DNA of 63,993 nucleotides, counting the filler, from Basidiobolus ranarum (taxonomy: Eukaryota), in NCBI GenBank assembly GCA_040143965.1. It is 4 parts of 4 records of this genome, joined end to end, with 100 filler letters (N's around TTAATTAATTAA, not from the genome) between each part and the next. Parts side by side here need not be neighbours in the genome. Positions count along the whole stretch, not along the records: positions 16,938 to 33,760 come from JASJQH010000329.1; 3 more parts are not named here. The stretch is one strand, 5' to 3'. The notes beneath the pieces were generated by a model. The model was not told the DNA's origin. It saw nothing but the letters and a program-made list of their open reading frames with translations, and ran no database searches. Positions within the stretch are counted from its first letter, which is position 1. Each line of letters opens with the position of its first letter. Shown here one piece after another: positions 1-63,993 of the stretch. A program made the translations under genes and the position numbers.

Positions 1-146
1 TGACAGACTAGGTTAAGGTTCCCTAGCAATATAGGCATAGCATACAAGGACTGGTAGCTCAGTGGTTAGAGCACCTTGCTAGAGTGAAGGAGGCCCCAGG
101 TTCAAATCCTGCCCAGACCAATATTTCTCCCTAAATAATTTCAACA
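1..146 (-). mobile_element. LTR-like terminus (TGTTGAAATTA on the minus strand) abutting copia pol sequence; contains the tRNA-like sequence
   Basis: 136-146 TAATTTCAACA is the reverse complement of the 11-nt terminus of the LTRs at 566 and 1185. Copia coding sequence follows to the right. Confidence 0.45.
48..120 (+). tRNA. Degenerate tRNA-like sequence (Ala-like body, AGA in the anticodon position, short variable loop); probable pseudogene or element-borne Pol III unit
   Basis: Folds as GGACTGG-TA-GCTCAGTGGTTAGAGC-A-CCTTG-CTAGAGT-GAAGG-AGGCC-CCAGG-TTCAAAT-CCTGC-CCAGACC-A. A box and B box are intact. One mismatch each in the acceptor, anticodon and T stems. Confidence 0.7.
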
Positions 147-565
147 AATATAAGTTATTCCAATTAAGAAACTATTCAATTATGGTATAAGAGATTTGGC
201 CATATTGGATTTGATTATTTGAGCAAAATGATAAAAAATTGCCTAATTTCTGGAATTCAAATTAAACCCTCCCCCCAACTAAAATGAAAATATGTGAGGG
301 TGGAATATATGGAAAACAAGCCAGGCAACCATTCAAGAGCTCTGGTTTAATCAAATCTGACAAAAAACTGGATCTAATTCATTCAGATTTGTGTGGACCT
401 ATGCAAAATTTATATTTAAGCAGAAAAAGATATTTAATCACAGTTTGGATGATTATACAAAATATTCCTGGGTCTACATTTTGGAAAGTGCAGAAAAATC
501 TCTTACAATCTTTAGAGATTTTAAAACACTTGTGAAGACTGAAACTGGAACTAAAATCAAGAAAA
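147..565 (+). mobile_element. Ty1/copia pol remnant: GAG-pre-integrase and integrase N-terminal part, frameshifted
   Basis: Translations give LWYKRFGH, CEGGIYGKQARQPF, LDLIHSDLCGPM and DDYTKYSWVY..FRDFKTLVKTETGTKIK, all copia integrase-region motifs. Confidence 0.9.
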
Positions 566-914
566 TGTTGAAATTAGCATGGCCTAAACACCTATATAGT
601 CATATATAGCTTAGTACTTAGTTATCATATATTTCACCAAGGTATTATTCATTATTCTCAATCATAATTTACTTGGAATATTTTTACCAACTTAGATGTT
701 CTCAGATTTATAGATTTTTCAAAACCTGTGCTAGAAGCCCCAAACTTTGCACACATGTTCCTGGGACCTTCCTTAACACATTCTACATGTTAGTTTGTTT
801 ACATCTTGACAAAACTATAAATGTCAAATTTCTACTCAATAAATCAATAAGTGAAGATCACCAATTTCTCTAATTCTCCAAACCACTTCCAACAGGCTCC
901 AAAATATCACAACA
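566..914 (+). mobile_element. Copia-family LTR lying inside the pol remnant
   Basis: TGTTGAAATTAGC...ACAACA; aligns along its length with the LTRs at 1185-1530 and 48150-48498. Confidence 0.88.
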
Positions 915-1173
915 ACTCCAAAATTCACCAACTATAAAATTTCAAGATAACCAAAGTTGTATTAAATTAGCTAGAAATCTCATGTCTTTTAATAAAAGCA
1001 AATATATAGATATTAGATATCTCTTCATTAGAGGGATTATAGAGAATAAGTTTATTGACTTAACTTATTGTTCTACCAAAGATATGATTGCTGCTATATT
1101 AATCAAACCATTAGCTAGAGAGAAATTTGAGAAATTTAGATCTTCTTTAGGTTTAGTTTATATGACTATTTAG
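915..1173 (+). mobile_element. Ty1/copia RNase H C-terminal remnant
   Basis: PTIKFQDNQSCIKLARN...SKYIDIRYLFIR...DMIAAILIKPLAREKFEKFRSSLGL* is a typical copia RNase H end. Confidence 0.9.
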
Positions 1174-1530
1174 TTGAGGGAGAGTGTTGAAATTAGCATT
1201 GCCTAAGCACCTTTATAGTCATATGTAGCTTAGTATTTGGTTATCTTATACTTCACTAAGATGTTACCTATTATTCTCAACCAGAATTTACTTTGAATAT
1301 TTTCACCAACTTAGAAGTTGTCAGCTATATATATTTTTCAAAATTGTGCTAGAAGCCCCAAACTTTGCATACATGTTTCTGGGATCCTCCTTAACACATT
1401 TTAGGTGTTGATTTGCTTATATCTTGACAAAGGTATAAATGTCAACCTTCAACTCAATAAATCAACAAGTAAAAACCATCAATATCTCTAATTCCAAACC
1501 ACTTGCAACAGGCTCCCAAATACTTTAACA
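1174..1530 (+). mobile_element. Polypurine tract plus 3' LTR (1185-1530) of the copia element
   Basis: GAGGGAGAG directly precedes TGTTGAAA; the LTR ends in TTTAACA. Confidence 0.9.
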
Positions 1531-1659
1531 GATATGGGTTAGAACACAGAACAGCCTGGTCTGCAACCAACTCATAAAAGATATAGCACGTAAATATATC
1601 ATTAATCTTTTACAATGTGAAAGTATACAGAATGAAAGTACTTATTGATACAAAATCAT

Positions 1660-1720
1660 TGCCTACTGCCGGGATTGAACTGGCGACCTTCGGTTTATGA
1701 GACTGAGGCGCTAAGCAGGC
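1660..1720 (-). pseudogene. tRNA-Met(CAT) pseudogene lacking the D arm
   Basis: Minus strand: GCCTGCT-TAGCGCC-TCAGT-CTCATAA-ACCGA-AGGTC-GCCAG-TTCAATC-CCGGC-AGTAGGC-A. The acceptor stem pairs and the anticodon is CAT. The D arm is missing and two stems have A:C mismatches. Confidence 0.75.
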
Positions 1721-2765
1721 TTGTGTGTGCAAATCTCAATTTCCAAAAAATCGGTGATCAAATTCATATTCATTGAGGCTCAGCAGTGTAATGACAACTT
1801 TGGTATTAATCGAGATAGACATAAACTGACTCGATTGAACTCTTTATTTTTCGAAGGAGTCATAGTGAGTACTAAGGTATTGTCACCTATGACCCGGCTG
1901 GTGATATTTATATTGAAATTGATATACTAATAACCTCATGGCACGTTGGAGTGTTAATTTGTATATTTGTATCTGTATGTCATGCTTTATGTAACTGGTA
2001 TTCGTCAAATTAGAAACATCTATTCCATACACTAACTGATTCTGCTTCAAAATAAGGTGAAGTGACCTTTTAACCTAGACAGAAGTAAGTAACTAGAAGC
2101 CATGCTACTCTTATAATATATGGTAAATTCGGGTTCATAAAGAGCTAGACAAAATGGAGATATAAATAGCAGTAGGGAAATAAAGATAGGTTAATTATGA
2201 ATATAAGGTACCTAGAGTTAGATATTCCTAGATGTATGTTGATTTATTGTTGATTTCAAATGGTTTAAAGAATCATTTGTTAGACTTCTGAGTCTATCAC
2301 AGCATGCAGGAACATTACCAAATATAGTTGATGCAAAGAAGTCGTGTGTGTAGAAATGATATATTGGTTGCTTTGGCATGCAGAATATCTTAACAATACT
2401 CGTATATGGCAGAATGTAGGACTAATATATATATATAGAATCTAATTATAGTGAGGATACATGCCAACTAAGGGTCAGTGAGTTCCGAGACATCCATGTT
2501 TAGGCTAGCTAGGAAGCGATGGGGAGATAAGGATCACTTAGTCTAATTGAATCAAACTGTCAAGATTCTCTGACTCTAATTTGCTTTCCATTGACAACAA
2601 CGTTGTTCCTAGCTATAAGATGGAATGACCAGACGCCCAATTTGGGAGATCCCTTATTTGCATTGGCACTTTTGGGTAACGGAGTGTAAATTACGAACGT
2701 TCCATTTGGGCCAAGATAACTTATTTAAATGAACAATGGTGCTGAGTTAACATTTTACAATCATA

Positions 2766-4154
2766 ATGATTACAAGGCGTTTGAAGCTAGCAATTCCACT
2801 CTTGATGATTGCATCCGTTGTTCTCTTCTTCGAGTTCAACGGGTCTTTCAATGCGATACTTCCAGGTAAAGGGTTTACTTTCACCACACCAGAAACACCA
2901 AGCCTTCATACAACCATTCGCTCAGGATTAAACTCGGATTCTTGGATCCCACTGATAATTTCCGAATGTATTGATGGACTAAACAAAGATGCTGCTCCTT
3001 GTATTCAGCAGCGTAATCCAGATTCCAACTTGATAAAAGCTCAAGAGCTTATTTATAAGCCCTTCCGTCTTCGTGTTCCTCGCTTTATTTCGAAGAAGCA
3101 CAAAGACCAATGGCTAGAAGCTGTTAAAGATTTAGATAGATTGAGGATTAGCAATGACATGGAATGGGCAGACTATCCAACTGCCAACGCTCAAAATTTG
3201 GTCTTTGCCAATGCGGTTTATGATGGAAGCCCTCCCCCTGATGAGTGGTCTAATGTAGGTTGTATGAATATTGCAGTTTCACACGATTCATTCCTCCAGA
3301 GCCCAATTCCTGAGACAAAAGCTTTTGATCATGAAACACTGGTTATTGCTACCTCTCCAGATTCGTGGAGCTGGCAGCATTTCTTGGATCGAGTGACAAT
3401 TGTTTGGAGTCAGTCACTATTTGCCATTAACGACCATGATCGAAGCAATAGCAGTATGATTTCTGGTAGAGCTCCGAATTCCCCCTTCGTTGACGAAATG
3501 TATACTATGATGGGGGTCAAGAGCCATGTTCATTATGAAACGGGTAACCGACAGCCACAGTCAGCCAAGAATCTTGTATTCTCGTGTAGAGCCCCGTTGG
3601 TTCATCCATATACTACTCAGAGAGTTTCGGAGATGATGGGTGTTGACCTTCACAAAGTTCCTTTATCCAAGCGTAAGGTTATTTTATACATGTCTCGGAG
3701 TCATGGAGATATTGCCAATAGTGGTAGACAGATTGTTAACGAGGAAGAATTCCTCGAGAGACTCGAGGCACTTATTAAGAAGCGAGGCTTGGGAGAAAAA
3801 TTGGAACTTTTTGATCGTCGAAAGTATTCGAGTGTACAAGACATCATTCAATATCTCACTCAGAATGTGATGGCTATCATTGGTCCACATGGATCAGCTT
3901 TTCACAATGGAAGATTTGCCTCTAGTGATACACTCATCTACGAGTTTATGCCTGATGGACGGTTTCAAAGTTGCTTTTGGGAACAGAGCCATTTATTAGA
4001 GCAGAATTATTTCTCTTACATGGCCAAAAGTTTAAATGATGATAATGACATGCAGATCGTTGAAATGGATGCTGTCATTCAAATTCTCGATGAAAATTTA
4101 GGGAAAGTTCCCAAGCCAACTCTAGTCGAATCATATCCGTGGAAAATTATATAA
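2766..4154 (+). CDS. Glycosyltransferase family 61 (DUF563)-like type II membrane protein, intronless
   Basis: 462-aa ORF with an N-terminal hydrophobic anchor and the motifs WQHFLD, YMSR..RQIVNEEE and IIGPHGSAFHN..YEFMP. Confidence 0.75.
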   Translation: MITRRLKLAIPLLMIASVVLFFEFNGSFNAILPGKGFTFTTPETPSLHTTIRSGLNSDSWIPLIISECIDGLNKDAAPCIQQRNPDSNLIKAQELIYKPFRLRVPRFISKKHKDQWLEAVKDLDRLRISNDMEWADYPTANAQNLVFANAVYDGSPPPDEWSNVGCMNIAVSHDSFLQSPIPETKAFDHETLVIATSPDSWSWQHFLDRVTIVWSQSLFAINDHDRSNSSMISGRAPNSPFVDEMYTMMGVKSHVHYETGNRQPQSAKNLVFSCRAPLVHPYTTQRVSEMMGVDLHKVPLSKRKVILYMSRSHGDIANSGRQIVNEEEFLERLEALIKKRGLGEKLELFDRRKYSSVQDIIQYLTQNVMAIIGPHGSAFHNGRFASSDTLIYEFMPDGRFQSCFWEQSHLLEQNYFSYMAKSLNDDNDMQIVEMDAVIQILDENLGKVPKPTLVESYPWKII

Positions 4155-4360
4155 TGATGTTACAGTCAAACCATGTATTATAGAATTATAGTATGTACTT
4201 TATAACAAAACATATGCATTTACTGAAACTTTTCCTTCAATATAAATATACGCTCCGCAATTGTGCAATGCTATCCGCAGTCTAATTGCAATCGGTTCAA
4301 TTTGAATCCTTTGTATTTATACAGTCTTGAGTACATCAATGAAGAATATTACTACCTCTT

Positions 4361-7300
4361 ATGTCAGATAACATTTATGTTCATGTCAAAGAGCAACGGG
4401 CCAAACGTGAAACTCGTTTAAAAGAGCAACACAACTCTACACAAGTTTCCTTGGTTGGTTATAGCATACAACACTGAGTTACATGAAGGGTCAAATAAAT
4501 CTGCTGGTTATAAGAAAGGTATCCTCACAAGTCAAGTCGACAAAGAAGAACAGATAGGGAAGAAACCTAGAAGCTCAATATCTTTAAGCACTGCTCCCAA
4601 AAGAGTTTATGAAGAAATGGCAAACATTAGGGAGCATGAAGTAGATCCCTTTGAAATTCGTAAGGTAAGCAAAAAGATAGTTTATGAAGATGAGTATCAC
4701 ACTCGTAGATTCAACCGTATACTATCTTCTAAACGCGTTGATGCTTTTTCAAAGAATCACGACATAAACACTGAGGCTAGAAACTGTGCCAAGGCTAGGA
4801 AACAAGTAGAGCTTGAAAAAGAAGAACAAAGAATAAAAAGAAAGATTATCGAAAAAGCTAAAGAAGCTGAGAAAAATGGTCAAAAGCTTGAAACACTGCA
4901 GTCAACTGAGAGAAGCAATTGGGTTGTTGACGCGTACATAGCGGAAACTCGTTCTGAATGGGAAAAGCCAGACAAATGTGATGCTACTTTATGTACAAAA
5001 AATCTCTGGGACGAAGCCTCAGTGAGCAAGGCTTGGGATACAACTTTTCAGAGTAAAGTAACTGACACTCCAAGCGGAAAGTGTAGATCACGTTGGGATG
5101 AGACTCCTGTTAGTACTAATAGGTTTGGAGCTACTCCAGTTGGGAGTGGCGGGTCGATAACTCCCACATCTAATCAATTAGCCCAGCTGATGACCTCTGA
5201 AGTGACGAATGCACTAAGATATGAGGAGACTGATTTAAGAAATCGACCACTATCTGACGAAGAGTTGGACGCGATGTTTCCTTCAAATGGCTATAAAATT
5301 TTGGACCCACCGCCAAGCCATGTACCTATTCGAACTCCTGCACGTAAGTTGACGGCTACACCTAGCCCTATGGTTGGTATGAGTGGTTTTATGATCCAGG
5401 AAGATGATAGAAATCAAACATACGACTTACTCACCGAAATTCCTGGAATATGTAATCTACCCTTCTTCAAGCAAGAAGATATGCAACACTTTGGCAAGTT
5501 TCTCAATAATGTCGATGAAAGCCAAATGTCAGTTGAAGAGTTAAAGGAACGAAAGATCTTACATCTTTTGTTGAAAATCAAAACCGGTACCTCTCCAATT
5601 CGTAAGGCTGCTCTTCGTCAAATTACCGATAGAGCAAGTGAATTCGGTGCTGGACCTCTTTTCAATCAAATTCTTCCCTTGTTGATGTCGCCAACACTCG
5701 AGGACCAACAGCGTCATCTTCTGATTAAAATCATTGATCGCATTCTTTATAAACTAGATGATCTTGTCAGGCCATTTGTTCATAAGATCCTTGTAGTTAT
5801 TGAGCCTCTATTGATTGATGAAAATTACTACACCAGAGTTGAAGGCAGAGAAATCATTAGTAATCTTAGTAAAGCAGCAGGTTTGGCTACCATGATTGCC
5901 ACCATGAGACCGGACATTGATCATATTAATGAATATGTTCGTAACACCACTGCTCATGCATTTCCAGTCGTCGCTTCAGCACTTGGAATTTCATCTCTTT
6001 TGCCATTTTTAAAGGCTGTTTGTAAATCGAAGAAATATTGGCAAGCCCTTCATACTGGTATTAAAATTGTTCAACAAATCGCCATCCTTCTGGGAGGTGA
6101 TGGTAATTTTGATTCGAGAATTCCAGTCTCCTGACGAAGAAATGAAAAAGATTGTCCTTCAAGTAATCAAACAATATGCTTCCACTGATGGAGTGCAATC
6201 TCAATACATCAAAGCGAATATTCTTCCCGAGTTCTTCAAGAACTTTTGGGTCAGAAGGATGGCTCTTGATAGACGCAACTATAAGCAGTTAGTTGAAACA
6301 ACAGTTGAACTGGCTCAAAAGGTTGGTGTAACCGAGATTGTTGGCAGAGTTGTTGAAGATCTTAAGGATGAGTCAGAACCTTACAGGAAGATGGTTATGG
6401 AGGCCATTGAGAAGGTAATTAGTGTATTGGGAGCTGCAGATATTGATACTCATTTAGAGGAAATGCTGATCGATGGTATTCTTTATGCCTTTCAAGAACA
6501 GACAGTTGAAGATGTAGTCATGTTAAATAGATTTGGCACAATAGTCAGTGCTCTCGGTTTACGCGTTCAACACTATCTTCAGCAGATTTGCTCTACCATT
6601 CTTTGGCGCTTGAACAATAAATCGGCTAAAGTTAGACAGCAGGCAGCTGATCTGATTTCTCGTATTGCAATCGTTATGAAAACTTGCGGTGAGGAGAAAT
6701 TGATGAGCCGACTTGGTATTGTATTATATGAGCACCTTGGTGAAGAGTATCCAGAAGTACTTGGATCGATTCTAAGAGCCCTCAAGTCAATTGTGAATGT
6801 CATTGGTATGTCTAGTATAACTCCGCCAATTAAGGATTTATTACCACGTCTCACCCCCATTCTTCGAAATAGGCACGAAAAAGTACAAGAAAACTGTATC
6901 GATCTTGCTGGACGAATTGCCGACCGAGGTGCAGAATTTGTGAGTGCTCATGAATGGATACGGATTTGTTTTGAATTATTAGATTTACTTAATGCGCATA
7001 AAATAGGTATTCGTAGAGCAGCTGTCAATACATTTGGTTACATAGCCAAAGCTATAGGACCTCAGGACGTTTTAGCCGTTCTATTGAACAATTTGAAGGT
7101 TCAAGAACGACAGAATCGTGTGTGTACCACGATCGCTATTGCTATTGTTTCTGAGACTTGTGCGCCCTTTACTGTACTTCCTGGGCTGATGAACGAATAT
7201 CGTGTTCCGGAATTGAATGTCCAGAACGGTGTTCTTAAATCACTCTCTTGGGTATTTGAATACATTGGTGAGATGGGTAAGGATTATATCTACGCGATCA

Positions 7301-7707
7301 CACCTCTTCTTAAAGACGCGCTTGTTGATCGAGATCTTATTCATCGCCAAACCGCGTGTGCCACTATTAAGCACATGGCGTTGGGCGTGTATGGTTTGGG
7401 ATGCGAGGATGCGCTTCTTCATTTACTAAACCATGTATGGGCCAATATTTTCGAGACTTCCCCACATGTCATTAATGCAGTTATGAAAGCAATTGAAGGG
7501 TTGGGAGTGGCGTTAGGGCCGGCGACTATTCTCCAATATATATTACAAGGACTTTTTCATCCCGCCCGCAAAGTACGGGATGTATATTGGAAGATTTACA
7601 ATAGTGTTTACATGGGAGCACAAGACGCGCTCGTACCATTTTATCCAACAATTGAAGATGATGGAAGAAACCATTATCAACGCTGTGAAATGGATTATTT
7701 TATGTAA
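4361..7707 (+). pseudogene. SF3B1: Intronless, disrupted copy of splicing factor SF3B1/HSH155
   Basis: Contains [19 protein letters not shown] and the HEAT repeats ([17 protein letters not shown]). Frameshifts at about 4460 and 6095; the second coincides with a deletion of roughly 90 codons between QQIAILLG and [19 protein letters not shown]. Confidence 0.85.
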
Positions 7708-8586
7708 ATCCCATCTTGTGTGCATTATTCACGATGATTTTCTGTGCCGAAAATCGATAGTTTGAAATATAAAGTGAATATCTATGATGATCAATAACTT
7801 CGATGATGTAATTACTGGCCATCTCCCATTTGGGAATGTGTAGTGAGTTCTTCCCTCCTTGAATGGAAATCTACGTCAACTGAATACCGAAGGTGTTTGT
7901 CATTGCAGATGATGTGAAACAATGATTAGTAAGGACACGGGATAGGTTGGTGGTTTGAAACAATAACAGATGACAGCAGGTGAAATCCCAACTGCCGCAG
8001 ACACCACTAATCCCAACCTTCATAGACTACGGCGATGTAGATGGCGATGGTTATAGATAGCAATGCCCTTGGTTAAGCTTGTTATTCTTTAACTGTTCAT
8101 CTGGATGATGAATCGGGGGTTGGGGTTGGGAAAGTCAATTCAAATTTGCTACGGAATAATTATCTCATCCTCTAAATATCCGAGAAAAATTTGATCGTTC
8201 CCGAATTTTCCGAGTAATCAACAGATTCGGTTCTTAATCCAGCTCAGTCAAGGCAGATTTGGGGGTTTCAATGGATTCAACAAATAAAAGCGAGAGATCT
8301 GCTGAGTTGTATCACATACATATATATTGAGCTATTACCGAATTCATCAAATTAAAAAAAACCCATGGATTTTACTAAGCTTAGTGCTGAGGTATAATTC
8401 AGAAAACGGAGCGGGAACGGGAATGGTAAAGTGAACGTGTTTATTGCTTAGGTGATTCGGTGATTCCGGAGTAAGAAGTTTTCCCGAATTGATAGGTGGA
8501 TAAAGAGTGTAGTTGCAAGGTGATATATAATGCCCTGTTGGGTCTAATGCACCTTGTCGCTCTCCTACATACTTTAATAATACCTC

Positions 8587-9684
8587 ATGATGGACATAAA
8601 GCCGTTGATCACAACGTATTACCTATTTTTCGACAGATTGGCTTTGTACCTGTCTTACATAGAGGTACCATTTCTTTGTCTTGCCTTCGCTCCGTTCTTC
8701 ATTTGGGGCTCGTTACATTGGGCGTTAAAGGTCTCCATTTTATGTGTTGGTGGTGGTTTGTACTATTTTATTCCTCGTTCACGTGATATCATTCGTCCTG
8801 CTTTACCTGTGTTAGCCTGGTTATCTCTGTTTACATCCTGTGGTGATATCCCTATCAGCCTTCGTCCAGGCATTAATGTCACTTTCTTACCCAAAGCAGA
8901 GGTTTTCTTATTCGGTGGTAACTTGTCGGATAAACTTGCTAGTAATACTTCTAACTGGAAGGATATTTTGGCTTGGATTGTGTATGGTGTATTACACTTT
9001 ATTAATGGGTTTATCGCTGTCCCTTTGATGTATTTCCTGGGTCCCAAGGGTACGCTACCCAAGTTCGTTCGTGCTTATGGATATATGAATTTGGCTGGAG
9101 TTGCTACTCAGCTTTTAATTCCCACTGCCTCCCCATGGTATCTATATCTCTACGGATTACAGCCAGCTAACTACGCGATTCATGGAGAGCCAGGAGGTTT
9201 AGCACGTATCGACCAAATACTTAACGTGAATTTGTACGGGAATACCTTTGGTAACTCACCACTTGTATTTGGTGCATTCCCAAGCTTACACAGTGGGTGT
9301 GCAGTGATGATCAACCTATTCCTAGGTCATTTAAAGCCCTACCTCATCCCATTGAACATCTTATATATCGTTTGGATCTGGTGGGCATGTCTTTATTTCC
9401 GACACCACTATTTGATAGACCTTATGGGTGGATTCATCTACGCGTTCACTTGCTTCATCATCGTTTACAAAGGACGTATCGCCCCTCAATGGAATGGCCC
9501 TGTCAAGGGAACTCCAGAGTTGTTGCCTACCTATGTAGGTGATCATCAATATGTTCCACTGGATAATGCCAGTGAGATATTCTCCGATTTAGACTTGGAT
9601 GATAATTGTGAGATGAGTATTGCCATAGATGCACCATCCATGGCTCATCTGGAATTGAATAATAATGTTAATACTAATTGGTAG
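8587..9684 (+). CDS. AUR1: Inositol phosphorylceramide synthase (PAP2 family)
   Basis: Motifs YGVLHF, PTASPWY, GLARID, FGAFPSLHSG and RHHYLIDLMGG; multiple TM segments. Confidence 0.92.
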   Translation: MMDIKPLITTYYLFFDRLALYLSYIEVPFLCLAFAPFFIWGSLHWALKVSILCVGGGLYYFIPRSRDIIRPALPVLAWLSLFTSCGDIPISLRPGINVTFLPKAEVFLFGGNLSDKLASNTSNWKDILAWIVYGVLHFINGFIAVPLMYFLGPKGTLPKFVRAYGYMNLAGVATQLLIPTASPWYLYLYGLQPANYAIHGEPGGLARIDQILNVNLYGNTFGNSPLVFGAFPSLHSGCAVMINLFLGHLKPYLIPLNILYIVWIWWACLYFRHHYLIDLMGGFIYAFTCFIIVYKGRIAPQWNGPVKGTPELLPTYVGDHQYVPLDNASEIFSDLDLDDNCEMSIAIDAPSMAHLELNNNVNTNW

Positions 9685-9951
9685 TAAGTAGGGTTAGGAT
9701 TCATGGATCTTTCATGTATATATACGTGTATTTGTAATATAATGCTTTATTCACTAATTCAAGCATCCATGTGATTCCACCTAAATAAATTCATTGAACT
9801 AATTTATTGATAAAATCTATGGATGTGTTGGAAAGGGTAGGGGTAGGGGCAGGGGGGGTAAAGGGGAACTAGAGAACGGTCGAATGATTAATGAAGTATG
9901 TTTATGAACAATAATGAGGAACCCTAGGATGAATGTACTCACATAGGAAAT

Positions 9952-10551
9952 TCATATCAAATAAGCCAAACTACTAGCGAGATTACCACTTGCACTAGCA
10001 AACATGGTACCTTCGGTTAAAGCGTCTTCCCTTAGTTGTTCCTGAGTTTTCAATCTTCTTCTCAACTCTCCAAATGTTCTCCCTTGAGCTTCCATTAGTT
10101 GTAAAGTTTTCAAACCACTAGAGATGAATAAACCTTGTAGAGAAATACCGAGTTTATTGGAAATTTCCAATTCACTACTAGATATAGAAGTATTATAAGT
10201 AGCACGTAAACTTCCCACCACTTCCTTTCGGTTTCTATATAAACGTGCGGTATCGTCTGGTTCCAATATCCAAAAAAATTCCTCTTTATCTAACTCGAAT
10301 ACCGAACGGAATAATTCGTATTCAAAGTTTAACTTTAACGTGAGTGTGTTATTGGATATAAGTGAGTGAGTTAAGTTACTTGAAGTGGTAATTCGCCAGC
10401 TTGTTTGTCCCTTACTAGTAGGTAATAATACTTCTTCGTTTAAACGAACTGTGGAACGTTGATATTTGTATAATACGTCATGGTTGCTCGTTTTTATCTC
10501 GTACCAAGACTTGAATAGCTTTTTGTTCACTTTTAACGTGGTGAAGCTCAT
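9952..10551 (-). CDS. Hypothetical protein (199 aa)
   Basis: ATG-initiated single-exon ORF with a plausible globular composition; family not recognised. Confidence 0.55.
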   Translation of the reverse strand: MSFTTLKVNKKLFKSWYEIKTSNHDVLYKYQRSTVRLNEEVLLPTSKGQTSWRITTSSNLTHSLISNNTLTLKLNFEYELFRSVFELDKEEFFWILEPDDTARLYRNRKEVVGSLRATYNTSISSSELEISNKLGISLQGLFISSGLKTLQLMEAQGRTFGELRRRLKTQEQLREDALTEGTMFASASGNLASSLAYLI

Positions 10552-11762
10552 ATTTCACTGGTAAAGGTGAAGAAATAGTAAGAGGGTGGGGTAAGTTGGA
10601 AAGAGAAGGTTCAGTAAGGGAGTTAGTGTTCGATATCAAAAAAGGGACATAGACCTTAGCTAGAATAGGGGGGGAAGGTTAGAAAAGGAAATTATGACCA
10701 AAGAACAATGAATATAACTAAACAAAGAGGCCAAAAAGAAAAGTAGGGATGAATACAATTAACACACTACAGAAGGTAGGGAGGGGAATTTCTCTTTAAA
10801 AAGATAGGGAATTGTTGAACAATTCGTTCGGAGGATTCTTATGCATTTACAACCAGTTTTTTAATCTTCGATTTTATGTAGTTGAAAGTGAAGTTGCATG
10901 AAACAGATAGTGCTTGGATAATTGATTGATTGTGAAAACGCTCATTGTTTCATACTCGATAAGGCGAAAATATGACGAATGCGATGACTGAAGTTCTACG
11001 ACAATCTTGCCATTTTTATGAACATATAGAAATGTACTTGTTATGGTTCATTGTTGGTGGATTATTTCGGAGTAAAATTCGGTGGAATTCAGTTAGCTAG
11101 AGTATGAATACTATAACAAATCTTGCTTTATTTCCCTGATAGTTGTATCTTCCGCAGGGACCGGTCATTTTCTTGAGCCAAAATTTACAAGTTTGGGAAT
11201 AAAATAGTGAAGAAAACTTCATTTCCTTTAACCAAGTATAAGTAGATAAATGATGACCACTATGTTAATGACGATGAGGGGGACTATAAAAAAGTGCAAG
11301 TTAAACACCATTTAGTTTCCAGGAGTAAGATGGTGTTGAAATTGAAAGTAACTTACTTCTTAAAAGTGTACGAACAGCAGAGATCAAGTTGACCAACTTT
11401 GCTTTAATACTTTCATTTGGATCCCCACCAAAAGTAGGTTCTACTTTTCCCCAACCGACTAGAATATTGAAAAATGTGTTCGATGAAAAACTCCAAAAAT
11501 AAATTATTCCAAAGTAATAAACAACATACTGCGAGCTAAAAAACGTTCTTCGTTAAGAATAGCGAGACCATTCACCATAAACAGAGAAAAAAAGAGTAAT
11601 TCACCTAAAGCCATCATCAGTTTTACTTCGTATCCACGTTCTGAAGCAACAAAAGGAGAGGTTTACGTATTAAAAATCAGCTCAAAAAATTCATAAAGCA
11701 TTCCCTAAATTCTAATCATTTCTTAATAGTCATGATGCTAATAGATGGCCCCTCATCAAACC

Positions 11763-11835
11763 GGTCCTGTAGCTCAGTGGAAAGAGTGTCTCCCTCCGGA
11801 GGAGAAAGTCGTGGGTTCGACCCCCACCCGGATCG
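11763..11835 (+). tRNA. tRNA-Arg(CCG)
   Basis: GGTCCTG-TA-GCTC-AGTGGAAA-GAGT-G-TCTCC-CTCCGGA-GGAGA-AAGTC-GTGGG-TTCGACC-CCCAC-CCGGATC-G, followed by an oligo-T terminator. Confidence 0.93.
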
Positions 11836-12168
11836 ATTTAGCATTTTTGCATTAATCAATTTTTACAAACGCATTTTATGAAATAAATTGATTCTATTAG
11901 GATGCTTTCATCAGAGATAGAAGCTTTGACCGCTTTACTACTTTTTCAGTTATAAAAATCTAAAAGGTTACAGATTGACTTAGGTTATTTCAGTAAAATT
12001 CAGTGTTTCGATATTTTCATCGGACATTCTTATAAAAGTTGGTATTTTTTTTATCTGCAGAGTTTATTTGAATGCCTTTAAGTGTCTATCATATTGATTG
12101 ATTGAAGTGGAAAAATGCTAAATTGAAGTGATCATGATTTACAATACGTTCTTGGCTGGCACAATTGT

Positions 12169-13182
12169 CTACCAACCACGTTTAGCGTAGATTTGGTCGT
12201 CAGGGATGTCGGAAATGTTGATACCAACCATGGCTTCACCAAGATCTTCGCTAACTTTAGCAACGACAGCTGGGTCGTTGTAATGAGTAACAGCTTGGAC
12301 AATGGCTCTAGCACGCTTGGCTGGGTCACCAGATTTGAAGATACCTGAACCAACGAAAACACCATCACAGCCGAGTTGCATCATCAAAGCAGCATCAGCA
12401 GGAGTGGCAACACCACCGGCAGCGAAGTTGACAACTGGGAGACGGCCCAAACGAACGGTTTCCTTAAGAAGATCATAAGGAGCTTGGAGGTCTTTAGCGT
12501 ATGCGTAAAGCTCCTCATCAGACATACCAGCACCGCGACGGATATCAGCGGCAACGGTACGAGCGTGACGAACAGCCTCAACAACGTTACCAGTACCAGC
12601 TTCACCCTTGGTTCTAATCATGGCGGCACCCTCATTGATTCTGCGAAGAGCCTCTCCGAGATTTTTGCAACCGCAAACATAAGGAATCTTGTACTTGTGT
12701 TTGTCGATGTGGTTAGCTTCATCAGCAGGGGTCAATACTTCAGATTCATCGATGTAATCGACACCGATGCTTTCCAAAATCTGGGCTTCGACAAAGTGAC
12801 CAATACGAACTTTAGCCATAACGGGAATGGTGACAGCTTCCATAATCTCCTTGATCATTTTAGGGTCAGACATACGAGCAACACCACCATTCTTACGGAT
12901 ATCAGCGGGAACTCTTTCCAAAGCCATAACAGCACAAGCACCGGCTTCTTCGGCAATGCGAGCTTGTTCGGCGTCAATAACGTCCATGATAACACCGCCC
13001 TATTAACAACAAAACATCATTAGAACTAATTTTTATTATTCCCGTGGTCGTTCGCTTTCACATACCTTCAACATTTGAGCCAAACCAGCCTTTACAGCGA
13101 AGGCAGATTTACGCTCTTGGGCAGCATCGACGGCGTTTTGTGCGGTCAAATTTTGTGGAGTAGCGAAGTTTGAAGCAGACAT
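12169..13182 (-). CDS. SNZ1: Pyridoxal 5'-phosphate synthase subunit PDX1; one intron at 13000-13065
   Basis: [16 protein letters not shown]...[10 protein letters not shown]...[10 protein letters not shown]...[18 protein letters not shown] intron restores the frame. Confidence 0.97.
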
Positions 13183-14062
13183 GGTAGATGAGTGAAGGAT
13201 GTAAAATTCCAATTAGAGTTTAGTAGAAATTTATATTCGACTACAAATCCGTCGAAGAGTTGGAGAATACTTTTTATTGGACACGTCGTAGCAGCCCTTG
13301 TATCCAAAAAAGTGCCGAACGCTGTGGTGAGTCACAGAGTACCATTACCCACCTCTACTGGTATATTGCGATTAGTTCGAACCTCGATCTCCAACCATGA
13401 ATCTAATACCTACCCAAGATCCAGCCATTCTGGTGCTTGCGTAATATCACCTCTTTTACACCCTTGATTTCCATTCTTACCCGAGGTCATTACCATGCAG
13501 AACTGTGCAGAAATTGCCACTTCGGAAGTGATTCTGAACGCGGCCACCCGAAATGGATACCTGAAATGGGAACTGATTTCTCCCATTTTTCCCACCTCTG
13601 TTACTCCAGATCTGACCCAAGAATGGGATTGGAGTATGTGATGAAATGAGATTAGATGACAAGTTAGTTGACTTTAGGTTGAGTGTTGAGTGATTATATA
13701 CTAGATTAGATCATTAGTTATACCATCTTATCTCTCACCGCTAGAGTTGATTGGCTGATTTCCTGATGTTGGAAAATATATCATCGGAATTTCTTGAATA
13801 ATCCCTTTTTACTCAGTTTTAGTTCATGGGAATCGGCTCTAGAACCACTGCTGAAAAGTCCACATACCATTGAAATAATCTTAAACAGTTTAGATCCATA
13901 ATTTGAATAATTTAACCAACAAGATCTGAATTACATTTGTAATTTTCATTTCATCTCAATTGAATTTTAAATCACATTTATTAACTTAAATTTCGACATA
14001 GCCTATGCTCCAAGTTTGTAAACTTTTAGTCAAGCTCTTAATTAAGTTCCAAATTAAATATT

Positions 14063-15014
14063 TCGCTTTGAAGATAAATTCCCAGATATAAAACTTAATC
14101 TTACTGTTAATCTTAGCAAATATCATGACGAGTTGATAGACAAACAGTTAGCCATGGGAGGTGACGCTTTAGAGCCAGATGTTACCCATCTACAAACCAT
14201 ACAGAACTTTCCTCGCTGGAAATCTCAAGGGGTCTTGATGCAGTAAGTCTATCACTGGCAACAGTATGATCAATGTGATGTTCCTAATCCCTTGACCAGA
14301 TACAAGCCAGTTGGGTTCCTGTACCTATATTATCCGTATAAGGATCCAAAGGGGTATTACTAGGCAATTAGCATCTATGACTTCATCAACATGGTAAGCG
14401 CTACTATTCCTAAGGCGCAAAGGCCGACCGAGGCTATGGACTATTTAAAGCCTGAGTTTAAAGATGGTAAGGTCATCTACGCTCATCCTCATGATGATGA
14501 TGCAGTGCTTTATCAATTCATGAGACTGATTCAACAGAACGGTGAAGATTGGTTCAAGGCTTTTCTTGCACAAAACCCATTAATTGTTCGTGGCACAACC
14601 ACCCGAGGCTACTACATCAACAACGGTACTGCATTGGTCTTACTGTTGTGGGATCATTGAAGCCAAACCCCGGAGATAAAGCAGAAATTATGGTAGAAAT
14701 CTTTCTTTCTGTCATGGCCACAGATAGGGGCTATTTTCAAGAAAGCCAAACATCCAGCAGCCGCTAAACTTTATGTTAGTTGGATAACATCTTGCAATAC
14801 TCAAATGGATCTTATGTCCTCTTCTTGGTCTCAGCGAATTGATATTTCTCCACTAAAAGGTATGAGGTACATTTGGAGGACCAAAAATACGGATCCCCTT
14901 GGCTTCCGAGACTACACGATGAACCGTACCAAAGTGGAAGAGGACAAAGTCTATATTGAGAAATTCGTTGGTCCTGTTGTAGGTGCTTCTCCATTAAATC
15001 TAAGCTTTAATTAG
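14063..15014 (+). pseudogene. 5'-truncated pseudogene duplicate of the neighbouring solute-binding protein gene
   Basis: High similarity to 16040-16837 with an intron at the same position (14243-14299). In-frame TAG at 14361 where the paralog has TGG; frameshifts near 14640-14700. Confidence 0.88.
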
Positions 15015-15810
15015 GGTAACTCAATCGGGTTCAACAAATCAAGGATTGTAATTCCTCAAGTGATTGTAATCCTACCATGAAATGCATTAGATTAAAATTG
15101 AGATAACTTTAAATGCAGGCTTTCTCTAGAGAATCCGCACAAGGGGACAACAATCTTGGTATTGCTATTGAGGTGGAAGTAAGAAGCTATGTTCTAAGAA
15201 ATCTAATAGTTACATTATCTGTGAGCAGATGTTAAAAAATAATCATGAAGTTGATACTATATGCTGTTACAGCTGCGGTTAGACGATTAGATAATTACGT
15301 TGTGGTGGAATACTGTGCGTATTAAAGTTGCATATTGGTCTTTCCTACTTGAATGGTTGCCTTAGAGTCTTGCTGGCAGAACATATATTTGATGCATAAG
15401 CATTCCAAGCAATAACGATAAACCTTCAATACAGTTAAACACTCACAGTATATTTAATAAGGCCTCAGCATTCAGAGTATTCTCGGATATGGTAATGGCT
15501 CCAGGTCTTCATAGGGTAGCCAAACGGATTAAAATTGATGTGTTAAATTCCTGACTTTCATTACGGTATGTTCATAATTAGTGAGTTCACTAACGGAGAC
15601 TCTTTTTCGACATTCTACATTCATTCGTAAGAATATATGAACCAATAGTAGGTTCAGAGTTTAACTATTTTACTCTATGCTGCATGAAGGTACTAAATCG
15701 GTAGTTAGCCGCACCGATAGACCTGAGTTTATCCTAATGCTTGTAAAACTATAAAAGTATGAACTTGTTCATCATCTTTCAGTATTCAGATTACATATCT
15801 CAATTTAACA

Positions 15811-16837
15811 ATGGTTCATTTCTCTTTCGCTCTATTCGCAACTGCCGCTGCTATTTTACCTTTTGCCTTGGTTAACGCACTTCCCTCAAGTTCTGCACGC
15901 TATTCTTCGTCGTATGTACCTTCGTATGTGAAGCGTGAAGAAGCTGCACTCCAGAAGCTATACAAGAGCGCTCTCAAGGAGGGAGGATTGGTGAATGTCT
16001 TTGCGGGAGGTGATTTGCCTAATGGTGGAGCAGGTCTAGCTAAGGCATTTGAGAGCAAATTCCCTGGCACCAAGCTCAATATTACAGTTGATCTTAGCAA
16101 ATATCATGACGAGTTGATTGACAAGCAGCTTGCTATGGGAGGAGATGCCTTGGAACCAGATGTTACTCATTTACAAACTGTACACGACTTTCCTCGCTGG
16201 AAGTCTGAAGGGGTACTGATGCGGTACGAGAACTTATGATGATATTACAAATAATTTTTTGATTCTAATTCTTTTATCAACTAGATACAAGCCTATTGGG
16301 TTCAAGCACACATATAATCCATACAAGGATCCAGAAGGCTACTACTGGGCCACTAATGTCTACTACTTCACCAATCTGGTTAGCACTACTGTTCCTAAGG
16401 CTCAGAGACCAATTGAGGCAGCCGACTATTTGAAGCCTGAGTTTAAAGATGGCAAGATCATCTACGCTTATCCCCATGACGATGATGCTGTGCTTTATCA
16501 ATTCATGAGACTGATTCAACAGAATGGCCAAGACTGGTTCAAGGCATATCTTGCACAAAAGCCATTGGCTGTCCGTGGCACAAACACTCCAGTGTACTAT
16601 ATCAACAATGGTACCTCGACTGTTAGTTTCACCACCTCGGCATCATTGAATCCAACCCCAGGAGAAAAGGCAGCCACTCTCGTTCCCAAGACTACGTTCT
16701 TCCAGTCATGGGCTCAGACAGGAGCCATCTTCAAGAAGGCGAAACACCCAGCAACGGCAAAGTTGTATGTGAGCTGGTTGACATCGTATGATGTTCAAAA
16801 AAATCTCATGTCTGATACATGGTCCCCAAGAACTGAT
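15811..16837 (+). CDS. Secreted periplasmic-binding-protein II (ABC Fe3+/thiamine solute-binding-like) protein; intron 16224-16284; 3' end cut by the contig end
   Basis: Signal peptide, then LYKSALKEGG..VFAGGD, DLSKYHD, LQTVHDF, YPHDDDAVLY and AIFKKAKHPATAKLYVSW. Confidence 0.85.
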
Positions 16838-16937
16838 NNNNNNNNNNNNNNNNNNNNNNNNNNNNNNNNNNNNNNNNNNNNTTAATTAATTAANNNNNNN
16901 NNNNNNNNNNNNNNNNNNNNNNNNNNNNNNNNNNNNN
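16838..16937. other. Artificial contig linker
   Basis: N44-TTAATTAATTAA-N44; the 12-mer gives stop codons in all six frames. Confidence 0.97.
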
Positions 16938-16985
16938 CTTGAGAAAGGAAGATGTGGTCGTCATCTTTACTCCCCCCCCCCCTCA
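16938..16985 (-). mobile_element. Possible PPT plus LTR start of another LTR retroelement at the contig edge
   Basis: Minus strand shows a long G-rich purine tract (GAGGG...GGAGTAAAGA) followed by TGACGACC. Confidence 0.3.
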
Positions 16986-17242
16986 ATTTCTACCAAATGA
17001 TTGAATCTAAATGTGGCAATAATAGCTACAAGTTTACCTGAAGCAGCTGAGATGCCTTGGGCTGTAAAATGGAGACACGTAGGGAAGTACCAAAGTTTTG
17101 AGTAAGCAGGGTGATAAACAATGCAATAGCTGTATCTCCAAGAAATTAAAAAATAGTACTTATTATGAAAACACCATTACAATACAACCAGCGGCAACCC
17201 TACAACTAACAACAATCCATGAGAATGAATAAAATATATGAT

Positions 17243-17337
17243 GTGAGTGATGGCATGAAAAGTGAGCAATGGCATGAAGAGTGAGTGATGGCATGAAAAG
17301 TGAGCAATGGCATGAAGAGTGAGTAATGGCATGAAAA
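17243..17337. repeat. Minisatellite, 5 x 19 bp with alternating (38-bp) higher-order structure
   Basis: GTGAGTGATGGCATGAAAA alternates with GTGAGCAATGGCATGAAGA. Confidence 0.95.
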
Positions 17338-17468
17338 TAAACTTGTATTCATTAGCATCTCCTTATTACAATATCAGAAAATGTTCCAAGAAATGAAAAG
17401 GATATTATTTATTTATTTTCATTTAACCGAATTCACTACAAAATCATGTACGATGCAAACTTGACGTC

Positions 17469-17966
17469 TTAACAATTGTAACAGTATTGAGCGTATTGGA
17501 ATACACTGCAACATGTACCACCGCAGTTATTTTGCACAGCCCATTGTCCACTCTGGCAAACTAGGAAATTGCTCCCAGAGCATCCATATCTACCATTAAC
17601 AAGACAATTTGCTCCTGGAGCTACTGTAGGGTCTGGCTGGTTGGATGTGGTTGTGGTAGAGGAGGTAGGCTCAGAAGTTGGCTTGGAGGTGGTCTTTGAT
17701 GTGGTGGACTTGGAAGTAGTTTTAGTAGTAGTTGGTTGGCTGTCGCAATTAGGGCAGAATGCTGCGTAAGCTGGGACACTACAGCAACTTCCAGAGCAAA
17801 TATTTTGCAAGAGCCACTTACTAGTAGAAGTTTGGCATGCGTAAAAGTTTTGACCTTCACAATAGTAGGAGGCACCGCTGTTTGAATTGCAAGGAGCTGA
17901 TGGAACAGCAGATACAACACCCAAGGTAGCTACGATGGTGCCAACGAGAATGTTAGAGGAATACAT
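17469..17966 (-). CDS. Small secreted Cys-rich protein with two CBM19-like chitin-binding modules and a Thr/Ser linker
   Basis: Signal peptide; two repeats of C..(G/A).Y.C.G.NF..CQ...W..QN.C.G.CCSV..YA..C.NC. Confidence 0.75.
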   Translation of the reverse strand: MYSSNILVGTIVATLGVVSAVPSAPCNSNSGASYYCEGQNFYACQTSTSKWLLQNICSGSCCSVPAYAAFCPNCDSQPTTTKTTSKSTTSKTTSKPTSEPTSSTTTTSNQPDPTVAPGANCLVNGRYGCSGSNFLVCQSGQWAVQNNCGGTCCSVFQYAQYCYNC

Positions 17967-18605
17967 TTCAGTTTAGTAGAGAGTGGAAGATGTATCGGTT
18001 AAAGTGTCGATATCGAATTGTCTGTTGTTTATCTGGTTTATATTGACAACAGAAAATCGAGTGTTCTGCTTGTTTATGGCTTTTTGCACCTACACTTACC
18101 TCTGGCTTTTCTCAATTTCTGGATTTAGTGCTACCAGGACAGCGCCTTTGTGATATAAAGCTGATGTTTATTTTTAGTATCAAGAATGTTAGATTAATCA
18201 GTAAAAATAGGAGACACATCTTCAGCCTAGAATATTTAGCCAAGTCAAATGAAACTTCTCCGACAATCAACCTGACTCTGAATTTAAAAAGTACTGAGGA
18301 AGGGGGAGTCACATTTGGCAACACGTGGGAAAGATGTCTCTTCACAAGCGTTCATACATAGGTTTATGTGAAATAAATCAAAGCACCAACATAAAGTATT
18401 GCTAGTTGTGTAATATCGGTGGCGTCGATTGAAATGTTATTTTTGATGAGCCTGTTCTAGTCACTGGTGGCTAGGATAAATCTACGACTGTAAAGCGAGA
18501 TAATATTCATAACCAAGAATCTCTACGGAAAGTTGAGAGATTACTGGGAGGCAACAAGAATGCATGGAATTTATTTATCTTGGCATAGGTTAACATCACT
18601 AATAC

Positions 18606-19910
18606 TCAAGTAGCATTACGTTGCCGGAATTTTAAGCCCCAGGCAACACCTAAAGGTGCAATAAATGTGCATACTATAATAGCCCAAACTGTGACAACAA
18701 ATGCACTATTTCCCATCATTCCATTTTTTACACTTTCACTAGCCATGACCAAGCCGATTTCTCCCCGAGCTATCATGGCTATATCTACGACTACTCCATC
18801 CGGTATTGTTGGCTTCACCCACATACCAGCCAAAAATTTGGTTATAGCCATCGCCAAGGTATAGATCGCTGCATTTCCAAAATTTTCTGGATTGAAAAGG
18901 GATGAAACGGGTACGATGAATCCAATAGATGAGAAGAAAATCGGTGTTGTCCAAGTCATGATTGGGTGAACATGACTATGAAAAAGGACATTTGGAAGTG
19001 AATATGGGGCAAATATGAATCCTGCTACAAAAGCTCCAAGAAGTTCTGAGCTGCCCAGTATTTCAGCAAGAACTGAAAATACAAGTCCAACTACTAGAAT
19101 CAAGAGTAGAATAGCGCGATGAAGGAACCCATTTGATAGTAAAAATACTTTGAGTCGATACGTATAGGAATGTTGTTTATCATCGGCCCAATTGGAAGTA
19201 TTTGTTGGACTACTGGGATAAGTATTAGGCAATGTATCCTTCTCTAAAGTTGAAAGTTCGGGAAAGTTTCTAGTGAAGGAACTTGCTGCGAGTTTTAATC
19301 CAAAGAAACACCCGAAAGCTAGTAGAATGAATCCCACTGAAACCACAAATGGACGAGCTATTAACCAAGGCTGTACTGTATCATGAGTACCCTTCATAAT
19401 AGGGCCAATCTCTTTCATCACCGCAAGAATTATTAAACTAAAGACATCGTCTAATAGTGCAGCAATCGTGATGAGTACGCCAAAAGGAGTCTTCGTTATA
19501 CCTTGCTGACTTAAAAGCATTATTATGATTCCAATAGAGGTACTTGCCAATGAAGCAGAAGATATGACCGCTTCGAGTAAGCTAAATTTAAAGAGAAAGT
19601 GGCACACCAAAGTACCTACTCCGAAAGGTAACAAGGTTCCAGTCAATGCGATAAGCAATGCTTGAGAAAAAGCACCTCTAACATGAGAAAGTTCAATACC
19701 CATGCCACCTTCGAATACTAACAGAAGCATTCCAAGTTTTCCTATCAAAGTAAAAACCTCTACGAGAAAAGTAGGCAGCATATTTTTCCAAGCTACCAAA
19801 ACGATTCCAACAAGTAAATGTCCAATTAAATCAGCATAGAGTAACGAAAAAAGTTTTCCCGAGAGATATAAGATGAATAGGTATAGTGAAATGGTGATTA
19901 GAGACAACAT
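18606..19910 (-). CDS. CPA2/Kef-type Na+(K+)/H+ antiporter, intronless
   Basis: Many TM helices; motifs LLLVFEGG, ASTSIG, IAALLDDV, LLGAFVAG, PIFFSSIG, ITKFLAG and MIARGEIG. Confidence 0.88.
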   Translation of the reverse strand: MLSLITISLYLFILYLSGKLFSLLYADLIGHLLVGIVLVAWKNMLPTFLVEVFTLIGKLGMLLLVFEGGMGIELSHVRGAFSQALLIALTGTLLPFGVGTLVCHFLFKFSLLEAVISSASLASTSIGIIIMLLSQQGITKTPFGVLITIAALLDDVFSLIILAVMKEIGPIMKGTHDTVQPWLIARPFVVSVGFILLAFGCFFGLKLAASSFTRNFPELSTLEKDTLPNTYPSSPTNTSNWADDKQHSYTYRLKVFLLSNGFLHRAILLLILVVGLVFSVLAEILGSSELLGAFVAGFIFAPYSLPNVLFHSHVHPIMTWTTPIFFSSIGFIVPVSSLFNPENFGNAAIYTLAMAITKFLAGMWVKPTIPDGVVVDIAMIARGEIGLVMASESVKNGMMGNSAFVVTVWAIIVCTFIAPLGVAWGLKFRQRNAT

Positions 19911-20132
19911 GATTCATGATTGTAAGACTTCAGAATATTGAGTGGTAAAGTAGGTTCTAAGGTACTGTTAGCTCAATTGGAGAATAAATTTGTCGTTGAA
20001 CTTTATTTTCTCACGTGTCGAGTTTAAGGTTCTTATTTGCTGAACCAATGTAAATGATTCCTAATTTAGGTATGGACAATAATAGTAGATGGATATAAGT
20101 TACAGCTTTATGAATTTTGTCTATATATTTGA

Positions 20133-22236
20133 CTAAGTTGAGAACCGGAAATCCAGACGATTATTCCCTCTATCTTTGGTTGTATCCAGGTAGTGTTGGC
20201 GCTCTTCATTAGTCATAGCATTCCAGATCTTGTCACGTTTGTTGTTGACATAAATGTAATAGGCTCGTAATGCAAGGAATAGGATGCAGGCAACTATTGT
20301 AGATTAGTAATGAAGTCGATCAAGGTGGCTATATCAAGGTGGCTATAAAAATACTTACTGGTTAACAGTCCAATATTGATCCAGTTACCCCGGTGAAAAC
20401 GAGGTTGGTCATCTGTGCGGTAGATTTGGGATCCTGGTACGCCAGCAATATTAGCAGCGGCGATGATGGCACCCATCGCCAATGACCGTTTACCCATTGG
20501 TGCCATATTCTCAGTAACCCAGGCCACTTGCAAAGCATGCCACGTGTAGGCAGCCAAAGTGATGATAACCACCACATAGAGTCCCCATTTGTTAGTGTTA
20601 TCGGGAAGTACTTGCAAGCAGATGTAACCGATGATGGCCAGAAGGATTTGCGCAACACAGTGGAGTGAGCGATGTCCATGTTTATCACTGTAATAATTAT
20701 GGAGGACTGATATTATTAGAGTTAAAATATATGCTGGAACTGTAAGGGCATTGCTTGTGTAAGTGTCAAAGCCTAAACTTTTGATGATCGAAGGGCTAAG
20801 GAATAAAGGTTAGTGTTGAGTGGGCATTGATTGAGTGGGTATTGATTGTAATTATAATCGACTAACGTGTAGGTTGTAATGGTATGAATTGATGTCCTAA
20901 GTTGATTGATTAGATTAGTGGATTTACATTAACAAACGCAAGTATTCCAACTTACATATCAAGAACGCAAATGATCCACTAGATTCGGAGATTTGGGAGT
21001 AATTGAAAGATTAGAATTAAGACCAGGGATTGAGCTTGCGTAGGATCACTTACATGGGTCCACAGCTTAAAATCAGTTATGGTTTCTCGGACATCCAACC
21101 AAGTTATTGGTTGGGACTGCTCTGCTTTGGCCGGATCATCTCTAATCAATCGAGTGACAAGGATTTGAGCTTCACGTTCGGTAAACCAAGGTTTATGTCC
21201 TCTTAACAGTCCCTTGGTTTTTAAAGGAGTTATGGGCAAATAAAGGGCAGTAAGTACGGCGACTAGGTTCGTAAGTACACCATCAATAAGAAAAAGCCAT
21301 TTCCATCCCCTGTAATTATTTAGTTCACATCTTTACAAAAATATGGTATGGTAAATGATTATTTACTCTAATCCGGCGATACCAGCCATTTGAAGAATTC
21401 CAAAAGACATGATACTTGATATCGCACTGGCGAGAGATTGAAAACCCCAAAACCAGGCCAAACGAGTACCTAGTTCGTGGGTTTTATAGAAGGAGGACTA
21501 AGCCCAAGTGAAAATGAGTGGGAATTCGATCGGAAGAATAGGCAACTTTGAACAAACCATGTAGAAGAGACAAGCAGGGATAAAGCCAGCCTCAGTAGCA
21601 GCTAAGAAAACTCGAACCGACAGATATCCACTTAAACTAAGTAAATGTTAGTAGTGTTCCAATCAGATTTTATGAAGAAATATACTTGTGAATAAGAGCA
21701 TGACACCAGGTAACAATTCCCCAGGTAAACTAGGTTTCGAAGTAAGCATCTTTGAGAAAGAGCTGGAAGGGTCAATAATTTGCGAGAATATATACCATTA
21801 GGAACGAGATCCAGTAAGGAGTTTCCCATTTTTTTGCGGCAATATTGGAAGGAAAAGCGAAGATGGTGAATACAATACTGAATAGCAGGGTGCCGGTGTT
21901 AATTTCATTGATGGTTATTCCAAGATCGTGTGGCATGTTGTCGGTTAGTGCATTAGCTAAATTCCAATGCAAACATAATTAATATCGAAAGAATTGATGG
22001 CAAATCTGGTAAGACTTACACAAGTTGGTACGATCAATGTTTAAGATAAAAGTAGTAAGCAGGATCCAAGGAAAAAGTCTAGTGTCCAGGATTCTCACGA
22101 GTCTCTTTTCCTCGCTCTCTGTCCACTTGAGATTAGGCTCGTACCCTTCCACCTCGACACTAGGACCTTTGACATGGCCGATCTTCTCTTCTCCAAACTG
22201 TGAATGATCAAACTCAAGAACCACTTTCTCTGACAT
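20133..22236 (-). CDS. MFS transporter, Dal5/allantoate permease (anion:cation symporter) family; multi-exon with 23-nt and 30-nt micro-exons
   Basis: LNIDRTNLSNALTD, LAATEAGFIP, GWKWLFLIDG and QIYRTDDQPRF; GT-AG introns traced in frame. Confidence 0.9.
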
Positions 22237-23084
22237 AATATATTACCTAATGATGATTGTCAAGTAGATGCTCTTTTATAAGTTTTAAGCTTCATTAACG
22301 TCATTTTTCGAAGTTATTGTGAGTTTTTTGGCAATATCAGGTCATCAAACACATCTTGCCTGGCTGTTTCTAGTCAACAAAATGACGCTTTCATGGTAGC
22401 TCTTAGAATCCCAAAGTGGCCTTGGACTGATGATGCCATTTCCACCAGTATTTCCACCATTGATGATTAATATCTGTCCGTATCTCGGGCACTACGTAGG
22501 ACAGAACTTATTTCAGTCACATTCTCCAGTTTACCAGTATTGGTCGTCCTCTTAATGCACTGCCAATTAGGATTCGTCTTCACAAGCAATACTGGCAACA
22601 TATTGTCTCATCCATGCTCATACTAGGTCTATATACTTACTACATCCTCTTCCCCTCTGACTCGTCGTAAACACGTAGATCGGACTTGACTGTCACATGG
22701 AACTTTTATTGCTTTTATATCTAGATGTCGCTTAGTCAAGCAATCCTGTGTGGTTATCGTAACACTAAACATTTGATCCAGAGTAAGTCTTTGAACACTT
22801 TTTCTTTTGGCAAGTGTCTACAAAAAGAATTGCCATTGTTTAATTTGTTTGTTCACTTATCTAACTATGTAGCCTTGTTACTGTTTATTTTTGGATCTAT
22901 ATATGATTTCATTTGGTGTGAGAGGGGCTCTACCTAATTTCTGAATAAAATTCTTCCTTTTTCCATTTGAACTAGCTGAAATTGATCACATAGGAGAGAT
23001 GGAGTGTTCAGTGGATTTTCTAATTCACTCACACTGTAATTCACTTAGTTATATTGTGACTCTGTTTAAAGAACAATAGAATGC

Positions 23085-26000
23085 TTATTTCGATGCCTGT
23101 TCAATACCTAAGATTGGGAATAGATTGTGAAGTCGATTTCTCTTCCCAGGATTGAGCTCCAACAGGTATCTTTTAAGTGGTTCTTTGAGCGACTCGCATT
23201 TGACGAGAACATCCTGGAGTTGATTCTTGGGCAATTGAATGAGGACTGAGAAGGATGTCGGTTGGGTGAGCTATATAACAAGAAGTCAGTATGGTTTGGT
23301 AGAGTCGTTGGAGGAGATTTCAATGCAACCGAACAATAGTCACCTTACAGCACCGAATGAACCCATCCCAAAGCTTGGGGGAGTTCCATATCTTTTTGGT
23401 GATCAGACGAGATAATAAGCTGTTGATGAATCCAGTGAGATTCTTGTGTAGAGAAACACTTTGCATGACCTGGTTTACAATTACTATTAGTGGGTTGTGC
23501 GTGGGATTCATCATACTCAAAAAACCACATACAGTTCGCATGAATAGTGTAGGGATCTTGGGTTGATCCACCAACTGCTGAAGCACTACCGCCAGCACCT
23601 CTGAAGTGAAAATCTCTGGAAGGGAAAAGCAGATTTGTGTAGCTGCGAATTCACCAGGCTATTAATATTGCTAATCCAAAACATCTTTGTAGCATGTCAA
23701 AATGTATACCTTCAACGGCTCGCTTTAAACCGATCGTCTCTTCCATATTATGCAAAGCAACTAAAAGCTCGGAAGGACTAATTTGAGAACGACCCGAGTT
23801 ATTCGTCGCCTCCTCTTCTGAAGTACTAATGAGCTTCAACATGACCTCTTTAACAACCTTTCTCTCACCTTCAGTATTATTTAGTAGACATATGATATTG
23901 GGTAGAAACTTGAATGCCTCTTCCTGTTGTTTGGATTAAAAATGAATTTCGTATGATGAGGATATATTGGACAACCCACTAACCTTCTCTAAACCAGGCA
24001 TGATAGGAATGAGGAACCGTGCGTCTAACTCACGTTGAGTATACACCGCTTTTACAGCACTAACTAGTTGTGGGGATGGCTTGGCTAAGGAGGGTTAATG
24101 GCAACAGCGTTACAATGTATTCAAAGCTCATCAATTTCTCATCAAAAATTACCTTTATCCGTCAAGATCACCAATATCCGGAGCACCAAAGTTTCACCAC
24201 CTTCGTGGAAATTCCGAATAGTATTTAGAAGTTTGGTGGAATTCATGCCTATTGATTTGATCAAAGGGTATATCTCTTGTCTAATAACTTTCCGTACATT
24301 TTCCGATGTTTTTGTGTACACTGTAAAGAGCCTGTAGAGTAAATATGTAAATACCAAGCTTCTTCATAACTAAATTGCCTCCCTTCACTTACTCCTTCAA
24401 AAAATCCGGGTTTTTGGTGCATAACGCAAAAAAGAGCTCCAAGTGGCGAACGATATCCTGTTCAAGCTTCTGTTGATCTTTAGCGCTTTCAACAACAGAG
24501 GTATTCATGTCTGTATCGATTTGCTCGATATCAGCAACCTCAGCTGCATCAACAATATCCTCCGGGTCATCGTTGTTTGTGTCAAACGACATGTCAGATA
24601 ACGATTGAAGTGATTCTAGCGCAAAAGCTTCAATCTTTGCTGTAATATTAACATGATCGGGCACCCACTTCTTAACTGTTACAATTGCTGGGGATCTAGT
24701 CGATCTTTCTTTATGAATGCAATACGATAACAAAATCTCTAAACAAACATCTCGAATAGGAGGTCGCAGGTTAGTAAGATCGCGCAATAATGCTAGCCCC
24801 ATTAATAACCTCTGTGCATCATCACAACATATCTTGACCATAGAAGCCGCATGCTCAGTAACCTCGGGAATGTCCAAGAAAAACTTGGTTAATATCCGAT
24901 CCTTGGCATCAACCGTTGGGATGCAACAGTCCAAAAGGCGATGAAGCCATTTCGGATACTGCGGCTCCCATGTAAACTTTTTACTCATCAAAGCATCATT
25001 GTACCATTCTTCTTGGAGCCATAGAGCAGCCAATTCGTGTCTGGCTCTGAAGTTTTCGGCTATGAAATTACAAAGAGTTTCACGCAGTTGATCCTTGTAA
25101 CTTTCAAGCTGCTTATGATCTTCCTCCTGGGAGGCACCATCAACAAATGGGACTCCTCTCGCGACTAGTCTTGCAACTATCGACATCCAGTCTCCAAAGT
25201 TATCCTCGCCTGCTCGTTTTGTTGTAGCCAAGTGAGACCCTGCAGGTCCAATCAGTGTGGACTCTGTTTGTAGAATCCGATTTAAAGCGTCTTTGGCCAT
25301 ATCTTGGTATTGCTCATTATTATAAAGTATAGGAGCACCTAGTTCGTATGGCTTCGACTCAAGTGATCGATCATACTCCCTTCTATCCGAAGGTTGATCA
25401 TCCTGCTGAATAAATCTATTAACTCAAGGTCTTCTCATAGTTCATGCATAACAACAAACACTCACTTCGTTATGTTCTAATTTAAGTGGTTCACTTTCTT
25501 CTTTTTTAACCGAGACATCCACGTCCATACTATCAGGGATGGCTGATCTTAATTCATTTTTTATGGGAATGTCAGTGAGTTCATTATCAGGAAGATGTGA
25601 TACAGTGGAGGTGGCTTCGTGCGACATAGGCTGAGGCATATTCGCTACACCAGAATCATATGTGTCCTGTGGGATTGCAGCATGATTCTGGGGTTCTTTG
25701 AGAGCATTACTTGGTCTAATTCTTGGATCCTGGATTTTTGACTGCAACCTTGGGTCACGAGCATGTGTTTCAGGAGGATTGGGAATTTCTTTACGAAATC
25801 TAGGATCTCGGCTTTGGCTCTCTTGAGGTAAGGCATTGTATTCCGAAGATTCGGATATTCTCTCCCGCATTTTGGAGGCATCAGCAAGCTCATTCTCTCT
25901 GGCCTGAACCCTCGGGTCCCGAACTCGTGGATCCTTAGAAGCAAGAGCACCAGTTGAGGGGCCATCTTTCATATTTCTACTTTCACGGGTTAAGCTTGAG

Positions 26001-27849
26001 AGAGATTCAACTCTTCGCATTCTCTAAATTGTGAGGAGATATCCATTAGTGACATTCTACCGCATGTACATTCGAAGCAAACGCTCTGTATATCAAATGC
26101 CACAAGCCTTTGAAATATTGATACTAGCTATTATGATAGTACTGCAAAGAAGTAGATATTTACCACAAGTGCTTGATCGAAATCAGTCTGGGATATATCC
26201 TGGAGCGTTGTGATGATGGCACCAACAACAGAGTCTATTGGGAATTGAGTAACGTCGATTTTGTCTAGAACATGTAAGAAAATTGTCAAGGAAATACACA
26301 ACCACAATACGATACGATACTAAATGGTAATTTTGGGGGTAAAAAGGATATCTTGTGGTATTGTTAATCCTTCAGATTTTGCCTTGGCGTACTCCGCCGG
26401 CTTATAGCTAGTACTGGGAGTAGCAGCGGGTGCTGGTCTCGATTTCTTAGCAACCCCTGACTTATCAGAGCTACTGGTGGAGCTATGGGCTCTCTTACTG
26501 GATTGTCTGGACTCATGAGCGGCCTGTTGCTGTTGCAATTTCGCCATTCTAGCTTGAAAGTGAGCCACTTCACGCTTTGCTCCGATAGCAAGTAAAGCAT
26601 CTATAACATATTTTTGATAGGCAGAAGAAAGTTTTGACCTACAGGGTATATGGGTTTTAGTAACGACGGTGTTGAAACACTCTCTTATGTATCCGTACCT
26701 CATTAAGCCTAAAAGTTGATTCCTAATAGAACGTTCTACGAATCTCTTTTGAATTGACCTGAGATTTCCTGTTGGAGTTCTGTGCCAACTCTCAAAGGCA
26801 GGCACAACTCGTGGAATGAATTCAGGGCGCGACCTCATAAGCAGCGCTAAACAGTTAATGATTGCAGTAATGGCGCCACTAGACCTTTAAAGTGAAACAC
26901 GTAAGACGATGCTACTCAATTAAACATCAACATATTGATTTATGAATGTACATTGAAGGCGAAAATAGCAGTGATATGAAAGTGTTTAGATGGGAAAGTC
27001 CCTCCTCTTCCAGTTGTTGTTTGTTCAGGAATGGGTGTGAAGAAGGGCAAATATCCAGCGAGATCTCCTGGGTATTGCTTGACTACAATGATGAAATACT
27101 CTTAATAAAGCCATGGATATGTTTAAATCAAACAAGGCTTTATGACAAATTACCTTCTTTTCTCTACTATCTACAGATTGCACAGTGAGTACTACGTGCA
27201 TAAACTTGATAACGTTTATCTTTATTCCATCATTTTTAGACTCAAGCATTGCAGTGATTTTGGATTTTAGCTCAACAATAGACTTCCACGTATCCTGTTC
27301 TGTTGGATTTGTACACCTAAAAAACAGTCAAGGTATCAGAACTTTAGTATTTTCCTCTGAATGGGAATCCCCCAAAAAATAAAGTTTGAGATAACTCTTC
27401 ACGTAAATTGAGGGAATCGAACTCACATTCGCTTGAACACAATTGGGTACAGATTTGCGCTAGCTTGTATAACAGTCTTTACAACAATCACTGCTGTATC
27501 ATTCAATAAGGGCAATAATGTATCAGCCGCCAGTTTCAACACTAATTCCAACGAACAAAAAAGTTAAGGCATAATAATGTCCACAGTGAGGTTAAAAACC
27601 AAAGAAAACAAGAATATGGAATAGGATACAATCTGGATGAGCTTCTCCTGAATATCTAACTACACTGATCAAAAAGTTAACAACCCACTGACGAATCTCC
27701 GGAACTTTCTCAAAAATAAGGGTATATGTCATGGGGAACAGAGAAGCAAGTTGCTCCGAGTCCTCTTTGACAAACTCCCGAAATTCCTCCAAAAGGCGAA
27801 GCTTTTCCTTTGGATCGACCTCCGTGAGTGCTGTTTGGAGTTTATCCAT
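23085..27849 (-). CDS. PTA1: Symplekin/Pta1, scaffold of pre-mRNA 3'-end processing; multi-exon, including U12-type introns
   Basis: ELAALWLQEEWYND, HLELFFALCTKNP, ISPSELLVALH, LFMRTVMQS and LWDGFIRCCK; exons traced by eye. Confidence 0.92.
26274..26351 (-). other. U12-type AT-AC intron (78 nt)
   Basis: 5' ATATCCTTT, branch TTTCCTTGAC about 12 nt from the 3' TTAC; splicing restores the frame PQ-D-VLDKIDVTQFP. Confidence 0.9.
27542..27629 (-). other. Probable U12-type GT-AG intron (88 nt)
   Basis: 5' GTATCCTAT, branch GCCTTAAC about 22 nt from the AG; frame restored (HPD-L-LKLAAD). Confidence 0.65.
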
Positions 27850-28557
27850 TTTGAAGTGACTTGATGACAAGTCAGAAAAAGGTGATTTTTAAGCTACGAA
27901 CAACGCGAATAATTGAATTTGGTGGATAGACAATCATCTGCCTAGAGAATTAGTAGACGATTTTGAATCTGGTGAGATCACCAGTTCTGAACTGATCAAA
28001 TCCTTAGTCAGTCTAGAATGAGTTGATTTAGATTTCAAGTCAATGGATTCTGTGGACTAAGCATACATTTACCCACTCAGCCTTTACATTTGCTCACCTT
28101 TCCGGCGGAGTTGTTAGGAAGGTGGTTAGTACAAATGTCAATATATGAGCTAACTGCCCTACTTGATACACACGATATTGTTATTGTTATGTTAGGGTTC
28201 ACTTTTGAAGGTTAAGCAAATGTGATTTCTGAAACACTAAATCAATGCTAGTATATGTTCATGCATAATTTCTAGATTAGGATAAGCCCTTTGAAAGTCG
28301 AATTTTTTTTCATTTTTTTTCGTTCAATAATTACCATGCATACAATATACCAAACACACTGAGAAGCATAGTGTTGTGGGCTTGAATTCAAAGCAATATA
28401 GATATTGACATTTCCAGCTGAACTCTGGCTCCTCAAAACCAACCAAACAGCCTTTGATAAAAACCAAACGAACAATAGTCTTTCAAGCCTATTTTTGAAA
28501 CTTTCTACGAAATCAAACCAGTGGAATTTTGCTCGATAAATAAGTGGATTCATTCAA

Positions 28558-30796
28558 ATGTCAGTCACAGTCGTTCGTCTTTGTCGGGATGTATTACGTG
28601 AGGATTTTGGTCCTGTAGTTGAAGTATTTCTTTTTCATAATAGTTATTCCTCTTTTTTACAGTCACATTGATTCTGTTTGATTAAACTTCAATAGAGAGT
28701 CGGTACTATCCTAGTAAAAAAAGGAAGATTGCCATTAAACCAGATCAAAGTACTGGCCAAAGTTTCCCTCCGCCAAGTTCGGGAGAGTCTGTTAATTTTA
28801 ATTCAGCATCACCTGGTCTATCACGCTGATACCGGGGAGACAGGGGCCACCTTTACATATTACGAGGCGAATGTGGATGAGATATTGGCTCGACTTCGTA
28901 TCGGACTTATTATAAACAGTGCAAACGAATGGTTTGGAAAAGAGGTATTTTAAACAACGATACATTATCTTGGTTGGATGATTGAGCTAAGATTTTATTA
29001 TGGTGATAATTTGTAGGGTGGAGTGATTATTCGCCTACTTTTAAGTCGAGGAATGTTACGTTTGAAGGATTTACGAGTTGAGCTCGAGTTAGATAAAGGA
29101 AAAATCAACAGTAAGTAACGCCTCTGCAAGTTCCAATACTCTCTACAGACCGACTTGTTCATATCCCTAAATACCGATCTTCTCCATTTTCAGAAAGTGT
29201 CCTATTCACTAAAATATTCACTCAGATGGCGCGCGGTCGCTATATCCGAGCAATCACTCCTTTAGACAAGATCTCTCCTACAGATAGACACATATCTGAA
29301 CAGGCTAAAGAAATAGAGCAATTCAAGTCACCCCCAACCGCCCAAGAACTCGCTGCCCTTAAGAGAGTTCGTGAGGAGAAGGAGGTTGCGGAAATCAACA
29401 GTAGCGTGATCCCCGGAATGGTATGTAATAGTTTTTAATGTACTGGTTCTAATTACATGACGATTTACCTTTGAGCACCTATCTGTATAGAAACGTAAAT
29501 TGACTGACGCTGATACGGGCCCAAATAAAGTATTTCCTTTCTCATATCACTTCAAGGGATTTGTAAATAGAGGCTCACATTTTGATAACAGAAAATGAAT
29601 TTGGACGCAGAGGCGGTAGAGGAAGTTGATGTAAGCTATCATATAGAAGTCTCATCTATTAATGACTTTTAGTCACATTTTTCGTTTTATAGCAAGACGT
29701 ATATTGGAAGATCAATTATGAACAGTTCAACCTTAAGCTCCGTAATAAGGTGGGTAGCATGATGTTTGGATATGAAAATATCGATGATTTCTCACAATCT
29801 ATTACTATTTAGAGTATCATTCGCTTTGTGGATGATCGTATTAACAAGGGAGCTGCTGCCGTCATGAAGGCCGCTTTCACTGTTGTCGAGGATCGTATGC
29901 GACAATGCAAGGAAGAGAAATCAGGTAATTTTAGTTAATAATCACTAGTAGACAGCTTCGTTTGGCATTTAACTTGCTTGGTTAATTCTAGTTGTTATGT
30001 CGGCTACACTAATTACTCACAACCTTCCATCTGAAATCAACCTACAAAACGATATCATTATGGACATCGAAGGATCCAATTTCAAACCTACACAACAACA
30101 ACTAACAAATGAACTACTCGATCTTCTCTGTAATGATCACGTCAAATTCATGACTAAAGAGGATGAAAGAGGCTCCGGACAATATCGTATCAATCTCGAA
30201 AAGATTGCTGAAGCATTAAAGATACGTTTAGTAGAATCCGTTGTTTCCGAAAAGTTCGGCTCAGTAAGCGCAAGGTTAATGCGTATTTTAATGAGCAAGC
30301 AAAAATTAGATGAGAAACAGGTAGGTAGTTTTTATAAGCTTATTGAGAAGCTCTTGAGTGATCTAACACAGTGATTCCTTTGATTTGAAAATCGTAGGTC
30401 GCCAAAATCGCCATGGTTCCTGGAAAAGATGCTCGCGAGAAACTTCATCAACTAGCAACCGCTGGTTTACTTGAGGTTCAGGAAGTACCAAAGTCTGCTG
30501 ACAGAGCGCCATCTCGCACCTTCTACCTTTGGCATGTCCCTATGAAAAGGTGCCAAGAGGTGATCTTGGAAGACTGTTACAAAGCATTAGCTAGCATTCG
30601 TCAACGTCGCAATGAGGAGATCAAGATGCGCTCTAGATTACTCGAAAAGACACAAAGAGAGGATGTCAAGGCAAATCAGGATCTTTTGAACGCTTCTGAC
30701 AAAGCACAACTAGAGTTGTTGAATAAAGTTTTGGATTGGTTGGAGGTGGCTGAATTACGTCTTGATGAGATGGCTATGATTCTGCGAGACTACTAG
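28558..30796 (+). CDS. RPC82: RNA polymerase III subunit RPC3/RPC82, multi-exon
   Basis: LREDFGPVVE, ESLLILIQHHLV, EKFGSVSARLMRIL..KLDEKQ and QEVPKSADRAPSRTFYLW. Confidence 0.93.
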
Positions 30797-31275
30797 ATTT
30801 TCATTCGTTCCATTGTCACCATTCCCCCTCCCTTCCCCTCCTCCTCCACATAGCACCCTACCTCATAACATTCCTCTTTCTGTTTGTTCACAAGATTTAT
30901 CAATCTTATGGATACCAAAAGAAGCACACCTTAGTCTGTATTTCTTAGTTAATTGATTTCTTGTAGTCACATTTCCTTCAGCTAACATCGAACCAAACAT
31001 TACTTGTTTTTGGAGTAACGAGTAATGAATAATAAACAATCAAAAGAATATCAATCGACATGGTTTGATGTTGGGTTTATTTGGAGTCTCGAATACACAT
31101 TACATTGAGAAACGAGAGATATGTGAAATATAAGGAAGTTAAGAATAGGTGGAGATAAAGCTTGCGTATTCTGGAAATACTCCTAGGGGTTTTGGTTTCC
31201 CTTGGATCATATGACTGAAATGGAAAGCTTGATGTTAATACAAGTTACTGCTGTTCTTTTTGGTCATTTGATCAA

Positions 31276-32720
31276 TCAACAAACGGAGGTGGAGTTGGCT
31301 AATGGGTAAGTTTGCTCACTACTTGGTTGTTGACTAATTTCACAATACGCTGAAAATTGTTCTCGAAGGCTACAACGCGAGGCAAAGTTCTGAGAAAGAT
31401 CTGGTCCTCGAGGCTGTCTGATTGGGCAAATCAGGGGTAGGCCATCGACACGCTTGTAGCTTTGTCTGAATGGGGATCGAGAAGTGTGCGCGGCAATCCC
31501 AGTTAACTCGGAATTGCTTCTGACGGAAGACCTGTTAAATCCTGCAGCATTACTGGGTGAACCGTTGCTATTAAGCGGCTTCTTAGTTGTCTTGGGAATA
31601 CTAAGTGAGGAGACAGAGCTGGGGGCACCCTTGCGAGAAATTCTCATATGCCAGTTCTCTTCTTCACCATCACATTTGAAAGACATTCCAAGTTTCTGCA
31701 CAATCATCTGGAGTAGGTTTCTTTGATACTGATTGAGCGAATTCAAATAAACCAAGTCATGGTTACCTTGCTCTTCGCGGAATGCGACTAGTTCTTCATA
31801 AAAAGTACGAGTCTCAGGGTCACTCAGGTCAATACCTTCAGGTGATTCCACTTTAGCTTTGTTACGCTTCTCCGATTTCATTTTTTCACTTTTCTTACTC
31901 TTGTCCCTAGGTAAGTTCTCAGGTCTCTCTTCTTTTTCTCGTTGTAAAATTTTTACTGGTTTTTCCGACTTTTTGGATTTCTCTTTGACTTCCTTATCGG
32001 AAGAGGATTGAGTTTCTTCAAAGAAGCCTTTTTCCACAAATTCGTTTAGAGGCTCGTTATTGAATCCTAGCATCACACGCTTATACTCAACCTTCAGTTT
32101 TCGACCTCCTATATCAAAGCCATTCAACGTGGAAATCACATAGTCGGTTTCTTCGGGAGTTTTGAAATTTGCAAAGGCGAGTCCTCTGAATACCCCATTA
32201 TCGTAATGATAATTGAAAGCATATGGCTTGGGGATATCCAATTCAACCTAAATTCATCCCAATTATTAGTGATTTTCCTGGATATTTATTACAAGGGAAT
32301 AGCATACCATAGACTTGAGAAGAGCATCTCTTTTAATAGAAAAAGGGATATTCTTGATAACCACAGCGGTGGTAACAATATCACCGACAAGGGGATCGGT
32401 CTCAACATGGTTCTGATCATAACGTGGCTAAATAAAAGGGTTTAGTTTAGTCCATAAAAAGTGGGAAGAGTAACAACCAAACTTACCTTTGGCTTACGCT
32501 TCTCTTTTCCATTGTTACCGTTCTTGGCACCCTTTCTTCTTCCACCTTTGCTTTTTTCAGCAGCACTTCCAGTTTCTTTATCAGTGGTAACTGGAGAATC
32601 AGTACCTTCACTACTACTAGAGTCAAGGTTCTCCAGTTCACGAGCTGGAAAGTGTTCATTAGCATTAAGACACTCGGCAGTAAGGTTGCTAACTTCGTTC
32701 TTCATAGGTTGTCCGTTCAT
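31276..32720 (-). CDS. RRM + R3H RNA-binding protein (Pin4/Cip2-like), 2 introns
   Basis: TAVVIKNIPF, PYAFNYHYDNGVFRGLAFANF, GRKLKVEYKR, R3H-like L..YQR.LL..IVQKLGM and PIRQPRGPD. Confidence 0.85.
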
Positions 32721-33155
32721 TATGAGTTTATGAGTAGAAGAAAGTCAAGTTTACTTGTATTATAAACGAATAAGTGTCAAAAAAAAGCGGGGGAGAAAGT
32801 ATTGTTTTATTGAAGGAAGACAAAGAAATTACTAAAGCTTTGAAAGGCTTCGGAAAGGGTATCGAAGAATAGGAGCGAATAGAAAGTTTCCGTTGGAAAC
32901 GACTTTAGGAGCGAAAGAAGAGTACCAAGTTTACTTCATTTCTATTATCTCTATTAAATACTCAATTTCCTCTTCACTTTTCTTGACAAATTTCATTGTA
33001 ACCTAACCCTTATTGTTCTCTATACTATTAACATTTAACTCTAAACTTCTTCAATTTAGCCAATGATCTTTCACCAAACGATCAGTGCGCATCAAAACAG
33101 TCTAAGAGCTCTCATGACACTTGGAATTTTCTAGACTTGAGGGCATACATGGTGG

Positions 33156-33225
33156 ATATATTGAGTTATATATTGCGTATATATTGATTTATTGCGTATA
33201 TGTTGATTTATTGCGTATATATTGA
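33156..33225. repeat. Minisatellite, about 3 x 19 bp
   Basis: TATTGCGTATATATTGATT repeated in the divergent intergenic region. Confidence 0.85.
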
Positions 33226-33448
33226 ATACTAGTTTTAGGAAGCAAAATTCATTTAGCTTGATTTTTCTGCTGTGATTGATGACAGATTATGAATTATGTT
33301 AGCCATAGGAGTGAGAATGCTGATTTATTAATGATTGATTTGTTTTACATGATTTATGAAGAATCTGTAATGAAATATTTATTCCGAAATAATGTTAGCC
33401 AGAGAACACTTCCACTATCTCTGGCTACTAGACATTGACCAAATACAG

Positions 33449-33760
33449 GATGCAAAGTAGTATCTTGGACAGTTCACCTAAGGTTGACTTCAAGTCATTA
33501 AAAGTACGAGAGATACGGGGACATAAGGATAAAGTTCACACTGTTAGTTGGAATTGTGATGGTAGACGGTTAGCCTCTGGTTCAGTAGATCGTACCGCAC
33601 GTATATGGAATCCTGAACGTTCGGTATTTAATTTTAGTAACACTTGAATACGCTACAATGTAGAGACTTGGAAGTGTAAACACCGAATTCATGCAAGAAT
33701 CTTTACCGATCTGATATCTTTTTGTTGATTTAGACTGATTCTCGATATTCAGTTGAACTT
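33449..33760 (+). CDS. TEX1: THO/TREX WD40 subunit THOC3/Tex1, 5' part only (contig end)
   Basis: REIRGHKDKVHTVSWNCDGRRLASGSVDRTARIW, then an intron, then TDSRYSVEL. Confidence 0.8.
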
Positions 33761-33860
33761 NNNNNNNNNNNNNNNNNNNNNNNNNNNNNNNNNNNNNNNN
33801 NNNNTTAATTAATTAANNNNNNNNNNNNNNNNNNNNNNNNNNNNNNNNNNNNNNNNNNNN
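33761..33860. other. Artificial contig linker
   Basis: N44-TTAATTAATTAA-N44. Confidence 0.97.
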
Positions 33861-33985
33861 GACTGGTTTAAAGTTATTGTTTTGGTAGTTCTATCTATCT
33901 TAATTTTGTGTAGGCAGCTCTATCTATCTTAATTTGAATTCCAAGATAGTACATCAGTTCACCAAGATCAGCTAAGTTTGCAACA
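33861..33985 (-). mobile_element. Probable LTR fragment at the contig edge
   Basis: Minus strand begins TGTTGCAAACTTAGC, resembling the TGTTGAAATTAGC terminus; contains a duplicated TCTATCTATCTTAATTT. Confidence 0.35.
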
Positions 33986-36900
33986 CCAAGGTTCGACGTT
34001 TTCAAGTTTGAGTAAAGGTTGGTCGAAGGTGCAGAGTCTGAAGGCTCTAATACAAAATCGCTAGTAATATACAGTTGACACTGAACAATGTTGAGAAATT
34101 AGAGTATTTGTTGATCAGAAGGTAAATAAGGGATATTTATGACTTCTAAGTGATCACTATGTTGGAAATTAATAATCCTTAATGTGGAGTGGATATGAAA
34201 TTGGTGCAAAAGGATGGGGAGATTGTTAGAAAAGAGGTCAATTTGTGTTTGGGTTGATTGATATTTGTCTCGATCTTTATGCTTAGGCTCCAAATGCGAT
34301 TTAGATAGCTCTCGCCTGATCCATGGCTGCATTCACGTGATACCGTTCAATTTATGACACTCTATTGTTCAAAGAGACCAGCTGAAACCAATTTAGCCTG
34401 ATGCAACATTTACGATTGAATGAATCGGTCGGTTAATATTGAAGTAGGTACGACCACCAATTCTTACAGAGGGTGCTTGAGTAATAACATGAAATTACTG
34501 ACCCTGCACCCCTAATACTTGGACATAGCAGTGTGCACTTTTTATTCCGTCATCTAATTCAATGCTAGCTTGCCAGTTAACAAAGAGGCTATTATGAATG
34601 TTTACTATTTGCTTGTCCAGTTGGAACAATTCACCTCTTGGGGCTTTCTGGTAAACAATTGTAGTAGCGGGTAGTTCTTTGAGAGAGGATAATATGATGA
34701 CAAAGTGTGCAGGTATCTATAAGAGATCTGATTCGACCAAGGTAGGGAGATAATCATTCTTCCAAAACTTAATTAACGGAATCATCGGCGTTGGATGCAA
34801 TAATAGTACTCGCAGGTAAGAAGTGAATTCAAACCCCCAACTCTCAGACCAATTGACACATTTCAATCTTTTGGAAGCTATTCAACCATGATTTCTATGG
34901 GTTGTTAAAAGCTTGGTACTGGAATTCTATTGAACTGAGGGAATTTTATTTCGTAAGAATTATTTCCTTCTACTACTTTAAGATTTACGGGTTACAAAAG
35001 CCTTTTGCCAAATATTTGATATATCAAACCAGAAAGAGATAGATCTAGATCAGCGAGTGTCTATCGTGAAGTTACCTTCAGATATACTTGGGACCAATAT
35101 AAGTACAAGATTTCTACCTGCGTCTGAAAATGTATTTCGAGAATAGAAAAGAAACCACCATAAAACAGAGTATGCACGCAATATTGCTAAAAGTAGATTA
35201 CATTAATTTCACCAGCCTGTACAGACTTCTCTGGTAATTCATCTAATATTGATAGCTGGTATATAGAGAGTAACTCTGGAGCATCTTCAAACAAGTTAAA
35301 TCAACGCTTGGGACTACTCGAGTTTATGGATTTAAACAGATCAGAGCTCACAATCCATGTAATACCATCAAACAGATGATATGTCACTCAGCAATCCAGC
35401 TCTAGGTTAGCTGTTGCACTTGTAGAATGGGAGGGGGTGAGGATTTATCATATGCTACGAGGAGAAATTCATTTCACCTTTTTGATAGTCGACGCAAGTA
35501 AAAAGTCAACTTGGGGGTATGCTGGGGTTCGACAGATATGGCACTCACATAACGCATGACTTATAGAGTGGGTCTCGTTAATGTGAGGTTTCATCTACTT
35601 GTAAGTGTCATTGGGGTATAGTTTAGCATTGTTAGAAGGAGTGTGAACTATTGAACATGAGACACAGAGTCGGTCACCTACCGGTGTGTTTTATATAATA
35701 GTTGGGCTATTAACTGTTTAGTACATGTCAAGATATTCAACTCGTAACCTTGCAATATTGATTTTAACCAACATGCTCCAATACTTTGCCGCTAATCCAG
35801 GTAATCCGATTACTGCTATTCATACTTTGGTGATAAACCCTTAACATACCTTCTTTCATCCTATGAAAATTTCTATCCTGATTGATTTACAGCTCAATAT
35901 ATTGACTGGGTGCCCGTCAATTCTAGTCAATACTCTCCACCTAAGAGTGCATGTAGTATTATGGAGTCGACAGATGAAAGAAATGTTAGGTGATGGGCTA
36001 GGATTGTGGTGCCAATAAGATCATTTCATCCATTGGTACTGGAGTTTTGTTAGAGTTTCCATCTTAATACAGACTAAACATGTCTCCAGTAATCTTTCAA
36101 GTTACAGATTTTGTTGGTGATTTCATATTCATTATCATGCACCAGGAAGTGGTTTTGAGATATTTATGCGATATTCATGACTTTCATCCAAGTTCACTCA
36201 GTAGTGCAGTTGTACTTACCAACATCCAGGTGTGCGAGATCCAGTCAATTTAATTATCTCCTTTACATACTGGTGTACCACACTGAGGCCACTTTTTAGT
36301 ATTCTGGAATTGTTGGCAAATCCCGAAAGCACGAGCGCAGTTCTTCTAAGCCAAGTTTAGCATCTCAGTTTCAATGCTCCCATCCTTTTTGGATCACCAC
36401 AGGTCTCCTTTCATGGCCGCTGAACTCAACGTTATTCGCCTTCATTTTACCAAGTATTCTGGAACGGGCAATTTAATACCAGGATGAAGTAATACTATGA
36501 CATGAATTTATTGGCAATCTCGCATTAATATACAGATCATCAACGAAACAGTTGTTGATTCGTATAAAAGCTCCGTTTTCAATCCCACTCCATTCCAGAT
36601 ATTGCCATAACAAGGAAAAGCGGTGATTACAGCGGTTATGAAGTCCCATGTGACCATATGAAGTTTGCATGAGGTTTCGAGAGAATAGGGAATTTAGATT
36701 GAGTTAAAATGCGATGATGGCTAGTAATATCGAAAACCAAAAAACAGATGCTCACAGCTTAAAACAACCCTTGGTTGGAAACGGTAAATGTCTGTTCAAC
36801 TGACACTTACCACCATGCTTTTGTACTTTAATATTGCGTAGCAACTCATATATGCCGAGTAAGCACACCTTCCCTCTCAGTGTGCTTCATGCGCGTGTTT

Positions 36901-37201
36901 CTGCAGTTTCAGATCCCCCTTAGACAAATCCCTGTTATCTCTGCCAAATTCTGGTGATTGTTTAAAGATGGCCTCAACGACCTCGTCTCCAATTCTTTTC
37001 CTGTATACCATCTTCCAATTTTCAATCATTTTTGCTCCTTCGACTGTATTTCACTTCACTGGATCGAGAAGTGCTGGCCTAGACACTTTGCTGACTATAT
37101 TTTATATCTTTATGGACCATCAATAAATCACTTCTAAGCTTCTCCCTTACACTTAAAATCCACCCCTTCTAAAACCAATCAAAGGGTGCGAAAATAGAAA
37201 A

Positions 37202-38164
37202 ATGAGTACCCCAACTCTTTCAACAGCGCCACTAGACGAACAGTTAATTCCTCCAAGGACTTCTTCTATGATAGGAACTGGCATTCTTGAGGTCGACGAT
37301 CAAGGAAATTTAGTTCTCCCTCGCTCAGTTAGGGGAGTTAGCATGACTTCCGCATCTCGCCCAATTTCTTTAGCTGAGAATAATCCTGGGCATTTATCTG
37401 GTTCCTCTAACGAGCCGTCACAACGACCAGCGATTCCGATAGGAATTTTATCACGTCATATTTTACAGAAGAAACATCTGCGACAACAGTTGCTTTTACA
37501 TATCGCTGCGGAAACTTTGATTACAACTGGGACAATCACTATCCTAAAGCAGGTCACCGTTGTCTCTTGGGTTATTTGGGTGGTATTTTCCTTTGTGCTA
37601 CTGGTCCTGTTTCCTTTTCAACTTTGGGTAAGAGCTTTAAATTCAATCCACATCTACATTATAGTGATGAAATTATGGTATACTAAATGGCCTAAATTTT
37701 GGAAAAAGAAATATAGGGCTAGGATAAGTGCTTTGAATACCAAGCTACAACAAGAACTTGATACATATCTGACACTCATACGAACCTACGCGAGGACTGA
37801 CAATGAGGAATATGAGTATGATCCTCTTCATCTAGTTCCACCTCCACCTACGTATGCCATCGCCAAAGAGCAACCACCCGCCTATTTTATCCCACCGACT
37901 GTCGCGCTGGGTCATCGAGCATCAAGTAGGCCAAGATTAAATGCCCACACCCGGGGTCACGGGCTCCTACCGCGAATACTTTCGATAGACACGACTGCTA
38001 TCAGTATTCCTCAGATTTCTCATAGTATGGATAGTGTATTGGAAAGTGATTCACCGCTTAATTTCCGACCCCCTAGCTATCGTAGTACTGATAGCGTCAC
38101 AGGACTGTCAACAAGACCAAATACCATCATTGCTATGGAAAGAAATGAACGTTCTGCTATATAA
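37202..38164 (+). CDS. Hypothetical membrane protein with three PPxY motifs
   Basis: 320-aa ORF; hydrophobic segments at about aa 97-160; PPTY, PPAY and PPSY in the C-terminal part. Confidence 0.7.
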   Translation: MSTPTLSTAPLDEQLIPPRTSSMIGTGILEVDDQGNLVLPRSVRGVSMTSASRPISLAENNPGHLSGSSNEPSQRPAIPIGILSRHILQKKHLRQQLLLHIAAETLITTGTITILKQVTVVSWVIWVVFSFVLLVLFPFQLWVRALNSIHIYIIVMKLWYTKWPKFWKKKYRARISALNTKLQQELDTYLTLIRTYARTDNEEYEYDPLHLVPPPPTYAIAKEQPPAYFIPPTVALGHRASSRPRLNAHTRGHGLLPRILSIDTTAISIPQISHSMDSVLESDSPLNFRPPSYRSTDSVTGLSTRPNTIIAMERNERSAI

Positions 38165-40897
38165 GCGTGCCAGTATTCAGATGGGCTCACCCAAGGAGAC
38201 TTCCTTAATGTCAAATCAGTTAAAAGAGCATCCGGAAAACGGTGGAAACTCTAGATTGAATACATGAAAGACGAACAGTCATTGCTTTCTATACATAAAA
38301 AACACTGTAAAATCGGGTCCTAACTCCAAAATATCTAACTGACACTCATGATTAAAGAGGCAATTGAAGTTGCTATATATCATTTTTATCTTGACGCATT
38401 TGATATATACTTACCGTATCTTATCTATGACATAACCAATCTAGCTTGACTTGGAAAGCGCCCATATTGTCTTGCCAGAAAGTTCTGTTGCTACTATCAT
38501 GATTGTTTTTGGTAACTACCTTGATACAAAGCTTCCTCTAAGAAAGGATGTTCGCTTTCATCCGCTGTTCCCCAAGGCATTATTTTCGTTCCGAACCACC
38601 CTACAAATTCTCGACATCCTTTATAGCTGAGTAGCCCAATAAAGTATCTTGCTTGAGCTAACTGAATCTATGTAAATTTGGTTGTGACACTTGAAATGTT
38701 AGCTTTGGCAGAATACGAATCACAGCTTATCTAAATTTGGATTCTGAAGGATTTGCCACGACGAATATAGAATACTCCGAACCAAATGGAGAAAATGACT
38801 AATTAGAGGTGTTTAGCTAACGTCTATGGGATTTGCTTGACACAAACCTCATGCTCAGATGATTGGTGGACTTTTCGGATTAGTGATCGTCAGTGCTCTT
38901 TTCCAGCTCTATACTTATAGGCCTCAAGTTGACAAAGACCTAAGATTCAGGAGGAATGATAAAGAGTCTGGTGTTTAGGAAGGCTCGACTATACCACCTA
39001 CTCTATAGCCCAGCTTTGTTTGGGAAAGCTTTCACATTTCTACGAAAAACACCTATACACGAGATTCTATACAAAACTTCATTACGACAATATCATATTC
39101 ACAGTGGTTGCATCTCCTAAATGATATCCCTTGTTATTACCACCATGGTAATATTTAAATAAAGAATAGTTCAAGTATCTAAAACTACCACAGGCTCCTA
39201 ACTCCAAGTTGAAGATTGTATACTTGTCAGCACCGCTACTTTAGAATAGGATGTGGAACAATGTTTATTATTACTATGGAGAGCTTTTCTAGTGACTAGT
39301 TCCCCTCAGCATTATCTTACATTTAGCCATAGCAATGATTTAAACAGTAATTATGCTCAATCCTAATCAATAATAGGCTTGGCCATTCAAAGTCAAACAG
39401 TCCGTTTTGATGAACTTGGTTGCTTGGATATAGTTTAGATATCTTAGACATCAATTCATATATGAAACCTTAAGGCCAAAATGGTGATGACACCCTACGT
39501 ATGTATTGCTAGTGGTCGTTTTCCTATTCCTTTGATCCAGTCAGGATCTCCTTAGTGGTTTCCTTCTTCGGGTAATACTAGAAAGCTCGTCAGGTAGTAC
39601 CGAACCATTTAAAAGCACTCTTGTCCAAATCCTGGGATTAATTTTTGTCAATTATATGATCCTCTCTTAGTATTGAGACCCTAGGTGCCAAGGAAAATCA
39701 CCGAATATGCATGGTAAACCTGAGTACTAGAGTGCATTATCCCTCTAGACTTCGAAAATGCATCAGCCATAATTCTACAATACCCTAGATCTGGTAAATA
39801 GTGACTCTATGGTACAACGCTAGGATGCCTACGGATGGTACATCAATGGCCTGATATTGACACAACAATGGTGACCTGGCACTATTATTACCCGAAGAAC
39901 TCTTAGGATAGAACGTTACAGTGTAGCTTATTTAATTCACAAAACGACTATCACACATGCATGCTATCAATCGGAGTCACATTAGATTCTCATAAGATAT
40001 AAATAGTATATCCATATACGACAAGTCACGATATCTTCTGAAAAACTGTCAGACTCCATATGAGCTTTTGGGTGAATTTCTGGGGTCGAAAAGATGTACT
40101 ACTAGGATAGTTTTCAAAAGCCAAGTATAGTTATATGATCTGTTAAGCTCAATTCAGGCGATAGTCTGCTGATTTCGTTTCATTTATTTGTCAGGCTGAA
40201 CATCAGGAAATACATAATTAAACTGATCTTTGGTCACCCCACCCCACCATACACAAACTAAATGATTTCTATTCAGTTTGCATCCTCTGATCTCACTACT
40301 CTTGGACTCTATTATTGTTCAAGACAAACCCAGTTGCTCTCCCTCCCCTATACACGGATCTCAGGAAATACAGGGAAGCTATTCAATCAAATGTCAGAAC
40401 GCAGAATATGGCATTATCTAGATATGTTTCATTAGCGCACCAAGTCTAAAATGAAGCATGTCTGTCACAAGTATCAAATATGGATGATGGTTTAGAATAA
40501 CTATCGAACTCAACTGGAATTGAGATTCTTTCGCTGAAATATCACATGATAAAAGGAAATATTTGTCGGTTGGTTTTTTCGGTAATCACTTCTACGGTGA
40601 GGATGAAATTTAACTTCTGTACGCTTGCTTGTTAAATTCATTTATGCAAGCAGCAAACATTCAATCTTAAACAATTTACAATCTCAAAAGATCCAGTGGA
40701 GTGTTTTTCTCAGTCCAGGTGAGCGATGGTTTACTAAAACATCAATGGGCTTGAAAGTTCATAACAATTAAGATTTTTGCATAGTGTAATATGAAGTAAA
40801 CTCTAAGACATATTCTTGAAAAAGAGTGGAAATAGACTGAATCATGTAATAGCAACGCTATAGTTAGAATAAATATGTGCTCATTCACATGTTAAGA

Positions 40898-41923
40898 TCA
40901 GGCCTGGTTGATAGTGTGAGTAATTCCGTTGGCTTCGAAGAACTTATGGAAGAGTGGAATCAGTTGTTGTGCTACGGTGAAACTGAAAATGAGTTTTGGC
41001 CCAACAACAAGTATCTTCGGAGTTAACCCTTTGAAGAAAGAGCCAAAGCCTTCGTTCTTTACCATGTTCTTTACGATACTCACACCACTCTCAGGTGCAT
41101 CAAAAGGTTTATTTTGAATTCTCGTCTTCACTACATCCAAAGGCGCAGCCACAGTAATACTGGCTACGGCACCGCCAATGGAAGCGCAGAAGTTTTGGAA
41201 GAATGTGGCCTTGGAATAATCCTCAAGATAAAATATATGCTCCTTAACAATTGCAGCGCCGCCAAAGAGCGCGAAGGACCCAGGGGCATTACGAGCTGCT
41301 GTCCACATACCTCCTCGATACAATCCAAAACCTTCGTCCCACATGATCTTGAAAAATCCACGATTTCTGAGGGACTCTGGGTTAGTTTGCATCTTAATTT
41401 TAAGAACATCCAAAGGCAGCAAGGCAACTTCACCAATACCTACCAAGGAACCAGCAGTCGCATGCATCATAGTTTTTCCATTTTTCTCACCGAAAGCGCG
41501 AGTAAAAGTATCCCGATGATGAGTATTGAGATAGTCCTTGACGAAAGGTTGGCCACCAAACTTGTAGATACGTTGTAAAATCTTGTAGCCAGCGGCAAAA
41601 CCAAGACCAGGGAAGAGAGACATATATTTACGTACAATCCCAGCATTTTGGGCATCTCTGAAAACCACGGCAGATAAGTTATGAAAGCTTTGAGAAAGAG
41701 GCGCCCCGGGAATAAAGATCTAAACATATTGTTGCTATTTTGAGTATCAAGGCGATTTCCAACACACTAACTGGGTAAATACCTTTCCAGTGTTACTCAT
41801 CAGTCTCTTAGCGATTGTGTCTATAGGATGAAAACCAAGGAGCTCAAAGAGTCCAGAAGCTCCAGAACCACTGAAGCGAGCAAGGCCAGACTCGCGATTG
41901 CTTCCAGTGCCGTGTGCGCCCAT
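40898..41923 (-). CDS. GGC1: Mitochondrial GTP/GDP carrier; intron 41720-41782
   Basis: FHPIDTIAKRLMSN, SLFPGLGFAAGYKILQRIYKFGGQP, LLPLDVLKIK and TAARNAPGSFALFGG. Confidence 0.95.
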
Positions 41924-42895
41924 TTTTGAACCTGGAATTAAAAAGATTTACTTGAAGCAGAAGCAGAGAGAGGTATGTAACAAAATGTCAAGAGTTAATC
42001 TCAATGATGGACTACGTTTTTATCATTCACCAAGAAAAAATTCGACCGTGCAAGAATAAATGTTTAGCATTGAGCCACTGTCCCTTTGACTCATACAGTG
42101 AAACAACCATTTGAACCGTCTTTTAACTTTAACAGTATATAATCAATAGTAATATTCGATTGAGTGGAATATTTCATGAATTGATCAACATCACATCTTC
42201 AAACCAATCACTATTGGATGTCTGAGATTCCAGTACACATCAGCCACTTTCGTGTAGATTGTTGTGCGTTGAAATCAAATTGGATAGACTCGGGTTGACT
42301 TCTCGAATTCGGATTAAGGGCATAATCACTGAAGTTGTCAAATATAGACTATCTTCCCTCTCCGTAGTCATTGAGGTGTTTCAAGTATCCGAGGGTTTCC
42401 GAGAGAGGGATAACTATTCAGGAAGATACTACAGTGACAATATTGTTACGCCATCCCAATGCTGAAGCTCTCTGAGTAGAAGAGTCAAGGAGCTTGCACA
42501 TGCAGCCTTAATGAGCGTCAAAGGGTACTTTACTTCATGTTAACGCATATAGAGCCTTAGTTTCTCGAGACTTGAATCCTTGTTCCTTGGGTTGCAATAT
42601 GCACCATCGGTAATTTCGAGCTACAAAATCCGCAGATCACAACCAAATTAGTGTCAAAACCCCAATGTTAATACCACTGTAATTATGTCCAGATATGACC
42701 AGCAATACCAACGATCCTTCTGTGACCTATATCAACGATCACCACGTTTAAGACTGAGGATAACTTTCCAGGGTCAACTTATTTCCATATATGAGATTTC
42801 GGTGAACCTTTCAATAGCTGGCTCAAGAATGAACTGTAAATGAATCATCAATGGATTAAGAATCTTATGATTCTAAAGTCAAAGAGGGTGGATTT

Positions 42896-43175
42896 TATTG
42901 AAGTATTCTGGGAGTTTGTTGGAAGTGGCTTGGAGAACTAGAAAGAATTGATGGTTTTCACTTCTTGATTTATTAAGCTGACATTTATAGCTGGGTAGAC
43001 AAACAAACGTGTAGAATGTGCTAAGGAAGGTCACAGGTACAAAGTTTAGGGCCTCTAGGAAAAGCTTTCGAAATCTTCAAAGTAAATCCCTCTATGATAT
43101 CTTAGTGAAAATGAAATAACTAAATACCAAGCTATATATGACTATATAGATGTTTAGGCTATGTCAATTTCAACA
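42896..43175 (-). mobile_element. Solo LTR (same copia family, internally deleted)
   Basis: Reverse-complement match to the 1185-1530 LTR; flanks GATTT/TATTT resemble a 5-bp TSD. Confidence 0.85.
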
Positions 43176-43633
43176 TATTTGTGAGGGGCACTCATATAGT
43201 TGCTTTAGTAACACTCTTCGGGTGAAGTTCTCAAGAAATTGTTTATATGGGCATTATTAATCCTCTGACTGACTCAATGAAACAACGCGTATTTCTGATT
43301 TCCATACTTTTCAATTAATGGGGTGTGAAAATATTGTGGAATGGCATTGCATATTGCGTGAGGATGCTACTTGGCTCACTATGCTAAAACCAGAAATAAT
43401 CCAAGGGCCGCAGCAGCTTGTATGTAGATATTCACTTCTGAAAAGATATCATTTGGTAATATTCAATCAGGAAGCAGGCTATTCACTAGGCTAGAATTTG
43501 AATATATAGTTCAATGTCTATTTTGCTTACTAGGCAGTACTAGACAATATTTAATTAATCTCAATAATTTCCACAAACTAAACAACATTCATGAGGGATT
43601 GTAAAAGGTAGGAACTGGCAAAAGGCTGCCTAA

Positions 43634-45229
43634 TCAAGAGCTTATGTTTGCCTTTGATGCATTATAAGCATCCATTTCACTCATAATATCGTTAATATCT
43701 CTACCCTTGGTCTCAGGAACAAAGAAAAAATGATGCACAAAGAAAAGGAAGTTTAGGGCGGTTACGAGAATAAAAGTATTATCTCCAATCTTAGACATAA
43801 CTGTAGGGAATAAGAATACCACAAGGAAATTTCCAATCCAATTTGCAGAAGTAGTCATGGATACCACTACGCCTGCTGCCCAAGTAGGCACCATCTCCGG
43901 AATGATTAGAAAAGGAATACTTGCTAATCCAATATTGAACGAGGCTGAGAAGCAAATGACTGAACAAATCTCCAGGATACTGATTGAGAGCTTTTGACCG
44001 ATTACAAGGGTGGCAGAAAATATTACCATCAACATAATACTAGTTAACAGGAGTGGTCTTCTGCCTGTTCGATCAATCACAACGCATGTAACGCAATTGA
44101 TGAAGAAATTAAGAATTGCAATACCCACAGTTATGAGTTGCGCCACTTTTAGTCCAGTGGTTTTGGTCATTATCGAGGTTGAATATAGAGTAACACCATT
44201 AACAGAAGAAAGAGTTTGCGATGCATGAATGATCAATCCTACGAGAACCATCTTCCTAAGGAATGGATGAGATACAACATCCTTGATTCTCTTCAGCAAA
44301 TGTCCCTCTCCAGGGCTGTTAGAGTTAGCTTCATGGGCATCTCCACCTATGCTTTTAACCATTTCCGAGTATTCGTTTTCTACATAGCAACCAGGTCGAA
44401 GTTTTTGCAGCGATTCTTTGGCTTCGTCGAAACGGTTTTTGGTAAGCAAATACCTGGGCGTCTCTGGACTGTAGCAAAGAAGTACCATTTGAATTATGGC
44501 TGGAATGATTGTCAGACCCAGAAGAAGTCTCCACCATGGAATGCTGGATAAACCTAAACTAATACCTTGAGAAATAACAATTCCAATAGCTAGTTGCATT
44601 TGTACCATGGAGCCCATGGCACCACGATTTCTAGTTGTGGATACTTCGGCGATATACATTGGTACTATTACTGAGCCAGCACCACTACCAAGCCCAACGA
44701 AAAACCGACCGATGGTAAACATGGGGACATTAACCGAACAAGCCATAAACATCCCTCCAATAATAAAGTTAATATTATTCCAGAATAAAGTACGGTTTCT
44801 ACCCAACTTATCAGCAATTGGGCCTGCTGACAGTCCTCCCAACAAGCCTCCTATACAAAATATCCCAATGGAAAACCCCCTAGAATTCGACAAGTATTAG
44901 TTTTTATAGGGCAAGCGAAATCTCCAAACTCTGTATAGCACCACTCACCATATCAAATCACTCATTGGCAAACAGTCAGGCAGTCCTCCAGTGTTATTAT
45001 TGGGAGTAGGACAGTCACGGATTACTCTCTCCGGATTGTTTGGAACACCCGTATTGTACCCCATATTGAATTGGGCCAGTGTAGCCACAGAGCAGATGAA
45101 GAATACTTTCGCTATATATTTTTGATCTTTGGAGTCTGGAAGATTTTCGACATTGTCAAAGGCATTGGAAGCAGGAGAGACTCTACAATCAACGTTAGAT
45201 TTCTTGGTCATCATTTTGTCTGGATTCAT
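43634..45229 (-). CDS. MFS sugar porter (GLUT-like); intron 44880-44948
   Basis: QFNMGYNTGV, ADKLGR, PMYIAEVS, PETPRYL, IDRTGRR and VPETKG. Confidence 0.92.
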
Positions 45230-46002
45230 GATTCTCTGTGCAAACTAACTCTCGAAGTTTAGGTTAGAGTTTTGGATTTCGAATACTACAGGGCCGCTTA
45301 TATTTGTACAGTTAGACATGTATCCGCTCTATAATTTGGTCTCGAATTTCCCATTGTCTTAGTGATTACAACCACTCTAACCTCGTGTAACTTTACCCTA
45401 AAGTGAGCTAACTAAGCTCAGATATGAACATACATCTTTCCACCTCTCTTTCTTACAGGTTATCCATATGCAACCACAACACTCGGACATTAGCATATGA
45501 CTTGTGTGTTAAACGCTCACTATCCTAAATGATGCATTCAAGGATCTTAGGATCTTGTGGAATGCTGAATCACTTTAATTTATTCGCAAGATTCAGTGTT
45601 ATTGCCATTTTACAATGCACTTTTGTTAGAATTTTCCTCCACAGCTGCAAGCTCATTGGACTTCGTGACTTCATACTAGCGGGATTGACTTTCATTTAGA
45701 AGACATTACCTTTCTGTATCAAAACGTGGGTAACTAACCATACTGATAGAACGAAGTGGAATTACCATTTTGCAGTGTGGTTGCTGACCAAGGTTACACA
45801 ATAAGCAGGTGATTCTGACATGCAATACCGTTGTCCATATCATGTTGAAACTACTCCCATGTCATACCAATGGGCAGGTGAAGATACAGAAATGGGAATT
45901 CGATTGTAGCCTAATTTCACATAGTCAAGTTAATTATAAAGAGCAGATTTTGTCTCTTACAAATGTGTACTATTTCACTTCAAGCTCACTATACTATTCT
46001 CG

Positions 46003-46851
46003 ATGTCAAAGATTCTTATCATCAATCCAAACACGTCTCAAGCCTTCACTACGTTGATTGAGCGTGTTGCAAAGGATGTATTAAAGGGCACCGGTATAGA
46101 TATAGAGGCAACCAGTCCCACTCAGGGCCCTATGTCTATAGAATCAATGATGGACGAGGTTGTTTCTGCCTATTGGACTATTGACCATGTCATTCCACGG
46201 ATATCCCAGTATGATGGATTCATCGTGGCTTGCTACTCCGCCCATCCGAGCATTCCAGCCTTGCGTGAATACACAGAGAAACCAGTGATTGGTATCATGG
46301 AAGGGAGCATCTATCATTCGCTTCCACTAGGTGAGAAGTTCTCTATTGTCACTACTGCACCACGTTGGAAGCCCCTTCTGGAAGAGGGAGTTCGTAACAT
46401 GGGGCTAAAAGAACGCTGCGCGAGTGAACGTACCTCAGGGCTGGCGGTGATGGAGTTGGAGCAGTTAGATCCAGACATTGTCATTGACCGTCTATGTCAG
46501 GAGGCGAGACGTGCAGTTGACGAGGATGGTGCTGAAGTGATCGTGCTCGGGTGTGCTGGTATGGCTGGACTAGAGCAGGCTGTATATGAAGCAACACGAG
46601 TTCCGGTAGTAGATGGAGTCAGAGCGTCAGTGGAATATATGGCAGGTCTAGTTAGATCAAAGTTGAAGGTTAGTAAAAGGCTCTTGTACTCCAAACTGCC
46701 AGACAGGCCACATGAAATCAAGGTCCCAGACATGGGGGTGGCAATGGCCTATGGGGCTAAACAAGCGATATCTGATCGGATCATGAAGCCGTTCATATCA
46801 ATCATGGATTACAAGAATATCAATACTACTGTTATGTATGACGCTAAATAG
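46003..46851 (+). CDS. Asp/Glu/hydantoin racemase family protein (Dcg1/HpxA-like), intronless
   Basis: KILIINPNTS, FIVACYS, PVIGIME, FSIVTT, IVLGCAGM and PVVDGV; both catalytic Cys are present. Confidence 0.9.
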   Translation: MSKILIINPNTSQAFTTLIERVAKDVLKGTGIDIEATSPTQGPMSIESMMDEVVSAYWTIDHVIPRISQYDGFIVACYSAHPSIPALREYTEKPVIGIMEGSIYHSLPLGEKFSIVTTAPRWKPLLEEGVRNMGLKERCASERTSGLAVMELEQLDPDIVIDRLCQEARRAVDEDGAEVIVLGCAGMAGLEQAVYEATRVPVVDGVRASVEYMAGLVRSKLKVSKRLLYSKLPDRPHEIKVPDMGVAMAYGAKQAISDRIMKPFISIMDYKNINTTVMYDAK

Positions 46852-48149
46852 CTTGTGTTGGAGAATATAGTTCAGTAACATTGGATGTAAGACCTAGTTT
46901 AAATGGCTCTATATAAATAAGTTAAACACATAAACTCATCGTTAAGATGAATAATCGGCTTTCGTCAATACTGATTGCGCAGTAAGCTCCGCGTCTAATA
47001 AGTTTACCAACATCATCTTCACTAAATAAAGCATTTCTCCATGCTTAAAGAATCACTTTACTGACTATTATATTACTTGTCCCTGTATAAAGAAAGCCTG
47101 ATCTCATTAGATATATGTGAACATTCGATGCGTTGATAGAATTTCATTTGACATATAGTTTGATACATTAACGACCGTCAACAAAAGGTACCACTTATTC
47201 GGATCATGTTTGGCTTGAGTAATTAGACAATTATTGGTGTTCAAGTCAGCAGATGAACTATTTGATGTAACCATCACTCCTATCTTGCGTACTTTTTTTG
47301 TGGTTGGAATTTGTGTTAGATCTACAACTTTTCACAGATTTGTTATATATTTCTATTTGCTAGTACATCTAGCCCCCTTACCAGGAATGATATAGCCTCA
47401 GTAAGTTGCGGGTATTCTACCGGTATAACGTGTGGTAGTAATATGTCAATTACTCTTTTTGGTGTACTGCGATCATAGCTTGTACTACAATCGATATTGA
47501 GTGGTTGCATAATGAGTATAAACCGATCTTATTTCAACAACATAAGTTAGGAAAAAGAAATATGAAAGTGAATATATTGATTTCCAATTATGGAGCAATA
47601 TCAAGAGAACCATTTTCTATCTGTGTCTGTTTCAACGCAAACCACTAGAGGTGGTAGTCGTCAATATAGTTGTAAATACAGTAAAACAATAGGTTGACAA
47701 CAATTCTCAATGAAATATCTCCCTCTCCTTTTACTTTAGATTCGTTCTCAAACCACATGCAACTCACAAGCATACAAATATGTACCTTGAGTGTATTGAG
47801 TGTTCTATTCTCTAAGGTATGTAATCGCATCTCCAATGTTAACACTCTACTCATCCCCAAAGATTCTCCAAACTCTATTCAGCTCAACAATTGATTATTG
47901 AATATGTGTGTCTGGTAACTTTTGAACCATAGGTTCCAAGCTATGAAGTATAAAATTCTACATACTGCTACCGCTATCTAACATCTTCATTTCTAGTACA
48001 TCATGTGTGCAGCCAGGATGAAGTTATGGTAACTTGATACTTTCAAACTATATAAGGCTTAAAGTCATATGTGCAAGCAGTCTAATTGCTTGCCATTCTT
48101 TGTTGATACTTGGCATTATTGATATGTGCAATTTAAGATTTGTAAATAT

Positions 48150-48498
48150 TGTTGAAACTAACATTGCCTAAGCACCTATATAGTCATATATAGCTTAGTA
48201 CTTAGTTATCTTATAATTCACTAAGATATTATCCATTATTCTCAATTGGAATTTACTTAGAATACTTTTACCAACTTAGAAGTTTTCAGATATATAGATT
48301 TTTCAAACTTGTGCTAGAAACCCCAAACTTTCCACACATGTTCCTGGGATCTTCATTAACACATTCTATATGTTATTTTGCTTACCTCTTGATAAAAACT
48401 ATAAATGTCAACTTTCTACTCAATAATTCAATAAGTGAAAACCACCAATTCTTCTAATTCTCCAAACCACTTCCAACGGGCTCCCAAATACTTTAACA
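48150..48498 (+). mobile_element. Solo LTR with perfect 5-bp TSD (AATAT)
   Basis: TGTTGAAA...TTTAACA; AATAT at 48145-48149 and 48499-48503. Confidence 0.93.
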
Positions 48499-48673
48499 AA
48501 TATATCACCATCAAACCAATGGTAAAATAGCATGTGTGCATGTTAAGTTAAAAGTATTAGTGGTCTAACTGTGTTAACCACTACTGAAGATCACTATAAA
48601 GTCTTGTTATACAGCAAGGTTACTCTCCATCATTTGGTACATATATTATATTCCTTACTCTACATATAATATT

Positions 48674-49005
48674 GGTTAAAGTATTTTGGGAGCCTGTTGG
48701 AAGCGGTATGGAGAACTAGAGGAATTGATGGTTTTCACTTATTGAGATATTGAATTGAAAGTTGACATTTATAGTTTTGTCAAGATGTAAACAAATAAAT
48801 GTGTTGAATGTGTTAAGGAAGGTCTCAGGAACATGTATGTAAAGTTTTGGGCTTTTTTAAAGAATCTATATATCTGAGAACTTCTAAGTTGGTGTCAATA
48901 TTCTAAGTGAATTTCTCTTGAGGTGATATCTTAGTTCAATATGGAATAACTAAATACTAAGCTATATATGACTACATAGGTGTTTAGGCAATGCTAATTT
49001 CAACA
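48674..49005 (-). mobile_element. Solo LTR, inverted relative to its neighbour
   Basis: Reverse-complement match to the family; flanks ATATT/ATATC. Confidence 0.88.
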
Positions 49006-50622
49006 ATATCTATGTTAAGCCTTCCTCGAAAACTTGTGCATATGTATATAGCGGTGGCATTGTGAAATAGAGGAATATCACTGTACTTTCTCTGATCTTT
49101 TGCTTTGACAAGTTGCATTCTACTAGTGAACTCAACATACATATGGTAAAACATGTAAGAATAGAGTAGTCCACATGTAACCCCCAAAAGATTTGTTGTC
49201 ATTCTCTAGAATGCTATATTTGAAAATACAATGGGTTGCAAATACGTCATAGCAGACATCAAGGCTCTAGTACATTTGTAATTTCTAAATAAAGCTGAAG
49301 TGCTATGTTGCACAACTATAAATAAACGTGAGCCAGCATAAGATCAGAACAATATGACGTCAAATTTGATACCCAGATCCCTATGAAATATAGTAACGTC
49401 AGTTCAATTGTCCCTGCATAAATCTAACACTAACTCGACCAAATACGCTTTCGTTTCCAACGTACATTTACTGAAAATAATTGGAGAAACTGGAATTTAA
49501 CAGGATTGAGGCTCTGGATTTGTGGTTCATAGTCTCTACATTTGTCCATCTATATATATAAGAGACTAATGAGGGTTTCTTCTCTGAACTACAATCCAGG
49601 TAACGAGATACCTAACCCAGAACATAATTGTAGATAAGGGCCTGTTTGCGTCAATACACCAGTATTGTTAAGATATCTCTCGTAATACAGGTAACACATA
49701 TGGAACCTATAATTTATTTCAAGTTATTGAGCCAATATATCCAATGCCAATGTAGGGAATACTTTGCGATTATATTCGTGAGGTTTACTTCGTAGAAACT
49801 CTCGGAATTATTTTCTCGATCCTGTTGTTCCTGTTCAAGTGTGATATTAACGGTATTCGACAAGAAAAGTTTGTAGGTTGGGTATCGTTTATTGATGGAA
49901 AGTATAGATATTACACAGATTTAGTGCATATTCAGTCTGTTTTTTACGCGAACAACCTTCTGTCAAACGAAGGAGGCCAGAATTGGGTTGGCAAAGAACA
50001 ACTGTTTGGGCATGACTGAAAACTGTGGTAATAGTGAATCAACCAGGACACTTAACATTCATGAAGAGTTGAGGAACTGTACCAATTTCTTGAGTCTGTA
50101 GGTGCTCTTCTCGTGTTCAACAAAAGGATTGAGGCCTACCGCTAACTAGTATATAGTGTTGGAAAAATTATTCATCCAAGTTGGGCCATCTCCCATCCAT
50201 CCTTCATTACACACAACAATAGCCAAATGAAAACCTCAATAGTAGAGGAATACACTATTGTTTTCTAACCCTTACTACCATGTTTAACTGCTGCGTGACA
50301 CAGGCAGAGAGTGGCTTGATTACTAGAAATATTTATAACTCGGACACACGAATAGATTTGGATCTATAATCGGTCACAGATCATTTTCTTGACTGACTTT
50401 TCTGATACTTAGATAATTAGTAAAAGCAACTTAGCTTACTCATTACTGAACTTGACAGCATGCAATGGTTACAATGGGGAGAGTGTATATTCTCATTATT
50501 TTATGAGATCCATCCGACTTAAAGGTTTTTGCCAAATCAGTCAGAGTACGAGTGGTGGATCGTAGGGTGACTGCGATGTGGTATATTTTGGGCTTTAATC
50601 AACTTAAATAGTAGTGGAGCTA

Positions 50623-50722
50623 NNNNNNNNNNNNNNNNNNNNNNNNNNNNNNNNNNNNNNNNNNNNTTAATTAATTAANNNNNNNNNNNNNNNNNNNNNN
50701 NNNNNNNNNNNNNNNNNNNNNN
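50623..50722. other. Artificial contig linker
   Basis: N44-TTAATTAATTAA-N44. Confidence 0.97.
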
Positions 50723-50800
50723 CTATTTACCTAATTTCAACACTCCCACTCAACTAATTATTTTGTGTTTCTCTTAAACCTAACTTATATCTTAATGACA
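50723..50800 (-). mobile_element. Copia 3' end remnant: pol tail, PPT and LTR start
   Basis: Minus strand reads LRYKLGLRETQNN* followed by TTGAGTGGGAG-TGTTGAAATTAG, paralleling 1140-1196. Confidence 0.7.
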
Positions 50801-51870
50801 ATTGTATGAGAATAATCTCAAGTCGTTGGCTTCTTTTTATTAACGGCACCAAATTACATCAAGGATTTTCCACGCGTGTTGGTGAACGATATCAAGCAGA
50901 TCATACACATTAATTTCGGAAATATACATCTTTAACCTCTTAGATCTTGGCATCTGTCAAAGTGAAAAGGCTTTGCTGTTACCGAATAATATGTATTTAT
51001 TTGTGTGAATCTACCTTGGAATACATTTACACGACGAATACGGTTTGAAGAATTTTTTCATGGAGACCTCCTTGTTTTCGAACCTTATTTCAGGATGTTG
51101 CCGCTTAGTTTGTTAACGTTGAGACAATTAACTACATCTCGGAGTGTTTCTTGAAGAGGTGGGGGATACTGCAGAGCTTTGAATATATGACTCCAAATGA
51201 GAGAATAATAAGAGCGCGTGCTCTCAATGGCTATCTGCTCCATCATTTAGGGGGAAGAATGGTCATAAAGTACAGCAATGATGTTCATTCAAATGGCTGT
51301 TGGTACTATAGCCGTTCGAATTACTCACATAGCCAAAGAATTGGGGAAATTTTTCATTTGAATATCCATCATTTGGTATATTGTGCAATAACTAATAGTA
51401 TGAAGAAGTCTACAGACAAAGACCAACGTTTATGCACCTGTTGCAATAGATTCAGTCAATATGGAAACCTATTGATTGACAGCACCCTACCCAAACTGCA
51501 AATGTATTTAGCGTATAAATCACGGCTATATATTGAAATGCTTTGCATCACTTCATATGAAGCTAAGGTCTACCAAGCTTGAACGAATCACATCTCTCAG
51601 TTGGAGAGTCTGCATAGGGCAACTCTAACCATTTCCTTATTTGTATAGATAACAACGTGTATGCTATGACAACGTCGAGATCATCTTGCTTTCACAATGC
51701 AAAATTGTACACATTTCCACATATAAATGATCATGAGGCAATGCCTGATTACGTTACTCAGGACAAATTATTTATTAAGAGTATGCGAACTAATGATATT
51801 TAAGGTTTCATCTACACCCACCTAACCAATAGCCGATTGGGCTTATTTACAAATTCATTAAATGATAATA

Positions 51871-52593
51871 CTACTTCCATTGGCGTGGTACGAGTAAGGC
51901 TGGAAGAATCCTATAGTAAAGTAAAGGTCAACGCGAGTCTTAACGTAAGAAATGAAAAATATGTTTTTACCAAGAAGAAGTTAGAACAATTCCTGAGTTA
52001 CGATCTTTTCTTTGAATGGCTGCGATTTGCAACGTTAGGAATGCTGAAATTACCCTGACAAATGGCGCCAACGCAGGAACGGCTGCTGATAACGCGGCAA
52101 TCAATCCAGCGGCTGCAACTGCTGTATTTCCATCTTTTATAAGCTGTTTGACTAGTTCGTCTGGTAAATATATTTCATATCCCCACCAATAGGTGTATAC
52201 GGATACAACATCCCTGGGTGGAGGTCCACTAGGGTTACTGAGAAGTGGTCCTTGATTGGTAGCTATGGCATCTAATGGAGAGAAATTTACAAGTTCGATT
52301 CTCTGTCGAACTTCCTTGATGGTTAAGTGAATGGTTGAAGTAGGCTGCGAAGGTTCTTGGGCAAACAGAAAGTTTATTTCGTGAGGAGAGTCTGTCTCAG
52401 GAAGATTCCGAAGAATTGGAAGCACTTTATTCATTGTATCCGGATTTTGAAGTGCCTTAATGGTTCGTCCTGAATTCAAGTGTTTCCGCTTGCCGGTCAT
52501 AATATCTCTTGCCTCGTGAGCTAGCATTTCATGCTTACTTGTTGGTATGAAATTCCTCTGCTTGGATACTCGTTCTTGTCGGAAAAGTCTCAT
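51871..52593 (-). CDS. Hypothetical protein with a YTYWWGYEIYLP motif; one intron (about 51911-51970)
   Basis: 208-aa ORF plus a short spliced terminal exon (WILPALLVPRQWK*); Ala-rich hydrophobic hairpin. Confidence 0.7.
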
Positions 52594-54184
52594 ATCCTTG
52601 GTACGTAGATTGATATTGATTGGAGATTAAATATGATTGAGAAAGATATTAGAGAGGGTTAAAGGCAGACTTCGGGTAAAGGAGGGCTGGTTGTTCAAGG
52701 TTAACACCCTGTGCTGATATTATGAAATAGATAAAAGCAGGAAAAGTGAGAGACATGGCCTACAAATATAAGCAAGTGGAATGGGCAAATGTCATCAACA
52801 TTGGTTAAGAGAGTAACACTAAATCTAATCACCCTTATTTGCTTTCATACTGAGTTGTGAGGACGAAATTTCGTCATTCATAGGATCTAATCTCATTGTC
52901 ATTGATTATTGAAACTATTGTTACACAACTGGCATGTTGGTTTTTCGAGTTTAATGTTAATGAGCTCACATTTGACGAATGCTGTGCTTTTTATTGGCTA
53001 GTAAGGTCATTCATCTATACCTTTTAAAGAAGGAAACGGGTATAACCCGGAAAATGAACAGCTTGGTAATATATGTACAGTATTTCAAATTTGACTTTTG
53101 ACGCCATTTTCTGAGTTGTCTGTTTACTTAACAGTTTCTACCGTTAAATAGTAATTAACATCTATAATGGTTTGACTAGAAAGGGGTCACCCGATGTTGC
53201 GAATGACCTGGCAATCATTCTAAAGTCAACGATCAAGGATATCTTGTTCTCAGGCTCTTTAGCTGTATATTTACTGTAAAGCCAAAAAGTTAATTGCGTC
53301 TTTATTTTTTACATGTTGGCGAATATCGGTTGGCTCGTGTGCTGCCTTCAGTATATTGCGATGTCTTTAAAAGTCAATTAATATCCATACGTATCAAGGT
53401 ACTGGAAGTGGGCTTTTGTATAATACTATTTTACTGGGGCTGCGACACAAATAAAACCTATTATAGTACCACATCAAAGCCTAATACAACGGAGTTGAAT
53501 AGCACCCTCAAACTGCATTCTTGGGTGCAATTATTTGATCTCTCGGTATCGTGAGAGAAGCGATATACGATTCCTTAGGGATTCTAAATTCTTTGAATCG
53601 ATATCCCACTTGACAAGTTACGATCAAGCCTTGGTTCTTTTAGGTTAAAACTGTATCTCTAGAGTTGATTCCAAGATATACAGGCCTGAGAGGATGTTTT
53701 CAGATAATCTATTTACTTTCATAGAAAGACCACGTCTTCGCAAAAGAAACGTTCTCCAATTATCTTGAATCAAAGATTTTCATTCAATCTCTGTGGAACA
53801 TTTCGTTCCAATGTGCAGATTTTCCGTTCAATCCTAGAAGCAGGATATAGAGTAGTCACTGCGTTAATGGTATCTTCGGAGTTTGGGAATATGGACGCTT
53901 TTGCAGCCTCGTGTTTGTTAACCAATACAGCGCGTCCAATCATTGCTCAAATTTGCAACCCTAAATTTATCCAATATTGAGGTAGTATTATTATTCTCAT
54001 TTAACTATTGAGACATTTCAGTTAAAATATTGTTTAGTTTTTTAAATGAGGCATACTAAATCATGACTGGATGCATTTAACGCGTTATTCAAATCATACT
54101 TTTTCGATTTGATTCAATTTTGTAAACCGTTTGTTTACTTTCAAATGGTTGTCTACTCGACCTTTGTCCTTTAACCATTAACTA

Positions 54185-57100
54185 ATGTCAAACAAAGAAT
54201 TGAACTCACCTCCAATCCGCTCATTTACCATCACCAATTTATTTACAAATATAGCTTCACTTCATGATTACTTCCTAAAAAAGGATTTGAAACAACGAAA
54301 GATCTTGTTAGATAGTGATAGTAATGAGTATAAAGAATTCCTGACCAAAACGTTGGTGGTCGAGACGAAGCCTGTTGAGGTTACTTTATCACAAAATGAT
54401 GTTCTATCAACACAAGGAGAGGTATGAACTTGAGCATATTAAATAATTCAGTATTGAGAACAGCCTAATCTAGTCTCAGATAGTGAATCGTGTCATTCAA
54501 ACAATATTTCAATACTCAAGAGGGAATCCTAGTAATATCATGACACTTGGTTATCGACGAGTGAGTACTTTTTTAAAAGTTATTCACTTCATTAAAATTC
54601 GTGACTAAATATGTGAACTTCAGATTCGTAACCATAATACTTACGGTGTTTCAGGTTTGGTGAGTGTGGAAAATTACTTTCCAAATACTATAGTCAACAG
54701 CTTAAAGTCAAAAAACTGGGAAACCCTCCTATCAAGGTATACCAAGTAAGATTTCGGACCATTTCAATTCAGGATTAACCTGTTTGCCTATAGAATTGGC
54801 GAGAAAATGATGTATCGTTTGCTATTAGATACATTGATATTTATTCCATTGCCAAATGATTGTTTCTACCAAGCGACCGGTGAGCTTCAACTTTATTTTG
54901 AACTTGTCAAGAACTTTGTTACTTAACTAGAATGTAATGCCAAAGGAGCACCGGTATCAGACTTGGTACTGTCAAGTAATAGCCTAAAGAAATCCGTTTA
55001 TGTCCCATCCAAACTATTTCGAAGATCCATTGAATCGGTATTTTGTACCAAAGACGTTGGCTCAGGCGTTAATGCGAGTCATGGTCAAACCAGTGAGAGC
55101 AGAAATACTTCAACTAAAGTACATGACATCTCTGCTAAATCATCTAAACGGAATGATAAGAGTGAGTCAACACAGCCTCGAAAGAAATGCAGAAGAGGGA
55201 AAAGAAAAAAAACCGCCACCCAGTGTAATGTTGAAGGACGTGTTAGCTTAACTTCACCCAAAGAGTATCAAGTGATTAGTCACTCGATTCCTGCAATGAC
55301 AGAGCGATCCTCTATTGAAAATCGTGAGGCGAATTATGATGGAAATAGCTCTATAAACGGTACAACACTGAGTAGTTCCGATGTTCGAATAGCACAAGAA
55401 GATTGGAGAAGTGTCCAAAGTACCATCGCATCCTCATCTGGACAGAAACGAAAGTTCGTTCAAGAGATTACAGAACCTTTTCCAGTAAAATATGCACGAA
55501 CTGTATCAAATATTTCTGAAAAATCGAATTCATCTCATAGGAGCAGCTTAGAGAAAACCGTAAAGTGTGTAATATCTTTACTCATCGAAACCACGAATAG
55601 TTATGAGCATGTCTTTTAAATTATTCTAAATCACCGATTAGATATCCTTCAACCATTGTATTCGAACGATCAAGAATTTTCTATTCTCGGCCGATTCGAA
55701 AGCATAAGATCCCTATATATTTTGGTTTGCCGTATACTCGTTAGTATATATGTTGAAGTATAAAGCTAAGAGACATCCATTTTCTAACCACTAATGTTGT
55801 ATAGATCACATAAATGTAGCACATTTCAAAGATATTATGCTTATGATGTTTCCAAAACAATTTAATCTGAAATCTCCTTTTTCATCGACCCAAAAACCGA
55901 ATGTATGAACTCTGTTATCGTTAGTTATGATATACATTCACCAATAATAGTATTTTCTTTAGCTCAGCAAAACTCTAAAGATCCCTTGGCGACTGAAGAA
56001 AGTGGTACCGTTAATTAAGAAATTGACACAATTACATAAAAGATGTAATTACCATGCCCTATTAATCAAAAACTGTCCTCTTCAGGTATATCTATTTTCT
56101 CCATTGAGCGATCTTCGATATTGCCGTGCACTAACATAAGCTTGTCTTCAGCAAGTCGATGGAGTATCGATTTCTCGTTTAATACCTCTTACATCACGCC
56201 ATGAAGATAAATCTGCATCGAAGGCATCATTCTCATCTTATTTTCAAGTGAGTTGCTTTATCTTAATGTATCTTTAACTCCTTTGGTGCTTACTTTTCAT
56301 AAACAGGTTAGCTGCTTTGTGCATTCTATAATGAATCGTGTGATTCCTTATGAATTTTGGGGATCTAACCGGAATCGCTTGGTAATATATCGAGGTTGGT
56401 ACAAAAGTAGTTGCCTTCAGTTAAATAAGGATCAAACTCATACGTCCCTCTAGCAATCGATCAATTCATACGCGGTCGTAGGTACGAATCCATGTCGCTT
56501 CATCAAATTATCCAAAGTGTTAAGGTCAGTTATAAGCCTTATTGTGTCTTATATCAAGCCGTCGCTAAATCCATTTTAGATTAGTGATTGCGAGTGGCTT
56601 GAGTCTGACAATATAAAGCACACTCACATGCCACCCAGCGATATGGAAAAGCGGAAAGAACTATTCCATGAATTCGTTGCATACCTTTTCAATTCGATTG
56701 TCATACCACTTCTAAAGGTGCGTTAATGGTTTATTATTTTCAATCTAGCGATCCAAACTAACCTCACTCAGACAAACTTCTATATTACCGAGAGCTCGCA
56801 ACATCGTAACCGTGTTTTCTACTTTAGACAAGATTTCTGGCATATGATCGCGAAACCTGCTTTAAGCAAGTTGAGCTCAAGTATTTATACTCGTATCAGC
56901 GTTGTACGTATGCTATATGTAACTTTCTTGAGTTAGTAGTTTAACTCATTCCTCTCTCTCTATACATCAGGATGAAGCGCAAAATATTTTATTGAATCGC
57001 GATATTGGTTACTCTTACTTGCGACTTCTGCCGAAAGAAAATGGCGTACGTCCAATCGTGAATCTAAGAAGGAAATACATTAAAAATGTGAGTGAAGCTT

Positions 57101-59413
57101 TACAAACCATCTGGATTTACATATTTACTCATATGCATGTAGCTATCCAATACATCTCAAGGAAAGGCAAAAAGCCGTAAGAAAGAGCTAGGACTTTCTA
57201 TCAACACCCTACTACAGAACGCTTTTCAAATTTTGACTTTCGAAAAGGTAGCTGTTTTTTGAATATTGAACTCGATGATACAGTCCGAGTCAACAATCGT
57301 TATGTTTTTTTAGACTCGTCAACCTGATATAATGGGGAGTTCAGTGCTTGGTATGAACGACATATATCGAAAACTGATGGAGTTTAAAACTAAAATATCT
57401 GGCAAGGATATGAAGTAAGATCACGGAATGTAGGATCTGTTTCAATCCTCATACTAACGTACAACTGTAGATCCAAGTTTTATTTCGCAAAAGTAGATAT
57501 TACTGGAGCTTTTGACTCTATAAACCAAAGCAAGCTTATTTCTATTCTTAAAGCCATTTTCAAAGAGGTATTCTACCTTAGTGTGCACATCATTACTTTC
57601 GCAATCTAAATTCTCGATTTATAGGAAGAATATATGCTTCAGAAGTACACGGCAATATATCCATCAGCGGGTAAATTACGAAAGAGATTTATCCGTAAAG
57701 CACGTCCTGGAGGTGAGTTCTTTTGAAGATTGAATTTCATTCTACCATTTGACTAATATATATTTCTGTAGATGACTTTACCCAATTTCCAGAGCTAGCA
57801 CAGGATATGGCCAGTAATATGCAGCACGTCGTCTTTATAGATCAAGTAGGGTATAAAAAAACTCTTAAATTATATCAGTAAAATTCATCACAAGCCTTTT
57901 ATACTTAGGTTGCTTATGGGTTTGAGGATATTCGGACAGTCTTGACATTGCTGGAAGAACACATATCCAAAAATCTCATCAAGATTGATAATAAGTTTTA
58001 TAAGCAGACTGGTGGAATTCCTCAAGGATCTATTGTATCAACTTTGCTCTGCAGGTACTTTTCAATATCCTGTTTTGTGATTGAATTCATGTGCTTAATC
58101 TCGCCTTTGATAGTATATTTTATGGTCATTTTGAAAAGCACAATCTATCATTTATTGATATTGCAGAGGATGGGGTTAGTTGCTTAAGTATAGACTATTT
58201 TTGGCCAGTCTGCTCATGTGTTTTGCTATAGCTACTGTTAAGGCTCGTTGATGACTTTCTTTATATCAGTTTGGACAAAAAGAAAGTGACCCAATTCCTA
58301 GAAGTGATGCATGCGGGTATGTTACTATCGTTAGGTGAACTGAGCACCGTCGATTAATCCAGGAAAACCTTTTATCTCTAGGGAATGCCGAGTATGGTTG
58401 CTTTATTAATCCACAGAAAACTTTGACGAATTTCCAAGCGAAAATCAATGGAGAGAACATATCTCATATTACCAACGAGGATAAGAATAATGCAGGTTAG
58501 CAAATGAGTTGTATATGATAGCTATTGTGTAATACTAACCTTTATTTTAATTAGAATTTCCTTGGTGTGGTCTGTTAATCAACACACAGACTCTTGATGT
58601 AAAAACCGACTATAATCGATACCTAGGAACATGTTAGTAGATGTAGTAATCTGGTTGGATCTACGGTTTACTAATATTCTCTCTTAAGACATCAATAACA
58701 CACTTACGGTTGAAGTCACCAACAAGCCTGGAGTCACTTTCCGACACAAGTTGATGCAGTAAGTATAGAGCCATTAATTAATATACAAAACGTATATGAG
58801 ATATCAAACTTTCTTCAAATACTGTAGAGTGTTAAAGCCTCGGTTTCATCCAATATTTATCAACCCTGACTTCAACCAGATGTCTACAATATTACTGAAT
58901 ATCTATCAAAGCTATCTTTTGTGCGCAATGAAGTTTCATCGATATTCACAAGGCTTGAGAGTTTTTCACCAACAAAAAGAACAGTATTTAACAGGTACAA
59001 GTCATTTCAGATTATCACCGTCATCTGTTTGCTTTGAATATTTTCCTAATGGCCATAAAGATATATTATATGATATTGTTCAATTCGGTTATGTCTTACT
59101 GAAGAGTCGATCTCAATCCAACTTGAGAAAATGTAAAGCTTCTTTGCCTAATGTAACTGAACCGGAGGTGATATGGTATGTTTGTCAGTATGAACGATTA
59201 TTTGAACGAAAAAATTTATGGGTTTTTATACATTTTAGGTTGGGAATTTACGCCTTCTATACTATATTATCTAAGAGGCAAACGGCCTATCCTAAGCTGA
59301 TCAAATCACTGAAGATTACTTTAGAAGATCTGAAATTTCGTACAATTAAACGAAGACTTCAAGCAACGATCGAACCTCGAAGATCTTCGGCATTTGCTAA
59401 TGTCTTATTCTGA
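54185..59413 (+). CDS. TERT: Telomerase reverse transcriptase, 28 exons
   Basis: TEN domain NIMTLGY/NWETLLSRIG; T motif FYITESSQHRNRVFYFR; LRLLPKENGVRPIVNL; motif A KVDITGAFDSI; B' GIPQGSIVS; C LLRLVDDFL; E FPWCGLLI. All 27 GT-AG introns trace in frame. Confidence 0.97.
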
Positions 59414-59593
59414 TCGCAATAAGAGTTCAAACATTCAACCTCGGCTTTAAAAGTTGCCATATTTACTCAAGTTTGTGTACTAGATTTTGTGGTTTATTTG
59501 GAATACTTCAAGCATACATAATAAAACTTGAAAAGTAATGGTTAATAAAACGTACGATATCGATTGCTAAGAGGTTCTTAGAATATATAATGT

Positions 59594-62500
59594 TCAATAA
59601 CAGTGTTGGTTAAGCTCCTGCAATAATTGTAGAATCCATTGGATGATCAACTCATCTCTTACACGTTCCTTGTCATTCGGGTGTATCTCTTGGGTGGAAT
59701 TATTAATGAGATCCAGTCCTAATTGACCAAAAAATTGGGACGATCGTACGATTTCCACTTTGGTAGTGTATGCTAGTTGAGCGAATTGTGATACCATCTC
59801 ACCATCAATAACGTTCTGAGCAGGAACAACCAAAGACCGAAATCTGTAATGATCATTCCCAAGTAATGGCCGAGTGGACGGGTGTTTGACTAGTATTGAT
59901 TGCAATTCTTCAAGCGTAGAGTATCCTTTTTCATTCAAACGCAAGTATATAATTACACTACCGATTAGAGAGCAACCGATAATGGCAGGTTGTTTGTGTT
60001 CTTCTGATTCTTCAGTGGTTTCTGTCCAACCAATATGACCTTCAGTACCATTGTCCGTAGCTCCATAGATCATGGAGCCTAAATTCAACCGTAGAATTGT
60101 CTCCCCGTGGTTGAATGCGAAAGAGTCACTGAGTGATCGTTTGATGGAGTCTTCGCCTGTGTACAGAATGATTTGTAAGGAAAGAAAGCTACGTAGTTGA
60201 TAAATCAAACCATACCATAAGTCATTCCAAAGACAGTTCCTAATTTATCGGTTCCAACGGATAAACAATCACTAATTAATTTAGAATTGGCGACCAGTCG
60301 TAAATGGCGTCCGCTAGATATTTGATATAACATTTAGTCCATGTAGTCGCTACATTAACACCATAATGCATAAATACTGACCCTCTGACGAATTCCAGCG
60401 ATTGTTGTGTCTTATCAAATGTATATAGTAGAACCGAATCTTTTTGAGTGCCTACGCTGATCCAAGCTCCTTGAACACTAATGGATACGACTGGTGACCT
60501 TGTACTAATCTTGCAACTCTCTACTAATCTATAGATTTGAACTGGTCAGCTACGAATTAATAATCCTGAATAGAATTTACAGCCATACTTTTTCACATTC
60601 AAGTCTAGATAAAACATATAAAGTGTTTTCCCCGCGGATACTAATAAATAACTGGGTATCGAGTTAATGGCTGTGTGCTACACATACTATCCAATATTCA
60701 ACACTAACCCGTCTTCAAATGGACAGATGCTATACACCGCACCAGGTCGTTCATTTTCCCAAACAAGCTTAAGCTCATATATAGCAGCTTCCTAGAATAT
60801 GATGGCAATCTGAGATGAATGAAGTCAAGAGAAGTTATTACTTTAACGCTAACTTACTGTAGAAGGATGCTTTCTTGAGCTGGTTTTTTTCAAGTTGTAT
60901 ATGAGAAGTCTACCATGGTGAGGGACTGATCCTGAGTCTTGTATACCGGTTCCCACACATATATATCTATACTTCCTTTTTCCTGCAATATTCCAAACTA
61001 GACACATATCTCCTATCAGAAACTAATAATGTACGTCAAAGTGAAATCCAATCCTACCACACATAGAATAAGCAATCTCTCGGTCCCTCATTCTCTGCTC
61101 TGTGAGAACTTGTCCACTAAGAAGAATGAAGATTAGCATACGTAAAACTGCATACATTCTGAAGAATCATTACCTTAACGGCTCGATTAGCTTCAAGACG
61201 GTGGTGGTTGATTGCGTGTAAGAATCCACGTTACACGCGATGAGAAACTTCTCGGTCATCTTATCGTAGATGATTCTTCTTGGTGTCTATATTGATTTCA
61301 TGTTTAGCAATCTCTCCCTGAAGCTATTATCGATGTAGTCTTACATTTTCTTGAACAATTTGGCGGACATTATTGCGTTTCTCCGAGTCCAGATACACGT
61401 AATTTAATACGTTTTTGGTCACTGTTAGATAGCCGTCATATTCGCTTCCATCTGCAAACGCAGTAGCCGCAGTGATCTAGGATTGAGAACACAGAGAATT
61501 AGCACTTGATGTAGTTACGAGGTGTGAATACGTACTTGCTCAGATTGATTGAAGGAAACACTGTTGAATGCCAATCCACCGGATGAGGACGTGATTTTCC
61601 ACGCACGATCAGAGAAGATTAGTACAAAGTCGGTGTGGATTCCTTGCTGTGGATATACAATTTGAACTGGGAATACGCCAATCTTTCGACTTGTAGGCAG
61701 TCTTAATAGGGGTTTCCCATTTTCTGAATCAAGCAGAATATTTGGAGTTAAAATTGGTTTTTGTTGGGTGCATGCGTATGTATATGTATACCTGTCGACC
61801 ATTCCCAAGAATATTGAATGATGGTTCCATCACGTAAGCCTAGATATTTATGCGCATGGTCAATACAATGACTACTGATCTCTATTTAGATCCCACAATA
61901 CCTGCTAAGAAATGCTTCTTCTCTGTTCCTACAAACCCGGTAGATTGTGGAATATTGATTCCCTCCGAAGAATAACTACCTACATATATATATATTCAAA
62001 TACTTAGTATTCGAGCGGATTTCACAAGATCACTGAACTCTCACCAACCTAAAGGTTCCGAATGAAGGAGTTCAAAACCTAGGGATGAGTTGATACTGTA
62101 GATTTCAATCGAAGGCTTGTAAGTCCCAATCAAACAAATCGGAACCGGCGCTATAGTGCTGAGTTTTAGGTGATTCAGATGTTGTTCAAATGATTACATG
62201 TACATATGTATAAAATGCTTATACTTCGAAGAAATACAGTCTATCGAGCAGGGTTCATTTTCCAATTCTACGTTAGCTACAACCACAAAGGTGATTTCTT
62301 TCCTATTAAGAGCAAACCCATGGTTAACAAAATGGAGATCAAGATACAGCCAAATGATAATCGAACAAAGTACGTTGTAAGATCGATATTCACCGCAAGC
62401 ATCAAAAGTGAGTGTGTCTGATTTGACGATAATCCTAATATAATACTATTTCCGATAGTGAGTCCAACAGTAATAGTAACATTATCTGGTGGCGTCCATC

Positions 62501-63993
62501 TAGCAGAATTCGAAGCTTTTTGGTGGTTAACGAAGCACTCAAAGAATTCTGAGAATTAGCTCAATACCTGTTTCATCATCACTCAAACTAGGCCGAGTGA
62601 CCACCACCGCTCTATGGCATATTTGAGCGAGATAACCAGAATTATGGATCGCTCCAGCGCCGATTGTAGACTCCTCAAGGTCAAAGCCGCTTCTGTCACT
62701 GATATCCTCTAATTCACCAGCTAATCAATGGATTGTCAATATAATATGTTTGTAACAATTCTGAATGTGTATGGACCAAACCTCCAGAGTACATCAATCT
62801 TGTTTCATGAACAAATGAGATGACAAGGAAAGAATCATTGGCATCAGAGGGATCAACTTTTAGGCTCCATAAGCGATTGGCACTAAATTCCAAGATACCC
62901 ATATTTTTATATCAGAGAGAATTCTTGCTACGCAAATTTCCATGGCATAAGTACCTTCCAAAATCAGATCCTGTTGTGACGATAGTGGTAACTCCAACAC
63001 CATTCCTTATTTCCCGTATTGAGCCGCCAGAACTTCCACCGCTACATAGGTATAACGAATCATGATGTTCATTATAATAATCTAGTGAGACAAAGTCAAG
63101 AACGGGTGACCAATTAAGAATCTCCGTTCGTACGCTTATATTATTGTAGGGATCAATCTAGACAAGAGTGAACCGGGATTAATCTAACAGAGAGTTTTGG
63201 TCATCACAATATCTAATCCTACCATAACCACAGCTCCATTAGCCATTTCTCCAGATATTTCTAAAAGGTCCCCTTGCTGATCATCAATGGCTATGACATG
63301 CATGGCCTCTCCAATAGGGTTTAAATTTCCGAGCAGTTGAAATTCAATGTATGGCTCTGCAGTAATGATCGCTTTATATAAAGCACCATTATCTGTTCCA
63401 AAATAGAGATATTGAGTAGCAGCAACGGCTAACGAGATTCCAGATGTGAGGGGTGGTAATTCCGAGGGTAAAGAATACGATGTGACTAAAGGAGCTGAGG
63501 ATTGACGAGTTACTACGTAATTGCTTGATAAATATGTAAAAGTACGATGATCTTTACCAGCACCACCCTCAAAGGCTCCTCTGGATATAAACGGTAGGTT
63601 GACTCTATAATAGCTGACATTACCAGAAGTAACATCATCCGCCTGAAGAAATAAAATTTGTCGCTCCTATATTTCCGTTAGTGAAGTGATTATCCGAAGT
63701 ACTCCAATATTTGCCATACGTTAATTATCAGAAAGCTTTCAGGGTGATGAGGAAGCGGAATTAAATGAAGTGGAAGAGGAAAATCTAAGAAGTATGATAC
63801 AGACATTATATAACCACATTCGGAAACATATGTATTGAAATTTGAGGGTTTACCTTTGCCCAACGGAAGCTTTCCATATATTTGCGCCGGTTGCAATGGC
63901 TCTTTTAGCCAAAATTGATATAGTACAATAGAAGCTGACTTCTCCGTATCACTGTGAGAAGTGGGATTAACCTTAGGTTGATAGTACTATTCA
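59594..63993 (-). CDS. DDB1/RSE1/MMS1-like beta-propeller protein (MMS1_N + CPSF_A), multi-exon, 5' end outside the window
   Basis: NWSPVLDF, LYLCSGGSSGGSIREIRNG, FLVISFVHETRL, TPRRIIYD, GAVYSICPF and NVIDGEMVSQF. Confidence 0.8.

Follow-up and report, generated by a model that had tools for sequence, protein, structure and literature searches.

An AT-AC intron of the U12 type very probably interrupts the symplekin/Pta1 gene of Basidiobolus ranarum at 26351..26274 on the minus strand, judging from its splice-site and branch-point motifs. It is the sixth of 14 introns in what looks like a single-copy gene. The public annotation of this gene is cut into two proteins exactly at the intron. The intron is 78 nt long, lies in phase 1 and was read base by base in the window, by which we mean the whole stretch of DNA analysed (63,993 nt). 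A preliminary description of this DNA had proposed such an intron, with an in-frame TAG inside it and a TIPQ-D join across it, and we found all of this base for base at the proposed coordinates. It also bears every sequence hallmark of an AT-AC U12-type intron, with matching 5′ and branch motifs, a distance of 12 nt from the branch A to the intron end, and AT-AC termini (Table 1).

Table 1. Features of the B. ranarum symplekin gene and of its introns 1, 2 and 6; positions count along the window.
Feature	Position	Strand	Remarks
Symplekin/Pta1 coding region	23085..27849	-	15 exons and 14 introns; 1232 aa plus stop
Exon 6	26352..26638	-	End of the N-terminal domain and Ser/Ala/Lys-rich linker
Predicted AT-AC intron (intron 6)	26351..26274	-	
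5′ splice site ATATCCTTT	26343..26351	-	Every position agrees with the known U12-type consensus
Branch-point sequence TTCCTTGAC	26285..26293	-	Agrees with TTCCTTRAC
Putative branch A	26286	-	12 nt to the last intron base, C 26274; within the range of ~10-15 nt
3′ terminal AC	26274..26275	-	Read from the sequence
In-frame TAG within the intron	26320..26322	-	Stop for the unspliced reading; protein ending ...TIPQDILFTPKITI
Exon 7 (VLDKIDVTQFPIDSVVGAIITTLQDISQTDFDQALV)	26164..26273	-	In neither public gene model; block conserved in symplekins
Intron 1	27542..27629	-	GT-AG, phase 1, 88 nt; 5′ end GTATCCTAT; GCCTTAAC 22 nt from AG
Intron 2	27317..27426	-	110 nt; U2-like GTGAGT 5′ end; U12-like branch motif ACCTTGAC 11 nt from AG

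On the minus strand, the layout of the intron is G/ATATCCTTTTT...TTTCCTTGAC-AATTTTCTTAC/ATG, which reads with its codons as ...ACA ATA CCA CAA G/ATATCCTTTTTACCCCC...GTGTATTTCCTTGACAATTTTCTTAC/ATGTTCTAGAC... The upstream exon ends in ...CCA CAA G at 26352 and the first bases of the intron, ATATCCTTTTT, start at 26351; the intron ends in ...TTTCCTTGACAATTTTCTTAC at 26274, and the downstream exon opens with ATGTTCTAGAC at 26273. The stop-to-stop ORF 26320..26886 enters the intron and ends at its TAG, and the excision of the 78 nt leads to an in-frame ...TIPQ-D-VLDKIDVTQFPIDSVV in phase 1. Since boundaries shifted downstream by 1 or 2 nt (TA-CA and AT-AT, respectively) give an identical mRNA, the position of the intron cannot be fixed to the base from the sequence, and AT-AC is the sole option with recognised termini among these three equivalent boundaries. 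U12-type introns are characterised by the 5′ consensus /ATATCCTT and the branch consensus TTCCTTRAC, and the window holds no strict U12 signal other than 26351..26274.

We then examined the gene in which this signal lies. The 15 exons, when joined, give 3699 nt, which encode 1232 aa and contain a single stop codon, the terminal one. The Pfam domain SYMPK_PTA1_N (PF11935) was matched by the translations of two upstream exons above the curated cut-off (E 2.6e-14 and 4.2e-11), and Symplekin_C (PF12295) was matched by the translations of downstream exons (E 1.3e-29 and 2.6e-08), in agreement with the symplekin/Pta1 identity that had been proposed. As the N-terminal domain is matched upstream and the C-terminal domain downstream of 26351..26274, a single gene must cross this interval. 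The sequences encoded by the exons are the same as those of B. ranarum proteins, which bears out the early-diverging fungus named as the source. The divergent neighbour of symplekin, at 28696-30793 on the plus strand, is the RNA polymerase III subunit gene RPC82/RPC3 (PF05645, PF22536 and PF20912 on two exons).

Using the upstream exon as a query, we found two proteins, K7432_006997 of B. ranarum (P0001, described below) and K493DRAFT_310239 of B. meristosporus CBS 931.73 (P0002, 1173 aa, UniRef name Symplekin). The model is collinear with P0002 over its full length and identical to it at 75.9% (935/1232 columns). At the join, P0002 reads TIPQDVLDKLDVTQ and is gapless across the predicted junction; the longer stretch that spans the join is ...GHTIPQDVLDKLDVTQLPLDPLVDAIITTLQ... 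Relatives numbered 2048 at E <= 0.001, and the model was aligned with P0002 and 40 further symplekins of 950-1350 aa, taken in order of id from 149 other proteins (P0004-P0152). In this alignment, exon 7 falls on a conserved block, (F/I)D-VT-(L/F)P...VV..I...L, in the 41 other full-length symplekins. A search of metagenome contigs for a relative of the large exon gave 22 pattern matches, none of which was confirmed, and among 551 candidate short protein fragments across the junction (shorter proteins, with P0002 residues 335-470 as the query) none was found at E <= 0.001.

The junction was also located blindly, that is, regardless of terminal dinucleotides. In each of the 14 gaps that separate ungapped tblastn blocks, all in-frame, stop-free joins were enumerated and scored by a global alignment to the corresponding part of P0002. 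At the gap that holds the AT-AC intron, there were 4963 such joins, and the top score (143) went to 26351..26274 with AT-AC termini, tied with the TA-CA and AT-AT shifts that encode the same protein. A separate run, anchored differently, also ranked the AT-AC join as the best, of 4699 joins (score 238). A GT-AG alternative at this gap was rejected, with only 3 candidates among the 4963 in-frame, stop-free joins and a top score for these of 54 compared to 143 for AT-AC. The other 13 introns of the model are all GT-AG; a GT-AG join was the best or tied-best at 12 of the 13 remaining gaps, the exception being the gap 25465..25406, with a score of 114 for the top GT-AG join and 119 for the top join of any kind. 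Hence, by blind join scoring, the predicted 26352-26273 junction is the one that the B. meristosporus ortholog requires.

AT-AG is a known, rare boundary of minor introns, and the optimum distance for the choice of the 3′ site in U12-type introns is about 11-13 nt. The same U12-type intron could be spliced, mainly or in part, to the AG at 26266-26265 (AT-AG, 87 nt), which would remove Val-Leu-Asp from the protein, and the resulting join is indeed in frame and stop-free, with a score of 211 compared to 238 for the AC join. AT-AG is not among the canonical terminal pairs GT-AG, GC-AG and AT-AC named in the available excerpt of Larue & Roy 2023 (PMC10639083). However, the distance from the branch A to this AG is 21 nt, compared to 12 nt for the AC, and the ortholog P0002 keeps VLD, which makes the use of this AG very unlikely.

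The public gene models bear directly on the AT-AC intron. The B. ranarum 'hypothetical protein' K7432_006997 (P0001, 377 aa) is identical over its first 368 aa to residues 1-368 of our model, and its last 9 aa (ILFTPKITI) are translated intron, ending at the intron TAG. The whole of the B. ranarum protein K7432_006996 (P0003, 827 aa) corresponds to the last 827 aa of the model, its start being the first Met encoded in exon 8. Between them, 37 aa (exon 7 plus one Arg; VLDKIDVTQFPIDSVVGAIITTLQDISQTDFDQALVR) are absent from both public models. K7432_006997 and K7432_006996 are thus halves of one symplekin gene, cut exactly at the AT-AC intron, as was to be expected from the earlier prediction that gene finders restricted to GT-AG would mis-annotate this gene. 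Since our model equals the two public ones outside the 37 aa, the 13 other introns that we placed agree with an independent annotation.

Taken at face value, the same two models could mean that nothing is spliced here and that two real proteins exist as annotated, a 377-aa N-terminal one and an 827-aa C-terminal one. We regard this as exceedingly improbable. Although it matches K7432_006997 and K7432_006996 as deposited, the two entries lie next to each other and are collinear with the single 1173-aa ortholog P0002, and the residues between them are open, in frame once the AT-AC intron is taken out, and conserved among symplekins. In addition, the start of K7432_006996 is merely the first available Met of its exon, the 9-aa tail of K7432_006997 has no counterpart in P0002, and most of the best 150 of the 2048 relatives are about 1000 aa or longer.

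We next compared the signals of the AT-AC intron with chance expectation. The 5′ motif RTATCCTT by itself is common by chance: the window has 9 matches where 6.4 ± 2.5 are expected, and at least 9 turn up in 21 of 100 shuffles. The other 8 RTATCCTT sites in the window are without a TCCTTRAY-type branch motif at a plausible place. The full signal was defined as the 5′ motif followed, within 200 nt, by TCCTTRAY and by a matching AC or AG 10-15 nt past the branch A. It occurs once in the window. In 300 windows simulated with a first-order Markov model, the average was 0.027 per window, and 2.7% of these windows contained at least one; for a looser version, with lengths of up to 600 nt and distances of 8-21, the expectation is 0.17 per window. 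These simulated counts ignore position, while the signal in the gene is located exactly at the ORF break, where the ortholog demands a join. A relaxed U12 match elsewhere (53373-53848, 476 nt) is weak at both ends and is best explained by chance, since the relaxed pattern has 3 matches in the window against 2.1 expected. A short tandem array with units like TTCATGCCATTGCTCACT was observed on the minus strand at ~17250-17400, downstream of a chance ATATCCTT.

In rare cases, AT-AC introns are of the U2 type, and such introns are not known to carry the ATATCCTT and TTCCTTRAC signals. Together with the ambiguity of the boundary by 1-2 nt, this leaves some room for the major (U2-type) spliceosome as the machinery that takes out the AT-AC intron, or for a look-alike that arose by chance and is removed through unrecognised non-canonical sites. 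Yet both signals are perfect here and correctly spaced, and the genus has published minor introns as well as minor snRNAs, according to the excerpts available of PMC10639083 and PMC11347168, so that we give this explanation hardly any weight.

For the AT-AC intron of symplekin, a mechanism can be derived from the accepted model of minor splicing, which proceeds by the binding of U11 and then of U6atac at the 5′ motif and of U12 at the branch motif, with the 3′ site chosen by a short distance from the branch. On this model, the U11 snRNP, and later U6atac, would pair with ATATCCTT at the 5′ end of the intron, and U12 would pair with TTCCTTGAC, bulging the branch A. The 3′ site would be set by distance, with the AC 12 nt downstream of the branch A being favoured over the AG at 21 nt. 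With exons 6 and 7 joined in phase 1, a GAT (Asp) codon would arise and a single 1232-aa symplekin would result. Retention of the intron would expose the in-frame TAG, and so would lead either to a protein truncated after the N-terminal HEAT domain or to a transcript with a premature stop. We infer that the intron is spliced in vivo and that its removal depends on the minor spliceosome. The further suggestion that the intron gates the expression of symplekin finds no support, as nothing in the sequence points to regulation.

Two other introns of the gene carry U12-like features. The boundaries of intron 1 are the unique best join of the blind scoring, and its 5′ end departs sharply from those of the other 12 GT-AG introns (GTGAGT, GTAAGT, GTAATT, GTATGT and similar). 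On its motifs, intron 1 is probably a minor intron of the GT-AG subtype. This assignment is tempered by the longer branch distance and by the TTAAC, which also fits a major branch site. The relaxed pattern is not enriched in the window (3 matches against 2.1 expected); what speaks for intron 1 is that the pattern coincides with intron ends that were verified. In intron 2, the U12-like branch motif behind a U2-like 5′ site may be due to chance, or may be the trace of a former minor intron, that is, of a minor-to-major conversion. The combined reading, in which the symplekin of Basidiobolus has two minor introns (intron 1, GT-AG, with GTATCCTAT...GCCTTAAC, and intron 6, AT-AC) next to an intron 2 with a U12-like branch behind a U2-like 5′ site, is unlikely as a whole. 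If it were true, and if other eukaryotes had no minor intron at these positions, it would point to a lineage-specific gain, or to a minor-to-major conversion caught in one gene.

The window consists of four separate contigs (16,837, 16,823, 16,762 and 13,271 nt), strung together with synthetic spacers of the form N44-TTAATTAATTAA-N44 at 16838-16937, 33761-33860 and 50623-50722, and gene neighbourhood across the spacers is therefore meaningless; the symplekin gene lies wholly inside the second piece (16938-33760). Within the 64-kb window, no minor snRNA was found, as an Rfam search at the gathering score and at E <= 1 gave only three tRNA genes, at 48-120 (plus strand, 56.2 bits), 1660-1720 (minus strand, 50.9 bits) and 11763-11835 (plus strand, 37.7 bits). 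Of the 36 long ORFs in the window, 4 are symplekin ORFs covered by the domain search above; a Pfam scan of the remaining 32 gave no protein specific to the minor spliceosome. Two long overlapping ORFs at 4422-7704 on the plus strand belong to an SF3b1 gene (Pfam SF3b1, E 6.7e-35, plus HEAT repeats). The SF3b1 product is common to both spliceosomes, and its gene is for this reason uninformative on the minor one.

Minor introns are already on record for the genus, and the following figures are those given in the excerpts available of the two papers. B. meristosporus has 249 minor introns, the highest density in fungi, in one count (Larue & Roy 2023, PMC10639083) and 237 in another (Olthof et al. 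2024, PMC11347168), which amounts to a share of about 0.5% of all its introns (Larue & Roy 2023, PMC10639083; Olthof et al. 2024, PMC11347168). At this share, one or two minor introns per 64-kb window are about as many as expected. Olthof et al. 2024 (PMC11347168) found U11, U12 and U6atac in zoopagomycote fungi and, for B. meristosporus, describe a divergent and putative U4atac. By analogy with these B. meristosporus data, the minor-spliceosome machinery is presumably present in the B. ranarum genome as well. The phase of the AT-AC intron fits the published phase bias of minor introns, which is 1 > 2 > 0 (Larue & Roy 2023, PMC10639083). Among other fungi, 205 minor introns are cited for Rhizophagus irregularis, about 20 for Phycomyces and about 4 for Rhizopus, and, as far as the excerpt goes, no minor intron in Ascomycota or Basidiomycota was judged convincing (PMC10639083).

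Compared with the classic U12-type AT-AC introns of animals and plants, the B. ranarum intron shares the ATATCCTT 5′ site, TTCCTTRAC, the short 12-nt spacing and the AC end, and likewise phase 1 and a place in an old housekeeping gene. No signal differs, and the B. ranarum intron is short (78 nt), like the neighbouring major introns of 60-140 nt. The minor introns of B. meristosporus belong to the same genus and are of the same kind, and P0002, as far as its protein sequence tells, shares the exon-exon junction; unlike that set, the symplekin intron of B. ranarum was missed by the deposited gene models. Rhizophagus irregularis, Phycomyces and Rhizopus, as far as the excerpted text describes them, are likewise early-diverging fungi that have retained the minor spliceosome, whereas Basidiobolus is in a different phylum, Zoopagomycota. 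A literature search returned no paper that links SYMPK with a minor intron, and, by title and abstract, none on a symplekin intron among the papers that mention symplekin and the U12 type.

In summary, the AT-AC intron of the B. ranarum symplekin gene is an instance of a phenomenon already published for the genus, and the known distribution of minor spliceosomes is unchanged by it. As the genus was already published as rich in minor introns, what is new is limited to an unannotated member of this class and to a split public gene model. The same split is likely at other AT-AC introns in the B. ranarum annotation, which would make minor-intron counts taken from such annotations too low. The symplekin intron itself provides a clean and checkable example of minor splicing in Zoopagomycota.
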